This document shows, one piece after another, positions 1-64,000 of a stretch of DNA of 64,000 nucleotides. The notes beneath the pieces are model-generated. The model had not been told where the DNA came from, made no database searches, and saw only the letters and a list, made by a program, of their open reading frames with translations. The DNA comes from an uncultured Spirochaetota bacterium (GTDB lineage Bacteria; Spirochaetota; Brevinematia; Brevinematales; JAOACQ01): NCBI GenBank assembly GCA_963768055.1, contig CAVYGN010000001.1, forward strand, positions 1,728,001 to 1,792,000, read 5' to 3'. The translations under genes and the position numbers were made by a program. Positions within the stretch are counted from its first letter, which is position 1. Every line of letters starts with the position of its first letter.

Positions 1-452
1 TCAGGCCGGTTTCGTTTATGCCCAATTATGAAGAACCGCATACACGGGATTCCATCCTGGGGGGTAAATTCAGGTCGCCTTATCCGGAAAATACAAGGGT
101 CCAGCTTCTTGCGCTCGAAGATCTGGGAGCTTTTGCTAATATAGCCCTGGAAAATCCCGTAGAATATATCGGTAAGGAGATAGAACTGGCCAGCGACGAA
201 TTGACGATAAGTCAGGTTGCAGATTCATTTTCAATGATCCTTGGGCAGACGGTCAGGTATGAGAATATACCCCTTGAGGATATAAGAAAACAAATGGGCG
301 ACGATTATTATAAAATGACCAAGTGGGGCATTGAAAACGGCTTCAAAGCCGATATCGGGTCTTTGAAAAAAATCTACCCGAAGCTTACATCCTTCGACAG
401 CTGGCTTCGTAAACATGAATGGAACAGGCTGAGAATCTATAGAGCAGCATAA
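1..452 (+). CDS. NmrA/HSCARG family NAD(P)-binding protein, 5'-truncated by window edge
   Basis: Frame is open back to the window start (RPVSFMPN, like the NmrA RPxxFMEN motif); EDLGAF, IELASDELT and C-terminal LTSFDSWL pattern. Confidence 0.8.
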   Translation, partial: RPVSFMPNYEEPHTRDSILGGKFRSPYPENTRVQLLALEDLGAFANIALENPVEYIGKEIELASDELTISQVADSFSMILGQTVRYENIPLEDIRKQMGDDYYKMTKWGIENGFKADIGSLKKIYPKLTSFDSWLRKHEWNRLRIYRAA

Positions 453-487
453 AATAAAAATTTTCCTTCCCTCACCGGTTTGTCTGG

Positions 488-2158
488 CTAGGGACTGGGT
501 TTCGAATTATATAAATCCTTTTCCCTATCTATAAATTTATGAAATAAGATTTCACGCTTGTCCGGCGCAAGCCTTTTATTTTCTTTAACCAACTGTCCTG
601 ATGTGAAAAGGAAATACTCCAAAGCACTTTCAGTATTATTATAATTGCTTCCCCTAGCCCTTAAAGCCTTTATCTTTAAAGACATTGCCAGAATCGCAAA
701 CAAAATTACGCTGATATTTGTAAGCCTTCTCAGCAGGTACTCCATGTCAGGCATATTTTTCATATGTTTTAACAATGCGGATATAAACAGTTTCCGGAAA
801 GTCAGCGCGTATGACTTCACCTTTCTGAGAGATTTCCTGACGATTCGATCCGGATCGGCTGTGCTCCAAAGCGACAGGGCATAGCGAAGTCCGGCGAGGT
901 CCAGAAGGCGGAAAGGAAACGGCCTGCCTTTTATAAATACTTTTTTTACGACATTCCGGAGAAGTGAAATCGGGGGATAAATGGAATGTATCTCCGTAGT
1001 GCCTTCGAAAATAGTTGTAACACGGCTGTCCCTCAGCCTTTTTTCATAAGGCTGCGTCTTCAAATAACCGGAACCTCCCGCCGTCTGCATAGCTTCGTAT
1101 AAAGAATTCCAGGCCCTGGTTGTCCCGTAAAGCTTGCAGTGCGCCGTCTCTATCGGGACATATGCCCTGGGATCGGCCTCGAGAAGACCGGCGGTGAGAT
1201 TCGTCATCGCCCAGACGGCTTCGTTTTCCATGAATGCGACAGCAATCTTTTCCTGTATAAGTTCGTATTCGATGATCGGCCTTTCGAATTGAACGCGCGA
1301 CATTGCCCTTTTAAGCATGTCCTGATACGAAGCCTCCAGCGCGCCTGAGGATGAAGCTCCTAGCGCCAGCCTGCCGTAATTCAGAACTTCCATTGCAATT
1401 TTAAATCCGTCTCCCGGATTTCCTATCAGGTTTTCTGCGGGAACCCGGACGTCCTTAAAAAAGATCGATGCTGTGGAACTTGCATCGAGCCCCATTTTTT
1501 CCATATCGGCTCCAATGGACACCCCTTTCCATGACGTTTCAACGATAAAGGCCCCGAGCCGGCCTTTTTTGTTTTTATCCATTTGTGCAAAAACGGTCAG
1601 TCCCCCTGAGTAATTAGCGTTAGTAATGAAAGTTTTAGTTCCGTTCAAAATATAATATTTCCCATCCTCAGCGAGTTCGGCCGTCGTATTGATATTCTTC
1701 GCATCGGAGCCGATCAGCGGTTCTGTAAGAGCGTAACAGAAAATCATGCCGCCTGAAGCGGCCTGCGGCAGGTATTTATTTTTCTGTTCCTCGCTTCCGT
1801 ACAGCTGTATCGCCTTCATGCCAATTGAAAGGTGGGCTATCGAGATAAGCGCAACGGCCGTATCGAATCTTACAATTTCCCTGATTACCGCCAGGTATTG
1901 GCGAAGCGTAAGTCCGACCCCTCCATATTCTCCGGCTATTGTCAGGCCGAAAAAACCTATCTCGCCTAACTTTTTTAACAGCCCGGCGGGGGCCTTGCCC
2001 ATTTTTTCCAGTTCGCCCGGAGGATAAGCCTTACTGACCTCTTCATATTTCCTGACGATGCTTTTCACTTCAGGATCGTCCATCGATGATTCCGAATATT
2101 CCTCTAAATGCATGAATTTACCAAAGTAAAGGTTTTCAAGAAATGAATCGAATTTCAT
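488..2158 (-). CDS. Acyl-CoA dehydrogenase (ACAD9/VLCAD-like, FadE)
   Basis: YALTEPLIGSD, LNGTKTFITN, KMGL, GGSGY and IFEGTTEI motifs; last gene of fad operon. Confidence 0.92.
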   Translation of the reverse strand: MKFDSFLENLYFGKFMHLEEYSESSMDDPEVKSIVRKYEEVSKAYPPGELEKMGKAPAGLLKKLGEIGFFGLTIAGEYGGVGLTLRQYLAVIREIVRFDTAVALISIAHLSIGMKAIQLYGSEEQKNKYLPQAASGGMIFCYALTEPLIGSDAKNINTTAELAEDGKYYILNGTKTFITNANYSGGLTVFAQMDKNKKGRLGAFIVETSWKGVSIGADMEKMGLDASSTASIFFKDVRVPAENLIGNPGDGFKIAMEVLNYGRLALGASSSGALEASYQDMLKRAMSRVQFERPIIEYELIQEKIAVAFMENEAVWAMTNLTAGLLEADPRAYVPIETAHCKLYGTTRAWNSLYEAMQTAGGSGYLKTQPYEKRLRDSRVTTIFEGTTEIHSIYPPISLLRNVVKKVFIKGRPFPFRLLDLAGLRYALSLWSTADPDRIVRKSLRKVKSYALTFRKLFISALLKHMKNMPDMEYLLRRLTNISVILFAILAMSLKIKALRARGSNYNNTESALEYFLFTSGQLVKENKRLAPDKREILFHKFIDREKDLYNSKPSP

Positions 2159-4308
2159 TGATAGAACCTCCCTTTTTTTCCTTGCAATTCAAGAATCAGG
2201 GGGGCGCTTTTAAAGCGCTGTCCGAAACTCTCTTCAAGTTCCCGGAGCCTTGCGGAAATCCTGTCGACACCCATTTCATCGGCGGTGCGCAGGAGCCCTC
2301 CCCTGAAGGGAGGAAAACCGGTGCCTAAAATCAGGGCCATATCCAGAAACCCAGGGTTTTCAACAATTTTTTCACCGAGGCAGTAAGCGGCCTCGTTAAT
2401 CATCCTGAGAATGCATCGTTCGGCTATTTCATCCCCGGTTACTTTGTTATTTCTATCTATCCCCATTTCTTTCAGTATTTCATATATTATCGGGTTAGGC
2501 TTTTTTCTGCCGTTGTCATAAAGGTAAAAACCGGATTTCCCGGCCCTGCCGATGAGCTCGTTCCTTAAAACAAATTCAGGCATTAATCTACTTTTGACGG
2601 CCCGGTCGGGATAAGCGTTCTCGAGTATTATCGCAACCTTGATCGCCGTCCTGATCCCTATCTCATCCATAAGTGTAAAGGGGCCCATCGGCATACCGTA
2701 ATTATAGACCGACGAATCGATCTTATTGAATTCAATCCCCTCCTCCATCATCATTACCGCTTCCGAAAGGTAAGCCATGAGTATCCTGTTCACAAGGAAA
2801 CCGCTGGAATCCGATACCAGGACCGGAATCTTTTTCATATATTTCGCCAGGTTTATCATCTTGAACAGGGCAAGGTCGGATGTTTTTTCACCGCGGACAA
2901 CCTCGATCAGGGGCATCCTGTTTACCGGATTGAATAGATGAAAACCAAGGAATCTGTCGGGGTGTTTCAATGCTGCGGACAAATCCCTGATTGAAAATGA
3001 CGATGTGTTAGTGGCTATGACCGTATCTTCTCTGACATGGTCTTCGAGTTCCCTCAGCGTCTTTAACTTTTCATCCTTGTCCTCTATTATGGCCTCTATT
3101 ACAACATCGGTGTTTAAAAACCCCGAGTAATCGACTGTACCTGATACCATCTGCATCTTCAGGCCCGCTTCGCGGTCGTCCAGTTTTCGCCTTTTTTCAA
3201 GCTCGTTGTATATATCTCGGACAGCCTTGAAACCGGCCGCTACGTATTGCCAGGAAATATCTTTCATCCTGACATGGATCCCGGAGTTAGAAAAAAGCCA
3301 TGCGATTGCGCCCCCCATCTTTCCAGCCCCCAGTACGCCAGCTGTTTTTATACGGCTGTTCTCGAGCTTTCCGGCGATTACGGCGGGCGGCTTAAACCCC
3401 TTTTTAAGCTCCTCGTTTAAAAAGTAGATATCTATAAGTTTTTTCGCCTGGGGCGAGGCGGCCAGTTTTGAGAAAGCCCTTCTTTCAGACATAAGCGCAT
3501 AGTTGATTTTTTTATTATAATTTTTAAAGATCGTTTTCAGGGCAAGAAGCGGCGCCTCGTAAAATCCCCTTGTCTTTTTTAAAAGTTCCTTTTTAGCCCT
3601 GCCGTAAATAAATGCCCGTCCGAGAAAGTTATCCTCCATGATCTTTTCAGATAAAGACTTTTTTTGTTTTCTCCCTCTCGTTTTAAACTTTTTAAAAGAA
3701 AGGATCCTTTTAATGAATTCGTTTGTCTTATCATCGAGGAAGGCCTCCGGATAGAGTGCGTCGGCAAGGCCGTAACGAAGGGCCTCTTTTCCGCTTACGC
3801 TCCTTCCGGGAAGTATCATGCCTATTCCCTTCACCAGGCCTATCAGCCTGGGAAGCCTGTAAGAGCCCCCGAAACCGGGCATAATTCCAAGAGTGGTTTC
3901 AGGCAGGCCGAGCCGGGTCGATGGATTATCGGAAACGATCCGGTAATCGCAAGCCAGCGCGAGTTCCAGGCCTCCGCCGAGGCATGCACCGTTTATCACG
4001 CATACCGTGGCAAAAGGCAGGCCTGCTATTTTATTAAATAATTCCTGGCCGAGCCTGGATTTATCCTCCGCTTCATCCGCTGATTTAATATTTTTTATCT
4101 CCCTGATATCTGCTCCGGCTATGAATACGCCCTTAGCGCTTTTAAATACCAATAATTTTATGCCGATTGAGGATGCGGCTTCCGTTATTATCCCGTCAAG
4201 CGCTTCCATTACGCCGTTTGTAAGGATGTTGACCTTTTCTACCGGATCATTGAAAACTACCTCGGCGATCCCATCGCTTATGACTTTGTAGCTGACGGCG
4301 CTTTCCAT
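2155..4308 (-). CDS. fadJ: Fatty-acid oxidation complex alpha subunit (enoyl-CoA hydratase / 3-hydroxyacyl-CoA dehydrogenase, FadJ/FadB-like)
   Basis: N-terminal crotonase (FIAGADI, CLGGGLELALAC, PETTLG) plus Rossmann GAGKMG, ATNTSS, GFHLFNPV, PMGPF. Confidence 0.9.
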   Translation of the reverse strand: MESAVSYKVISDGIAEVVFNDPVEKVNILTNGVMEALDGIITEAASSIGIKLLVFKSAKGVFIAGADIREIKNIKSADEAEDKSRLGQELFNKIAGLPFATVCVINGACLGGGLELALACDYRIVSDNPSTRLGLPETTLGIMPGFGGSYRLPRLIGLVKGIGMILPGRSVSGKEALRYGLADALYPEAFLDDKTNEFIKRILSFKKFKTRGRKQKKSLSEKIMEDNFLGRAFIYGRAKKELLKKTRGFYEAPLLALKTIFKNYNKKINYALMSERRAFSKLAASPQAKKLIDIYFLNEELKKGFKPPAVIAGKLENSRIKTAGVLGAGKMGGAIAWLFSNSGIHVRMKDISWQYVAAGFKAVRDIYNELEKRRKLDDREAGLKMQMVSGTVDYSGFLNTDVVIEAIIEDKDEKLKTLRELEDHVREDTVIATNTSSFSIRDLSAALKHPDRFLGFHLFNPVNRMPLIEVVRGEKTSDLALFKMINLAKYMKKIPVLVSDSSGFLVNRILMAYLSEAVMMMEEGIEFNKIDSSVYNYGMPMGPFTLMDEIGIRTAIKVAIILENAYPDRAVKSRLMPEFVLRNELIGRAGKSGFYLYDNGRKKPNPIIYEILKEMGIDRNNKVTGDEIAERCILRMINEAAYCLGEKIVENPGFLDMALILGTGFPPFRGGLLRTADEMGVDRISARLRELEESFGQRFKSAPLILELQGKKGRFYQ

Positions 4309-5603
4309 TATGAAACCTCCAGCAGAAGGGCCGCACCCTGTCCACCGCCCACGCAGAGGGTGGCAAGCCCGGTATTTTTTCCCCTTCTTTTTAATTCCTT
4401 CAGGGTATGTATTACAAGCCTTGTTCCCGTCATTCCGACAGGATGGCCCAGCGCTATCGCGCCTCCGTTGACGTTAAAGATGTCGCGTTTAAGTTCACCG
4501 AGTTCATCGGCCCGGCCGAGGAATTTTTTCGCGAATTCTTTTGAAGAAAAAGCTATTTCGTTTGCTATGATCTGTGCGGCGAAGGCTTCGTTTATCTCTA
4601 TAAGTTCAAAATCCTTCATACTTACATGGGTTTTTTCAACGAGCTTTGAAACAGCGTATGCCGGCCCCAGCCCCATCCTCTCCGGTTCAAGGGACGCATA
4701 GGCGTATTCCCTGAGAAACCCCAATGGAGTCAGGCCCCTTTCCTTCGCTTTTTTTTCGCTCATAACTACCACTGCCGCGGCGCCGTCCGTCAGAGGGCAG
4801 GAATTTCCTACCGTAACAGTGCCGTTATACCGGTCGAAATATGGTTTGAGCCTGGCGAGAGCTTCCAGAGTCTGGTTTTCCCTTGGGCCGCTGTCTGTCG
4901 TTATTACTGTTTTATAGTCCGGAGGCATTGGAATGGGAACGATCTCTTCATTCATTATTCCCTCTTTTATAGCCCTCACCGCCCTTTGATGGCTCAAGAG
5001 GGCGAATTCGTCCTGGGCCTTCCGGGTAATGTGAAATTCCCTGGCGAGAACTTCCGCCGTCGAACCCATTATAAGCCCGCTGACAGGGTCCGTAAGGCCC
5101 TGGATCACGCCGATATCAGGACGTAAAAAAGAAGGCCGGAAACTCAGGAATACACCGAGTTTTTGATAAATTGTTTTCGACTTTGCAAGCGAATTGAAAA
5201 ACCCGGCCATTTTTCCGTTAAAAAGATACGGAATATTGCTCATCGATTCCGTCCCGCCGGCCACTATTATAGAGGCCTCTCCTGCCAGTATTTTATTGGC
5301 GGCGGTCGTGATGGACTCCATGCCGGAAGCGCAGTTCCTGTGCACCGTGTAAGCAGGAACGCTGACCGGCAGGCCTGCTTTTAAAGCCGCTACGCGCGAT
5401 ATATTAGCCGCTGTAGCCGGCTGGGCGACATTTCCCAGTATCAGCTCATCGATTTCACCGGGCATGATTTCGGACCTGTAAAGCACTTCTTTTATAACCG
5501 AAACAGCCAGATCGTCGGCGCTTATGCTCTTAAGCCTTCCTCCGGCTTTATCCATCGGGGTTCTCACCCCGTCTATTATCGCAATCCTCTGGTTCATTGT
5601 CAT
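4308..5603 (-). CDS. Acetyl-CoA C-acyltransferase (3-ketoacyl-CoA thiolase, FadI/FadA-like)
   Basis: NCASG catalytic Cys, NEAFA, GHPVGMTG, CVGGGQG. Confidence 0.93.
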   Translation of the reverse strand: MTMNQRIAIIDGVRTPMDKAGGRLKSISADDLAVSVIKEVLYRSEIMPGEIDELILGNVAQPATAANISRVAALKAGLPVSVPAYTVHRNCASGMESITTAANKILAGEASIIVAGGTESMSNIPYLFNGKMAGFFNSLAKSKTIYQKLGVFLSFRPSFLRPDIGVIQGLTDPVSGLIMGSTAEVLAREFHITRKAQDEFALLSHQRAVRAIKEGIMNEEIVPIPMPPDYKTVITTDSGPRENQTLEALARLKPYFDRYNGTVTVGNSCPLTDGAAAVVVMSEKKAKERGLTPLGFLREYAYASLEPERMGLGPAYAVSKLVEKTHVSMKDFELIEINEAFAAQIIANEIAFSSKEFAKKFLGRADELGELKRDIFNVNGGAIALGHPVGMTGTRLVIHTLKELKRRGKNTGLATLCVGGGQGAALLLEVS

Positions 5604-5614
5604 GCTCCCTTATT

Positions 5615-7366
5615 TTATGAATACATAGCATCGATTTCCTTTTTATATTTCCGTTCGATTATTTCCCGCCTTATCTTAAGCGTAGGGGTTAGTTCTCCTG
5701 TCTCTATGGATATCGGCGATTTTATGATCGTGAATTTCTGGACTTCTTCCGTATGGTGAAGATGAGTATTCATTTTTTCAATAAAATCCCGGACTTTTTT
5801 ACGGATAATCTCGCTATCCAGGAATTCTTCAGTCGAGGATCCGGCAAACCCGTTTTCTTTCTGCAGTTTCTTTACCTTTTCTATATTCGGGAAGATAAGA
5901 CAGCTTACAAACTTCCTGTTATCGGCAATAACCACGGCTGTATCGACCAGGTCGAGCTTCAGAAGGGCCGATTCGATCGGGATAGGGGGCACGTATTCTC
6001 CCGTCGATTTTTTAAAAAGCTCCTTCTTTCTTCCTACAATTTTAAGATAACCCTTCTCGTCGAAAGCCCCCAGATCTCCGGTATGCAGAAAACCATCTTT
6101 ATCGAGGGACTTTTCAGTTTCTTCCCTGTTATTAAGATATCCCATCATCACGTTCGGGCCCCTGGCGAGGATTTCCCCGTCCCCGGCAATTTTAACCGTC
6201 ACAGATGGGAAAGGCATGCCGACCGTTCCGAGTTTATGGTTTTCGACACTGTTTGCCGCTATAACGGGTGAGGCCTCTGTCAAGCCGTAGCCTTCATAAA
6301 TAGTAAGCCCGATATTTATAAAAAAACGCCCGATATCGTAAGGCATCGGCGCGGCTCCCGAGATGACGAAACGGAAATTCCCTCCCAGTGCCTCGTATAA
6401 CCTTGAATAAACAAGCTTTTTATATATAAAATCAAGGACATTTCTTGAAGAGGATTCCGCGTCCCTGGTTTCCGCCCTTGCGAATGCGGCCATTGCTATG
6501 GCCTTTTTAAGACCGCGGCTTTCAAGGGCGGTACTTTTCATCTTTTCATATATTTTTTCGAGGAGCCTTGGAACGACCGTCATCAGAGTCGGCTTAACGT
6601 CTCTTACTAAATCCCCGATCTTGTTGAGATCGTCCACGAAATATACGGGCAGGCCTCTCGAGAAGTAAAAATAAATGACCATTCTCTCGAAAATATGGGC
6701 AAGAGGCAGCGACGTTAGCGCCCTGTCTTCGCCGGCTTCCATGCTGAAAACCTGCGCCGCGGCTTTAACCTGGGAAATGATATTGCGGTGCGTCAGCATT
6801 ACGCCCTTCGGGATTCCCATACTGCCGCTGGTATAGATAATCGTAAAAAGATCGTCCTCTCCGGGGTTTGCAAATCCTTCCTTTTGCCGGCTTGCTTTAG
6901 AACCGGAATTGACGACGTCATCAAATGTGACGGCTATACTGTCTTTTTTATTGAAACCGATGGTCACTATCTTTTTTAATTTTTTCCCGGCCGATCTGAC
7001 CGGTTCATATTCCTTTTCATCCCCTATAACGATTGTTTTTATTGCGGAATCCCTGAGTTCGAATTCAAGGTTTTCAGGCGAGATCCTGTTGAAAATGGGA
7101 ACCGTTACTCCTCCCGCCAGAGTTATCGCCAGGTCCGACATAACCCAGAAAGGCGATGAGGGCGCTATAAGCCCGATATGATCTCCCTTGTGGACGCCGA
7201 GCTCCTTGAGCCCAAGAGCAAGATTCTCTGTTTTTTTCACGAACTCTTCCGTCGAAATATTTATCCAGGAGTCATCTTTTCGGTAATTCAGAAGATCGGG
7301 CCTTACATGAGTTTCTTTGATAAAATAAAACAATTCAGGAAGGGTGTTATAAGTTTTCGATTCCAT
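5615..7366 (-). CDS. fadD: Long-chain fatty acid--CoA ligase
   Basis: YTSGSMGIPKG AMP-binding motif, EGYGLTE, TGDLG, ELTPTLK; start placed at ATG 7366 after GGAGG. Confidence 0.9.
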   Translation of the reverse strand: MESKTYNTLPELFYFIKETHVRPDLLNYRKDDSWINISTEEFVKKTENLALGLKELGVHKGDHIGLIAPSSPFWVMSDLAITLAGGVTVPIFNRISPENLEFELRDSAIKTIVIGDEKEYEPVRSAGKKLKKIVTIGFNKKDSIAVTFDDVVNSGSKASRQKEGFANPGEDDLFTIIYTSGSMGIPKGVMLTHRNIISQVKAAAQVFSMEAGEDRALTSLPLAHIFERMVIYFYFSRGLPVYFVDDLNKIGDLVRDVKPTLMTVVPRLLEKIYEKMKSTALESRGLKKAIAMAAFARAETRDAESSSRNVLDFIYKKLVYSRLYEALGGNFRFVISGAAPMPYDIGRFFINIGLTIYEGYGLTEASPVIAANSVENHKLGTVGMPFPSVTVKIAGDGEILARGPNVMMGYLNNREETEKSLDKDGFLHTGDLGAFDEKGYLKIVGRKKELFKKSTGEYVPPIPIESALLKLDLVDTAVVIADNRKFVSCLIFPNIEKVKKLQKENGFAGSSTEEFLDSEIIRKKVRDFIEKMNTHLHHTEEVQKFTIIKSPISIETGELTPTLKIRREIIERKYKKEIDAMYS

Positions 7367-7434
7367 ATATCCTCCCGCAGACATCGGCCTCTATTTACAA
7401 TATTAAAATAGTAAAAGAGGGATTCATAGTCAAA

Positions 7435-7544
7435 TCATGAAGCGGGAGTAATCCGGGATAAGTCGATTAATTTTCAGGGTCGAATGAACTCTGACCCGTC
7501 AATATCTGCAGATATTTTTCAGTCAAACGCTTGCATAAGATCAT
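7435..7544 (-). pseudogene. Probable degraded N-terminal remnant of a nitroreductase-family gene
   Basis: Strong RBS AAAGGAGGT then ATG; interrupted frames read ...DGSEFI...KLIDLSRITPAS*, resembling nitroreductase ELIDLARLxPSAxN; several stops and frameshifts. Confidence 0.3.
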
Positions 7545-7567
7545 ACCTCCTTTTTTTAATTCCAAAA

Positions 7568-7711
7568 TTATTTTCCGGATTTGACCGAAAATTTTCTTCC
7601 CTCTTTCCAGCAATTCCCGATCGGATTTCCAAGCGACCAGTATTTAACGCCGTTCATATCGAAAAGCAGCGGTTTGACCTTAGACAGGTCTATTTTGCCT
7701 GCAGTAAGAAT
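7568..7711 (-). pseudogene. C-terminal fragment of a flavin reductase / flavoredoxin-family gene, no start codon
   Basis: Translates ILTAGKIDLSKVKPLLFDMNGVKYWSLGNPIGNCWKEGRKFSVKSGK*, a typical flavoredoxin tail; an in-frame TAA lies just upstream. Confidence 0.65.
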
Positions 7712-7729
7712 ATAAAATTAGACGAAAAA

Positions 7730-8176
7730 CTATTCCTCTTCCGGTTTTCCTGTATTTCCTTCCAGCATTGTTGAAGCCCTGTCGATTCTTGAAATTAATT
7801 CACCGGCTTCGGTTTCTCCCAGAACGGCTATATACCGGTTGTGGAGATTTTCCCGGCACCGGAGGATTTCGCTGTCCAGAGACCGCCCTTTTTCCGTCGG
7901 AAAAACATTTTTAACTTTACCGTCTGTTTTCCGCCGGGCTAATCCCATATTTTCCAGCTTGTCGACAAACCTTGTTATAGTCGACGGTGTGAGCCTTGGC
8001 TGCTTCCCCAGTTCGATTTGTTTAATACCTTCCCGCCCGTTGATAATCATCAGCGCAAAAACGTATGATGGGGAAAGCCCGGTCTTCAGGAATTCCTCTT
8101 CGGCGATCCGGTTAGCTATATGCCCCAGCCTGTTTGCCGTAAAGTACATGCAATTGCAAAAATACTGTTCAACCAT
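7730..8176 (-). CDS. MarR-family transcriptional regulator
   Basis: CNCMYFTANRL, LTPSTITRFVDKLE..GL..R winged HTH; ATG 8176 after AAGGGG. Confidence 0.85.
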   Translation of the reverse strand: MVEQYFCNCMYFTANRLGHIANRIAEEEFLKTGLSPSYVFALMIINGREGIKQIELGKQPRLTPSTITRFVDKLENMGLARRKTDGKVKNVFPTEKGRSLDSEILRCRENLHNRYIAVLGETEAGELISRIDRASTMLEGNTGKPEEE

Positions 8177-8266
8177 TTTACCCCTTTGTTTGTACATACA
8201 ATTATATGTTATTTTCAAGCGTTAAATCAATACAAAATTACAACTTTAAAAATATTTATAAAATTA

Positions 8267-8295
8267 TTGACATTTATAAAAGTACTTTGTATAAT
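8267..8295 (+). promoter_or_regulatory. Consensus sigma70 promoter
   Basis: TTGACA(8267-8272)-17 nt-TATAAT(8290-8295). Confidence 0.8.
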
Positions 8296-8304
8296 AAAGT
8301 GCTG

Positions 8305-8610
8305 ATTACGAGGAGAAATTAAAAACCGATAGCACCGATAGGCATGGATTTGTTGCAAGGGACACATCCGAATCAAATTTTTTTAAAACTTAATGAGGTC
8401 AATGAAGCTGTAAATTTGTCAGGTGGAAAATATTACGAGTGGAGAATCCGATTCCTGCGGGGAGCTTTCTATATGAATCTTCCCGATTTATTTAAAAAAA
8501 GGGATACGGCAATCGACGATTTCAAATTTGTTAAAGCGGAATTTAATAAAAATACTAACAACCAGGATATTGAGAGGGTCATGGGAAAGGTTTATTCATA
8601 TCTTAAATAA
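8305..8610 (+). pseudogene. Truncated/frameshifted TPR-like hypothetical gene remnant
   Basis: IRFLRGAFYMNLPDLFKKRDTAIDDF looks like the C-terminal part of a TPR-like protein; the upstream frame (DYEEKLKTDST...) has no start; GAGGAG is not followed by a start codon. Confidence 0.4.
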
Positions 8611-8684
8611 TAACAAGGGCGGGGTATACCCGCCCTGAAAGGCGGATGCTTCTGCAGGATAATAAATTTAAAGGAGAGTTTAGC

Positions 8685-9155
8685 ATGATATTCTTACTAT
8701 TTTGGATCATCGGGTTGATTACCGGAATAACAACTACAATTTTAAATCCGTCATTGAGAGACATGACTTCGATATCGATAAATTTATTGTTTTATCAATT
8801 GACCTTGACAGTAACCATGTCCGGAATTTCAGGATTTTTCGGTCATGTATTCTTTTCAGACAAAATTGCAGAATCCATAGGCTGGCCCAAAGGCAATCTT
8901 TTCCAAAAAGAGCTGGGTTTTGCAGAATTAGGTTATATTATTTTAGGAATTCTATGCAATTATTTCAGGGGAAACTTCTGGCTTGCGTCAATTATCGCCT
9001 TTTCTTCACTGTTTTTAGGAGCAGCTATCATTCATATTATTGAAATGATCCTGAAAAAGAATTTTAAGCCCAATAATGCGATTGTTGTTATTCCGGATTT
9101 ATTAATACCGGCCACCCTGATAATTCTATCGATAACAGCTAATTTATGGAAATAA
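8685..9155 (+). CDS. Integral membrane protein (DUF6790-like)
   Basis: Several hydrophobic helices, GHVF..IAESIGW..GNLFQKELGFAELG signature; RBS GGAGAG before ATG 8685. Confidence 0.7.
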   Translation: MIFLLFWIIGLITGITTTILNPSLRDMTSISINLLFYQLTLTVTMSGISGFFGHVFFSDKIAESIGWPKGNLFQKELGFAELGYIILGILCNYFRGNFWLASIIAFSSLFLGAAIIHIIEMILKKNFKPNNAIVVIPDLLIPATLIILSITANLWK

Positions 9156-9173
9156 TATCCATATAGGCCGGCC

Positions 9174-10880
9174 TCAATCTCCTCCCTGGGACTCGGTCAG
9201 GCTGACATTCCGTATATAAATCGTGGGCTTCTCTGTAGCGCAGTCAAACTCGATCTTCGCATTATCGTCGGTTCCCAGGGATTTGAATTCAAAGTTAATA
9301 GTCTGCCATTCGGTAGTGGAATCGCAACGCTTGGAGTTAAAATATGGTTTCCAGTCGGGTTTGCTTCTCCCGATCTTGATAAAAAATTTGCGGTCTTCGT
9401 CGGACCTGACGTCGAAGGACAGGGTATAAATCCTGCCGTATTTCACCGGAACAGGGTTATAATTTACCTGTACTCCCCAGGAATTCAAATCCCTGTTATC
9501 AACCATAATAGTTAATGTATTGGAAGAAATATTAATACTGCCTTTTCCAGGTGCATCTTGAAATAACCACCATTTTCCCGGAGTCTCGGCGGCCGCATAG
9601 CTGCCGTCGGGAAAGTATCCTGCAGGTATAAGGTTGTTTGAAACGATTCTGAGCGTTTCCGGCTTCGGCGGCTTATTATTTTCAGCCGACCTCGTATTTG
9701 AAAATTTATCCTCAATATCCAGGGCTATCTCATGGATTTCCTTGAAAACCCCGTCTTCTTTGCAGGAAGGCGTTTCCGCCAACAGGATTTCACCGGTTTC
9801 CAGGTCCAGGAGGCGGATGTCCATTGAAATATACTTGAAAGCGCTGTTGATGACTCCTATGACGGCCAGTTTCGCGTTCAGTTGTTTCCCGAGTTTTTTC
9901 CTCGCCTCGTTACCGGCTTCGGATGTTAAATCCGCCCTATCGATCCGGGCCTCTTGCAGTATGTTGCTTAACTGTGTGCCGGGTATTACCTCGAAAAGGC
10001 CGGCCTTCGATATTTCAGTCCTCAGGGCTTTCGTCAATGCTATAAGGTCCTTTTCATCGGCCCCTGATTGAGATTTGAATTTCAGGATAGCTATCTTCAT
10101 TTTGCCTGTTTGTTTCGGACCTGTTTCTGGCGAGGGATTCGGGTTATAGGTGATATTGACTGTCAGGCCGTCGCCTATCGATACATTCGTCCTGTATATC
10201 ACTTTTTCAGTAGCCGGCACGGAAAGGGTTATATCGAGGGGCTCTTCGGCGATCTCGATGTCGCTGTAGCTGTCGGACTTAGAGATCTTTTTCATAAATT
10301 TCCCGTTTATTCCGAGTTTGTAGGCGTTGGTATCCTCGATCTCAACCTCCAGCCTGCCCATCTTTATGGTCCTTCCCGTAATAAGGGTCGAAACGTTGCG
10401 GATCATCCTGTCGACGGTGTCGAATAGTTCTGGGCCCGCCTCTCCGGTGTACTTCCTCTGCAGTTTCATCGCGGCTGATACGGTGTCGTAGACATAGACG
10501 TTTATAATCACAGTCCCCTTTTTATGGTCCACGGCATAGTCGCCGGAAACGACCTGGCTCACAGCGAGGGAAAGGCCCATGTCGACGGCGGCGTCCGGGC
10601 TGAAACTTTTGGATTCCCAGTATTTATTGTCCGCGGCAGCCTTTCCCACGGCTTCGTAGGAAGTGATGTTTATTTCAGGGATTTTGGAAAGGAAGGTAAT
10701 AAGAGACCTCGTGATCGTTTTATTGACGCTTGCATCGAATTTGCCGCCCAGGTTTATGAAGCCCAGGACCGCTATCGATCTGGATTCCTGTGCAAAGACG
10801 GCTGAGGAAAAGCAGGTTTTAAGTAAAAAGGCGGCAGCAATAAATAGGTACTTCAACGATGCTTTTTGTAGTATAGACAT
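9174..10880 (-). CDS. Exported protein with two CsgG/TolB-N-like domains and a C-terminal carbohydrate-binding module (CBM4/9-like)
   Basis: Signal peptide (AVFA-QE); SIAVLGF and KIAILKF domains with ...IRLLDLETGEIL; C-terminal WGVQV..YTLSFDVRS..TTEWQT. Confidence 0.65.
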   Translation of the reverse strand: MSILQKASLKYLFIAAAFLLKTCFSSAVFAQESRSIAVLGFINLGGKFDASVNKTITRSLITFLSKIPEINITSYEAVGKAAADNKYWESKSFSPDAAVDMGLSLAVSQVVSGDYAVDHKKGTVIINVYVYDTVSAAMKLQRKYTGEAGPELFDTVDRMIRNVSTLITGRTIKMGRLEVEIEDTNAYKLGINGKFMKKISKSDSYSDIEIAEEPLDITLSVPATEKVIYRTNVSIGDGLTVNITYNPNPSPETGPKQTGKMKIAILKFKSQSGADEKDLIALTKALRTEISKAGLFEVIPGTQLSNILQEARIDRADLTSEAGNEARKKLGKQLNAKLAVIGVINSAFKYISMDIRLLDLETGEILLAETPSCKEDGVFKEIHEIALDIEDKFSNTRSAENNKPPKPETLRIVSNNLIPAGYFPDGSYAAAETPGKWWLFQDAPGKGSINISSNTLTIMVDNRDLNSWGVQVNYNPVPVKYGRIYTLSFDVRSDEDRKFFIKIGRSKPDWKPYFNSKRCDSTTEWQTINFEFKSLGTDDNAKIEFDCATEKPTIYIRNVSLTESQGGD

Positions 10881-11041
10881 ATATCATGCCTCCTTTCATT
10901 ACTGTAGTATTATATTGCAGTAGCGATATTTTGACAATAGGGCTGCCGGCGTTTTTTAACACAAATAAAACACGGTATCATGTAACTTTTATTTCCCTCC
11001 TGCGATATATTTTATGGAACAAATTTATTCGGAGGTATGAA

Positions 11042-11436
11042 ATGTCAAAATTCAGGCAATTGGCTTTATCCTCTCTCGTGGCGCTTTTCTGTGTAAGCTA
11101 CGTATTTGCTGCCAGTGATAAGATGATTTCCAGGCGGGAGATTAAAACCACCGCGGTTGTGATCGCGCGATAATACTTTTCAGATCCGGCGAATTCGTGC
11201 GCTCTTTGAACCAGACTATACGCGCAAGGCGGCTTGCTTTTATGGCCATACAGGCCAACAAGGGAAGAGTTTCCAAGCAGGAGATTAGCGAAGTAAATAA
11301 GTCCAAGGTTCCTTCCGACGACGAGATTGACTCCGATTTCCAGAAAAACGCTCCGCAGGAAGATGTTAAGGACGAAGAGGTCGCAAAAAAGGAACCCGCT
11401 AAGGTACAGGCCGATATCGATGTCCAGATTAAATAA
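11042..11436 (+). pseudogene. Frameshifted secreted hypothetical protein
   Basis: RBS plus signal-peptide ORF 11042-11173 stops; coding continues in another frame (DRAIILFRSGEFVRSLNQTIRARRLAFMAIQANKG...) to TAA 11436. Confidence 0.6.
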
Positions 11437-11462
11437 TTTAAATAAACGAAATTAGAAAATGC

Positions 11463-11492
11463 AGCCCCGCTCCATTGAGCGGGGCTTTTTTT
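11463..11492 (+). terminator. Rho-independent terminator
   Basis: AGCCCCGCTC-CATT-GAGCGGGGCT followed by a T-run. Confidence 0.85.
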
Positions 11493-11496
11493 ATTG

Positions 11497-11664
11497 AAAA
11501 GGATTTCCGGCAACCTGGCGAAATTTCCCTGAGCTTCAAGCCGGTTTCCCGTAAATCCATGATACATAATAATGAAAGGATAATTTTTGTCTTCCGGACC
11601 AGGGATATGGACCATACCTCTTAATATCCGGGCCATCACTTATAATCTCAGTATACTTCCGCAT
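11497..11664 (-). pseudogene. N-terminal remnant of an alpha/beta hydrolase (frameshifted and truncated)
   Basis: ATG 11664 MRKYTEIISDG, +1 shift, then RILRGMVHIP..PFIIMYHGFTGNRLE; similarity ends at the opposing terminator. Confidence 0.65.
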
Positions 11665-11762
11665 AATTTTCCTTAAAAAATTTTTATTATAAAATAAATT
11701 TTACTGGAATTACAAGTTAACAACCTGTAACCACAGATTATTGTCTGACTCCGTACCGTTTT

Positions 11763-12515
11763 TCAAGATTTTTTTACTATACGCTTCTTTTTGAATTCTT
11801 CCCAGAGGGCATGGAATGCGGCCGATCCCCTCGATTTGAGGGAGCGGACGGCAACCGGTTTCCTGATTATACCCATTTTTTCTATTTCGGAAAGATACGG
11901 TATGTAATTTTCACAGATCCCCGGTAAGGTTTTTGATAATTCTTCCATACTTTCATGGTGTATTTTCTTACGTTTTTCCACCATTGAAAAGAACGGTACG
12001 ATGACAGATTCGTTAAGTCCGTTTTCCCTGTAAAATTCAACGATCTGGAGATAAGTACGCTTTGAAAGAGGTGTAGGGATTATTGGCACAAGCAGTATGT
12101 CGGCTGCATAGAAAACATTCTCCGAAAGCAGGGAAATACTTGGAGGGCAGTCCAAAAAGACAATATCAAAGCCCTTCAGAGTTTTCATTATTTCGGCCAG
12201 TTTTCTCCTGGATTTTTTTACATCGTCGAGAAGAATATCCAGATTCCTCAGGGAAAAATCCGAAGGCAGTATGCATAGGTTTTCATAGTCGGTCTTTTTG
12301 ACATAATCGGATATTTCCTCTTTCCCGGATATGACCTTCTTGAGGCTTACCTCCATCCCCTGTTTTTTATGCAGGTAAAAAGTGGAGGATCCCTGAGGGT
12401 CTATATCCCATAACAGGGTTTTATATCCGTCTTTAGCCGACAGGTATGCCAGATTAACTGTCGAAGAGGTTTTCCCGACCCCGCCCTTGATATTGTAAAC
12501 CCCAACCGATATCAT
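11763..12515 (-). CDS. ParA/Soj-family ATPase (orphan)
   Basis: Deviant Walker A KGGVGKT, DIDPQG, DCPP; no parB adjacent. Confidence 0.88.
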   Translation of the reverse strand: MISVGVYNIKGGVGKTSSTVNLAYLSAKDGYKTLLWDIDPQGSSTFYLHKKQGMEVSLKKVISGKEEISDYVKKTDYENLCILPSDFSLRNLDILLDDVKKSRRKLAEIMKTLKGFDIVFLDCPPSISLLSENVFYAADILLVPIIPTPLSKRTYLQIVEFYRENGLNESVIVPFFSMVEKRKKIHHESMEELSKTLPGICENYIPYLSEIEKMGIIRKPVAVRSLKSRGSAAFHALWEEFKKKRIVKKS

Positions 12516-12531
12516 AAGCTCTCCCTGGTTT

Positions 12532-12840
12532 TTATTTGGAAACGATGCCGAAATTTTTCCAGGATTTCCTGGGAAAATTCTTCTGCACGAATTTTTTAGC
12601 CTCTTTTAATAATTTTCCTATATTTTCAAGATGACCGCTTAACTCGTTCTTTTTTTTATCTATTTTAACTTTAAGGGCTTCAATATCGGAATTAATGCCG
12701 TTCGATAAATTAAGCGCTGTTTCCACTTCTGTAATGAGTTTTTTATTGAACGCCTGATTGCCGGGATTTTCATTATATGATTTTACTCCCTCCAGGAAAA
12801 TCCTGGCCGATTCCATTTTTCCAGCTGATTTTTTCTGCAT
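12532..12840 (-). CDS. Hypothetical basic coiled-coil protein
   Basis: GGAGG RBS before ATG 12840; co-oriented directly upstream of the ParA gene. Confidence 0.6.
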   Translation of the reverse strand: MQKKSAGKMESARIFLEGVKSYNENPGNQAFNKKLITEVETALNLSNGINSDIEALKVKIDKKKNELSGHLENIGKLLKEAKKFVQKNFPRKSWKNFGIVSK

Positions 12841-13195
12841 GAGAGATCCTCCGCAATTTAATATATTATGACTCATTTTATAATTATGGCAATCCATTTG
12901 TGAAGATTTAATGAATTAATAATTAATTTTATATTAATTTAATAATGTCAGGAACTGGCCGGCAAGTTAATTAAAGACAATATGCAATTATAAATGAAGT
13001 TAATTTTTTTACGCGCATTATGATGTGCCGTTTTGAACTGATACGGCTCATACCCTTCGGGCACAAGCGCTCTCGAGCCCTGCTCGATAAAAATTGATTT
13101 CATCCAGAAGAATGTTGTTTGATCGCCCCCCTTGACTTTAGTCCATAAACATACATATATTCTATTGTAAAATGACATTTTGGGGAGGATATCAT

Positions 13196-13666
13196 ATGAA
13201 AACTCAAAAGCTGATTTTACGATTGTTTATAATAGGGGCGCTGTTTTCTCTTTTACCGGTCACAACTGTAGCATCCGGAGGAGGTGCAAACCAGGGTATT
13301 ACATTTGCCGAAACTTCCAAATCGCTCTACGATAAAGGTGTCAAAGCCGACAAGGCCGGCGATGAAAAAAGCGCATTACAATATTTTCAAAAGGCATTGG
13401 AGCTGGATAAAAACAACCCTGAAATACTCAATATGCTTGCACACAGCCAGCGGAAACTTGGATTGATAGATGAAGCTCTTGAAAATTACTGGAAAGCGCT
13501 GAAAATCAAGCCGGATTTTCCCGAGGCAAGGGAGTATTTAGGCGAGGCTTATATACAGGCAGCTCTCAAGGAAATAGAAATATTAAAGGGTTATGGAAAA
13601 TCCGGAGATGAACAGAGGGACGACCTTATAAAAGCCCTGCAGGATGCGGCGGCAAACGTTAAATAA
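13196..13666 (+). CDS. Secreted tetratricopeptide-repeat protein
   Basis: Signal peptide; ALQYFQKALELDKNN and EALENYWKALKIKPDF TPR motifs; GGAGG RBS. Confidence 0.85.
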   Translation: MKTQKLILRLFIIGALFSLLPVTTVASGGGANQGITFAETSKSLYDKGVKADKAGDEKSALQYFQKALELDKNNPEILNMLAHSQRKLGLIDEALENYWKALKIKPDFPEAREYLGEAYIQAALKEIEILKGYGKSGDEQRDDLIKALQDAAANVK

Positions 13667-13689
13667 GGGAATTGAAAAGGAGGGTTTAT

Positions 13690-14178
13690 ATGGACCGGCT
13701 TAAACCAAAGAGCCCGGCTGAAAGCGCCGTGGAGTCGAGATATGTCCTTATGCCGCAAAACGCAAATCATCTGGGAACGGCTTTCGGGGGGACTATTATG
13801 TCATGGATAGATATGATCGCAGGAATGGCGGCAACGCGGCACTCGGGAACCCTGACCGTTACTGCCGGGATCGATTCCATAACCTTCCTCACCCCGATTT
13901 ATATAGGCGAACAGGTGGTAATAAAATCCAGGGTTAATTATGTCGGTAACACTTCTCTCGAGGTCGGGGTGCAGGTTACCAAGGAAAACCCGGGGACCGG
14001 AGAGGTTTCCAAAACGACAAGCGCCTATCTGACCTTTGTCGCACTTGATGACAATAAAAAACCGGTAAAAGTACCTGAATTGGTCCTTCTGACCGATGAG
14101 GACAGGCGACGATATGAAAATGCGAAATTAAGGGTGCAGGCCCGCAAGGAACTGCTCATGAAAATGGAAAAAAGATAA
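13690..14178 (+). CDS. Acyl-CoA thioesterase (hotdog fold, YciA-like)
   Basis: NANHLGTAFGG..MSWID, VGNTSLEVGV, AYLTFVALD. Confidence 0.9.
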   Translation: MDRLKPKSPAESAVESRYVLMPQNANHLGTAFGGTIMSWIDMIAGMAATRHSGTLTVTAGIDSITFLTPIYIGEQVVIKSRVNYVGNTSLEVGVQVTKENPGTGEVSKTTSAYLTFVALDDNKKPVKVPELVLLTDEDRRRYENAKLRVQARKELLMKMEKR

Positions 14179-14194
14179 GATTTTAGAGGAATTT

Positions 14195-15025
14195 ATGATC
14201 AATGACAAATATACTATTGTCAATGGAATAAAAACATTTTATATTGAAGAAGAGTCCCGGGTCAACGGTGTATTGCCGGATATCCTGTTTATTCATGGAT
14301 TTTTATCTCGAGGGCAGAGTTTCGATAAACTCATGAACGGCCTTTCCGGAAAATACCATAGCTATGCGCCCGATCTCCCCGGATGCGGGGCTTCGGAGGA
14401 CCCTAAAAAATTCAAGCCCGGTTTTGAGAGTTACGGCTCTTTCCTCAATGATTTTTGCAGGGAACTCGGAATTAAACGTACCGTCCTGGCCGGAGATTCT
14501 ATGGGCGGTGCCATTTCAATCATGATGGCGGTAATGTACCCGGAACTTGTCGAGAAAGTGATTCTTATAGATTCGGTTTCTTATAATATGAAACCGAATG
14601 TTTCGACGAAGATCGCGTTAATTCCTCTCCTGGGATCATTCATTTTTAGAAAACTCTTTAACTGGAATATGTTTAAATCTTTATTCATGAAGGACATTTA
14701 TGTTGAAAATTCGAAGATCGATCAGGCCGAACTGTATGAAAATTATAAACTCTTCGACAATCCTTCAAGAAGGGAATTTACTTATCGCATTATGAGATCG
14801 GTAACCTATTCCGCTGAAGTCGAAGCGGTCATTACTAAGGTAAAACAACCGGTACTTGTCATCTGGGGGGAATCGGATAGAATGCTCCCGCTCGATAATG
14901 CAAAAAGACTTTCAAAGGACATCAAAAACGCAAAGCTGGTTATCATCCCGGGAGCCGGCCATGCCTCTTTTGACGAGAACCCTGAAATGGCTATAGAAGC
15001 CATCCTGGAATTTTTACAGAAATGA
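14195..15025 (+). CDS. Alpha/beta fold hydrolase
   Basis: HGF, DLPGCG, GDSMGG nucleophile elbow, WGESD, GAGH. Confidence 0.88.
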   Translation: MINDKYTIVNGIKTFYIEEESRVNGVLPDILFIHGFLSRGQSFDKLMNGLSGKYHSYAPDLPGCGASEDPKKFKPGFESYGSFLNDFCRELGIKRTVLAGDSMGGAISIMMAVMYPELVEKVILIDSVSYNMKPNVSTKIALIPLLGSFIFRKLFNWNMFKSLFMKDIYVENSKIDQAELYENYKLFDNPSRREFTYRIMRSVTYSAEVEAVITKVKQPVLVIWGESDRMLPLDNAKRLSKDIKNAKLVIIPGAGHASFDENPEMAIEAILEFLQK

Positions 15026-15045
15026 AAATTTAATAAAGGAACATC

Positions 15046-15143
15046 ATCGCAAAGACGCCGGGAGCTTGTCCCTGAACCCTGTGAAGGGGCGCAAAGAATG
15101 GAAAAGCTTTGCGCCCTTCGTTCCCCTTTGCGGCCTTTGCGGT
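15046..15143. repeat. Nested palindromic REP-like element
   Basis: GAAGGGGCGCAAAG(15083-15096)/CTTTGCGCCCTTC(15107-15119) inside outer arms ATCGCAAAG.../...CTTTGCGGT. Confidence 0.6.
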
Positions 15144-15257
15144 AAAACCCCTATGAAGAAACTATAAGAACACAAAGACAGAGGAAAACACTTTATTTTA
15201 ATTAAAAACTATTGCTTATTATAAAACTTTGGGTAAAATTATATGAGGAGGCCTGCC

Positions 15258-16004
15258 ATGGAAATTCTCAAGGGTTGGGAGCCGTTTTCATACGATAACG
15301 GCTCGAATATCGGAATTCTTCTTTCCCAGGGTTTTACAGGCAGTACTTCGAGCGTTATTTACCTCGGCCGCAAGTTGTCGGATGAGGGTTTTAATGTAGA
15401 GGGCCCGAGGCTTTCAGGTCATGGCACAAGATGGGAGGACATCATAGGGGTGAGCTATAAGGACTGGTTATCCGACGTTGAAAATTCGTACGGAAAATTG
15501 AAGAAAAATTCTAAAATAATTTTCACAGCCGGCCTTTCCATGGGCGGAACGCTGGCTCTCAGGCTCGCCGAACTTCATCCTGAGATCAGGGGCGTTATAA
15601 CGATCAATCACGCCCTTTTAGCAGCTGCTAACCTCGAGCCGATTGTCCCTGTCCTGAAATTATTCATAAAATCGACAAAATCAATTGTAAGCGATATCAA
15701 GGATAAATCCATAACCGAGACCGGTTATGACCGGACGCCCGTAGCCGGCGTTCATGAACTGATCAAGCTGCAGAAAATTACAAGGGCCGGCATCGGAAAG
15801 ATAAAAGCGCCGGTACTAATGTTCAAATCAAGGATTGATCATGTGCTCGATGTCAGGAACACTGTTTGGGCCTACGCGAAAATCACTTCACCTGAAAAGG
15901 AACTGATCTGGCTGGAAAATTCTTACCATGTCGCCACAATGGACTTAGACAAGGATATCATAGCTGAAAAAACAATTAAATTCATAAAAAGCCATAGTTC
16001 ATAG
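15258..16004 (+). CDS. Carboxylesterase / monoacylglycerol-lipase-like alpha/beta hydrolase
   Basis: [28 protein letters not shown]; directly upstream of glpK. Confidence 0.85.
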
Positions 16005-16014
16005 AGGGGCTTCA

Positions 16015-17520
16015 ATGGATAAAAGATATGTCGGGGCCATCGATCAGGGTACTACCAGCACCCGCTTCATCCTTTACGACAGGGACGGGCTTGAAAAAGC
16101 CTCCTCACGCAGGGAGCACTCCCAGATCTATCCGAAGCCCGGATGGGTCGAACATGACGCGCTTGAAATATGGGACAGGACCTGCGGCGTAATCCGCGAT
16201 ACACTTGATAAAAGCGGCATAAGCCCGGGTGAAATAGCGGCAATTGGAATTACCAATCAGAGGGAAACAACCGTTGTTTGGAACAAAGAAACCGGAAGAC
16301 CATATTATAACGCGATAGTCTGGCAGGACACCAGGACCTCCGGCCTCCTCGCCGAGCTTGGCGGCAGCGTTGGCATCGACCGCTTCCGCGATATAACAGG
16401 ACTGCCGCTCGCAACATATTTTTCAGGGCCGAAAATCAAGTGGCTTCTTGATAATATTTCAGGGTTAAAAGAAGCCTCGGAAAAGGGTTTGGCCCTGTTC
16501 GGCAACATAGACGCATGGTTATGCTGGAACCTTACCGGGCGGCATTTTACCGACTTTACTAACGCCAGCAGAACGCTTCTGTTTAATATTCATAAATTAT
16601 CCTGGGATGACCGAATGCTGGATATTATGGGTATAGATAAATCCATGCTCCCGATGGTCAGGCCTTCGAGTTCTTCGGACGATTGCCCAATGACTAAACG
16701 GGACGGACCCTTCGGAGAAGAAATACCCCTGTCCGGCAATTTAGGGGATCAGCAGGCAGCTCTTTTCGGCCAGGCATGTTTTGACGCCGGTGATGCGAAA
16801 AATACATATGGAACGGGGTGCTTTCTCCTTATGAACACCGGTGATAAGCCCGTGATCTCAAAAAACGGCCTGCTAACTACCGTCGGCTACTCGCTGGGTA
16901 ATGGAAATACGGCTTACGCCCTTGAAGGTTCGATAGCTGTTGCGGGTTCACTGGTGCAGTGGGCCAGGGATAAGCTTTGCATAATAAAATCCGCGCCTGA
17001 GATCGACGAACTGGCTTCAAGCGTGCCTGACAACGGCGGTGTTTATTATGTCCCCGCTTTTTCCGGACTTTTCGCTCCCCACTGGAGAAGCGATGCCAGG
17101 GGTGTTATAGCAGGATTGACGCATTATGCGGGAAAAGCTCAGATTGCAAGGGCTATATTGGAGGCGACGGCATATCAGACCAGGGATGTGTTCGATGCTA
17201 TGATGTCGGATTCGGGCTTGACCCTGAAAGAGCTTAAGGTTGACGGAGGGATGACGGTAAGCGATATTCTTATGCAGTTCCAGGCCGATATTTTAAACGT
17301 TAAAGTATTGAGGCCTACGGTCACAGAATCGACGGCGCGGGGAGCCGCTTATGCCGCCGGCCTGGCTGTTGGTTTCTGGGACGGATTGGACGACCTGAGG
17401 AAAAACTGGAAATTAGACAGGGAATGGAAATCTGAAATGGATGAAGATACCCGCCAGAGGCTTTACAGGTTCTGGAAGAAGGCCCTTGAAAAATCTTTCG
17501 GATGGACGGAACAGCAATGA
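16015..17520 (+). CDS. glpK: Glycerol kinase
   Basis: [37 protein letters not shown]. Confidence 0.97.
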
Positions 17521-18989
17521 AGAAACCGGAGCAAAATACATTTGATTTTATCATAGCAGGAGCTGGAATTATCGGGACCCTTATCGCTCGGGAACTGTCC
17601 AGGACAAAAAACAGGGTCCTGTTGATCGATAGGGAATCCGATATAGGCATGGGGGCCAGTTCGGCTAACAGCGCTATTATCCATGCCGGTTACGACCCGA
17701 GGCCAGGCACCCTTAAAGCCGATATGAATGTCAAAGGGAACAGGCTCTGGGAGGAAACGGCTTCTTTACTCGATATACCCTTTAAAAGAACGGGAAGTTA
17801 TGTTGTGGCTATCGGCGGCGTGGAATTCCAGAATCTTGAGACTCTGTACCGGAGGGGGATTGCAAACAGCGTACCAGGGCTCCGGGTTCTTTCCCGGGAT
17901 GAGTTTTTGACAAGAGAGCCTCTGATAAACCCCTTAGCGAGCGGAGCGCTTTATGCCCCAACCGCCAGTGTGATCGATCCGTTTATGTCGGTTATAGCCG
18001 CGGCAGAAAACGCCGCGATGAATTCCGTTACGGTTCTTACCTGCACCGAATTGAAAGGCCTGATAATCCAGAAAAAAAGTATAATAGGGATAATCACAAA
18101 CAGGGGCGATTTTTTTACAAGGTGGCTGATAAATGCGTCCGGAATAAATTCCGATATCATAATGCACATGGCCGGCATCAGGCCTGAGTTCAATATCAGG
18201 CCCCGGCGGGGGGAATACCTGATATTCGATTCGGCAAGGATAAGCCTTAACAATGTTTTATTCCCCATCCCATCGGATAAAGGAAAGGGAACCCTGGTTT
18301 CAACCACTGTGCATGGGAATGTCATGATAGGCCCGAACTCAAAGGAAGTGGAAGGCGCTCATGAAACTGAAACTACCGGAGAGGGTTTGAGCGATGTTCT
18401 GAAGAGCGCGGCTAAACTTGTGCCCTCGCTCTCAGCCTCAGATGTTATCGCAGAGTTCGCCGGCCTCAGGGCTTCGGGGAAGAACTATAATGATTTCATC
18501 ATCGAGGTCCCTGAAGGGATCGATGGAATGCTGAACCTGGCGGGGATCGATTCGCCGGGGTTCGCGAGCGCTCCCGCTATAGCGGCCAGGGTAATGGATC
18601 TTTTGCGCGATTCAGGGGAGAAGTTCGAATTCAAGAAAAATTTTAACCCGAAAAGAACTGCCCCTCCATGTTTTCACAGACTGTCACACAAGGAAAAAGC
18701 GGAACTAGTCAGGAAAAATCCCGCCTACGGCAGGATCGTTTGCCGCTGTGAGGAAGTAACCGAAGGCGAAGTGATAGATGCAATCAGGTCTCCTGTCGGC
18801 GCGAGGACTTATGACGGTATCAAGAGAAGGACATGGCTTGGAACAGGACGGTGCCAGGGAAGCTTCGATTATCCGAGGGTTATCGGCATTATGAGCCGTG
18901 AACTTGGAATATCAGTTTCTAAAATAACAAAAAAAGGCGACGGTTCTGAATTTGTTTTCAGGCATACAAAAGATAAAGAGGCCGGATGA
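17517..18989 (+). CDS. FAD-dependent glycerol-3-phosphate dehydrogenase-like oxidoreductase with BFD-like [2Fe-2S] domain
   Basis: [18 protein letters not shown]...GRCQG; ATGA-coupled to glpK. Confidence 0.85.
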
Positions 18990-20281
18990 AAGATATTTAC
19001 GATGTTTTAGTCATAGGAGGAGGCCCGGCGGGCCTGGCCGCCGCGATAGAGGCAAAAAAATACGGGGCCCTTGACGTTCTTGTTCTTGAAAGGAACAGCG
19101 AAGCGGGAGGAATCCTCCACCAGTGCATACATAACGGTTTTGGGGCCGTTTACTTCAATAAAGATATGCCCGGGCCGTCCTACGCCGAGCATTTTATCAG
19201 GGAAGCTGAAAAATACGGGATCAATATCCTTACGGATACCGCGGTTATCGATATGACCCCTTCAAGGCATATATACGCGAATAATACCATAAGCGGATTT
19301 ATCGAATTGCAGGGAAGGTCCATAGTACTTGCCATGGGATGCCGTGAAAGGACCAGGGCCCAAATAAGGATCCCGGGCAAGCGCCCGGCCGGCGTCTTTA
19401 CGGCAGGAACGGTGCAGAGGATGGTTAATATTGAAGGATATATGCCCGGTAAACGCTTTGTTATCCTTGGAAGCGGAGATATAGGCATGATCATGGCAAG
19501 GCGTCTTACCCTGGAAGGGGCTAGGGTAGAAACTATTCTGGAAGCCATGCCGTATATTACAGGCCTGAGGAGAAACTTCGTTCAATGCCTGCAGGATTTC
19601 GGCATTCGCCTGGAACTTGGTTCTTCTATAAGCGGGATAATAGGTGAAAAAAGAGTGGAGGCCGTCAAAACCGTTAAAGTCGATGAGTCATTCTTTCCCG
19701 TACCCGGAACTGAAAAGATTATAGAATGCGACACTCTGCTGATATCCGTGGGGCTGATCCCCGAAAATGAGCTTTCCCGCAAGGCTGGTATCGAACTGGA
19801 TCCTCTTACAGGCGGCCCCGTTGTAGACGATAAAATGGAAACGAGCATAGACGGGATTTTCGCCGCGGGAAACGCCGTCACCATCTACGATATAGCAGAC
19901 TACGTAAGTCTTGCCGGTTTTACGGCAGGGAAAAACGCAGCCCTTTTCGCGGAAAGGTTTAAAAATAACATAATTGCATCGAGACATCCCGACAGAATTA
20001 AAATAATCTGCGGTAATAATGTCAGGAGCGTTGTGCCCCAATTTATCTCCCCTGAAACTCTCGCAGGCGAGGTTTTCACTCTGGGACTCAGGCCGTCAAA
20101 GCCGATGGAGAAAAAGGTCCTTCTTGAAATCCTGTCCGGCCGCAGCATTATTAAATCCTATAAAGAAAATTACGCGAGGCCGTCGGAAATGATCATAAAA
20201 AAGATAAAACCTAATGAATGGTTCTCTCCCGGTATTTATGAGTCGGGCGAGTTAGAGGTCCGTCTTATTAAAATGGTTTAG
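18986..20281 (+). CDS. FAD/NAD(P)-dependent oxidoreductase, partner subunit of the G3P dehydrogenase
   Basis: GGGPAG, GGILHQCIHNGFG, GCRERTR, GSGDIG, FAAGN. Confidence 0.85.
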   Translation: MKDIYDVLVIGGGPAGLAAAIEAKKYGALDVLVLERNSEAGGILHQCIHNGFGAVYFNKDMPGPSYAEHFIREAEKYGINILTDTAVIDMTPSRHIYANNTISGFIELQGRSIVLAMGCRERTRAQIRIPGKRPAGVFTAGTVQRMVNIEGYMPGKRFVILGSGDIGMIMARRLTLEGARVETILEAMPYITGLRRNFVQCLQDFGIRLELGSSISGIIGEKRVEAVKTVKVDESFFPVPGTEKIIECDTLLISVGLIPENELSRKAGIELDPLTGGPVVDDKMETSIDGIFAAGNAVTIYDIADYVSLAGFTAGKNAALFAERFKNNIIASRHPDRIKIICGNNVRSVVPQFISPETLAGEVFTLGLRPSKPMEKKVLLEILSGRSIIKSYKENYARPSEMIIKKIKPNEWFSPGIYESGELEVRLIKMV

Positions 20282-20289
20282 GGGGGGCC

Positions 20290-20667
20290 ATGGAAAACGA
20301 TCTGAATAAAAAGCTTATATGCATAAGGTGCCCCAGGGGCTGTGAAATTCAGACCTCCCTGGACGGATATGGGATAATCACCTCCATAAGCGGTAATTTC
20401 TGCAAACTCGGGGATGATTACGCAAAGACCGAGCAGAGAGACCCCAGAAGGACCGTCACTACTACAATAAGGGTTAAAAACGGGAACTACCCGCTTTTAC
20501 CGGTCTGGACTACGAAACCGATCCCAAAAGAAAAGATCTTCGAGCTTATCGATATGCTAAGAAATATGGAATTGGATGCCCCTGTAGCCATCGGCCAGGT
20601 TGTCCTTGAAAATATTTTCAACCTGGGAATAGATGTAACGGCAAGTAAAAGCATTGCTAAGGCTTAA
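20290..20667 (+). CDS. DUF1667-family CxxCxxxC metal-binding protein
   Basis: ICIRCPRGC, GNFCKLG..Y, PRRTVTTT; usual third gene of this operon type. Confidence 0.85.
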   Translation: MENDLNKKLICIRCPRGCEIQTSLDGYGIITSISGNFCKLGDDYAKTEQRDPRRTVTTTIRVKNGNYPLLPVWTTKPIPKEKIFELIDMLRNMELDAPVAIGQVVLENIFNLGIDVTASKSIAKA

Positions 20668-22519
20668 GTATAATTTGGTGCGAAATGACAGCTTGTTCCT
20701 GCACGGTTTCCATAGCTCCGTTTTCAATCTCTTCGAACCCTGCACTTACAAAAAGCCTTCCCCTCAAAATGGAAACGCAAAGAGTTTTTTCATTGTCCCT
20801 TTTAATCGTTTTTTTTAAATCGCCGATAAGCCCGCTTATCTCGTCAATGGAGAAAGGCATGGGTTCGGCCGGGATTACAAGCATCACCGCACAGGCTGAA
20901 AGAAGTGGAAAGTGCCTCCTTTTTCCCTCCCGGTTCAGCGAGGTTATATAACCTTTTTGCCTGTCCTCTTCAGAATAGAGAGAGAGAATTTCCAGGGCGT
21001 ATTCATCGAGGATCTTATTCATGTTTTTAAAAACCGTCTCGAACCTGTCATCTTTTGACTTAAAGCCCGCGAAAAAATCATCCCCTCCAATATGAGCTAT
21101 AAAAAATTCTCCGGAGTACCGGCCAAGGATATCCGAGAATTTCAGCAAGGCCCTGTCTCCCTGCCTGAAGCCGTATTTATCGTTAAAGGCTTTGAAATGA
21201 TTAATATCAAAGTAAATCAGGAAATGTTCCATATCCGTTTCTTCCAGGATGCCGGATAAATATTGATATATGGAATTGTTGCCCGGAAGTTTGGTAAGGG
21301 GGTTCTGGTTCATGGCTGTTTCAAGGTTTTTTTCATGGATCGCTTTCAGCAATTCCTTGGCCCCTAGAAAACCGATATACTTCCCGTTCTCTGTTATTAT
21401 TATACCGCCTGAGTCCTCGTCGATCGCGAAAAGTTCGAGGATTTTTTCAATCCTGGTGTTGACCTCCGAAACTGGATTTTTCATGACAAAATGCTCCGAA
21501 TTTTCGGACAGGGTCTTGTTTTTCAGGACCTCTTTACCATACGGGGAATAGATATAATCCTTCAAGCATTCCTCGCTGATTATCCCCAGGGGCTCGTATT
21601 CTTTATTTATAACAGGGAAAAAAGTATTCTTTTTATTTTTTTTGAATATCTCGAAAATTTCAAAAAGCTCCTTATCGATTAGCACAGGCTCTATGAATTC
21701 CATCTGTTTGAAAATGAGGTTTTCATCGATGGTTTTTTTCCTCTTATCGATATTATTCAGGAATTCAATATATTCTATCTTATTTTTGAATTGCGCTGTT
21801 GCAGAGTCGGGTTGTCCGAGCAGGAAGCCCTGGATCAGGTCGCAGCCTATGCTTTTGCAGAAATAATATTCGTTCTCTGTCTCGATCCCCTCCGCTATGA
21901 CCAGAATTCCCAGCATATGCGAGATGTTTACCAGATAGGAAAGCAGCAGCCTTTTTTTTGAATCTGCATGGATATTGGAAATAAAAAAACGGTCGATTTT
22001 AATATAATCGGGCTCGAAGTGGTATAAAAACTCGAAACCGGAAAATCCCGTTCCGAAATCGTCGATTGCTATTTTAAAAAAATGGTCTCTGAGGCCGCCG
22101 AGCAGATTCTTTGTCTTTTCGAAAGAATCGAAAGTATGTCTCTCTGAAATCTCGAAACAAAGCTGGTTGGGATCGAGTGAAAATTTTTTCATGATCGATC
22201 TGGCGTATTCTTTTTCGAAGCCATCCAGTTGAACGACCCTGTTATCGATATTGTAAAATAGCTTGATGTGATCCTGCGTGTTTATTTCCTTAAATTTAGC
22301 CGCGGCCTTTTCAAGAAGAATTCTATCCAGTTCAACAAGAAAATTTTCAGATAAAGCCTGGTCGAACACGGATGAAATCTTGCCAAAGCCGCTCTTTTGA
22401 TAATCCCTTAAAAGGGCTTCGACCCCGAATACTTTACCGGTGTATGTATTGACAATAGGCTGGAAGGCGTAATCGAAGCCGGATGAAATATTTTCCCATT
22501 TTTTACTTTTTTCGTTCAT
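20657..22519 (-). CDS. EAL-CBS-GGDEF c-di-GMP metabolism protein
   Basis: FQPIV, VEALLR, IDDFGTG, AEGIE; central CBS pair; NPLTKLPGN and HIGGDDF. Confidence 0.9.
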   Translation of the reverse strand: MNEKSKKWENISSGFDYAFQPIVNTYTGKVFGVEALLRDYQKSGFGKISSVFDQALSENFLVELDRILLEKAAAKFKEINTQDHIKLFYNIDNRVVQLDGFEKEYARSIMKKFSLDPNQLCFEISERHTFDSFEKTKNLLGGLRDHFFKIAIDDFGTGFSGFEFLYHFEPDYIKIDRFFISNIHADSKKRLLLSYLVNISHMLGILVIAEGIETENEYYFCKSIGCDLIQGFLLGQPDSATAQFKNKIEYIEFLNNIDKRKKTIDENLIFKQMEFIEPVLIDKELFEIFEIFKKNKKNTFFPVINKEYEPLGIISEECLKDYIYSPYGKEVLKNKTLSENSEHFVMKNPVSEVNTRIEKILELFAIDEDSGGIIITENGKYIGFLGAKELLKAIHEKNLETAMNQNPLTKLPGNNSIYQYLSGILEETDMEHFLIYFDINHFKAFNDKYGFRQGDRALLKFSDILGRYSGEFFIAHIGGDDFFAGFKSKDDRFETVFKNMNKILDEYALEILSLYSEEDRQKGYITSLNREGKRRHFPLLSACAVMLVIPAEPMPFSIDEISGLIGDLKKTIKRDNEKTLCVSILRGRLFVSAGFEEIENGAMETVQEQAVISHQIILKP

Positions 22520-22634
22520 AATCCTTCCCGTATGGAGAAAACATGCATAGTTATAAGATTTTAATAAGCGATTGTTTTTAAAATGTTAATTGAAAATTAA
22601 TTTTGCGTGAAAAAGATCCCGATCAAGGGCGCTT

Positions 22635-24329
22635 CTAATAACCTTCGTAATTCGACAGCATTTCCATTGCATGGGCGCGGCTTTTATCGGTCTCTCCGCC
22701 CAGCATCCTGGTGATCTCATCCACCCTTTTTTCGCCTGTTATCTTTTCGATCGTTGTAAATGTTTTATCGTCTTTGACATATTTTGAAATCTGATAATGG
22801 TTTTTTGCCTTTGATGCGATCTGGGGCAGGTGGGTTATAACGATCACCTGTTTGTCCTCGGCTATTTTCCGCATTTTTTCAGCGACATTGTTAGCGGTGA
22901 CTCCCCCTATTCCGGAGTCTATTTCATCGAAAACAAGGGTTTCGATCATATCGCTCTGAGCAAATACCGATTTAAGGGAAAGCATTATCCTTGAGATCTC
23001 CCCTCCGGAGGCTACTTTTTTCAAGGGCTTTGGATCTTCTCCCGGGTTTGAGCTTATGAAAAACTCGACCCTATCCATTCCCGTTTCCTGGATTTTTATA
23101 GGGATGCCGTTAATAATAAATGGACTTGATTCCTCTTTTACATATTTTATATCCACCAGGAATTCGGCCTTTTCCATTCCGAGAAAAGAGAGCTCTGTTT
23201 TAACCTTGCCCGCCAGTTCTTTAGCCACATCCTGCCTTTTTCTGGATAAATTCACAGACATTTCAATCAATTCATTTTTAATTTTCTCAATTTCTTTATT
23301 CAATGTAAGAAGCTCAGCCGCCCTGTTTTCAAACTTTACAAGTTTCTCCGAACATTCATTCATATACTGAAGAAGTTCTGCAATTGAGTTTTTCCTGTAT
23401 TTTCTTTTAAAGTCTTTTATCAATTCAAGCCTGTCGATAGTGTTTTCCATGACTTTCTGGTCAAAGTCAAGTTCCCCCCTGAATTCGGAAATAAGTTTGA
23501 CGCTTTCATTCAGCTTGGTCTGCGAATCCTCCAGTATTTCCAAAAGTTCGCCGTAACGTTTATCGAGGCCGGTTATGTCCCGCAGCGATGATATGGCCCT
23601 TGCCAGCCTGCCCGATACGGATAACTCCTCGTCGTACAAAATGCCGCGTGCGGTTGAAAAGGCAAGTTCGAGATTTTCAGAATTTTCCATTTTCTTCAGG
23701 GCTTCCTTGAGCTCCTCTTCCTCATCGTTGTGAAGTCCGGCACCTCCGATATCCTTAACGGCCTGTTCCCAGAAGGCCTTTTCTTCCTGTAGTTTCGCTT
23801 CATCCAGCTCTAATTCCGCCTTTTCATCGAATTTTATCTGCAAAAGCTGAAAGGTTTGTTGTATTTCCCCTCGTTCAAGCCTCCCGTAATTGTCCAGAAT
23901 ATCAAGATGGACCTTCTGGCTGAGCAGGAGCTGGTGGTCATGCTGGCCATGGATGTCGAGAAGCCATTCCCCAAGTTCTTCAAGCCTCGACACCGGTTCC
24001 TGCAGGCCGTTGATAAAGATCCTGCCCTTGTTGCCCGGTGCAACTTCCCTTCGAAGAATGATGCTTCCATTCATATCGAAATTCAAATCTCTTAGCTTTT
24101 TGGCTACATCGCCGCTTTTTACAATTATCTCGGCCTCGATAAGGGCTTTGTCTTCGCCAGTCCTGATCGAAGAAGAATCGCCCTTCTCACCCATAAGCAG
24201 GCTGAGCGCCCCTATTATAATGGATTTTCCTGCCCCGGTTTCACCGGTAAATACACTGAAGCCGTCGCCGAGTTCTATTTCAAGGGAATCGATGATAGCG
24301 TAATTTTTGATAAGGAGCCTTTCGATCAT
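22635..24329 (-). CDS. recN: DNA repair protein RecN
   Basis: TGETGAGKS, IHGQH, ASGGE.SR, FDEID, ITHLPQIA; ATGA overlap with nadK. Confidence 0.96.
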   Translation of the reverse strand: MIERLLIKNYAIIDSLEIELGDGFSVFTGETGAGKSIIIGALSLLMGEKGDSSSIRTGEDKALIEAEIIVKSGDVAKKLRDLNFDMNGSIILRREVAPGNKGRIFINGLQEPVSRLEELGEWLLDIHGQHDHQLLLSQKVHLDILDNYGRLERGEIQQTFQLLQIKFDEKAELELDEAKLQEEKAFWEQAVKDIGGAGLHNDEEEELKEALKKMENSENLELAFSTARGILYDEELSVSGRLARAISSLRDITGLDKRYGELLEILEDSQTKLNESVKLISEFRGELDFDQKVMENTIDRLELIKDFKRKYRKNSIAELLQYMNECSEKLVKFENRAAELLTLNKEIEKIKNELIEMSVNLSRKRQDVAKELAGKVKTELSFLGMEKAEFLVDIKYVKEESSPFIINGIPIKIQETGMDRVEFFISSNPGEDPKPLKKVASGGEISRIMLSLKSVFAQSDMIETLVFDEIDSGIGGVTANNVAEKMRKIAEDKQVIVITHLPQIASKAKNHYQISKYVKDDKTFTTIEKITGEKRVDEITRMLGGETDKSRAHAMEMLSNYEGY

Positions 24330-25195
24330 TTGTGCCACCCCAATTTTTCCCTCAATATGCTGAAGTACTCTTTTTCACCCAGGTCATAGACCCTGACACC
24401 GTTGGGGATTTTTTTGAACATCATTTTATCTCCTATAGAGAGATAAAAGTTTTCCTGGCCGTCGATTGTGAGGGTTGTATCATGTTCGCCGATCAAAAGA
24501 ACGATATGGAGTTCCTTGTTCACCGAGGTCACAATTGGCCGGACCCCTAGAATGTGGGGACAGATAGGAGTTATTATTATGGCTTCAACGTCCTGGGTAA
24601 GAATAGGCCCCCCCGCAGCGAGATTGTAAGCCGTAGAGCCTGTCGGGGTTGAGACGATAAGTCCGTCGGAACGGTATTGAGACAGGACCTCATTGTCGAT
24701 GCATACCGACAGTTCAACCATTCTTGAAAGCACTCCTTTGGACACTACCGCGTCGTTTAAAAAAGGGCAGGTAAATACCCTTTTCCCGTTCCTTATCACT
24801 GACACTTCTATAAGGATCCTGTCGTAAACCCTGATTTCGTCCCTTAGTATTTTGTCGAGGGCCGTTTCGATATCGGCAGGCTTTACTTCCATTAGAAATC
24901 CCACCCTGCCTGCATTTATACCGAGTATCGGCAGACGGAAGGGGTGAAATGTCCTGGCGGTGAAAAGGAAAGTACCGTCTCCTCCGATAGTTATTATCAA
25001 ATCATAATCGGTAAATTTGAATCCTGAATCCAGGTCGGTAATGAGATTTTTATTTTGAAGTTTGAAATATATCGGACTTGTCACATAAGATTCTATATTT
25101 TTGGATTTCAGCAGGACCTGTATATTGCCAAGGATTTTCCCCACCCTGCTCTTTCTTATATTGGCTACTATCAATACTTTTTTTATCCTGGCCAT
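24326..25195 (-). CDS. nadK: NAD(+) kinase
   Basis: GGDGT, GRVGFL, LND, DGLIVSTPTGSTAY; nadK-recN synteny. Confidence 0.95.
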   Translation of the reverse strand: MARIKKVLIVANIRKSRVGKILGNIQVLLKSKNIESYVTSPIYFKLQNKNLITDLDSGFKFTDYDLIITIGGDGTFLFTARTFHPFRLPILGINAGRVGFLMEVKPADIETALDKILRDEIRVYDRILIEVSVIRNGKRVFTCPFLNDAVVSKGVLSRMVELSVCIDNEVLSQYRSDGLIVSTPTGSTAYNLAAGGPILTQDVEAIIITPICPHILGVRPIVTSVNKELHIVLLIGEHDTTLTIDGQENFYLSIGDKMMFKKIPNGVRVYDLGEKEYFSILREKLGWHK

Positions 25196-25205
25196 TGACG
25201 CTAAC

Positions 25206-26114
25206 CTATTTTAATTTTTTATCTAAAAACCGTGTAATTTTAACCTTGAGAAGCCCCCAGAAACGCTTACCGAACCTGTCGGAATAATCCTCAAGGGCCT
25301 TTTCCAGGGAAATATCGCCGTATTTTTCCTTGAGAAAATGCCAGTGATCCATAAGCCATATATATAAGTCGCCTTCCTCGCGCCCGGGAAATTTCCTGAG
25401 TATTTTTCTCTTCTTTATGAGTTTCGTTACTGGAAGAAAGAGATCATAATACCACAATTTGATGGAATCTTCCCAGCTTATCTCGTGCTTTTTTGCTTCA
25501 CTTTTAAAATATTTATATGTGTTTATATGTTCTATCAATCTATAATAACCCCAGGGGTTTGTCAATTTTATCCTTACATTTGGGAAATATTTATCGAACT
25601 TCGTTTTGTCCAGGAAATATTTGTGGCTCTCGGCAAGAAGAAGCTCCTTCTCGCTTAATTCTGAGAGTTCCACTTTTGTGAACAATTCTACTACGTCCGC
25701 GTCTATAAATACCTGGCCGAGTTCCTTGGCAACGGATACTCTGTGATTCCCGTCGCGAACGAAATAATAATCGCCGATTTTGTAAACAAGGATGGGCGGC
25801 AGGTGCGTATCCTTCAGTTTTGCAAGTTCGATATTCTGCCATCGTCCACGATTGTAGTCTTTCAGGGGAAGAAAATTAATATCGAAATCCAAATACCGGC
25901 CTTCGCTCCCCATAATTTTATCGATCGGTATGGCATGCAAGCCCCTGTAGCTCATTCCTTCGGGCGAGAGCATGGATTTGACTTCGTCAAACCTGAATAA
26001 TTCGTTCCTTTTCCTGAATATCTTGTTAAGGATCTCCTTAAAGAACGCTTTATTACGCGCCCTGTCGAAAGCCTCCCTTACCTGTAAAACAAGGGGATCA
26101 TGATATTCACTCAT
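25206..26114 (-). CDS. ParB/Sulfiredoxin-like domain protein (DUF4032-related)
   Basis: IMGSEGRY.DFD..FLP, PPILVYK, YFVRDGNHRVSVA. Confidence 0.7.
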   Translation of the reverse strand: MSEYHDPLVLQVREAFDRARNKAFFKEILNKIFRKRNELFRFDEVKSMLSPEGMSYRGLHAIPIDKIMGSEGRYLDFDINFLPLKDYNRGRWQNIELAKLKDTHLPPILVYKIGDYYFVRDGNHRVSVAKELGQVFIDADVVELFTKVELSELSEKELLLAESHKYFLDKTKFDKYFPNVRIKLTNPWGYYRLIEHINTYKYFKSEAKKHEISWEDSIKLWYYDLFLPVTKLIKKRKILRKFPGREEGDLYIWLMDHWHFLKEKYGDISLEKALEDYSDRFGKRFWGLLKVKITRFLDKKLK

Positions 26115-26129
26115 TTACATCCCCTTTCG

Positions 26130-26807
26130 TTAAGCCTTGATATCCAGAAAGACAAAATCATAACAATTAATAACCTTCGTGCCTTCATACTCGAATATCC
26201 TTTTTTCTGTCAAATCATAAATATGGGTATGGCCATGGAGAAGGTATTTAGGGTGATACCGCTTTATAAAGCGTAGTAATGCCTTGAAGCCCTTATGCGC
26301 CTGGTCCTGCTTGTCATGAATACCCGACGGGGGGGCATGGGTGATAAGAACGTCTATATACCTGCCTGAAAACAGCCTGTTAAGATAAAGCCTCGGTTCG
26401 ATCCTCAATATCTTCCTGCGCATCTGGTTTTCCGTATACTGGTGCTCTCCCTTATTATAGAGTAATGAGCCTTCAAGCCCTCCCATTATGACAGGGCCTA
26501 TTTTCTCTACCCTTTCGTCCATGTTATTACCGCCGAAATCCATTTGCTTTTTCCGGGAACCGGGATTAATGTCGCTGAAAATCCCTTTTTTCAGGAAAGT
26601 CTCGACATTGTCTTCCGCTTGTTCATAATGATCATGGTTTCCGCAAACGTAGTAAAGGGGTTTTAAAAGACTTGAAGCAAGGTAATCAAGATAATAAACG
26701 GGCAAATCGCCGCAGGAGATTATGGCGTCGACGTTGCCGGCCATTTCCCTTACGCGCGAACTATAGAGTTTGGAGTTTACAATATCACTGACGGCTAATA
26801 CTCTCAA
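26130..26807 (-). CDS. Calcineurin-like metallophosphoesterase
   Basis: VSD, CGD, GNHD, THAPP, HGHTH motifs. Confidence 0.9.
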   Translation of the reverse strand: MRVLAVSDIVNSKLYSSRVREMAGNVDAIISCGDLPVYYLDYLASSLLKPLYYVCGNHDHYEQAEDNVETFLKKGIFSDINPGSRKKQMDFGGNNMDERVEKIGPVIMGGLEGSLLYNKGEHQYTENQMRRKILRIEPRLYLNRLFSGRYIDVLITHAPPSGIHDKQDQAHKGFKALLRFIKRYHPKYLLHGHTHIYDLTEKRIFEYEGTKVINCYDFVFLDIKA

Positions 26808-26818
26808 ATCTATCCCTT

Positions 26819-26974
26819 TTAAGAAACTTCTTCAATATGAGCCTGTATAAATTTTTCAAATTCGTCCCTTTTCATTTTATCCTTATAGAATTCCCACATA
26901 GCGTCAATCGCTTCTTCTTTTGACGCAAATTTTATTCCTTTCATTGCGCTATCAAGAGTAATTTTAAAAGGCAT
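26819..26974 (-). CDS. Small hypothetical protein, 51 aa (not in ORF track)
   Basis: AGGAGG RBS, ATG 26974, MPFKITLDSAMKGIKFASKEEAIDAMWEFYKDKMKRDEFEKFIQAHIEEVS, TAA 26819; TATAAT just upstream; first gene of the run ending in recN. Confidence 0.75.
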   Translation of the reverse strand: MPFKITLDSAMKGIKFASKEEAIDAMWEFYKDKMKRDEFEKFIQAHIEEVS

Positions 26975-27021
26975 GGCATCCTCCTGAATGATATTATAAA
27001 TCCTCTTGTCTTTTATTGCAT

Positions 27022-27939
27022 TTATTGCATCAAATCCAGCATTTTTTCTATCGCCCGGAGCGACTTCCCGGCTATAGCGGGATCGACCTCAATTTTATAA
27101 TCCAGAGTCCTGAGGCCGGCAAGCAGTTTTTGAGAGTTTATCCTCTTCATATTCCTGCATTCCATGCGTTTCAGAGGTTCTATAAAATTCCTTTCAAACC
27201 TTTTCCTCAAAGCGTAATTGATCCCCCATTCGGTAACAACGATATAATCCTCGATTTCAGGATGCTTTTCTACATAATCGAACATCCGGCCGGTACTGAG
27301 GATAGCATCGGCCAGGCCTCTTATCTCTGCCGGGCATTCGGGATGAACAAGCACAGCCGCTCCGGGGTTCATCTTCATAGTCTTTATAACGGAGTCAGGG
27401 TCGGCCTTTTCATGCACTACGCAGTATCCCGGCCAGAGGACTATCTCTTTTTCCTTTACTATTTCCTTTACGTAAGATCCCAGGTTCCTGTCGGGCAAAA
27501 ATACTATTTTTTTTTGCGGGAGTTTCCTTACTATTTCCACAGCGTTAGCTGAGGTACAGCAGACATCCGCTAGAGCCTTGACCTCTGCCGTCGTATTCAC
27601 ATATGCTACAAATGCATGGTCGGGGTACCGCTTTCTCCATTCAAGGACCATTTTTTTATCGGCGAACCCCGCAAGGGGACAGAGAGCTTCTTTATCCGGT
27701 ATGATAACGGTCCTGCCGGGATTTAAAACCGCGGCAGTTTCAGCCATAAAATAAACCCCGCACATTACTATAATATCGCCAGGCATATGTCTTGCCTGCC
27801 TTGCCAGACCCAGTGAATCGCCGACGTAATCGGCGGCCTCCTGGATTTCCGGCAATTGATAGTTATGTGCGAGAATAACCGCGTTCTTTTCTTTTTTTAA
27901 CTTTTGTATCTCTTCTAATATTTCCCGATCTATCTGCAA
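27022..27939 (-). CDS. nadA: Quinolinate synthase
   Basis: AHNYQ, GDSL, CGVYFMAE, YVNT, CTSAN, HPEC and three Fe-S Cys; probable TTG start at 27939. Confidence 0.95.
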   Translation of the reverse strand: MQIDREILEEIQKLKKEKNAVILAHNYQLPEIQEAADYVGDSLGLARQARHMPGDIIVMCGVYFMAETAAVLNPGRTVIIPDKEALCPLAGFADKKMVLEWRKRYPDHAFVAYVNTTAEVKALADVCCTSANAVEIVRKLPQKKIVFLPDRNLGSYVKEIVKEKEIVLWPGYCVVHEKADPDSVIKTMKMNPGAAVLVHPECPAEIRGLADAILSTGRMFDYVEKHPEIEDYIVVTEWGINYALRKRFERNFIEPLKRMECRNMKRINSQKLLAGLRTLDYKIEVDPAIAGKSLRAIEKMLDLMQ

Positions 27940-28002
27940 AGTAAATCCCTTGATTCCAAATATAAATAAGCATATTATTATAGATTTTATCATAAAAGTC
28001 AA

Positions 28003-28130
28003 GAAGGGAATTGTATAGAAAGGGCCCCTTCAGACGTGCCCCTGATAGAACATTAAACTTGAGATAAACGAATTCAGCACTTCCCTGCGAAAAACGGCCC
28101 CGCACCCTACAGATTTACAGAATTCTTCCG
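28003..28130 (-). ncRNA. Candidate structured RNA (long irregular hairpin with central bubble) between nadA and the ftsB-like gene
   Basis: GC-rich island in an AT-rich spacer; ends and inner segments are complementary (GAATT/AATTC, TGTA/TACA, AGGGT/GCCCT, GTGC/GCAC, CTGA/TCAG). Confidence 0.3.
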
Positions 28131-28171
28131 AATTAATATAATGGCTTAATCTCTGATATAGTAAAGGGATC

Positions 28172-28588
28172 ATGGTTATGAAATATATCGTTCTCCTTCT
28201 CTTCAACGCTGTAAGTTTTTATATAATGGCCGTGTTCATATTCGGCAGCGGCGGGATCAGGCAAAATCTGCAAAAACTCGAACAGATCAACCGTCTCGAG
28301 GAACAGAGGGCAAAAACCGAACTTCAGGTAGAGGAACTAAAAACAAAGCTCAATTACCTGAAATCGCAAACTGTTCCCGACGCAAGTTCATTGGCCAAGC
28401 AGGGTAAGAAATCTGAAAATACTGTAATCTTCAAATATCTGGAAAAGCAGGAACAATCCGATACTTCGTTTAAAAAAACCGGGATTTTCACATATTACAG
28501 GATCTATTTTATCGCGGCATTTTTAGTTTTTTTTATCCTGCTCGGCGATATGCTGATATGTCTGAATTTGGCCGGGGGGACAGCTTAG
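28172..28588 (+). CDS. Septum formation initiator (FtsB/DivIC-like) membrane protein
   Basis: N-terminal TM, IFGSGG, coiled coil, A...G......VIF; extra C-terminal TM. Confidence 0.6.
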   Translation: MVMKYIVLLLFNAVSFYIMAVFIFGSGGIRQNLQKLEQINRLEEQRAKTELQVEELKTKLNYLKSQTVPDASSLAKQGKKSENTVIFKYLEKQEQSDTSFKKTGIFTYYRIYFIAAFLVFFILLGDMLICLNLAGGTA

Positions 28589-29107
28589 ATGAATATCTAT
28601 CTGATCGGATACCGGGGCAGCGGTAAGACGACCCTTGGAAGAATAATATCGAAGTCCCTCAATTTTTCATTCGCGGAAATAGATGAAATGATAGTTCTGG
28701 AGGAAAAGAGGTCTATCCCGGAAATATTCTCGACTTCCGGGGAGGCGTATTTCAGGGAAAAAGAATCCGGGGTTCTTGAAAGAGCGGCCTCTCTTAACAG
28801 AACTGTCGTTTCGACAGGCGGCGGCATTATTCTGAGCCGGAAAAACCGGGAACTGATGAAAAAAACCGGCTTCTGCGTTTACCTTAAAGCAGGAACTGAT
28901 GTACTTCTCGCCAGGATCGAAGGCGACCATAACCGCCCGCCCCTGACCGCCCTGCCTCTTTCAAAGGAAATCGAGTATATATTAAAAATAAGGACGCCCC
29001 TCTATGAAGAAACAGCAGATGCGACGGTGGATACAGGGTTACTAGCCGTTGAAAAATGTTCTGAAATAATAATAAACGCTTTCCTGAAAAGGGGTGATAA
29101 AAAATGA
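28589..29107 (+). CDS. aroK: Shikimate kinase
   Basis: IGYRGSGKTT, GEAYFR.KE, STGGG, RPPL, RTPLY. Confidence 0.93.
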   Translation: MNIYLIGYRGSGKTTLGRIISKSLNFSFAEIDEMIVLEEKRSIPEIFSTSGEAYFREKESGVLERAASLNRTVVSTGGGIILSRKNRELMKKTGFCVYLKAGTDVLLARIEGDHNRPPLTALPLSKEIEYILKIRTPLYEETADATVDTGLLAVEKCSEIIINAFLKRGDKK

Positions 29108-30123
29108 AGAGGTTTTATTCTTTCATAAAGTTATTGCTTTTAATCGCGGTCATTGTCCTGGCGATCTCGATCATGTTTTACGAATCGACGAAAGACGATC
29201 TGATAAATTACGACCGGTATGACGGGCTTACAAATCTTGTAAACTCATATGATTCCGCAAAAGCGTTTATATTATATGACCCCTATACCCGCGAGGCAGG
29301 GATAAAAATCGAAAATTTCCGTAACGATTTTACCGGCGTCTTCAAATCAGCCTTTACAAATATGTCCAATATGATCAGGAACAGGGGTTTTTACGACAGC
29401 ATTTATTTGTATATCTTAACTAAAAAGATGACCGGCATGGACGGGCTTGTGGATCGTTACTTAACGGGAATGACATCTTTCAAGGATTTTATCATCATCG
29501 ACTCGAAAAATAATATCCTCTACAAGTTTTCAAGCAACAACATCATACCCGCCTACCGCGATTACCATAGCCTGGTGAACATCTATTATACAAATGATTA
29601 TTTAGTAATAAGCGTTAAATACGATAATCCGCTCGACCTCGACATAGAGACGGCTGCGGTTTTCGATACCGGCATTATCATAAAAAAAATTAAAGAAACC
29701 GATTATAACGCCTTCTTTTTAATTGAAGGAAAAATTTATAAAAACTCCGATTTTAACATAGATTTCATTAAGGAGTCTTTAAAAGACATAAAAGCGGGTA
29801 AAAAATTCACATACGGGAATAAGATCATAGAGACCTTTCCGATCAGTATAAGCGGGCTCTCCATCGGGACCCTCGGGGTGATATATCCCAGCAGAGGCAT
29901 TGAAGAGGTATTCCTGCTTGTTTTGAAAATACTGGCTCTTTTGATCATAATCTTCGTCCTTCTTGCCGTCGACCGTTTGATCACAAACTCGATTAAAAGG
30001 AAGAAGAGCAAGGTAAGGCAGGTAAAGAAAAAAGAAGCCGAAGCTATAGAGAACGAGGAGAATGAAAAGAACCTTGACTGGCTTGAAAACTATATAAAGT
30101 CAGAGGAAAAAGATGAGAAGTAG
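29104..30123 (+). CDS. Two-TM membrane protein with periplasmic (Cache-like) region
   Basis: TM at N-terminus and near C-terminus, charged cytoplasmic tail; ATGA-coupled. Confidence 0.6.
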   Translation: MKRFYSFIKLLLLIAVIVLAISIMFYESTKDDLINYDRYDGLTNLVNSYDSAKAFILYDPYTREAGIKIENFRNDFTGVFKSAFTNMSNMIRNRGFYDSIYLYILTKKMTGMDGLVDRYLTGMTSFKDFIIIDSKNNILYKFSSNNIIPAYRDYHSLVNIYYTNDYLVISVKYDNPLDLDIETAAVFDTGIIIKKIKETDYNAFFLIEGKIYKNSDFNIDFIKESLKDIKAGKKFTYGNKIIETFPISISGLSIGTLGVIYPSRGIEEVFLLVLKILALLIIIFVLLAVDRLITNSIKRKKSKVRQVKKKEAEAIENEENEKNLDWLENYIKSEEKDEK

Positions 30124-30889
30124 TTTAATCCTCTTTTTTTGCTTTTCATGGTCTCTTTTTTTCGGCGTTGACTGGTCCCAGAACAATGTCATTAAATTCA
30201 CCCCGGACAATCTCAGTAATTATGAGGGGCTTGAAGATTATAATAACATCGGAACCAGCAACGGATACTTTACCCCTTTGTCCGATACTAACAGCTGGAT
30301 CTTAACATCCGGGATCCCGCTGGAAGAAAATTACGTATTCTCAAGCGCTTTTGTGAACCTGGCAAGGGCCGATGAAAGCGGTGTAACGACAAATTCATAT
30401 GTTACTCTTAAGATTTTTGATAACGCCGACGGTGAAACCATCAGCAAACAGGTATTTTATAAGAGCGGTGCTTTTGAATTGAACAATATATTCCTGAAAA
30501 ATGTTGTCATTTATCTTGAAATTACAGGAAGCGATATACAATTATTTTCTTTCGGAATGACCAGAAAAGAACTTTCATTAATTAATACTAACGAATTCGA
30601 GATATCCCCCTCGATCCTCTTCAGCGGCGAAAACACCCTCGATATCAGCTTCAGTATAAATTATCCGGCCTATACCGACATACTCATCTTCAATAAATTC
30701 GGTAAAATAGTCGATTCGGTCTGCAAAAAAAGGTTTTTTAATGAAGGCACGAATTCCGTTATATGGGACCCCGAAAACAGTCCGGTCAGCGACCTTGTTT
30801 CAGGGGGTTATTTCATTTATTTTAAAGCATTATCACTGAATGGCAAATCCGCTGAGGCCGTAAAAGACCTTATCTTCGTCAAGAATTAA
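30113..30889 (+). CDS. Exported hypothetical protein with C-terminal FlgD Ig-like domain
   Basis: Signal peptide; IFNKFGKIV..GTNSVIWD...LVSGGYFI. Confidence 0.6.
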   Translation: MRSSLILFFCFSWSLFFGVDWSQNNVIKFTPDNLSNYEGLEDYNNIGTSNGYFTPLSDTNSWILTSGIPLEENYVFSSAFVNLARADESGVTTNSYVTLKIFDNADGETISKQVFYKSGAFELNNIFLKNVVIYLEITGSDIQLFSFGMTRKELSLINTNEFEISPSILFSGENTLDISFSINYPAYTDILIFNKFGKIVDSVCKKRFFNEGTNSVIWDPENSPVSDLVSGGYFIYFKALSLNGKSAEAVKDLIFVKN

Positions 30890-30906
30890 GTGTCAAAGAG
30901 CCTTTA

Positions 30907-30935
30907 TTGACATCAATAAAAAAATATGCTATAAA
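30907..30935 (+). promoter_or_regulatory. Sigma70 promoter with extended -10
   Basis: TTGACA-17 nt-TATAAA preceded by TGC. Confidence 0.65.
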
Positions 30936-31008
30936 GATGTGCTTGTTTTTTAACCGGTAAAAACCCGGGGCTTTTTCATGATTTTGAAATAAATTTCAGG
31001 AGGGTATT

Positions 31009-31458
31009 ATGTTAAGAAGAATGTTATGCATGCTTGCAGTATTGGTTTTATCCCTTATTTCGTTAAATTCCTGTTCAAACAATCCCGGTTCAAATAACTC
31101 AAGTTCTAGTTCATCCACAACTCAGTTGGAGATTATTAATAATTCAGGTCTATGGCTGGGCTGTGTAGGATGGATCGATTCTGGCAGTAATGAGTGGTAT
31201 TTTGTACCCGATTATTATTCATCGGGCGGTTATACAACCGGTTTATTTAGCGGCGACTCTTATACTCAAAGTGTTAATACAGGTTCAAGCCCTGTATTTT
31301 TTAGCATAGGCACATCGTCCGTCAGGCATCATACAACCACTTACGTTAACGTTACAGCGGGCTCGTCTGTTACATTTACAATTGATAGTTTAACCACCTA
31401 TGTTTTATCGACAGTAAAAGAGGGACTTACGAATATTACCACCAATTCCTTTAAGTGA
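31009..31458 (+). CDS. Lipoprotein, Ser/Thr-rich, beta-rich domain
   Basis: Lipobox-like ISLNSC followed by NNSSSSSS linker; AGGAGG RBS. Confidence 0.7.
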   Translation: MLRRMLCMLAVLVLSLISLNSCSNNPGSNNSSSSSSTTQLEIINNSGLWLGCVGWIDSGSNEWYFVPDYYSSGGYTTGLFSGDSYTQSVNTGSSPVFFSIGTSSVRHHTTTYVNVTAGSSVTFTIDSLTTYVLSTVKEGLTNITTNSFK

Positions 31459-31594
31459 TTTTTTAAACAAACATCTGCCCGTCGCGGATAGTGTAAATTA
31501 TATCGATCTTTTGTCCTTATTTTTTTAAGCCGCCTTTCTTTCAATCCAAGATTAATATTGGCGCATCCGGCTATGATTAACGGGATAGGTATAA

Positions 31595-32383
31595 ATGAAG
31601 TATTATGAATTTTCAAAATTTGATAGAATTAAGATAAAAAAATCCATATATGAAAATATTTTTAATGATTTAAATCATGGGCTTTTTAATAACTTGCTTA
31701 AATATTCAACGGATCCCGATACTTACATGCGGAAAAACGCTTATCTTTGCATAGGAAAAATTTATATTGAAAATCCGGAGTTAAGAAATAAAATCCTTGA
31801 ATTTTTGACGAATAATATCGATAGCCCGGATGAAAAAGTAAGGCAGACAGTAGTGTATTCTTTGGCCGGGATCGGTTCGGCAGATTTTAATTCAATCACA
31901 GGCCTGCTGATAAAGTCAATGAGCGATCCCCACCATTCGGTCAGAAACGCGGTAATCGGGGTATTAAAACAATTATGCCTGAAAAATCCTGTTCAAACAA
32001 TTGAATACTCAAAAAAATACCTTCATCATGATGATTATAAAATCAGGCGTGAAATTATTCATGGTCTGGAACTTAGAGGCAGAACCCACCCTGATGAAAT
32101 TTTACCGCTTCTATACGAGGTTCAAAACGACGATCATAAGTTAATAAAAAAAATGATAATTCATGTTCTGGGCCAGATCAGCTACAAAAAAGGATGCCTT
32201 GAAAAAGTAATATCCCATTTAAAAATCTGGCCTGATAAAGAACTGGTCCGAAGAGCTTTAGAGGAAATTATTAAAGTGCATTATAATTATCATAAATTCA
32301 GTTATTATCCGCCGGGATATGTTGAAGATTATATAAAAAAAGAGCTTGGGGACGTTAAACCTGCAAGTCTCACGCCCGCTTGA
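31595..32383 (+). CDS. HEAT-repeat protein (DNA-alkylation-repair-like fold)
   Basis: Repeated DPDTYMRKNA, DEKVRQT, DPHHSVRNA, DDYKIRRE units. Confidence 0.75.
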   Translation: MKYYEFSKFDRIKIKKSIYENIFNDLNHGLFNNLLKYSTDPDTYMRKNAYLCIGKIYIENPELRNKILEFLTNNIDSPDEKVRQTVVYSLAGIGSADFNSITGLLIKSMSDPHHSVRNAVIGVLKQLCLKNPVQTIEYSKKYLHHDDYKIRREIIHGLELRGRTHPDEILPLLYEVQNDDHKLIKKMIIHVLGQISYKKGCLEKVISHLKIWPDKELVRRALEEIIKVHYNYHKFSYYPPGYVEDYIKKELGDVKPASLTPA

Positions 32384-32423
32384 TTTTTATTTTTATTTAT
32401 GGCATGCTAATATTAAAGTATTA

Positions 32424-32560
32424 AGGGCGGTTCCAAAAACTAGATTTTTGAAAAACAATCGTAATAATGAATCTAATAATTCCGCCCAATGGTGCCCTGG
32501 TGCCTGGCCCCAGGACAGGCCGCTTGTCCCCGTAAGGGGGGCAGTTATTAGAAGTGCCTT
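32424..32560. mobile_element. Putative MITE (about 137 bp, non-autonomous)
   Basis: Imperfect 18-bp terminal inverted repeats AGGGCGGTTCCAAAAACT / AGTTATTAGAAGTGCCTT (13/18), TA on both flanks, GC-rich internal hairpins. Confidence 0.5.
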
Positions 32561-32588
32561 TAATCTTATAACCGGAGGGTTATATCTT

Positions 32589-33569
32589 ATGAAAATGTTT
32601 TTGTTTTTCTGCGTGATCGTTTTAGGCTGTACAGTTGCTTCATTCTCATTGTGGGACAGCGGGACTAAGACCGGGGTGATCTATTTCACAGTCTCAGACG
32701 GGATTACCGAGGTCGACCCCAAAGCCTTATCTGAAATCCTCCAGTCGGAGCTTGTTAAAAAAAAGGCTTTCCTTGTAGTTGAAAGGAGCCAGATACAAAA
32801 GATAATGGATGAAAAGAAACTGGAACTTGCCGGTTTGACTGAAAGCGAAACGGCTACCCGCCTCGGAAGCCTTCTGGGGGCGGATAAAATAATCACCGGT
32901 TCGATTTCAAAGCTGGGCAAGAACTATTATATTATAATCAAGGGCATCAATACAAAGGACGGCGTGGTCGAATACAGCGAAGAGGGGACATCGGAAACCC
33001 TCGAGGCTTTGCCCGATGTCCTGCACGAGATGGCCGACAGGCTCGCCGGCGAAGCGACCGGGTCGTCTGCGGTTTCATCCTCTAAAGTGGAAAGCGGGAC
33101 TATTACCGGGAACAATATCGACAAACTCCAGCAGATGGTACTAAACAGGCAGTTTTTAAAATCAGATAAAATTCCCGAAATGCAGAATTATTCCGGACAG
33201 GTCCCTCTTTCAGTAAGGGATTTGATCTATCAAAAATACGATTCAGGGTGGGGCTGGCCGCTTGTAGGGGATGTTTTCATCCCGAGCCTTGGAAGTTATC
33301 TTCAGGGCGATTACCTGGGCGGTACCATCACGCTGGTCGGATTTTACGGATAATTGATAGCAAACAAGCAGCTTGACGGCGCTTTTATTTATATATTCTT
33401 ACTATCTTATGGATTCAATATTGTAGAACCTATTTTATATTCAAGGAATTACAACACCAAATTAAGGTCGTCCCTGCTCCTCTCCTCCGATGATTTTCCG
33501 GAGAATTCATATGCCTGCAGGCAACGTGATATTCGTTTCGATGTAAGCCTGTTCGAAATGGAATTTTAA
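32589..33569 (+). pseudogene. CsgG-like domain plus P13-like C-terminal domain protein, split by an in-frame TAA (33351-33353)
   Basis: Signal peptide, VERSQI..IM.E, GSISKLG; GSYLQGDYLGG resembles Borrelia P13; frame continues after TAA to 33569 ending in Phe. Confidence 0.65.
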
Positions 33570-33580
33570 GGCGGTTTTAT

Positions 33581-34150
33581 ATGCTTATAGAGCATTTAAG
33601 GCTGTTCGGACTCGATCCTGGCGCAGCCCCTGACGATGTGAAAAAAGCTTACAGAAGACTGGCTAAAAAAAACCATCCCGACAGGTTTTCAGATATCGAA
33701 CAAAAAAAAAATCAGGAAAAAATAATGGCCCGGATAAACGAGGCGTATAAATCAATCCTCGCCGATTATAAAAATATCAAAAACGCGTTAAAACCTGAGT
33801 ACCCGGAACAAAATATAAATAAATCGGAAAAAGAAAATGATACTATGCTTTATAAAAGGGGCGTTGAATACTTCAATAAATATAACGGCAGCGTATCGTT
33901 AAAAAACGCCCAGTATACCGAATTCGACCGTGAAACAGTGGAAGAAAAGGTTAATAATCTTATGAAAGCGAGTTCCTGTTTCTCTCGACTGGTCCAGGTC
34001 TATCCTGACAGCGACTGGGCTTATGATTCCGGAGAAAGATTGAAAATTATTGAAAAAAATATAAAACTCCTTAAAGAAAGGCAATCGGACGACAAAAATC
34101 AGCCTATCCCCAGGTATTTAAAAAAATTTAAAAATATATTCTGGTCCTGA
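33581..34150 (+). CDS. J-domain (DnaJ-like) protein
   Basis: VKKAYRRLAKKNHPD and INEAY. Confidence 0.85.
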   Translation: MLIEHLRLFGLDPGAAPDDVKKAYRRLAKKNHPDRFSDIEQKKNQEKIMARINEAYKSILADYKNIKNALKPEYPEQNINKSEKENDTMLYKRGVEYFNKYNGSVSLKNAQYTEFDRETVEEKVNNLMKASSCFSRLVQVYPDSDWAYDSGERLKIIEKNIKLLKERQSDDKNQPIPRYLKKFKNIFWS

Positions 34151-34166
34151 AGCCCGGATATTCCCT

Positions 34167-36500
34167 TCACCACTTCATCCAGACTCCAAGTTCCGGGTAA
34201 ATGCCTATAAAGTTTGTATTCTCAACAATCGTGCTGTAATTGTCTTTATAACTAATGGAAGTCACCGGCCTGTAATTATAGACATTGTTTACCTGCAGGT
34301 AAACGCCCGATGGCAGGCCGAAGAGCATACCGGTGTATTCAAGCTTCAGGTTCAGGGAATTTACATCGGGAAGCCGGGCGGAATTGTAGGTTTCCCATAC
34401 CGGCGTATAAAAAGTATTAGAACCGACAGTATTTGTCTGGACAGACTTAAGCGGCGTGTACTGGCTGCCTGACTGCCACTGGAATTCTGAAGTAAGGGAC
34501 CAGTTCTTGCTTATCTGCCATATAACAACCAGGTCAAGCTTGTAAAGGAGGGAGCCCGGGTCAAACCACTCGTCCACCGGAGGGTTGGCGTACTGGCCGT
34601 AGACGGTTTCGGAGGGGCCTCCCATAATCGATCCCGGATTAAGGTTATAAAGGGAATCGGGCTCGTAGCCGGAATTGCGGTATCCCCTTACAAAATAGCT
34701 GGAGAGGCTCATCCATCCGTACAGCGGAAAATCGTCGCTTTTTTTCGTAAGAAGGAGGTCGATCCCGTAAATCTGGCGCTGTTCCCCGGTGGTCTGTAAA
34801 AGGTATTCGATATTGGATTCCTGGGAAACGTAATTTTCATATTGTTTAAAATACCCCTCCAGGCTTATATTATAAACACCGCTGAAGTCGAGCCCCGTCC
34901 CCAGAATATAATGCCAGCAGCCCGGCATGTTAAGTCCGGCGTTAGTGTCAAGGACCGCGAGGTCGAAGGCATCGGAAGGAAACTCCGAAAGATATCCCAC
35001 GCTCGCATAAATTTTGTCCTGCGGGGTAAACCTGTACCCTAAAGTAAGGCGCGGATCGAGAGAGTATTTTTTTATATAATCCACGTAATTGAACCGCAGT
35101 CCGTCCTCGATATAAATGCTTTTATCGAAGAGATCGGATTCGTTTTCTATAAAGGCCGAATAAATCCCGAACGTCCCCTGGTAGGAATTGCTGCCGGCGA
35201 CAACCCATTCTGGCTGTCCGGTTACCTGGTTTGTAATCATACTGGTGATGTAATTCGTATAATAAAGCCCGGGATAATAAATTATCTCCCCGCCGATATC
35301 GAACGACACGTCATCTGACGGTGAATAGCCGACGGACCCCTTGTATCTAAGGTCATAAGCGGAATCCCTCATGAGGCTCGAGTTGTCCGGCTCCGTCATT
35401 TCCCAATCCATATAGCTGTACATGCTGCCGAACGACTGGTCTATCGACCATTCCCTTGAAAACGAATGTTTCCAGTCAAGGTTTATCACCGCGTCGGAAT
35501 AATCTATAATCCCTGAATTTGTTACGGAAATGTTTGAAAAAGTCGCATTCGTGTAGGACATCGGTTCCTCCGAGAAAAGCCAGACAAGGGAAACCGTATC
35601 AGCGCCGTCTTTATACTGGATCTTTCCCTGGGAGTCAAGGTAATAAGGGGCATGAAAATTCGAACCTCCTCCCTGGATAAAAAGAGGGAGGATAAGGTCG
35701 TACTGCGTCCTCCTGATCCCCCCGACGAAATTCCATTTCTGGTCTTCCGACGCCCCCGAGAGCGTAATATAGGTATTGATAAGCCCCAGGTCCGCCTTGC
35801 CATGAAATCCCGGTTCCCCGTCGATCGTATTGACCTGGAGGAGACTCGACATGGCCTGCCCGTACTCTGCGGGAAGGACCCCCTTGTAGAGGTCTATGCT
35901 GTCGACGATGTCGTCGATAAAAACGGAGTCGCCTATAAAATGATGATAGGGGTATTGTATCAAAGCGTCGTCAAGGAGAGCGGCATTTTCATTGCCAGAA
36001 CCGCCCCTGACGGAGAGTTTGGTATTATCCTGAAGGTTGCCCATGCCGAGATCCTCCACCCCCGGCATAAGGGTCAATGAGTGCACGGGGTCGCCTGTGA
36101 TGGACTCAGGGGCCTTGTCGCGCAGGTCTTTCGGTATGACATTCTTCGACTCGGTATCCTTCAGCTTTTCTCCTGTAACATCCACTTCGGAAAGATAAAG
36201 GGAACTTTGGGGAATCATATAGAAATAAATATTAATATCCGTTTTTACGGTTATCTCTTTCGATTCCTGATAATACCCTGCAGCCATCGCCGACATGGTG
36301 TAACTTCCTGCCGGAGCGTCGATAATATAAGAACCGTTATCTTCAGTCCGGGCTGTTATTAATGTATTTGTTCCCGATTTGAGAATAACAGCGGCGGAGG
36401 GGATTCCTGCGCGCGTATCGGACCTGAAAACCCTTCCCCTGATCTGGAAGCCGAATGTCATGGCCGGCAGTATCATTATAGCTATTAAAAAAAATCTCAT
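34167..36500 (-). CDS. TonB-dependent receptor with N-terminal carboxypeptidase-regulatory-like domain
   Basis: Signal peptide, plug motifs DPVHSL..MPGV, SVRGG..EN, YKG..PAEYG; DPRL; aromatic C-terminal residue. Confidence 0.85.
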   Translation of the reverse strand: MRFFLIAIMILPAMTFGFQIRGRVFRSDTRAGIPSAAVILKSGTNTLITARTEDNGSYIIDAPAGSYTMSAMAAGYYQESKEITVKTDINIYFYMIPQSSLYLSEVDVTGEKLKDTESKNVIPKDLRDKAPESITGDPVHSLTLMPGVEDLGMGNLQDNTKLSVRGGSGNENAALLDDALIQYPYHHFIGDSVFIDDIVDSIDLYKGVLPAEYGQAMSSLLQVNTIDGEPGFHGKADLGLINTYITLSGASEDQKWNFVGGIRRTQYDLILPLFIQGGGSNFHAPYYLDSQGKIQYKDGADTVSLVWLFSEEPMSYTNATFSNISVTNSGIIDYSDAVINLDWKHSFSREWSIDQSFGSMYSYMDWEMTEPDNSSLMRDSAYDLRYKGSVGYSPSDDVSFDIGGEIIYYPGLYYTNYITSMITNQVTGQPEWVVAGSNSYQGTFGIYSAFIENESDLFDKSIYIEDGLRFNYVDYIKKYSLDPRLTLGYRFTPQDKIYASVGYLSEFPSDAFDLAVLDTNAGLNMPGCWHYILGTGLDFSGVYNISLEGYFKQYENYVSQESNIEYLLQTTGEQRQIYGIDLLLTKKSDDFPLYGWMSLSSYFVRGYRNSGYEPDSLYNLNPGSIMGGPSETVYGQYANPPVDEWFDPGSLLYKLDLVVIWQISKNWSLTSEFQWQSGSQYTPLKSVQTNTVGSNTFYTPVWETYNSARLPDVNSLNLKLEYTGMLFGLPSGVYLQVNNVYNYRPVTSISYKDNYSTIVENTNFIGIYPELGVWMKW

Positions 36501-36634
36501 CCTATCGCCCTCCCGGTTAGACGCGTCCACAAATATTTAAACACATGAAAAAGGAGAATATGTTACTTTTGAATTGGCAAATATTGTGCCAACCGGAGGA
36601 AATTGATATTACGGGCTTTCAACCAGGGGATCAA

Positions 36635-37942
36635 TTAATTCCCTCTATCGAAAATATAAAAAAATTCCTGCTTGACCGGATCCTCAACAGACAGGATCAT
36701 GAGGTCTTTTTCCGTACTGACCTCGGCGATTATGCCTGTATCGCCTAAGGCCATTGGATCGTCGATGGCTTTATAGCGGTATACTACTTCGCCTTCATCC
36801 GAATAAAGGGAAAGGGTGTCTATCTTTTCATATTTGCTTCTGCCGATAATATTAGATTCTGCGAAGGCCTCGAAACTTACGTCAGGCTGGCTCCCCCTGA
36901 ACTGCTCGAGGTCATGCCTGGACCTGAAGTTGTACATATAAGCCCTGTTATTTAAAAGGTAATAATTCAAATTCATATCGTTATTGAACATAAGGCTTTT
37001 CAAGGGCGTCAGGCGGATTGTTTTCAGGTTAAAATCATATGCTAAAACACCTGCTCCGGTATCAATAAACAGGGTATCGTTCCTTACGCTAGATTTCAAA
37101 AACCCGTATCTCAGCCATTCAGGCCTTATTTTGAAAATCATGTTGTCCTTTTTAAAATTGAGGATCGGAATCTGCTGCTGTGCCGAGGATAAGTCGTAAG
37201 ACCAGAAATTTTTATTATCGTTTAAAATAAGAAGGTCGTTTCTCCAGTTGAAACCGGAGGCTTCCATGGTATAGGCATATAATTCACCTGAGTCCGTCTT
37301 GTAAACGCATAATAAGTATTGTCCCCTGATTCTGAAAAGTATGCTCATTAAATCCGATTCGCCTGAAAATTTGATCCCCGATATTTCGATTGTGTCTTCC
37401 CTGAAACTGCCTATATAAATAGATTTCCCTGAAGAAATGTCGAATAACTCGAGATTATCTGCCGCCGGAATATTAGTTGTAACCCCCTTCAAAAGGAAAA
37501 GAGAGCTCCGTGTCGATGGATAAATTTCCTGAAAATCCGGGACGCTTTGAGAATTTTCCTCCGAACGGTCTGTAATATTATATTTTATAAGCTTGCCTTT
37601 TTTATGCAGGAACAAATAATCCTTTCCGTTCTCCCTTGTTATTTTCCCTGACAGAGAAGGCTTGGATTTAATATCCGAAAGTTTATCGGCGTAAATTGTC
37701 AGGTAATCTTTCCTGATCCAGCCTGAAAGACCGTTATAACTTATATGGATAAAGGCATCCTTCGATTTGTCCGTCTGAACCGCTGTCCCCGGAAGAAGAA
37801 TTAAAAATCCCCCGTTTTTTTTCGCATCTTCGATTTCCATCCTGGCATTCCAGGAATTAACTGTGGCCTGGAGGGAGAACAGCCGGCTGAAACAAAAAAT
37901 AAAAACGAAGAGCGGGATCAATTTAAATGAACTTGCTTTCAT
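36635..37942 (-). CDS. Exported hypothetical protein (N-terminal SH3-like, beta-rich remainder)
   Basis: Signal peptide; YNGLSGWIRKDYL SH3b-like motif; overlaps the topA 3' end. Confidence 0.55.
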   Translation of the reverse strand: MKASSFKLIPLFVFIFCFSRLFSLQATVNSWNARMEIEDAKKNGGFLILLPGTAVQTDKSKDAFIHISYNGLSGWIRKDYLTIYADKLSDIKSKPSLSGKITRENGKDYLFLHKKGKLIKYNITDRSEENSQSVPDFQEIYPSTRSSLFLLKGVTTNIPAADNLELFDISSGKSIYIGSFREDTIEISGIKFSGESDLMSILFRIRGQYLLCVYKTDSGELYAYTMEASGFNWRNDLLILNDNKNFWSYDLSSAQQQIPILNFKKDNMIFKIRPEWLRYGFLKSSVRNDTLFIDTGAGVLAYDFNLKTIRLTPLKSLMFNNDMNLNYYLLNNRAYMYNFRSRHDLEQFRGSQPDVSFEAFAESNIIGRSKYEKIDTLSLYSDEGEVVYRYKAIDDPMALGDTGIIAEVSTEKDLMILSVEDPVKQEFFYIFDRGN

Positions 37943-40061
37943 ATGCGCATCCTTCTTTTAAACATACAGTTTTTTGCCTTCCCTTTTCCTTCTGGCTGAA
38001 AAGGGCGCTTCCGCAAACCGGACAGGACAACACCCTTCCCTCAGATTCAGCCGGCTTTAAAAAACTGGTAAAATCGCATGACGGATAGTTAGTGCAGCCG
38101 TAAAAGGCCCGCTTTTGCCGGCCCCTCTTCTGAACAACGTATCCGGTGCCGCACTTAGGACATTTACCCAGGGGCAGAGGTTTGGCATTTTTACAATCGG
38201 GCCAGCCTGAGCATGCAAGAAACAATCCGAATTTCCCAAGTTTTTTGACCATTTTCCTGCCGCATTTTTCACATATAAAATCCGTTTCTTCGTCGAAAGT
38301 TCCCTTTATACTGTCTATATTTTCATAGGCTTTAGAGAGGACCGGCCTGAACGTGCTGTAAAAATCACCAACGACATTTTTCCACATTTTTTTCCCTTCT
38401 TCGACCTCGTCGAGTTCCTCTTCCATTTCAGCCGTAAAATTTGTATTGATAAGCTCGGGAAAATTATCGACCAGGAGCTTGTTGACGGAGGACCCCAGGA
38501 CTGTCGGAATAAGCGTTCTGCCCTCCTTTTTAACATAATAACGCTTGGTAAGCGTGAATATCGTCGGGGCGTATGTTGAAGGCCTGCCGATCCCCAATTC
38601 CTCCATGGCTTTAACAATAGAGGCTTCCGAATACCTCGCGGGAGGTTCAGTAAATTTCTGCTCTTTTTTTATCTCGACAATATCAAGACGGTCATTTATA
38701 GATAGGTTTTGCGGAAGCTCTTTTTCCTTTGCGCCCCTTTCGCTAACCTTCAAAAATCCGTCGAAAACAATTTTTGAACAGCCCGCAGTAAGTATCTTGT
38801 TGCCGTTGGCGATTTCCACCGTACTCTGTTCAGATCTGGACGGGCTCATCTGGCTCGCAGTAAACCTTTTCCAGATTAGAGAATAAAGCTTATACTGGTC
38901 ATTGGTCAGGTGGTCTTTGACCTGGTCGGGATGATTATAAATATGCGAGGGCCTTATTGCTTCATGAGCGTCCTGGGAGCTCTTTTTGTTTGTAAAATAA
39001 TTCGGATTTCCCGGAAGATAGCTCTCCCCGAATTGTTCTTTAATATATTTCCTTACTTCTTCGAGAGCAACCGGCGAAATTCTCGTTGAATCCGTTCTCA
39101 TATATGTAATCAAACCGGTTCTGGACTTTCCAAGATCGATTCCCTCATACAGCTGCTGGGCCAGAATCATTGTTTTCATAGAAGTAAAGCCGAAAAGGTT
39201 GTTAGCGGCCTGCTGAAGGGTGCTTGTAATTAAAGGCGGATACGGAGAACGGGTAACCGTTTTTTTCTTGAAATCTTTAATGATTGAAACATTTTCAAGG
39301 AGTTCATTTTCGATTTTTTTAGCCCTTTCTCCGTCTTTAATCTCGGCCTTTTTCCCGTCTATTTTAGTCAACGCAGCTGTAAATTTTTCCTTATCTTTTT
39401 TGAAATCTACATCGATTTCCCAGTATTCGCCGGGTATAAATTTTTCTATCTCGCTTTCCCTTTCACAGATGAGTCTCAACGCCACTGATTGCACCCTGCC
39501 CGCAGATAGCTTGGATTTGACTTTTTTCCATAGAAGCGGGGAAAGCTCGTAACCGAATATACGGTCTATCACTCTTCTCCCCTGCTGGGAATCTACAAGT
39601 TTCAAGTCTATGTTTTCAGGGTGCCGGATCCTTTCTTCGATCTCCTCGACGGTAATCTCATTAAATTTAACCCGCTTTATCGGGACATTCCTGTCTTTAA
39701 TCTTCGGGATTACGTTCTTTTCAAAATCATTTTTAATATGCCATGCGATAGCCTCGCCCTCCCTGTCAGGGTCGGACGCCAGGATAACCTCGCTTGCTGA
39801 CCTTGCAGATTCCCTTAATTCCTTGATGATTTTGTATTTATCACGCATTATTATATAATCCGGATCGAATGTATCGAGGTTGACGCCCATTCTCGACCTT
39901 GGAAGATCTATCACATGACCTACAGAGGCCTTCACCTCGTAATCCTTGCCAAGGTATTTTTTTATAGTTGAGGCTTTTGAAGGCGATTCGACTATCACCA
40001 GTTTTTTCAACTTTTCTTTTTTTACAGTTTTGTTTTTATTTGCAGGCTTGTTTGCCATCAT
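37923..40061 (-). CDS. topA: DNA topoisomerase I
   Basis: IVESPSKA, SVGH, DPDREGE, SAGRVQS, ITYMRTDS, GIGRPST, C-terminal Zn ribbons. Confidence 0.97.
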   Translation of the reverse strand: MMANKPANKNKTVKKEKLKKLVIVESPSKASTIKKYLGKDYEVKASVGHVIDLPRSRMGVNLDTFDPDYIIMRDKYKIIKELRESARSASEVILASDPDREGEAIAWHIKNDFEKNVIPKIKDRNVPIKRVKFNEITVEEIEERIRHPENIDLKLVDSQQGRRVIDRIFGYELSPLLWKKVKSKLSAGRVQSVALRLICERESEIEKFIPGEYWEIDVDFKKDKEKFTAALTKIDGKKAEIKDGERAKKIENELLENVSIIKDFKKKTVTRSPYPPLITSTLQQAANNLFGFTSMKTMILAQQLYEGIDLGKSRTGLITYMRTDSTRISPVALEEVRKYIKEQFGESYLPGNPNYFTNKKSSQDAHEAIRPSHIYNHPDQVKDHLTNDQYKLYSLIWKRFTASQMSPSRSEQSTVEIANGNKILTAGCSKIVFDGFLKVSERGAKEKELPQNLSINDRLDIVEIKKEQKFTEPPARYSEASIVKAMEELGIGRPSTYAPTIFTLTKRYYVKKEGRTLIPTVLGSSVNKLLVDNFPELINTNFTAEMEEELDEVEEGKKMWKNVVGDFYSTFRPVLSKAYENIDSIKGTFDEETDFICEKCGRKMVKKLGKFGLFLACSGWPDCKNAKPLPLGKCPKCGTGYVVQKRGRQKRAFYGCTNYPSCDFTSFLKPAESEGRVLSCPVCGSALFSQKEKGRQKTVCLKEGCAYESKFI

Positions 40062-40250
40062 TTATTCCTTAGTAATGAATTACAATCTATTATTTTAACA
40101 GAATAAGAAAGAAACTCAAATTATTGCCGCTTTATTGATTTTTAAACCTTCGCCCGGATGCGGCCCCTGGTATAAATTTTATCAATATTAAAAGAGGGTT
40201 CATTAAAAATGTCAAATAGAAATGATTGTCAAATGGCGATTTGTATATTT

Positions 40251-40279
40251 TTGACTATAATCTCTTAATTCGGTAAAAT
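40251..40279 (+). promoter_or_regulatory. Sigma70 promoter for the lsrF operon
   Basis: TTGACT-17 nt-TAAAAT. Confidence 0.6.
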
Positions 40280-40334
40280 ATTGACCGGCGGTGATAGTCC
40301 ACCGAAAGAATTCCGCCGTAAAGGAGCATAAATT

Positions 40335-41135
40335 ATGGATTGGGGAATGAAGAACAGGCTTTCAAAGCTTTTTAAGCCGGATGGCCACTGTTTTTTTATG
40401 CCGATAGATCACGGCTATTTTCAGGGACCTACACACGGCCTGGAAAAACCCGGAGAGACTATCAAGCCTCTTCTCAAATACTGCGATGCTTTGTTCTGCA
40501 CACGCGGCGTACTGCGGGCTTGTGTCGATCCTGAAAACAGTCTTCCTATCATCCTCCGAGTTTCCGGCTGCACCAGTATTGTAGGAAAAGATCTGGCCAA
40601 CGAATCCCTGACTACCTCAATTGAAGATGTAATCCGCCTCAATGCTTCGGCTGTCGGCATTTCTGTATTTGTGGGTAGCGTTTATGAAAAGGAAACACTC
40701 GAAAATTTAAGCGATATGGTCAATATGGGCGAGGATTACGGGATCCCTGTAATGGCGGTAACGGCAGTCGGTAAGGAGATTGAAAAGAGGGAATCGCGTT
40801 ATCTCAGCCTGGCTTGCCGCATAGCAGCAGAACTGGGCGCTAAGGTCGTAAAAACTTACTGGTGTGAAGAGGGCTTCGATAAAGTTGTTGAAGGGTGCCC
40901 TGTCCCGGTCGTTATGGCCGGCGGCCCCAAATGTGAAAAAGATATCGAAGTAATGGAATTTGTATGGGATGGCATTCAGAAAGGGGCTGTGGGAATTAAC
41001 CTTGGCCGGAACGTCTGGCAGGGAAAACACCCGGTGGCAATGGCAAAAGCGCTGCAGGCCATTATTCATAAGAAAGCAACCGTCAGCGAGGCAATGGATA
41101 TTTTTAATGACGCTATCAAAACTTCAGGAAAATAA
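40335..41135 (+). CDS. lsrF: LsrF-like class I aldolase / 3-hydroxy-5-phosphonooxypentane-2,4-dione thiolase
   Basis: MDWGMKNRL, DHGYFQGPT, RIAAELGA..VKTY, VPVVMAGG. Confidence 0.88.
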   Translation: MDWGMKNRLSKLFKPDGHCFFMPIDHGYFQGPTHGLEKPGETIKPLLKYCDALFCTRGVLRACVDPENSLPIILRVSGCTSIVGKDLANESLTTSIEDVIRLNASAVGISVFVGSVYEKETLENLSDMVNMGEDYGIPVMAVTAVGKEIEKRESRYLSLACRIAAELGAKVVKTYWCEEGFDKVVEGCPVPVVMAGGPKCEKDIEVMEFVWDGIQKGAVGINLGRNVWQGKHPVAMAKALQAIIHKKATVSEAMDIFNDAIKTSGK

Positions 41136-41137
41136 AC

Positions 41138-42166
41138 ATGAAAGTTGCGGTTTATTATAATAACAAAGACGTGAGGATTGAAGAACGGCCTATACCAAAG
41201 ATCGGGCCGGACGAGTTGCTGGTCAAAGTTATGGCAAGCGGCATCTGCGGCAGCGACGTCCTGGAATGGTACCGCATCAAAAAAGCACCGATTGTTCTGG
41301 GGCATGAGATTTCAGGAATTATCATCGAAACCGGCAGCCGGATAACAAAATATAAAACGGGCGACCGTGTTTTTGTATCTCATCACATACCCTGTAATAC
41401 ATGTCATTACTGTCTTTCCGGTCATCACACGGCATGCCTTACATTGCAAACAACGAACTTCGATCCCGGAGGTTTTTCAGAATACATTCGAGTGCCGGCG
41501 CTGAATGCCGACCGCGGCGTATTTATCCTGCCGGATGAGATATCGTTCCAGGAAGGGACCTTTATTGAACCGCTTGCATGTGTTTTACGGGGACAGCGCA
41601 TCGCCGGCCTTAAGCCGGGACAAACTGTTCTGGTCCTGGGAAGCGGTATTTCCGGCCTCCTGCATATTATGCTGGCAAAAGCTTACGGCGCGGGCCGCAT
41701 AATCGCGACCGACATCAGTGAATACCGCATTAATGCCGCAAAGAAAAGCGGCGCAGATATCGTACTGAACGCAAAAGAAGACATCCCTTCGTCCGTAAAG
41801 CGGTTAAACGACGGCAGGCTCGCAGACCTTGTCATTATATGCACCGGTGCTTACTCCGCCTTTGCCCAGGCATTAAAGAGCGTGGATGCCGGGGGAACGG
41901 TCCTTTTTTTTGCCGCGACTGAACCCGGAGTTGAACTTCCTGTCCCTGTTAATGATTTCTGGCGAAACAGCATCACCCTGCTGCCCTCTTACGGCAACAG
42001 CCCCTACGATGCTACGGTTGCTATAAGCTTGCTGCGGAACAAACGGCTGCCTGTTCAGGAACTCATCACGCACGAACTTCCCTTAGATGACGCACAGAAA
42101 GGCTTTTCAATGGTTTCTGCATCGAACGAGTCGATCAAAGTTATACTGAAGCCCGATGCCCGTTGA
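41138..42166 (+). CDS. Zinc-dependent (sorbitol/iditol-type) dehydrogenase
   Basis: GICGSD, GHE, CxxCxxC..C, EPLAC, GSGISG. Confidence 0.9.
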   Translation: MKVAVYYNNKDVRIEERPIPKIGPDELLVKVMASGICGSDVLEWYRIKKAPIVLGHEISGIIIETGSRITKYKTGDRVFVSHHIPCNTCHYCLSGHHTACLTLQTTNFDPGGFSEYIRVPALNADRGVFILPDEISFQEGTFIEPLACVLRGQRIAGLKPGQTVLVLGSGISGLLHIMLAKAYGAGRIIATDISEYRINAAKKSGADIVLNAKEDIPSSVKRLNDGRLADLVIICTGAYSAFAQALKSVDAGGTVLFFAATEPGVELPVPVNDFWRNSITLLPSYGNSPYDATVAISLLRNKRLPVQELITHELPLDDAQKGFSMVSASNESIKVILKPDAR

Positions 42167-43070
42167 TTTTGTAAACAATCTGTATTTATTTAAAAACCGG
42201 GATGGAAAAGAAAGATATTACAGGAATTATAACCAGACCCTGAAGCAATGGCCGGTTCCATTCGATGAACATTATGTAAAAACATCATTTGGGGATACTT
42301 ATATTATTGAATGCGGAAAGAAAAAAGGGGAGCCGGTAGTATTCATGCATGGGTTGATGGACAGTTCCGCGACATGGTTTTCAAATGTAGAGGGATTAGG
42401 CAAGCACTATCGTCTGATTTTAATTGACAGCATTATGGATACCGGTAAAAGCAGGCCTGTCAGGCTTCCTCTGAATATCAAAGAATTGACAGACTGGTTC
42501 TCCGAAGTTATAGGGTTTTTGAATGTCCGGAAGGCTCATCTTGTCGGGCATTCGATCGGTGGTTTCGTTTCCTTCCATATAGCCCGCAGAATTCCTGAAA
42601 GGATAAATAAATTGATCCTGCTTGCCCCGACCGGGGTTTTCAGTAATATCAGCCTTAAATATATAATCAAAGCCGGTTTGAGGACCATTTTATTTCCAGG
42701 CCCCAAAGCGATAGATAAAATAATTAACCTTAGCCTTGCCCCCGCGAATTCCAGCCTTGCCGGCCATCCTGTACTGAAGCTGTCCAGGTCCGCCGCCCTT
42801 AACTCGAAATTCAGATCCCGCATCATACCCCTTTTTTCAGGAGTAAAAAAATACGAAAAGCCTGTTCTGCTCCTCCTGGGAGAGTATGACTGGCTTTTCA
42901 ACATGAAAAAAACAGTAAATAATGCGGAAAAGAATATGGCTTATATTAAGATTGAAATTATTAATGGTGCCGGTCATATGCTTCATTTTGAAAAAAACGC
43001 GACGGTGAATGCGGCTATTTTGAATTTTCTTGACACGTTACAAACGCCCTTTTGCGGCAATTCCCTATAG
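42156..43070 (+). CDS. Alpha/beta fold hydrolase
   Basis: HGL, GHSIGG, GEYD, GAGH. Confidence 0.85.
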   Translation: MPVDFVNNLYLFKNRDGKERYYRNYNQTLKQWPVPFDEHYVKTSFGDTYIIECGKKKGEPVVFMHGLMDSSATWFSNVEGLGKHYRLILIDSIMDTGKSRPVRLPLNIKELTDWFSEVIGFLNVRKAHLVGHSIGGFVSFHIARRIPERINKLILLAPTGVFSNISLKYIIKAGLRTILFPGPKAIDKIINLSLAPANSSLAGHPVLKLSRSAALNSKFRSRIIPLFSGVKKYEKPVLLLLGEYDWLFNMKKTVNNAEKNMAYIKIEIINGAGHMLHFEKNATVNAAILNFLDTLQTPFCGNSL

Positions 43071-43112
43071 CGCACAATCAGTTGTTTCAACTTTTAGAGG
43101 TAATTATTATCA

Positions 43113-44462
43113 ATGAGTTCATCTCCGGAATTTGAGGACAGGACCCGGATCCCGTTATCGCAATTGGTACTGCCGATGTTTATTGAAAACGTTATCAGGA
43201 CATCCCTGATGAGCGTAGACCGGTTGATGCTCTATTCGTATTCTGAAAAGGCGGTAGCGGCGCTGGGTGTAGTAAACCAGATGGCGTTTTTCATACAGAT
43301 CATCTACATGATGGTTGCCATCGGAGCCAGCATTCATATTTCCCAGAATCTCGGGGCCAATAAAAAGTACGAGGCGGGAATGTTCAGCCTGGCAAGTTTT
43401 GTACTGATAGGTGTTTTCTCTATAACCCTCAGCCTTCTTATCGTCATTTTCTCTTCAACAATATTGAACTTGTTTCCTCTTGAAAAAGAGGTAAGAATAT
43501 ACGCCGGCCAGTTTCTTTCCATCTATGGCGGCGGATCTTTTTTCATGGCTTTAAATATAGTACAGGCAAGTATACTCAGGTCGTACGGCCATTCGCGGGA
43601 CCCGATGGCCGTCAATATCTTCGCTCTCTTATTCACTATTTCAGGCAACGCCTTGTGCCTCTTCGGGCCTTTCGGGTTTCCGGTATTCGGAGTGCCGGGT
43701 GTCGCAACAGTCACTGTCCTGAGCCAGTTCCTTGCATTATGGATCATGGGCGCTCAGATTTTGAAGCGCAGGGATATTGAAATCCCGCTGAGGCAAATCT
43801 TCAGGATCCCGGGAATCTTTTTTTCAAAGATTTTAACAGTCGGCGTTCCTACCGCAGGGGAAAATCTCTCCTACAATATCGGACAAATTTTAATAATACG
43901 GATTATCGCAGGGCTCGGCACGGCTGCTCTCGCAGCTTACAGTCTGGTAATAACACTGTCCAGGTACGTATTTATTTCCGGGGTTTCAATCGGAACCGGC
44001 ACTCAGATCAAGGTCGGTTATTATGTCGGCTCTAACAGGCATGACGAGGCCCACCGCAAGGTTTACCGTTACTTCGCTTTCGGCATTACCATCAGTGCCG
44101 CGGCCATTATTATATTGAATTTGTTCAAAACTCCAATTATCGGACTATTCACGAAGAACCCTGAAATAACGGCAATCGCGTCTTCCGTATTTTTAGTCAG
44201 CCTGGCCCTTGAGCCCGGCAGGAATTTCAACACAATTATCATACCGGGCCTTAAAGGTGCCGGCGACGTCCGGTTCCCGGTATTTGTCGGCATGCTTTTC
44301 ATGTAGGGCATCGGCGTCGGGGGTGCATACCTTCTCGGCATTTATTTCGGATTGGGACTCATCGGGATCTGGATCGCTATGACTGCGGACGAATGGACGC
44401 GCGGAATCATTATGCTGTTCCGCTGGAGATCCGGCGCCTGGAGAAAAAAGGGCATTGTATAG
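43113..44462 (+). pseudogene. MATE-family efflux transporter interrupted by an in-frame TAG (44304-44306)
   Basis: MATE motifs throughout; after TAG the frame continues 51 codons (GIGVGGAYLLG...GIWIAMTADEWTRG...RWRSGAW) to TAG 44460-44462. Confidence 0.85.
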
Positions 44463-44465
44463 AAT

Positions 44466-45206
44466 TTATCTATAAGAATGCAATCCGGATAATAAAAAAG
44501 TTACGCCGAAGTAGTTGAACAGCATTGTCAGGGCGGCAGCGTAAATGAAAGCGCGGCGCAGGAAGATTTTCCCGGCGTGCCTTTCCAGGATCAGCAGGAT
44601 CAATGTAAAGAGGGCCCAGGTTTCTTTCGGGTCCCAGCTCCAGAAAGTCCCCCAGGAAAGCTGCGCCCAGAACCCTCCCGTTATTATCCCGAATGCGGTA
44701 AAATAAAAAGCCTGCTTCATTTCAGGTTCAAGATAATCTTCAGCCCTTTTTAAGCCTGCCTGGCCTAAGATTGTCAGGACAAGACCGATCGTAAGCGCCG
44801 CATAGCCGATGAATATTCCCGGCACATGGAACCATATCCAGAAAGATTCAAGCGCCGGGGGCCCCTCTCCCGCAATTTTCATTTCTTCAGGCATTAAAAA
44901 GGCTCCAGCCATTATTAAAACAGCGGGCACCAGGGCGAATGCCTTTATCTTTTCAGGAAAACGGGACAGCAAAACGATCTTCACCGCATAGAGAAAAGCA
45001 AAAAAAACCATGGATTCGTACATTCCGGCGAAAGGGGCATGCCCTGCGGTAACTGCCCTTATGATTATCCAGCAAACGAGGGATAAAATACCCGCATAGG
45101 CATAAAAAGAACTGCCGCGGATTTTAAAAAACAGATTTAATAAAATATAAAAAGCCAGCAAAACGCTGCCTGCGGAAAGCAGGAACGATTCAAGTACCAG
45201 CGTCAT
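44466..45206 (-). CDS. ccsA: Cytochrome c biogenesis protein CcsA/ResC (system II)
   Basis: WWD motif WAQLSWGTFWSWDPKETW, GHAP, WFHV, GLHSY. Confidence 0.92.
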   Translation of the reverse strand: MTLVLESFLLSAGSVLLAFYILLNLFFKIRGSSFYAYAGILSLVCWIIIRAVTAGHAPFAGMYESMVFFAFLYAVKIVLLSRFPEKIKAFALVPAVLIMAGAFLMPEEMKIAGEGPPALESFWIWFHVPGIFIGYAALTIGLVLTILGQAGLKRAEDYLEPEMKQAFYFTAFGIITGGFWAQLSWGTFWSWDPKETWALFTLILLILERHAGKIFLRRAFIYAAALTMLFNYFGVTFLLSGLHSYR

Positions 45207-45913
45207 TTTTTCATACCTTCATCGCAGTCTGTATACTGACGGGGATAAAAAATAAAAACACCCGTTAAAAGGAGGAAAATTACCGAAAATACACCCAGGG
45301 ACAGTAAAAAGGGGGAACTGACAAACCTCAGGACGCTTACAGTCCTGTAATTGTTTCTAATTATTCTGAAACCGTATTGCCGCAGGAGGGGAATATCGAC
45401 GGACTTTTCATCGAAAAGGCCGCTGCTAAAAACCGCACCGGTTTTATCAGCCAGAACAAAATTGAATATCATCCTTCCATTGATCCTTTCAAAGGGTTCA
45501 AATCTGAATATAAGCCCGTTTTCAGCGACAAGCTCCTCTTTCAAATCCGTCATATCAAAAGTACGGCCCCTGAAAGAAATCATCAAACTTTTAAATCCGA
45601 AATAATATCCTTTCTGATAGATATCCAATCCCTTAAACGAGGCCGGTTTATTGACCGATATTTCCGTGTAGGCGGAAGATCCTGGCGATAATATATCGAT
45701 ATCTGAAAAAATACAGGCCGTATTTCTCGAATTATTCGAAACTGTAAACAAACTCAGGCCGATTGTCGCAGGAACGCCCAATCCTGCAAGGCTGACCCTT
45801 TCACCCTCGCCTATTTCAATATCGACGGATTTTTGAGTGACCAATGCCAGAATAAAAAAAATAAAAAAAAGTAAGAAAGACCCATGTATCGCCCATAATT
45901 TTAAAGACTTCAT
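45203..45913 (-). CDS. Minimal CcsB/ResB-like cytochrome c biogenesis protein
   Basis: TM with His (WAIHGSFLL), periplasmic ISVNKP..FKG..IYQ motif, C-terminal TM; ATGA-coupled to ccsA. Confidence 0.7.
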   Translation of the reverse strand: MKSLKLWAIHGSFLLFFIFFILALVTQKSVDIEIGEGERVSLAGLGVPATIGLSLFTVSNNSRNTACIFSDIDILSPGSSAYTEISVNKPASFKGLDIYQKGYYFGFKSLMISFRGRTFDMTDLKEELVAENGLIFRFEPFERINGRMIFNFVLADKTGAVFSSGLFDEKSVDIPLLRQYGFRIIRNNYRTVSVLRFVSSPFLLSLGVFSVIFLLLTGVFIFYPRQYTDCDEGMKK

Positions 45914-47338
45914 CTAACGACCGGCCTTGAAGAACTTGATCTGATAGATATCCTGGGGCGTTTTTTTACCCTTTATTTTCCGGCCGGCCAGTATGTCGGC
46001 TTCCACCAGGTCCGGCACTGTCCTGTAAAAAGACTCCGTGGTCAGTATAGTGCCGGGCTTCGCCATATCACAGAGACGCGAAGCGACATTAACTGTGTCA
46101 CCGATCACCGCGTACTCCCGGCGGTTTTTGCTGCCTATATTTCCCGCCAGCACTTCTCCGATATTGATCCCTACGCCCACTTCGAGGCCCAGTTTAAGCG
46201 ACTTGACCCTGTTGATAATTTCAAAAGCGCAATTTATCGCTGCCCTGCTGTCCTCGAATACGGCCATTATCGCGTCCCCTATGAATTTATCCACGTCTCC
46301 GCCGCATTGCTCTACGGTCTCGGCCTGGGTTTCAAGGATCCTGTTAAGGTTTTCGATTACTTCCTCCTCCTTGTGGCTCTCGGTGTAAGCCGTGAATCCC
46401 CTGACATCCGAAAACAGGACGACTATATTTTTTCTTCTCTTGATCAGGGATAACTCACCGCCATTCTCGATCTGCGTCCTTGTAGATCCGGAAACATATT
46501 TTGAAAGTTTAAAACGCTCTTCAAGCCCCTTTATCATTATATTGATCCTCTGTGCCAGGCTGCCGAGTTCGTCCCTTCTTTTCAAATCGCACCTCGCGGT
46601 AAAATCTCCCTCCCCGAGGAGTTCTACCGCTTTGCCGATCTTCCTGATAGGGTTTATTACAAGGTTCCTGAAAAAAACGATCAGTACAAGGATCAGTATA
46701 ACAGCGACCGATCCGAAGAATGCAATTATCAGGTCTCTCGCCCGGTCTATCTGTAGGTAAGTTTGGACAAGCGACAACTTGTAACTTAAAACGCCCCTGA
46801 AGGGAAATTCGCTCCCATGGCACTTCATGCAATCCGACAGGTTAGTTATCGGGTAATAATATTCCAGTAGCTTCAGTTTTTCGTCAACATCCACCCTCCT
46901 GGTTTTACTTTTCAGCACGTCAGCCACATCGTCTTTGCCGTCCTCGATTTCGGCTTCAGTCCTCTTGTCCTGTATCCTGGGAGTTTCTTCGAAATAATAA
47001 TTCGACTGGTGCGAATTTACATATTCTAGGGTTTTGTAATCGCTGAAAGCAAGCATGCCGTTTGTCCTGTATATAGAGATTTCCTTGTAATCCCCTTCAT
47101 TCCTCAATTCCTCCATGCTTTTTACAAGAAGAGGGGCCTTGCCGTCCAGCATCATATTTCTGAGGACTGTCGTAAGCGTTTCGGTGTTCAAGTTCAAACC
47201 CCGTTCAGCCTCGGCTATCAGGTTAGTCCTCTGCGTATAATACATAAAATATACTGTAAATATTCCGGTTATGAAGAGGACAGAGATTATCAGGGTTATT
47301 ATCCTGAATTCAATCGATGAAAATCGCCCTGTTTTCAT
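45914..47338 (-). CDS. Membrane class III adenylate/guanylate cyclase with periplasmic haem-c (CxxCH) sensor and HAMP domain
   Basis: TM-periplasmic domain with CMKCH-TM-HAMP (RRDELGSLA)-cyclase (FSDVRGFT, VDKFIGD, GDTVNVASRL); GGAGG RBS before ATG 47338. Confidence 0.9.
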   Translation of the reverse strand: MKTGRFSSIEFRIITLIISVLFITGIFTVYFMYYTQRTNLIAEAERGLNLNTETLTTVLRNMMLDGKAPLLVKSMEELRNEGDYKEISIYRTNGMLAFSDYKTLEYVNSHQSNYYFEETPRIQDKRTEAEIEDGKDDVADVLKSKTRRVDVDEKLKLLEYYYPITNLSDCMKCHGSEFPFRGVLSYKLSLVQTYLQIDRARDLIIAFFGSVAVILILVLIVFFRNLVINPIRKIGKAVELLGEGDFTARCDLKRRDELGSLAQRINIMIKGLEERFKLSKYVSGSTRTQIENGGELSLIKRRKNIVVLFSDVRGFTAYTESHKEEEVIENLNRILETQAETVEQCGGDVDKFIGDAIMAVFEDSRAAINCAFEIINRVKSLKLGLEVGVGINIGEVLAGNIGSKNRREYAVIGDTVNVASRLCDMAKPGTILTTESFYRTVPDLVEADILAGRKIKGKKTPQDIYQIKFFKAGR

Positions 47339-47428
47339 AGCGTCCTCCAGGATGATAAGAAAGTGCTCTAAAGTGATTATCAAATATAATTAAATTGCAT
47401 ACGATTTGTCAATAAATAAATTGCAACT

Positions 47429-47496
47429 TCGAGTAGCGGGTAAACGGTTTTTAGTTACAAATTTTATTCTGGTAACTCGTTACTTGTTACTATCGA
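47429..47496. repeat. Imperfect inverted repeat built of heptamer-like units
   Basis: AGTAGCG/GGTAAAC/AGTTACA versus GGTAACT/CGTTACT/TGTTACT, bounded by TCGA. Confidence 0.4.
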
Positions 47497-47560
47497 CAAA
47501 AACATGCAAAATCCTGATGGGATATATATAATAATATTATGAATTGCAAGGAGGGTCTCT

Positions 47561-47890
47561 ATAATAAAAAAGTTGCTGATATCTATCCTTTTAATAATCC
47601 CCGTATTAACTTTTGTTTATCCCGCAGGGGCTGAAGAGACCTTTTTCAATGCCGCTGCCAAAGGCGATGTTTTGTTTATTAAAAATTATAAAGGCAATGT
47701 TAACGCGGCGGATAAAAACGGTATGACGGCTTTGATGCTGGCGGCCCAAAACGGACGATCTGAAACTGTTGAATTATTGATCACGGATAAGGCCGACGTT
47801 AATATCGCGGATAATAATGGTTATACGGTTTTATCGCTGACAAAATATCCTTCTATTATAAATCTTTTGAAAAAAGCCGGCGCAAAATAA
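47561..47890 (+). CDS. Secreted ankyrin-repeat protein (short paralog)
   Basis: VNAADKNGMTALMLAA..G repeats; the codon at RBS distance is ATA (47561), in-frame TTG at 47573. Confidence 0.75.
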   Translation: MIKKLLISILLIIPVLTFVYPAGAEETFFNAAAKGDVLFIKNYKGNVNAADKNGMTALMLAAQNGRSETVELLITDKADVNIADNNGYTVLSLTKYPSIINLLKKAGAK

Positions 47891-47915
47891 TCTTTCCGCA
47901 CAGGAGGAGTTTTCA

Positions 47916-48563
47916 ATGAAATTGCTGCCTGTTTTAATTATATTAATTATCACCGCCTTCAGCTTTGTCAATCCTGAAGAGGTTTATTCTGAAGGGGGCC
48001 AAGAAACTTTGATAGAGGCCGTTACAAACGGCGATGCAGCTTTTATTAAAAGTTATAAAGGCGATGTAAACGCGGCGGATGAAAACGGTGAAACGGCTTT
48101 GATGTATGCGGCCGTCGAAGGAAAAACTAACGTAATAAAAGCATTGATCGTGGCGAAAGCCGATGTCAACGCAATGGATAAAAACGGCAGGACCGCTTTA
48201 ATGGCCGCGGCCAATAAGGGAGGAATTACCGCTGTTAAAATGCTGATAAAGGCAAAGGCTAATATAAACACGGCGGACAAGGACGGCTGCACGGTTTTGA
48301 TGGCGGCGGCACAGAACGGGTACACAGATATAATTAAACTATTGATCGAGGCCCGGGTTAATGTCAATGCGGCGGATAATAAAGGTATGACGGCTTTAAT
48401 GCATGCATCCAACTGGGGTCAGATTGATATTGTCAGGGCATTGATCGTGGCGAAAGCCGATGTCAACGCAATGGATAAAAACGGCAGGACCGCTTTGAAT
48501 TACGCTTCCCTGCATGGCCAATCGGGTATAATGGAAATTTTGATCAATGCCGGAGCGTATTAA
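47916..48563 (+). CDS. Secreted ankyrin-repeat protein
   Basis: Signal peptide and about five 33-aa ankyrin repeats (ADVNA.D..G.TALM.A). Confidence 0.92.
   Translation: MKLLPVLIILIITAFSFVNPEEVYSEGGQETLIEAVTNGDAAFIKSYKGDVNAADENGETALMYAAVEGKTNVIKALIVAKADVNAMDKNGRTALMAAANKGGITAVKMLIKAKANINTADKDGCTVLMAAAQNGYTDIIKLLIEARVNVNAADNKGMTALMHASNWGQIDIVRALIVAKADVNAMDKNGRTALNYASLHGQSGIMEILINAGAY
48141..48496 (+). repeat. Exact 59-bp direct repeat inside the ankyrin gene (48141-48199 and 48438-48496)
   Basis: GCATTGATCGTGGCGAAAGCCGATGTCAACGCAATGGATAAAAACGGCAGGACCGCTTT twice, 297 bp apart. Confidence 0.9.
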
Positions 48564-48668
48564 CCCCTTACCAGTTTGTAATGGATATTTGAAATAGCCG
48601 GTGTTGTCAATTAAAACTTGCAAAATTTCAATCGAATATATATGATACGGCGATAGAAAGAGGATCAA

Positions 48669-48865
48669 GTGAAAAGTTATTTGATATTTATATTGCTTAT
48701 GATGCCAGCATTGACTTTTGCCGAAGGGAGTCTTTTCGACGCGGTTACCAACGGCAATACAGCTTTTATCAAAAGTTATAAAGGCGATATAAACGCCAGG
48801 GATAAAGACGGTACGACGAGTATCCTTCTATCATAACTCTTTTAAAAAAAGCCGGCGCGAAATAG
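48669..48865 (+). pseudogene. Third ankyrin paralog with internal deletion and frameshift
   Basis: GTG start, signal peptide, LFDAVTNGNTAFIKSYKGDINARDKDGTT, then shifts to EYPSIITLLKKAGAK*, matching the first paralog's end. Confidence 0.85.
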
Positions 48866-48893
48866 GCTGGTAAAATATCGGTTGGAGGGTTAT

Positions 48894-49430
48894 ATGGTTA
48901 CGGTTGCATCGAAAAAGATTTTCCTGGCTTTAGCAGAGTATAACAAAAAAGTAAATGAGGAACTTCTGGCCATCCTCGGGGACCTCCCTGAAGAACAGCT
49001 CCATAGGAAAACGAAGGCGTTTTATTCTTCCGTTTTCGGGACCCTTTATCATATTTTTTCATCGGACCATAGCTGGATAAAGCGTTTTAACAGCTTTTTC
49101 CAGGAAAATAAATCGCTTAATTCCACCGGGTTTATATCCCTCGATTTAAAATCGCTTATCAATGACAAGGGGTTCGGTGTTAAAGAGCTTTTCCGGTATA
49201 GAAAAGAGATGGACGAAGCAATATCCCGCTTTATAGGCGAGCTGGACGAGGAAAAATTAAATTCGGTTCTCAAATACAAAAATTACAAAGGAGAGCCGGT
49301 GGAAAAGGACCTCTGGAAAACCCTCCTGCAGATGTTCAACCACCAGACTCACCACCGGGGATCCATCTCTGCAATGCTCGATATGATGGGGGTCGATAAC
49401 GATTATTCTACCCTTTTGACGAAGATATAG
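48894..49430 (+). CDS. DinB-family protein
   Basis: YN...N, SVFGTLYHI..D..W, FNHQTHHRG. Confidence 0.88.
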   Translation: MVTVASKKIFLALAEYNKKVNEELLAILGDLPEEQLHRKTKAFYSSVFGTLYHIFSSDHSWIKRFNSFFQENKSLNSTGFISLDLKSLINDKGFGVKELFRYRKEMDEAISRFIGELDEEKLNSVLKYKNYKGEPVEKDLWKTLLQMFNHQTHHRGSISAMLDMMGVDNDYSTLLTKI

Positions 49431-49500
49431 AGAAGGATTTAAAAAAATATACCGGTCCTTCATTAAAATGTTTGGAATGTTTTATAACGGGAGGTTTTCA

Positions 49501-49983
49501 ATGACGCAAAAAATGTACCTCAAGACCTTTCTCCTTGCGGCGCTTGTCTGTATTGCGCTTGGCGGATTTCTTCTCCATTTCGGCATCCACCCTATCTTCG
49601 GCGAAAGGGCGCTCTTAGCCGATTTTGTACCCTTCGTCGCCGGACTGATGACCATTTTTATCGTTACTTCCCTGTTCCTGATAAAGGGCATGATGCCCTT
49701 TGCATACCTCATGAACGGAATGTTAGTCATAATCGGGGCGATCACAATGACGACATATTCGGTAACGCCGCAGCATTTCCCACTATGGCCTGATATCCTT
49801 GTATTATTCACGGTTTTCTGCATAGGCAAGCTCCTTTTCGAGGTCGAAATGACAGTCGAGGCCAACCTGGTTAAACTCAGGCACAAGGGAAGGTTCTTCA
49901 GATATCCCAATATGGGATACTGGTTCGTACATTTAGTCACCCTGTCCGTCGTTTTTGCCCTCGGGCATTTTCTATGGATGTAA
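49501..49983 (+). CDS. Hypothetical multi-pass membrane protein with intramembrane histidines
   Basis: About five hydrophobic helices; GGFLLHFGIHP and GYWFVH-x11-H; GGAGG RBS. Confidence 0.7.
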   Translation: MTQKMYLKTFLLAALVCIALGGFLLHFGIHPIFGERALLADFVPFVAGLMTIFIVTSLFLIKGMMPFAYLMNGMLVIIGAITMTTYSVTPQHFPLWPDILVLFTVFCIGKLLFEVEMTVEANLVKLRHKGRFFRYPNMGYWFVHLVTLSVVFALGHFLWM

Positions 49984-49995
49984 TAGGAGGGATTT

Positions 49996-50091
49996 ATGAG
50001 TAAGATCTTGCTTTTCAAACCAGGATGGTGGATCCTTCATGTCATTATGATCCTTTTTGTATTCTGGCTTGGGCATTTCGTGAGGTTCTAA
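49996..50091 (+). CDS. 31-aa single-TM small protein (not in ORF track)
   Basis: AGGAGG RBS; MSKILLFKPGWWILHVIMILFVFWLGHFVRF; similar to the C-terminal helix of the upstream protein. Confidence 0.75.
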   Translation: MSKILLFKPGWWILHVIMILFVFWLGHFVRF

Positions 50092-50126
50092 CGGTGTATT
50101 CTGCCGTGGTTTCAATCCATCTATTC

Positions 50127-50813
50127 CTACGCGTTTCGGGGCTTGAACAGCTTTTTTAATAACACCGGGACTACAGAAAATAGCGCGAGCAGCAGAAGCG
50201 CCGATATGATAGGCCATGACAGTATGCCCGACGCGGATTTGAGGTTGCCAAGGTTGCTCCCCGCATAGGCGTAAACAAGGGACCCGGGAATGATGCCGGC
50301 CGAGGTTGTCCATAAGAAAGTAAAAAATCCGATCCTTGTCATTCCGGCAAGAATGTTTATAAGGAAAAACGGGATCGCCGGTATAAATCTCAGCATGAGC
50401 AGGTAATTGACACCGTTCGATTTTATCTCCGCATTGAAATTTTTAAGGTTTTCAGAGTATTTTTTCTGTACAACCTCGCCGATAAAATAACGCGCCGCGA
50501 AAAAGGAGCCTGAAGCCCCGAGTGTAGCACCGACGTTAACATATAGCGCAGCCGGTATGGTACCGAACAAAAAACCGCCGGCCAGTGTGAGTATTGCCGC
50601 TCCCGGGACGGATAAAGCGGTGACTGCAAAATAGACCCCCGTGTAAATCAGTACCGACCATAAATAATTTTCCTTAACAAGGTTTTTTATTGTATCTCTC
50701 GAGTTCACGAGGTTTTTAAAAGTCAGTTCTTTAGCTACCCCTGTAATGTTTATGACTATAACGGCGGAGGCGATCAATAAAATAAAAATAACCGGTTTTA
50801 TCCATTGTTTCAT
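50127..50813 (-). CDS. TVP38/TMEM64 (DedA/SNARE-associated, YdjX-like) membrane protein
   Basis: VPGAAILTLAGGFLFG, LRFIPAIPFFLIN, GIIPG. Confidence 0.9.
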   Translation of the reverse strand: MKQWIKPVIFILLIASAVIVINITGVAKELTFKNLVNSRDTIKNLVKENYLWSVLIYTGVYFAVTALSVPGAAILTLAGGFLFGTIPAALYVNVGATLGASGSFFAARYFIGEVVQKKYSENLKNFNAEIKSNGVNYLLMLRFIPAIPFFLINILAGMTRIGFFTFLWTTSAGIIPGSLVYAYAGSNLGNLKSASGILSWPIISALLLLALFSVVPVLLKKLFKPRNA

Positions 50814-52243
50814 GGCTTATTCCTCCTGCCCCGCCCTGCAATCTTCCCCGCCAATTTTACCAGCGGGTTGTTAAGTAAGCTGTCGACATAGGCATCCCTG
50901 GCTGCCTGCCTGATAATGTCCGAATATGAGGGATACGCATGCATGACGGACTGCAGGCTTGCGAAGGGCTTTCTGAAAAACCGGACGAGTTGTGCCTCAT
51001 GGATCAGCTCTCCGGCGATCTTCCCGGCGATATGAGCCCCGATAAGCCTTCCATTGCGGTCAAGGATATATTTGGCAAGGCCATCTTCATTACCTTCGGT
51101 CTTCGCCCTGTCCAGTCTTGAATAAGGCATCCTGTAAACCTTTACGCCTTTTTTATACTTTGCCCTGGCTTCTTCCTCGGTTAGGCCGAGGTGTGAAAGT
51201 TCCGGATCGGTATATGTCGTCCATAATACCTGGCTGAGGTCCTGTTTACGCATAAATGGGATCGATGCGTTGATCCCCGCTGTAACGCCCTGATATCCTG
51301 CGACATGGCTGAAATTATAGGGACCGACTACATCGCCGCAGGCAAAAATATTCTTTACATTTGTCTGCAGGAAGGCGTTTACCCCGATGCCTTTCTTTGA
51401 ATACCTGACTCCGGCCGCGGAAAGATTGAAACCCTCCACCTCAGGCACCCTGCCTGCGGCCACCAGCAGGGCCTCCGCTTTGAGATCGGAAACGTCCCCT
51501 GACTCCTTTTTTATTGTTAAGGTTACACCTCCGGCTTCATCGAATCTTTCTGCCCTTATGGCCCTGGACCCCGTCACAATGCTAACGCCTTCTGAAAAGA
51601 GGCGTTTTAATACTATATCCACGAGTTCCCTGTCCTCCCTTATCAAAATTCCGGGCGTCGCTTCCACCACCGTAACCCGTGTGCCAAGGCGGTTGAATGC
51701 CTGGGCAAGTTCTATCCCTATAGGACCTCCTCCCAGAATTATAAGTGAATCCGGCACTTTCTTTATATCAAAAATACTCTCGTTAGTGTAATATTTTATT
51801 TTATCGATCCCCTCTATCCCGGGAATCAATGGAGAAGAGCCCGCCGCGACAATAAATTTTCCTGAACTGATACTTTTCCCGTTTACAGTGATAGAATTCC
51901 TGCCGGTGAATAGCGCCTTGCCCATTATCACCTTTATCCCGGCCTTTTCAAAGCTTTCGGGATTTTCTTCCAAATAAACCCTTTCTATCGTCTCTCTCAC
52001 GAACCGCATAGGAATTTCACCCGGAGAGAATGAATTTCCGAAGTAAGCAGAGGCCTCATGATAGCGCTCCGCGGCATGTATAAAAGCCTTGCTGGGGACG
52101 CATCCGCTCCATGTGCATTCGCCCCCGAGTCTGTTTTTTTCAACGATCGCCGTTTTTTTTCCGAGCCCCTTTGCCGTTTTAACCGCCGAAATCCCGGCGG
52201 CACCGGCTCCGATAACGATAACATCAAAATCAAATTTTGGCAT
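50810..52243 (-). CDS. Pyridine nucleotide-disulfide oxidoreductase (LpdA/MerA-like class I)
   Basis: GAGAAG, GGECTWSGCVPSK redox disulfide, GGGPIG, HAYPS; no C-terminal Cys-Cys. Confidence 0.9.
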   Translation of the reverse strand: MPKFDFDVIVIGAGAAGISAVKTAKGLGKKTAIVEKNRLGGECTWSGCVPSKAFIHAAERYHEASAYFGNSFSPGEIPMRFVRETIERVYLEENPESFEKAGIKVIMGKALFTGRNSITVNGKSISSGKFIVAAGSSPLIPGIEGIDKIKYYTNESIFDIKKVPDSLIILGGGPIGIELAQAFNRLGTRVTVVEATPGILIREDRELVDIVLKRLFSEGVSIVTGSRAIRAERFDEAGGVTLTIKKESGDVSDLKAEALLVAAGRVPEVEGFNLSAAGVRYSKKGIGVNAFLQTNVKNIFACGDVVGPYNFSHVAGYQGVTAGINASIPFMRKQDLSQVLWTTYTDPELSHLGLTEEEARAKYKKGVKVYRMPYSRLDRAKTEGNEDGLAKYILDRNGRLIGAHIAGKIAGELIHEAQLVRFFRKPFASLQSVMHAYPSYSDIIRQAARDAYVDSLLNNPLVKLAGKIAGRGRRNKP

Positions 52244-53597
52244 TTTCCCCCCTTCTTATTTCCAGGGCCGAAGGACCGGCCAGAAATGCCCTTGTCCTGG
52301 GCATGCCGCCGAGGTTTATCTTTTTCAGGTCATGTACCGTGTCTATATCTCTCATTCTGGGAAGGAGAGCCGTTTTTATTTCCTTATCCGCGAGAACTCT
52401 AAGGGTCAGGGAAAATACGGATGAAGTGCTCCAGGGAATATTATCGAAAACTTCCGGCAAAAAGTGCCTGGAGTTGAAGCCGATCAGGTAATAACCCCCG
52501 TCTTCCGCCGGCCCGATCACCGCCCCTTTTTTTCTAAGAAGCCTCAGGGACCTGTTGAGCCTGCCGGCCGATATATGCGGAATATCGCTCCCGATTAATA
52601 CAAGTCTCCCGTAGCCGAGGCCGAACTGTTCCTTTAATGCGTTCTTCATCCTTTCGCCAAGGTCATTGCCCTTCTGAGGGAAGATGGAAATCTTTAAGCC
52701 GAGCCAATTCCTGAAATCAAAGGCCCTCTCTTCCGGAGTAAAATAGACAAGCAGGTCCGGGGAAAGCCTTGCGGCCTTTTGAATGATATCGGCAACGAAA
52801 CTGCGGTAAAGATCGATGGTGAAATGATCGCCGAGGACGCTCCCGATCCTGGTTTTAACCATCCCCTCCTCCGGATATTTTACAAAAACAATCAATCCAT
52901 TTTTAACCCGTTCTCCCCGTAAAATGGCAAGATCCGCCGGGTCCGCGTTTAAAGAATATAAAATGGAAACCAGCCTGTTGATTAACAGGGTTTTAAGATA
53001 ACCCTTTTTTTCCCATCTTCTGGCAGATGTAATAACCCTGTCTTTCAAGATAGTTACTTTCATGCCGTTTCTTTTTATTCTTTTAACAAACTCGACATCT
53101 TCCATTATTGGAATATCTGCAAAACCCCCCGCCCTGTTAAAAGTTTCTTTTTTAATGAAAAAAGCCTGGTCTCCGTAAGGGACCCCGCTTAAACTGCAGC
53201 GAATTCCGGACGCCCATTCGATAATCCTGAAAAAAAAATGGTTTGAATCGATAGATAATCTAAAAGCTCCCAAGCCGCCGTTTCTTTCGATTACATTTAT
53301 AATTTTTTTTAAAGCCCCTCCCGGGAGTCTGCTGTCCGCGTGAAGGAAAAGGAGGATGTCTCCCTTAGCTTTAGCCGCCCCGGCGTTCATTTGGACTCCC
53401 CTGCCCTTTTCCGAACTTAACCTTACAATATCATAATCCTCGACGGCTTTTATCGTCTTAGCCTCTTTTTCACCGTCGATAACTATTATCTCTATCCGGT
53501 CCCGGGAATAATCGTCTTTCAATAAAATAGATTCAATCGTTCCCCGGATTACATCGCTTTCATTGAATACAGGAATAATGATAGACAGTTCAGGCAT
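52230..53597 (-). CDS. Fused TIGR04283-type GT2 glycosyltransferase and TIGR04282/DUF2064-type transferase
   Basis: N-half LFLHADS, YGDQ, MEDVE, TSARRW; C-half KYP..G.VKTR, Q.G.DLGERM, IGSD.P, GPAEDGGYYLIG, DIDT. Confidence 0.85.
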   Translation of the reverse strand: MPELSIIIPVFNESDVIRGTIESILLKDDYSRDRIEIIVIDGEKEAKTIKAVEDYDIVRLSSEKGRGVQMNAGAAKAKGDILLFLHADSRLPGGALKKIINVIERNGGLGAFRLSIDSNHFFFRIIEWASGIRCSLSGVPYGDQAFFIKKETFNRAGGFADIPIMEDVEFVKRIKRNGMKVTILKDRVITSARRWEKKGYLKTLLINRLVSILYSLNADPADLAILRGERVKNGLIVFVKYPEEGMVKTRIGSVLGDHFTIDLYRSFVADIIQKAARLSPDLLVYFTPEERAFDFRNWLGLKISIFPQKGNDLGERMKNALKEQFGLGYGRLVLIGSDIPHISAGRLNRSLRLLRKKGAVIGPAEDGGYYLIGFNSRHFLPEVFDNIPWSTSSVFSLTLRVLADKEIKTALLPRMRDIDTVHDLKKINLGGMPRTRAFLAGPSALEIRRGENAKI

Positions 53598-53607
53598 AGA
53601 ACCTCAT

Positions 53608-54339
53608 TTATTTCGTCATTTCTTTTAGAAACTTCCTGATCCTTGCGGCGTTCGTGCCGAAATCTCCTACGCCTACCCTTGATTCCGACCTTATATCAAC
53701 CCTGCTGCCGCTGCCGCTTTTTGTAACGCGGATAACTATATCATCCTTGAAACCCATCCAGAATGTTGTGGCTGTCGCTTCAATCCGTCCGCCGTCCCTG
53801 TCCGATGCGACGATCTTCCATCCCATTGAGCTTGAAACCGCCAGCGCCTTGTCGAAGGCGTCTCCTGCCGATATTGTTAAAAACAGCGGTTTAATATCGG
53901 GATAAAATTTTTCCTGCTGGGCGGAAATAGCCGCTCCTTCATATTCCGGCTTGTTTGCCGCATCCTTCCTGAGTGCCAGGATATCTACAAACTTCGGCGG
54001 ATTCTGGGTGTCGGTTGTGATATCATGAATCCTGGGCATATGTTTGGAGTAAAGGTTCCATGGCCCTGCCGCTATGAGAAGGCCGAAGACTATCCCTGCG
54101 ATACCGTATAAGTAGCCGCCTCTGCCGCCTGTAATAAAACCTAGTATCAATCCTATTGCCGAAACCGCGGCCGCAGCAAAACCGGCCGCCATAGATATGA
54201 ATACCAGCCGCACGATTGTACCGGTTTGAAGGAAATTGAACCTGTTGCCCAGGGAGGCCAGGATAAATGTTGCAAGCGCCAGGATTGCAATAATAAAACC
54301 TCCCGCCAGAATACCGGTAACCCACGTATTCTTTTTCAT
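53608..54339 (-). CDS. DUF1499-domain membrane protein
   Basis: Three N-terminal TMs, PRIHDITTD, GFKDD, DIRSESRVG.GD.G.NA.RI. Confidence 0.85.
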   Translation of the reverse strand: MKKNTWVTGILAGGFIIAILALATFILASLGNRFNFLQTGTIVRLVFISMAAGFAAAAVSAIGLILGFITGGRGGYLYGIAGIVFGLLIAAGPWNLYSKHMPRIHDITTDTQNPPKFVDILALRKDAANKPEYEGAAISAQQEKFYPDIKPLFLTISAGDAFDKALAVSSSMGWKIVASDRDGGRIEATATTFWMGFKDDIVIRVTKSGSGSRVDIRSESRVGVGDFGTNAARIRKFLKEMTK

Positions 54340-54485
54340 TGCATTTCTCCTTTCATTTTTATTTTTATAATATTATATTTTACATAATATTCATTATAAA
54401 AATAATATGCCCGGAATTATAAGGCAAGTACTTGTGCAAAAACAATCGATAAAAGATAATATTTAACTGATAGGATTTTATAGAT

Positions 54486-55457
54486 ATGAACAAAATAACC
54501 GAGGCTAAGGCCCATGTAAAACATTTTTTAACCGGGAGCGGCTGGCTCGGACATATAGATTCCGTTTCATTTCTTGCTTCCGGGGAATATAATACAAATT
54601 TTATTGTTAAAAGCGCCGGTAAGTTTTTCGTATTCCGCATTAATTGCGGCAGCCAGCTCGGTCTCGACGATCAGATAGGCTACGAATTCCGATGCCTCAA
54701 ATTGCTTGAAAACACAGGGGTAACTCCAAGGGCCTATTTTTATGAACCCCCGGGGGTAAATTTCAAAAGGGGGGCCCTGCTTGAAGAATATATCGCGGGG
54801 AAACCCCTGAATTACCGTAAAGACCTTGATGCTGCGGCATATATTTTTTCAAGGGTGCATGATATCCATGACAGAGGCGGACTGATTCCCCAGGAAGATC
54901 CCGTCAGAGCCATTGCTGAAGAAAGCATTTCGCTTCTCAACAAATATCCCCGGTCCGAATACATGGAAGCGTACTCATTATTAACAGGAATATATGAAAA
55001 CCTGGCGGTAAACATGGAAGGCCCCGGGTCGGTCTTTTCAGGGGAAGATCTTTGCGTGGTTAACACCGAAGTCAATTCGGCGAACTTTATCGTAGGCAAA
55101 ATGGGGCAATATCTGGTAGACTGGGAAAAGGCCGTCTTTTCTTACCGTTACCAGGACCTGGCCCATTTTATGGCAAAAACGACGACCCTCTGGAAAACGG
55201 ATTATTATTTTTCAAAAGAAGACAGGACAGCTTTTATCAGGGCATACTCCGATTTAATAAAAGATAAATATACGCTGACTTTCAAACAGGTCATGGACAG
55301 GACTGAAATTATGGAGAAAGCCGTGTTGCTCCGGGCGTTATCATGGTGTTATATGGCATATTATGAATATATGCATCTTCCGCGTCCGATAAAGAATATG
55401 AAAACACTCAAAAAGATAAGGGAATATCTGGGCGGTGCTGAATGGTTCTTAAAATAG
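54486..55457 (+). CDS. Aminoglycoside phosphotransferase / choline-kinase-like protein
   Basis: LASGEYN.N, E...L, LVDWEK, YQDLAHF; atypical catalytic loop NTEVNSAN. Confidence 0.8.
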   Translation: MNKITEAKAHVKHFLTGSGWLGHIDSVSFLASGEYNTNFIVKSAGKFFVFRINCGSQLGLDDQIGYEFRCLKLLENTGVTPRAYFYEPPGVNFKRGALLEEYIAGKPLNYRKDLDAAAYIFSRVHDIHDRGGLIPQEDPVRAIAEESISLLNKYPRSEYMEAYSLLTGIYENLAVNMEGPGSVFSGEDLCVVNTEVNSANFIVGKMGQYLVDWEKAVFSYRYQDLAHFMAKTTTLWKTDYYFSKEDRTAFIRAYSDLIKDKYTLTFKQVMDRTEIMEKAVLLRALSWCYMAYYEYMHLPRPIKNMKTLKKIREYLGGAEWFLK

Positions 55458-56359
55458 AAGGTATTACCAAAAGCTATAAAAATCTGAATGTTTTAAAAGG
55501 AATCGATTTTTCAATTAAAAAAGGCGAGCTTGTATCGATTATAGGCCCGTCGGGCGCAGGCAAAACCACCCTTTTAAAGATCATTGCAGGTCTTGAAAAT
55601 CCTGACTCGGGAAGCGTAACAAATCTCTCTTCCTCTCCCGCCATACTTGTTTTCCAGGATTACCTGCTCTTCCCCATGATGAACGTATTCGAAAATGTCG
55701 CTTTCGGGCTCCGGGCTCGCCGCATGGATAGAATGACGATTGCCGGAAAGGTCGAAGGAATTCTCAGGAGCTTCTCTCTTGAAAATAAACTTAAGGCCTA
55801 TCCCGCCGAGCTTTCTTCGGGACAGAAGCAGAGAGTTGCGATTGCGCGGGCCATGGTCCTTGACCCGGATATCCTCCTTCTCGACGAGCCTTTTGCGAAC
55901 CTGGACAAAAACCTCAAGCTTGAAATGGCCGAATTTATCAGATCAAAACAGAAAGAATATAAAACAACTACACTCCTTGTCACCCATGACCAGCAGGAGG
56001 CTTTTATCGTATCTGACAGGATAGGTATAATGGTCGAAGGATCTATGATCCAATACGATACGGTCGAAAATGTTTACACCAAACCAGTATCGATCGAGGC
56101 GGCTTCGTTTCTGGGCCATGTGAACATTATCCCTGAAAAATTCAAGGATAAACTCTGCGTAAAGATGGATTGGGCCCGGGCGGAATCTTTTCGTATCGAG
56201 AAAGATGCTGACGGGCCCGCCGAAGTGCGCGATGTGACTTTTGCCGGCCACTATATAATATACCGTGTTTTATGGGAAGACTGGGTCTGTACAGTGTACC
56301 GGCTTGAAGGCGGCATTGAAAAGGGAGAGCATGTGCGTCTTATGCTTGGAAAATGTTGA
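55442..56359 (+). CDS. ABC transporter ATP-binding protein (PotA/YnjD-like)
   Basis: GPSGAGKT, LSSGQKQR, LLLDEP, VTHD. Confidence 0.93.
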   Translation: MVLKIEGITKSYKNLNVLKGIDFSIKKGELVSIIGPSGAGKTTLLKIIAGLENPDSGSVTNLSSSPAILVFQDYLLFPMMNVFENVAFGLRARRMDRMTIAGKVEGILRSFSLENKLKAYPAELSSGQKQRVAIARAMVLDPDILLLDEPFANLDKNLKLEMAEFIRSKQKEYKTTTLLVTHDQQEAFIVSDRIGIMVEGSMIQYDTVENVYTKPVSIEAASFLGHVNIIPEKFKDKLCVKMDWARAESFRIEKDADGPAEVRDVTFAGHYIIYRVLWEDWVCTVYRLEGGIEKGEHVRLMLGKC

Positions 56360-56416
56360 CTTACATATTCCAAAATATTATTTTAATTGTATGTTTATCT
56401 GAAAAAAGAGGTTATT

Positions 56417-57622
56417 ATGAAAATTGTTATAATGTCGGTTTTAACAGCCCTTGTTTTATCATGCGCCAGGGTCCAGGAGACGGACTGGCTTTCAAAACCT
56501 TTTTCCGAGATAGAGACAGCGGCGAAGGATTCGACAGTCCGCTTCTATATGTGGGGCGGGTCGGTCAGTATAAACGGATGGGTTGACGGTTATGTGACGC
56601 AGGAATTAAAATCCCGGTACGGCATAACCCTGGTCCGCATTCCCGTCGATACCAGATTGATAGTTAACAAGCTTCTCACGGAAAAGCAGGCCGGGAAAAT
56701 AAAGGGGACCATAGACCTGGTCTGGATAAACGGCGAAAACTTCATGAACGCCTTCGAGAACGGCCTTCTTTTCGGGCCTTTTGCCGGAAAACTTCCTAAT
56801 TATACGAATTATATCGATCCGGCCGCCTCCGGCTACGATTTCGGATTTCCGGTAAACGGGTTTGAGGCGCCATGGGGACGGGCCCAGTTCGTCTTTGAAT
56901 ACGATTCGGCGAAGATCAAAAACCCGCCCGGAAGTTTCAGGGATTTATTGAATTGGGTAAAGGCCAATCCCGGACGATTTACCTATCCCCAGCCTCCGGA
57001 TTTTACAGGATCGGCTTTCATCAGGCAGGCGTTTTACGCTTTTACCGGAGGCTATTCCCAGTATATGAACGGATTTGATAAAAAACTTTTCAGCTCTAAA
57101 TCCGCATTTTTGTGGAAATACCTTAACTCCATGAAGCCTTATTTATGGCAGAAGGGAAAAATATTTCCAAGGGACATCGCGGCTCTGGACAGCCTCTTCG
57201 AGAGGGGGGAGGTGGATTTTAACATGTCGTACCACCAGGCGGATGCAGAAAACCGTATAATTGCCGGCCGCTACCCGGTGACAGTAAGGACCTTCGTTAT
57301 GAAAGAGGGTTCTGTTTACAACACTCACTTTACCGCTATACCCTATAACTCTCCGAACAAGGCGGGGGCCATGGTCGCGGCAAATTTCCTGATGTCACCG
57401 GAGGCGCAGTATTCAAAGAACAAACCCTCGAATTGGGGAGATTTTACTGTCCTGGATCTTAACCGGCTTCCCGCCGACTGGAAAAAGAAATTCCTGGAAT
57501 TAGACCTCGGCAAGGCCACTCTTCCTATCGATATTCTTTCAAAATACGGGGTCCCCGAGATTCCCTCCGGATACGTCGAAGAGCTGGAAGACGGCTGGAA
57601 AAACAAGGTATTGACAGAATAA
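56417..57622 (+). CDS. ABC transporter substrate-binding lipoprotein (YnjB-like)
   Basis: Lipobox LVLSC, FYMWGG, DLVWINGENF, EAPWG, FTYP.PPDFTG, NTHF.AIP. Confidence 0.85.
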   Translation: MKIVIMSVLTALVLSCARVQETDWLSKPFSEIETAAKDSTVRFYMWGGSVSINGWVDGYVTQELKSRYGITLVRIPVDTRLIVNKLLTEKQAGKIKGTIDLVWINGENFMNAFENGLLFGPFAGKLPNYTNYIDPAASGYDFGFPVNGFEAPWGRAQFVFEYDSAKIKNPPGSFRDLLNWVKANPGRFTYPQPPDFTGSAFIRQAFYAFTGGYSQYMNGFDKKLFSSKSAFLWKYLNSMKPYLWQKGKIFPRDIAALDSLFERGEVDFNMSYHQADAENRIIAGRYPVTVRTFVMKEGSVYNTHFTAIPYNSPNKAGAMVAANFLMSPEAQYSKNKPSNWGDFTVLDLNRLPADWKKKFLELDLGKATLPIDILSKYGVPEIPSGYVEELEDGWKNKVLTE

Positions 57623-57634
57623 GGGCTATCCGAT

Positions 57635-58507
57635 ATGAAAACAGGTTTTCCAGGGTCTGTATTTCCGAACCTGCTAACGCTTTTCATCCCTTTTATGTTA
57701 TTCGCTGCAGGTATAGGCTTTACAATACTGCAGTCTTTCTGCATTGCCGGTTTTTCCTACCATTACCCTTCGCCCCTGTTCGCTTATGATACATTATTCA
57801 AGGGGGGATGGTTTATTAATTCATGGCTCTTTTCACTTTACACGGCTTTTGTTTCGGCTGCGGGGGCAACGGTTATCGGTTCATTGATATCATGGTGGAT
57901 ATGGAACCTTCCGTTCGAAATACGGCGATTCGCTATTTCTCAGAGGATCTTCCTGATCCTTCCCCATGTAGCCGTTGCATACATTATTATAATTTTATTA
58001 GGTAAAACCGGCATAATATCCTCGGTCCTGTACCACATCGGTTTAACCAGCAGCCCGGGAGATTTCCCTTCCCTTGTTTTTACGGGCAACGGGATCGATA
58101 TAATCTCCGGGTATATTCTTAAGGAGGTGCCTTTCGTCATGGTCCTGGTTTTCGGGATATTGTCGAAACTGGATCCCAGGCTGGTGGAAACAGCCGGGAT
58201 GCTGGGCGCCGGGAAATTTACTATATTTTTCAGGATTGTCGTTCCATTCATAATGCCGGTGCTTAACACATCGTTCATTATACTCTTTATTTATAGTTTC
58301 GGGGCTTTTGACCTTCCGTATGTCCTGGGGGACAGCTATCCCGGAATGCTGTCGCTTCGGGTTTACGAGTATTATTTTCAGAGGGACCTTTATTACAGGC
58401 CGGTCGCGATGGCCGTTCTCTCTCTCATTTTTATATTTTCGATATTCTTCGTGTTCTTATATAGCCGCCTTGTAGGAAAGTTGAGTAACGATGTGAGGAA
58501 GATATGA
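57635..58507 (+). CDS. ABC transporter permease (YnjC-like, first half)
   Basis: KEVPF, EAA-like ETAGMLGA, FGAFDLP..LG. Confidence 0.85.
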   Translation: MKTGFPGSVFPNLLTLFIPFMLFAAGIGFTILQSFCIAGFSYHYPSPLFAYDTLFKGGWFINSWLFSLYTAFVSAAGATVIGSLISWWIWNLPFEIRRFAISQRIFLILPHVAVAYIIIILLGKTGIISSVLYHIGLTSSPGDFPSLVFTGNGIDIISGYILKEVPFVMVLVFGILSKLDPRLVETAGMLGAGKFTIFFRIVVPFIMPVLNTSFIILFIYSFGAFDLPYVLGDSYPGMLSLRVYEYYFQRDLYYRPVAMAVLSLIFIFSIFFVFLYSRLVGKLSNDVRKI

Positions 58508-59292
58508 GAAGACACCGGCTTTCCCTCCTTATATACAACCTTATATTCATACTTCCCGCAGTCGTCCTTTTATTTTACGCCCTGTCTTCGATGTGGAAAT
58601 ACCCTGATATCATCCCCCGCAAATTCGATTTACATGGTGCTGCATTTGCCGTCAGGGAAATTAACGGCATCCTCCGGGGCCTCTCTTTCTCTTTTTTGTA
58701 TTCGATATGCTCGGCGGCGGTCGCCTTTTTAATGACGTTCCTTCCAGCCTCCATGTTTGCGGGAAGGAATTTCCCCTTCCGCGGCTTTCTCGAAGGACTT
58801 TTTCTTGCCCCGGCTCTTATCCCGGCGATGGCTTTTGCGTCAGGCGCACATTTTATTTTTATTAAAATCGGTCTTTCCGACACCTTTCCCGGGGTGGTTT
58901 TCATCCTCTCCCTGGTCAGCTATCCATATATGCTGAGGGCCCTGACGGCAGGTTTCCAGGCTTTCGGGCCGGAATACGCCCAATGCGCCCGGAATCTCGG
59001 ATCAGGAAAATTAAGGACCCTGTTCCTGGTTGAAATACCCCTCCTGGTCCCGGCGGTAATTTCCGGAGGATCTGTTGTTTTTCTCGTGGCTTTTTCCGAA
59101 TATTTTCTTGTCTTTCTTATAGGAGGCGGGAGCGTGCCGTCATACACAGGATATTTAATTCCATTCCTCAATTCCTCGGACAGGAGCGCCGCTTCGACAT
59201 TGACATTGATTTTTTTAATAATACCGGTATTATTATTTGCGCTAACCGACGGAGTTATATTGAGGATCTACAGGAAAAAGGGTATAGTTTGA
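58504..59292 (+). CDS. ABC transporter permease (YnjC-like, second half)
   Basis: W.YPDIIP, PYMLR, ARNLG, FSEY....IGGG. Confidence 0.85.
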   Translation: MRRHRLSLLIYNLIFILPAVVLLFYALSSMWKYPDIIPRKFDLHGAAFAVREINGILRGLSFSFLYSICSAAVAFLMTFLPASMFAGRNFPFRGFLEGLFLAPALIPAMAFASGAHFIFIKIGLSDTFPGVVFILSLVSYPYMLRALTAGFQAFGPEYAQCARNLGSGKLRTLFLVEIPLLVPAVISGGSVVFLVAFSEYFLVFLIGGGSVPSYTGYLIPFLNSSDRSAASTLTLIFLIIPVLLFALTDGVILRIYRKKGIV

Positions 59293-59462
59293 CGGATTAT
59301 AAGCAGTCAAAATTATCCTGCTTATTAAAAAAGCGAACTTTTTTGTAATATTCTGTCTTGCTTATTATAATTCATATCAAATTATTCGGCGATTTGAATG
59401 GCCCTTAACAGCATTATAAGGTTCAAAACATCACATTAAACTTTTTACAGAGGAGATTGTTT

Positions 59463-60308
59463 ATGAAAAAAATCATGTTTGTTTTCTTATTTTGCTCCCT
59501 TTTATTTTCCATCTATTCCTGCATGGGCAACCGGTCTGTCAATTCGCCGATGAAAGCCGGTAAATTTCAGATCCGGGATAAAGAAATGAGCACTTATGCT
59601 GTATATAGGAATGGAGAAGAGACCAGCCTGGTCACCTTCGTGATCAAAACCAACGAAGACCCTGTATGGGGAAAGACCGCTACAATGTATGAGTTTATCC
59701 AGATGATAACAAATATGAGAAAAATGCCAGACAATTACACGAATTTTGACGGTTACCATACCGTTTCCCTTGACAGGGCGTCCCTTGTGGAGGAGACAAG
59801 GAACTGGGAATTCGCGAAGGATGTGATAAAAGGCTACCCCTATTACCAGCATTATCAAATGAATATCAAGGATGAAACATACGAATACACGGCAAGAACA
59901 TGGTCGGGCGCCGAAACCCGGGAGAGCCATTCACGGATCAGGCTTAATAACAAGATGCAGTACCCCATTTGGACCACGCAAAGCCTCGTGATGATAGGCA
60001 TGCGCTTCCTCGATATAAAAAGCCCCGGCATAGTTTATCTGGTCGAACCCTGGATGCTCAAGGAACCTATGCCCATAAGGGTTAAATACCTCGGCACGGA
60101 AGTGATCGAAACAAAGGCCGGCAGGTTTAAAACAATAAAAGAGACCATGGATATCGCCGACGTCTTCATCGGCAGGCTGCTGGAATCTTACACGAAAAAT
60201 ATGATCGCCTGGGTGGACGAGTCGTCGGGCAGGATGATCAAGCTTAAAGGTCCCGACGAGGACGATTACCTGGAAAGCATTTCCGTTTTCACAAATCAGG
60301 CAAAATAA
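59463..60308 (+). CDS. Lipoprotein, DUF3108-like C-terminus
   Basis: Lipobox IYSC; GTEVIETKAGRFKT motif. Confidence 0.6.
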   Translation: MKKIMFVFLFCSLLFSIYSCMGNRSVNSPMKAGKFQIRDKEMSTYAVYRNGEETSLVTFVIKTNEDPVWGKTATMYEFIQMITNMRKMPDNYTNFDGYHTVSLDRASLVEETRNWEFAKDVIKGYPYYQHYQMNIKDETYEYTARTWSGAETRESHSRIRLNNKMQYPIWTTQSLVMIGMRFLDIKSPGIVYLVEPWMLKEPMPIRVKYLGTEVIETKAGRFKTIKETMDIADVFIGRLLESYTKNMIAWVDESSGRMIKLKGPDEDDYLESISVFTNQAK

Positions 60309-60392
60309 AAAAATAGGTTGTTTCCGCTCGATAGTCCGGGCGTAAATATTCAATTCTTTTTTTTAAGATTTAATATCGGGTCAAAAACTGTT

Positions 60393-60421
60393 TTGACATT
60401 ATGTTTTGGTCAAAATATAAT
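60393..60421 (+). promoter_or_regulatory. Consensus sigma70 promoter overlapped by GTCAAAA/TTTTGAC inverted repeats
   Basis: TTGACA(60393-60398)-17 nt-TATAAT(60416-60421). Confidence 0.7.
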
Positions 60422-60466
60422 AGTTATGGGAATAAAAGAGCTTTCGAAAGCGTCAAAAATGATGAG

Positions 60467-60895
60467 TCATAACTTATCTTTATAACCTAATATCTTCTCA
60501 AATTTGAGCTGGATATTTCTGAATTCATCTATTTTTTTACTAAATTCAGCCTTTTTGTCATCGGCAAGGTCTTTCAAGTATTCGTAATAAAACATTTCAA
60601 CATCGGAATATTTTCTGGCATAACATTCTGAAAGTATTTCCGAATAGATATTCATTTCTTCACTATTAAAAATATTTTTCCCGTCTTTATCGATACTGTT
60701 GGTAAAAATATGGCCGTGAAATAATATATTCAATTCAGGTTTAGTTAAATTGGTAAGCGTAAGATGCTGTTCGTGTATTTTTGTGATGATCTTATACAGA
60801 TTAGCCGAAGTTTCTGGGTTCAGATATTTCATGTTGTCAAAGTTTATTTGCCTCCTGTCTGTTTCCCTGAAAACCGTATCATCATGCATAAACAA
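60467..60895 (-). CDS. Hypothetical protein
   Basis: 142-aa ORF with GGAGG RBS; no recognised motif. Confidence 0.55.
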   Translation of the reverse strand: MFMHDDTVFRETDRRQINFDNMKYLNPETSANLYKIITKIHEQHLTLTNLTKPELNILFHGHIFTNSIDKDGKNIFNSEEMNIYSEILSECYARKYSDVEMFYYEYLKDLADDKKAEFSKKIDEFRNIQLKFEKILGYKDKL

Positions 60896-61046
60896 TCCTC
60901 CACGGATTCAATTTAAAATGCCTTCCCAAATAAGCTCATTATAGAATATAAATCTTCTGCTTATTTTAATCAAGAAGTCTGTTAATTAAATTAAATGGGG
61001 TCTGTAATGTTGAAAAATGTGAAGGCAAGCATGGAGAGATGAAGTT

Positions 61047-61454
61047 TTACGATATATACATAACTCTTTTTAAGATTTCCTCTTCATTCTTAAATCCAAA
61101 TTTTTTATAAAATTCCCGGGCTGTTTGAGTTAATAAAAATAATCTTGTTCCTTTTAACTCATCATCATTTAAAATATATTCCATCAGTTTATGACCATAT
61201 TTTTTATTTTGATATTCAGTTAAAATAAAAACATCACATAAATATGAAAATGTGCAATAATCAGATATCACTCTTGTGAACCCGATAAACTCGCCATTTA
61301 AAAGAAGGCTATAACACAAAGAATTTTCTATTGATTTTAATATTATTTCCTGGCTTCTGTTTTTCGCCCAGTATGATTCTTTTTGTAAATAATTTATCAC
61401 TTTGCCGATATCAATTTTATTTTTATCTTTGCTGATTACCAAATTATCATTCAT
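61047..61454 (-). CDS. GNAT-family N-acetyltransferase
   Basis: SYWAKNR, IGFTRVISD, YLCDVFI..EYQ, FYKKFGF. Confidence 0.9.
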   Translation of the reverse strand: MNDNLVISKDKNKIDIGKVINYLQKESYWAKNRSQEIILKSIENSLCYSLLLNGEFIGFTRVISDYCTFSYLCDVFILTEYQNKKYGHKLMEYILNDDELKGTRLFLLTQTAREFYKKFGFKNEEEILKRVMYIS

Positions 61455-61531
61455 AAGCGACCTCTTTATACTGATTTATTTATGGACCATTTATCTTCCC
61501 TCACAGCAGGCAAAGCAGAGGGGCGGAAGAG

Positions 61532-62260
61532 CTATTTGCTATTTTCCAATTCTCTTGCTACTTCTACTATAGAATTAATTATTTTATCAGGCACTATTTT
61601 TGAGCCTTTAGGCAAGCCTGATCTTCTAAAATCATTCCATATTGAAAATATTCCCACTTTTTGAGGTGCTTCGACATCCCATTTCAAATTATCTCCTATC
61701 ATCCAAACTTCACTGGCATTCAACTTTAATTTGTTCAATGCGATAAAAAAAATTTTTGTATCTGGCTTTCCAATGCCTATCTCTTCCTCAATTAAACAAA
61801 ATTCAAAATATTTCGATAGCTTAAATCTATCAATTTTTGCTCTTTGCTTTATTGATGATCCGTTTGTTATCAAAGCCATTCTAATTCCCTTTTCCAAAAA
61901 TTTTTCTAATGATTCTATTGTATCAGGAAATAAAGAAATTGAATCCTCTTGCAAATTACTATAATTATCTGCCATATCATTTGATATCTTTTCTTCATAA
62001 TAATTCAATTCATTTAATGCCTTTTTCACAATATCCCGTCTTGCTTTTGTCATATTCATTCTTCCTTCTTTATGCCTTTCCGGATCATCCCAATACCATT
62101 TTCTTGTTTTATTTATTGTTTCTAATAATAGATCTGAACTAAAATTAGGTTTTTCAGTATTCACAAAAACATTACACATTTCTTTCCAGGCATAATCTGA
62201 TGCTAAATCAAAGGAAATAATAGTGTCGTCTAAATCAAATAATATAGCTTCCGGTTTCAT
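61532..62260 (-). CDS. HAD-superfamily hydrolase
   Basis: FDLDDT, ITNG, KPD, MIGDNL.WDV. Confidence 0.92.
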   Translation of the reverse strand: MKPEAILFDLDDTIISFDLASDYAWKEMCNVFVNTEKPNFSSDLLLETINKTRKWYWDDPERHKEGRMNMTKARRDIVKKALNELNYYEEKISNDMADNYSNLQEDSISLFPDTIESLEKFLEKGIRMALITNGSSIKQRAKIDRFKLSKYFEFCLIEEEIGIGKPDTKIFFIALNKLKLNASEVWMIGDNLKWDVEAPQKVGIFSIWNDFRRSGLPKGSKIVPDKIINSIVEVARELENSK

Positions 62261-62296
62261 TGATTAAATTATCCTTATCTTTTTATTTTTTCCAGG

Positions 62297-62356
62297 GTAT
62301 AACGCAAATGTGCAGAATGCCGAGGAGCGCCAGGAGCACGCATACTACAGTTGTAC
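62297..62356 (-). mobile_element. attC-like (integron cassette) recombination site, degenerate
   Basis: Minus strand GTACAAC...GTTATAC, 60 bp, with imperfect internal palindrome (TGTAGTATGC/GCATTCTGCA), between co-oriented AT-rich genes. Confidence 0.45.
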
Positions 62357-62400
62357 GAAGGCAGATGCGATGAATTATTTAACTCCTCTGATTTATAGTA

Positions 62401-62871
62401 TTATTTCTCGTTCTTCTCCTTGAGTTCCAATGTCACCTGATGAGAGGTTTTTACAGTCATTGTTATATATTTGAGTATTATGGCAAGTTCCTCATCGGTA
62501 AAGGTTGCAAACACCTTTTTCATCTTTTTAGACAAGCGGGAGATTATCACTCTGAATTTCTTCTCAGCTTCATTATCTTGTATTAATTCAACAATAGTTA
62601 CACGTCTATCTTCAGGATCGGGTATTCTCTTTGCAAATCCAGCTCTCTCGAGCCTATCAATCACTCCGGTAATGGCACCGGTTGTTAGACCTGAAAGTTC
62701 GGCAAGTTTGCCCGCAGTCATCGGACCGAAACGGGAAATTAAATTCACACATTTTTGATCGGTGATGTTGAGACCTAGACTATCGGCAATAGCTTGATGA
62801 AGAAAGATTGCCTCAGTACTTGTGTTCGACATAGCCCTCTCAAGGTCTTGAATGAGTTGCTTTCTTTCCAT
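62401..62871 (-). CDS. MarR-family transcriptional regulator
   Basis: LGLNITD, GPMTAG.LA..SGLTTGAITGVIDRLE.AG..KR..DPEDRR. Confidence 0.93.
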   Translation of the reverse strand: MERKQLIQDLERAMSNTSTEAIFLHQAIADSLGLNITDQKCVNLISRFGPMTAGKLAELSGLTTGAITGVIDRLERAGFAKRIPDPEDRRVTIVELIQDNEAEKKFRVIISRLSKKMKKVFATFTDEELAIILKYITMTVKTSHQVTLELKEKNEK

Positions 62872-63017
62872 TATACGGAACCCCTGAAAATTTTAGCCGC
62901 CATTAAAGACAATAGTATAATATTAAAAGGCGGCAAACTCAAGATCTCACCAGCCGGTAAATAATAAAAAAATATCCGGAACAAGTCTTGACTTTCATAA
63001 AATAAAATTTTATATTC

Positions 63018-63078
63018 ATCTTAGCATATATATATCTTAGTAACTAAATATATTAGTATATAAGATAATATATGTAAA
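63018..63078 (-). promoter_or_regulatory. Promoter of the MarR gene overlapped by three tandem palindromic operator-like boxes
   Basis: Minus strand TTTACA-17 nt-TAATAT; boxes ATCTTAGCATATATAT, TATCTTAGTAACTAAATA, TATTAGTATATAAGATA. Confidence 0.55.
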
Positions 63079-63161
63079 ATATTTCAGGGGTTCGATACTC
63101 CCCATTTTCACTTTTTATAAATGCACTGTTCAAAGTGACCTGCTTGTGGATCGATCCTTTT

Positions 63162-64000
63162 TTAAAAATCGTTTGTTTCAACCCCTTGTCCGGCTTTAGT
63201 ATCGGTTGAACTGTAACTATAAGCGGTCCTTTGAGAAAGGTCTGCCGAGATTGAAAGGCAGGTAAGTGATAACGGGGGAAATACATATGTTATATTGGTA
63301 TTATTGAGCAGTTCTTCTTTGAAAATGAAATTAACAGAACAAGGGACTTTTTTATTCCAGTTCACACAGAATATACTGCTGTTGCCTATAATATCCTTGT
63401 AGGCGTATATACGGATATCGTCTGCGGGTTTTATACACGCTATCATATTTGTGAGGGTATGATTGGAAAATAAATAGTAAATGTAATAAATTGGCTTAGG
63501 TAAATTACCCGCTTTGATGTCCAAAAAACTTAGCCCCCAGGTTTCAGCAATGCAGTATGGCATTATTGAGAGAACATTCGGCTGAGAACTTGAAATTCCG
63601 AGAAAATCGGCTAACCACAAACCGGCTTCAAAAGTACCCATGGATGCCTCAGAATAAGGTTCACTTGGGAGATTGCCGGCGGAAATCTGGCATTCACTAA
63701 TAATGACTGGCTGCCCTTGCCCATAAGTGTAAATAGTATTAGAAAGGGTGTTATATAAATTTGTAATAATATCGAATTGATTTGCCGCCATATCATATGT
63801 TGCAGCTGAATTGGGCCAGGCGGGATAGTAATGTAGCGATACTGCGTTTACATACTTCCCGCAAACTCTCAAAAAGTGCTTTAAGAAATAATGTCCGGGA
63901 TTATTAAAATCAAATGCGAGATCAGGTCCGGCAATCTTGAGCAAATGATATCTACTTTTCACCGATGCGGCGACATTCGTATAGCTGTCAATATATTTAT
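63162..64000 (-). CDS. Clan GH-A glycoside hydrolase (GH39/44/51/79-like), 5'-truncated by window edge
   Basis: KIAGP, VNAVSLHYYP, PVIISE (putative nucleophile), AGLWLAD.LG, PKPIYY. Confidence 0.65.
   Translation of the reverse strand, partial: KYIDSYTNVAASVKSRYHLLKIAGPDLAFDFNNPGHYFLKHFLRVCGKYVNAVSLHYYPAWPNSAATYDMAANQFDIITNLYNTLSNTIYTYGQGQPVIISECQISAGNLPSEPYSEASMGTFEAGLWLADFLGISSSQPNVLSIMPYCIAETWGLSFLDIKAGNLPKPIYYIYYLFSNHTLTNMIACIKPADDIRIYAYKDIIGNSSIFCVNWNKKVPCSVNFIFKEELLNNTNITYVFPPLSLTCLSISADLSQRTAYSYSSTDTKAGQGVETNDF

Follow-up and report, generated by a model that had tools for sequence, protein, structure and literature searches.

The sCache_heme family of sensor domains was defined in a 2026 preprint, where Guanylate_cyc is listed among the fusion partners of the domain (PMC12889525). 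The preliminary description of the locus studied here knew of no characterised example, and this has to be qualified: the fusion as such is already listed, while the available text of the preprint contains neither a characterised cyclase-fused sCache_heme protein nor ligand or output data on one (PMC12889525). The only signalling member for which that text gives ligand data is the P. azotoformans receptor, an sCache_heme-TM-HAMP protein which binds NO, has no enzymatic output of its own and acts via a Ser/Thr kinase encoded in the same operon (PMC12889525; 10.64898/2026.05.25.727664). In the G. sulfurreducens chemoreceptors GSU0582 and GSU0935 (PDB IDs: 3B47, 3B42), the periplasmic sensor domain is located between two transmembrane (TM) segments, is followed by a HAMP domain and has one CxxCH motif, some 30 residues ahead of TM2. 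Control of second-messenger synthesis by a haem-based gas sensor is also found in the H-NOX and NosP NO sensors, whose haem is cytoplasmic and b-type and whose sensor and output are usually separate polypeptides. As regards the maturation of c-type cytochromes, Wolinella succinogenes possesses substrate-linked system II synthases (NrfI of nrfHAI, CcsA1 and CcsA2), in which a CcsA-type gene resides in the operon of the protein to be matured. These are extra, motif-specialised isoenzymes present beside a general synthase and they serve respiratory enzymes.

Here we describe an operon in which an sCache_heme sensor fused to a class III nucleotide cyclase is followed by ccsB and ccsA. It is located in a stretch of 64,000 nucleotides (the window) from the genome of a Brevinematales-like spirochaete. 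We consider it likely that the locus, taken as a whole, encodes a haem-c receptor cyclase together with a general system II synthase. The three tightly coupled genes lie on the minus strand, as do all features given below, and encode the cyclase of 474 aa (45914–47338, stop codon at 45914–45916), a short CcsB/ResB-like protein of 236 aa (45203–45913) and CcsA of 246 aa (44466–45206). The stop codon of the cyclase abuts the start codon of ccsB (...CGT TAG ATG AAG...; 45914/45913), while ccsB and ccsA share an ATGA overlap (...AAA AAATGACG...; 45203–45206). The open reading frame of the cyclase can begin either from TTG (45914–47383) or from ATG (45914–47338). Position 47338 was taken as the start, since all orthologues begin there (MK...) and since a promoter-like site overlaps the TTG. 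This site (TTGACA-18 nt-TATATT, 47383–47412), recognised by its consensus match only (11 of 12 positions), lies 5' of the ATG and is the best among 14 sites of the region. The cyclase, ccsB and ccsA probably form one transcription unit.

The cyclase contains only two hydrophobic segments, TM1 (residues 13–31, 47245–47302) and TM2 (residues 203–221, 46676–46732), which flank the domain bearing the CxxCH motif (residues 36–204, 46727–47233). The positively charged N-terminus (MKTGR) is taken as cytoplasmic, and TM2 is followed by basic residues and by the HAMP domain (PF00672, 40.5 bits; residues about 223–274, 46517–46672). The predicted place of the sensor domain is therefore extracytoplasmic. 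Its motif, CMKCH (residues 170–174, 46817–46831), is conserved in 10/10, 26/26 and 140/140 sequences of three homologue sets, the last of which counts the representative homologues whose match covers the CxxCH site. In the genome contigs, the cyclase used as a single-protein query gave no match, and an alignment query did find matches. A profile of the homologues matched 3B47 (E 2.9e-5) and 3B42 (E 2e-4) with the CxxCH motifs aligned. In the AF2 model of the sensor domain (pLDDT 77.5) a helix (133–139) bears the motif, and a Foldseek search with this model returned 3B42 and 3B47 first (E 3.5e-5), followed by the single-Cache/PAS sensors WalK, DcuS and CitA. The model is thus consistent with a Cache/PAS-like fold with a CxxCH helix. 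Its TM-scores to 3B42 and 3B47 are low (0.38–0.52), which we attribute to the presence of swapped dimers in these crystals. A short stretch, MML (residues 62–64, 47147–47155), aligns to LMMAG of 3B47, and its invariant M63 is a candidate distal haem ligand.

On its own, the window protein matches PF21563 (E 0.066) and PF11845 (E 0.053) below the Pfam cut-offs. In the set of the 100 top homologue representatives, 24 proteins reach PF21563 at E <= 1e-5, and the outputs are diverse: HAMP is found in 65, HATPase_c in 20, Guanylate_cyc in 19, MCPsignal in 11 and GGDEF in 8. We assign the sensor to the known sCache_heme family of GSU0582 and GSU0935 (DUF3365/Tll0287/Mcp40H-20 sensor). It shares with the two Geobacter proteins the periplasmic domain between two TM segments, the HAMP domain that comes next and the spacing of about 30 residues between the single CxxCH and TM2. 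However, its identity to them is low (10–16% in the fold alignment), and its output is a class III cyclase instead of a chemoreceptor. The sCache_heme-TM-HAMP arrangement is likewise that of the P. azotoformans receptor, which differs in that its output is not fused, and the putative covalent c-type haem in the periplasm, together with the fused output, sets the window protein apart from H-NOX and NosP. The gene layout, the TM-periplasmic CxxCH-TM-HAMP-cyclase architecture and the kinship with the Geobacter haem-c sensors, all proposed in the preliminary description, are borne out by these analyses; the motif is neither unconserved nor, judging from the predicted topology, cytoplasmic.

The two genes downstream of the cyclase were also correctly recognised as system II components. 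CcsA (PF01578, Cytochrom_C_asm, 96.4 bits) has the WWD motif WGTFWSWDPKETW at residues 185–197 (44616–44654). Alignment to the H. hepaticus CcsBA (PDB ID: 7S9Y) places this motif between P-His1 (H127) and P-His2 (H243), with TM-His2 at H210. Against TIGR03144 it scores 129 bits, which is below the equivalog cut-off of 187.6. CcsB matches the ResB family (PF05140) with 26.8 bits (cut-off 24.6), the match being confined to profile positions 157–291 of 486. Its hydropathy profile shows strong segments near both termini (residues 8–26 and 203–221) and a weaker one (residues 40–58) which we read as periplasmic. H10 (45884–45886), located in the first helix, is the sole histidine of the protein and is invariant in 6/6 sequences, in keeping with the one conserved histidine found at this place in H. 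hepaticus CcsBA and ResB-ResC. Full-length CcsB/ResB proteins are about 450–550 aa long; their multi-TM architecture is not seen in the 236-aa window protein, which is without the two N-terminal helices present in the orthologues of the relatives G013 and G017 (about 75 extra N-terminal residues there). A word-based homologue search with the short CcsB matched the protein itself only, while a six-sequence profile found three proteins. We report as new that this CcsB, as read from its sequence, has been reduced to two TM helices with the single conserved histidine kept, and its competence is assumed here. Together, CcsB and CcsA, the latter with a core of the standard type, would constitute a system II holocytochrome c synthase, by which haem is exported and then joined to the CxxCH motif on the periplasmic side.

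The preliminary description proposed checking whether the gene neighbourhood is conserved, and the linkage proved to be real in relatives. Among 41 related genomes, 8 have ccsA. The sensor cyclase occurs in 6, each of them among these 8, and the two genes lie within 2.5 kb of each other in 5/6 of the cyclase-bearing genomes. In G003, G013 and G017 the order is P460-cyclase-ccsBA, with a cytochrome P460 gene as an additional member; in G001 two genes are present between the cyclase and ccsBA, and in G006 these are unlinked. Outside the clade, a cytochrome P460 gene is found beside the sensor cyclase in 27 of 29 loci and ccsBA in none. This pairing, which we report as new, is seen in genomes of Spirochaetota, SAR324 and Desulfobacteraceae as well as in numerous metagenome contigs, and the cross-linking lysine of P460 is conserved. 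Our literature search found no paper connecting cytochrome P460 with a sensor cyclase. The operon partner of the sensor cyclase is thus ccsBA in the window and P460 in other lineages, as compared to the Ser/Thr kinase of the P. azotoformans receptor. No P460 was found in the window genome with a local HMM (best E 0.46) which does detect P460 in the other loci; a search with PF16694 gave no match in the genome or in the control set. The window genome has lost P460.

Two readings of this history deserve consideration. Tentatively, what the window holds may be a degenerate copy of a self-sufficient periplasmic signalling cassette (P460, sCache_heme cyclase and minimal CcsBA) not recognised before, in which P460 and the haem-c sensor would jointly turn hydroxylamine/NO chemistry into cAMP, and the P460-cyclase pair may be a widespread two-gene signalling unit. 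As such a cassette would bring its own haem lyase, it would be able to function in lineages that have no other cytochrome c. Such a reading agrees with G013 and G017, where six queries detected no cytochrome c besides those of the cassette. We also regard it as possible, if on balance not probable, that the linkage is a historical relic and the adjacency is without regulatory meaning. In that case an ancestral P460-cyclase-ccsBA cassette would have entered a cytochrome-free spirochaete lineage, P460 would later have been lost here and ccsBA co-opted for newly acquired cytochromes. The presence of ccsA in so few relatives, the P460-cyclase-ccsBA order kept in three of them, the insertion in G001, the separation in G006 and the restriction of COX2-cytochrome c to the genera g1 and g3 are all consistent with such a course of events. 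However, the stop-start abutment and the ATGA overlap have been kept in the window, suggesting selection for coupled expression.

Returning to the receptor cyclase with its co-encoded synthase, we envisage the cyclase as a dimeric membrane receptor whose periplasmic single-Cache domain would carry a single c-type haem, covalently attached at CMKCH. Changes at this haem would be transmitted through TM2 and HAMP to the class III catalytic domain. We infer haem attachment, the signal, its sign and cAMP as the product. The signal is most likely NO binding, with a change in redox state as the alternative: a signalling receptor of the sCache_heme family takes up NO slowly, and with O2 it gives no stable complex (PMC12889525). 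The argument from neighbouring genes towards NO/NH2OH is indirect in the window genome because P460 is absent there. It is somewhat unlikely, by our estimate, that the sensor instead reports periplasmic redox potential, or O2 via autoxidation, so that cAMP, and chemotaxis through a chemoreceptor paralogue with the same sensor, would be tuned to a microoxic niche, the organism having a caa3 oxidase. Such a role would agree with the presence of COX1 and COX2 in the genome, with the same sensor on a chemoreceptor and with the loss of P460, and the Geobacter homologues have reportedly been proposed as redox sensors. The ready autoxidation of sCache_heme proteins points in the same direction (PMC12889525). 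Against it stand the NO-sensor behaviour of the one signalling member tested in the available text (PMC12889525) and the near-universal P460 partner elsewhere, which points to NO/NH2OH chemistry.

We next consider whether the synthase is private to the sensor, as the preliminary description had it. The genome has one PF01578 gene and one PF05140 gene and hence a single cytochrome c synthase. CxxCH is present in 18 of 3442 ORFs, and four of these are plausible exported haem proteins. Besides the sensor cyclase, they are CoxB, a caa3-type COX2-cytochrome c fusion adjoining COX1 (PF00034, E 2e-5); the chemoreceptor paralogue, which aligns with the cyclase at the CxxCH motif (31% identity, E 7e-46); and a secreted PD40 protein, found only in ccsA-bearing genomes, which retains its motif in the two orthologues examined (G007 and G011). 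CoxB is encoded outside the window, and the window is indeed devoid of a respiratory cytochrome c, as first noted. The other 14 ORFs are not regarded as cytochromes. Thirteen encode cytoplasmic enzymes of Fe-S, Zn or other types (glutamate synthase, radical SAM, Fur, DnaJ, IleRS, PheRS, acetate kinase, methyltransferase, IS1595 transposase, Zn-ADHs and ferredoxins), and the last, of 78 aa, matches no family. The only other CxxCH ORF of the window is a Zn alcohol dehydrogenase, judged by its own sequence and by the Pfam match of its paralogue. Outside the gene set, the longer stop-to-stop ORFs with CxxCH (23/23) lie inside longer ORFs on other frames and are shadows. ALAD and ferrochelatase were not found in the genome, which is 94.75% complete.

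As the genome has no other machinery of this kind, CcsBA would mature the sensor and at least three other proteins, namely CoxB-cytochrome c, the chemoreceptor and the PD40 protein. With four candidate substrates for one synthase, the count of CxxCH proteins and ccs genes called for in the preliminary description does not support a maturase dedicated to one signalling protein. CcsBA is general and probably serves a few other proteins too. The preliminary description had also envisaged a general maturase with unconserved linkage; the maturase is general, but the linkage is kept in most cyclase-bearing relatives. The locus differs from NrfI and the other Wolinella synthases in having a single synthase of the genome, not an extra one with a single substrate, and in pairing it with a canonical CxxCH and a signalling protein. 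A private maturase in a self-contained gas/redox-to-cAMP module is highly improbable. The codon abutment and overlap, the linkage in 5/6 relatives and the situation in G013 and G017, where the only substrates of the synthase detected with six queries lie in the operon, speak for it; the sole synthase, the three further proteins with CxxCH in an exported setting, the unlinked genes of G006 and the occurrence of ccsA without the cyclase in G007 and G011 speak against it. With a general synthase, the operon link would still guarantee that the sensor is made together with the machinery it needs.

The class III catalytic domain (PF00211, Guanylate_cyc, 73 bits; residues about 300–459, 45962–46441) appears catalytically complete, as had been proposed. 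Its motifs FSDVRGF (residues 309–315), DKFIGD (residues 350–355) and NVASRL (residues 417–422) align to P. aeruginosa CyaB (PDB ID: 3R5G), and both metal-binding Asp residues, the ATP-type substrate Lys (VDKFIGD) and the transition-state Asn/Arg pair are present. The product is most likely cAMP, judging from these residues. Its specificity is not certain, since at the second substrate-specifying position Ala (EYAVIG) stands in place of the Thr of CyaB and bPAC. It is very unlikely that cGMP is the product or that the domain has a regulatory role as a pseudo-enzyme: this Ala is neither Asp nor Thr and the Pfam family spans adenylate and guanylate cyclases, but the Lys of DKFIGD aligns with that of the adenylate cyclase CyaB, the guanylate cyclase Cya2 (PDB ID: 2W01) has DEF where the window protein has DKF, and the metal Asp residues and the Asn/Arg pair argue against a pseudo-enzyme.

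If the reading of the locus as a haem-c receptor cyclase with a general synthase holds, the sensor cyclase would be a tractable c-type-haem receptor whose cAMP output is easy to assay. The organism, whose cytochrome c complement is tiny, with four candidates and one stripped-down synthase, would offer a naturally minimal setting in which to study the requirements for CcsB function. From the regular pairing of P460 with the cyclase elsewhere, a specific hypothesis can be derived and tested, namely that NO or hydroxylamine is the signal; the pairing also suggests that P460 proteins may have a signalling role beyond the nitrifiers.

The three open reading frames (ORFs) proposed in the preliminary description were confirmed on the minus strand, with the sensor cyclase (474 aa) at 45914-47338, a CcsB/ResB-like protein (236 aa) at 45203-45913 and CcsA (246 aa) at 44466-45206. 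The junctions read ...GGTCGT TAG ATG AAG... (minus strand, 45916-45911) and ...AAAAAATGACGCTG... (minus strand, 45206-45203) which confirms that the first stop and start codons abut and that the second pair overlaps as ATGA. The cyclase ORF has two possible starts on the minus strand, TTG at 47383 or ATG at 47338. We took 47338 as the start because all orthologues begin with the matching MK... N-terminus and the best promoter-like site of the region (TTGACA-18-TATATT, 47412-47383, minus strand) overlaps the TTG. Upstream of the cyclase, the plus strand divergently encodes two proteins that combine ankyrin repeats with a signal-peptide-like N-terminus (47573-48563).

The first gene encodes a real sensor cyclase and is a member of the sCache_heme family, recently defined in a 2026 preprint (PMC12889525) which reports 99% conservation of the CxxCH motif. 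The CMKCH (residues 170-174; 46817-46831, minus strand) is flanked by residues 13-31 and 203-221, the sole hydrophobic segments of the protein by hydropathy. A ten-sequence profile of the periplasmic domain matched PDB entries 3B47 and 3B42, the haem-c sensor domains of the Geobacter chemoreceptors GSU0582 and GSU0935, at E-values of 2.9e-5 and 2e-4 with the CxxCH aligned. An AlphaFold2 model of the domain (mean pLDDT 77.5, pTM 0.69) retrieved 3B42 and 3B47 first in Foldseek (E 3.5e-5), followed by WalK, DcuS, CitA and other extracytoplasmic single-Cache/PAS sensors. Exhaustive HMMER searching of 1.84 billion representatives returned 583 homologues at E <= 1e-3 and 314 at E <= 1e-10. Among the best 150 of the 583, CxxCH is present in all 140 whose match spans the motif and a class III cyclase domain is carried by 25. 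The best 100 contain HAMP (65), PF21563 (24), HATPase_c (20), Guanylate_cyc (19), Hpt (15), MCPsignal (11) and GGDEF (8) domains by Pfam, and a figure legend of PMC12889525 includes Guanylate_cyc among the fused outputs of the family. Tandem sCache_heme cyclases with three or four repeats and CxxCH in each were seen at ten extracted loci (L066, L089, L147, L164, L169, L175, L177, L182, L183 and L189); in L089 the motifs are at 148, 278 and 408.

Downstream of the sensor, Pfam assigns HAMP (40.5 bits) and Guanylate_cyc (73 bits). The best match of the cyclase among PDB sequences (phmmer) is Pseudomonas aeruginosa CyaB (3R5G, E 1.5e-23). As judged by alignment, cAMP is the likely product because the CyaB motifs are aligned (FSDVRGF/FSDIRGF, DKFIGD/DKFVGD and NVASRL/NLASRL, window/CyaB) and the guanylate cyclase Cya2 (2W01) has DEF in place of DKF. 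The second specificity position is Ala (EYAVIG) as compared to Thr in CyaB and bPAC, and we therefore regard this assignment as provisional.

The synthase genes encode a reduced CcsBA. CcsA matches Cytochrom_C_asm (Pfam, 96.4 bits) and, below the cut-off of 187.6, the NCBIfam model TIGR03144 (129 bits). It aligns with residues 673-899 of Helicobacter hepaticus CcsBA (7S9Y) and keeps the WWD motif (185-197) together with H127 before it, H210 after it and H243 in a C-terminal HSY, the counterparts of P-His1, TM-His2 and P-His2, all needed according to PMC6299221. CcsB matches ResB (Pfam, 26.8 bits, cut-off 24.6) across profile positions 157-291 of 486, with no NCBIfam match. The sole histidine of the short CcsB, H10 at the start of the first helix, is invariant in all six orthologues. 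The CcsB forms of genomes in family f1 are 228-251 aa long, and the orthologues of the related genomes G013 and G017 (316-319 aa) have about 75 additional N-terminal residues. The CcsB-like protein of G001 (166 aa; L046:4949-5449) has an internal gap and lacks most of the periplasmic domain; despite this, G001 retains COX2-cytochrome c, the cyclase and a PD40-CxxCH protein.

The maturase had been proposed to be private to one signalling protein, which does not hold for the window's own genome, G000 (3.69 Mb, 2 contigs, 94.75% complete). PF01578 and PF05140 match once each, both in this operon, by Pfam and by a local HMM scan of all six-frame ORFs, and the PF01578 search, which also covers CcmC and CcmF, revealed no system I. 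Among 3442 non-overlapping ORFs of 70 aa or more, 18 contain CxxCH as compared to about 1.6 expected from composition. From this census and Pfam, four are plausible exported haem proteins. Besides the sensor cyclase, these are a chemoreceptor paralogue (C2:119309-121123; L012), a COX2 with a C-terminal Cytochrom_C domain (CLSCH, E 2e-5) beside a COX1 gene, and a PD40 beta-propeller protein (C1:863588-864955; L008) with CVGCH and a signal-peptide-like N-terminus. The other 14 were rejected; 13 are cytoplasmic enzymes (metalloenzymes and others), and one is a 78-aa ORF that matches no family. With a single synthase and several plausible exported CxxCH proteins, CcsBA is therefore the general synthase of a very small cytochrome c set.

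The sensor and HAMP of the chemoreceptor are 31% identical to those of the cyclase (E 7e-46; CALCH over CMKCH). Since both have the same haem-c sensor, one signal may feed both cAMP and chemotaxis. An orthologue of the chemoreceptor is present in G003 (C1:966961). The PD40-CxxCH protein may be an undescribed secreted haem-c propeller protein. It occurs in 5 of the 41 related genomes, every one with ccsA (orthologues at L050:9049-10401 and L051:6905-8236), and in G007 and G011 its gene is some 3 kb away from ccsA and CxxCH is kept. ALAD (PF00490) and ferrochelatase (PF00762) were not found in the 94.75% complete G000, which encodes COX1, COX2-cytochrome c and the synthase; the organism may be a haem auxotroph that scavenges haem. 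Two DsbD_TM matches with identical scores near the ends of its two contigs (C1:24415-25020 and C2:1877687-1878292) probably represent a repeated sequence or the assembly overlap through which the contigs join.

Among the 41 genomes compared (the window's own included), the sensor profile is present in six and PF01578 in eight; ccsA accompanies the sensor in 6/6 and occurs without it in G007 and G011. Full-length cyclase orthologues were found in G001, G003, G006, G013 and G017, and one close homologue carries the source name 'Brevinematales bacterium'. The genes are contiguous in the order cyclase-ccsB-ccsA in G000, G003 and G017, spread over two contig ends in G013, interrupted by two inserted genes in G001 and unlinked in G006. 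The synthase is general, but its linkage to the cyclase is not unconserved. COX2-cytochrome c is restricted to G000, G001, G003 and G006. Six queries (COX2-cytochrome c, PD40-CxxCH, PF13442, PF00034, PF03150 and PF14537) found nothing in G013 and G017, where the only CcsBA substrates detected lie within the operon, and the maturase may be private in that genus. A second cyclase copy in G006 (L055:5370-6778; C3), with a P460 gene upstream, breaks into two overlapping ORFs immediately ahead of CxxCH, which reflects either a frameshift that made it a pseudogene or a fault in the assembly. Just downstream of the unlinked G006 cyclase, on the opposite strand, is the gene of a small Cytochrome_CBB3-type cytochrome c (L054:6265-6528; C13:101294-101533, minus strand).

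Genes for cytochrome P460 (PF16694, E 1e-10 to 2e-15) that all encode a C-terminal CxxCH precede the cyclase at 4 of 7 loci in the relatives: one in G003, two each in G013 and G017, and one at the split G006 copy (e.g. L047:4315-6251, L048:6928-9474 and L052:3277-5786). G000 has no P460 gene by local HMM scan. Scanning 4/64 parts of genome_contigs and 14/64 of metagenome_contigs returned 160 outside loci, which are not de-replicated (some pairs, such as L067/L170 and L171/L172, seem to be identical), with named hosts including Spirochaetaceae, Spirochaetales, Sediminispirochaeta, Leptospirales, SAR324 and Desulfobacteraceae MAGs. In 29, one full-length sensor precedes a cyclase, and 27 of these have a P460-family ORF directly next to the cyclase in the same orientation (25 downstream, 2 upstream), the stop and start codons often overlapping (within L060-L178; e.g. 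L061:5971-7916, L064:5965-7913 and L086:5944-7939). In the remaining two the sequence ends 28 and 128 bases past the cyclase. Twelve P460 assignments were confirmed with Pfam. Eleven more loci have partial or tandem sensor matches; P460 is present with the partial sensor of L156 and absent from the other ten, and the tandem-repeat cyclases have no P460 next to them. No ccsA or ccsB match was obtained at any of the 160, so linkage to ccsBA is confined to this spirochaete clade. Solved structures of P460 and cytochrome c'-beta are matched by the P460 profile, with 7EAD as the best (E 2.9e-19). The Lys that is invariant in this profile (IIVKE), presumably the haem cross-link, lies over the Lys of Methylococcus capsulatus P460 (ILVKL), a position occupied by Val or Phe in c'-beta proteins. 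Full-text searching found no paper joining 'cytochrome P460' with 'adenylate cyclase', and a literature search none joining 'Brevinematales' with 'cytochrome'; the main texts of PMC12889525 and a second sCache_heme preprint mention neither 'P460' nor 'CcsA'.

Beyond the gene and domain assignments, we infer every step of the mechanism. CcsBA would attach c-type haem to the CMKCH of the sensor, where alignment to LMMAG of 3B47 makes the invariant M63 (NMML, N-terminal helix) a candidate distal ligand, and ligand binding or a redox change at the haem would be signalled to the cyclase dimer by way of TM2 and HAMP. We tentatively favour NO as the signal because of the biochemistry of the family, in which one signalling member is reported to bind NO slowly and to form no stable O2 complex (PMC12889525), and because of the P460 pairing. 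Redox or O2 sensing, our second choice, seems less likely; it would be in keeping with the caa3 oxidase of the organism and with its chemoreceptor that has the same sensor. For cyclase-fused members of the family, the consulted text of PMC12889525 holds no ligand or output data. A signalling receptor that shares one operon with the only, stripped-down CcsBA of the cell is unusual, and so is the wider pairing of P460 with the sensor cyclase.
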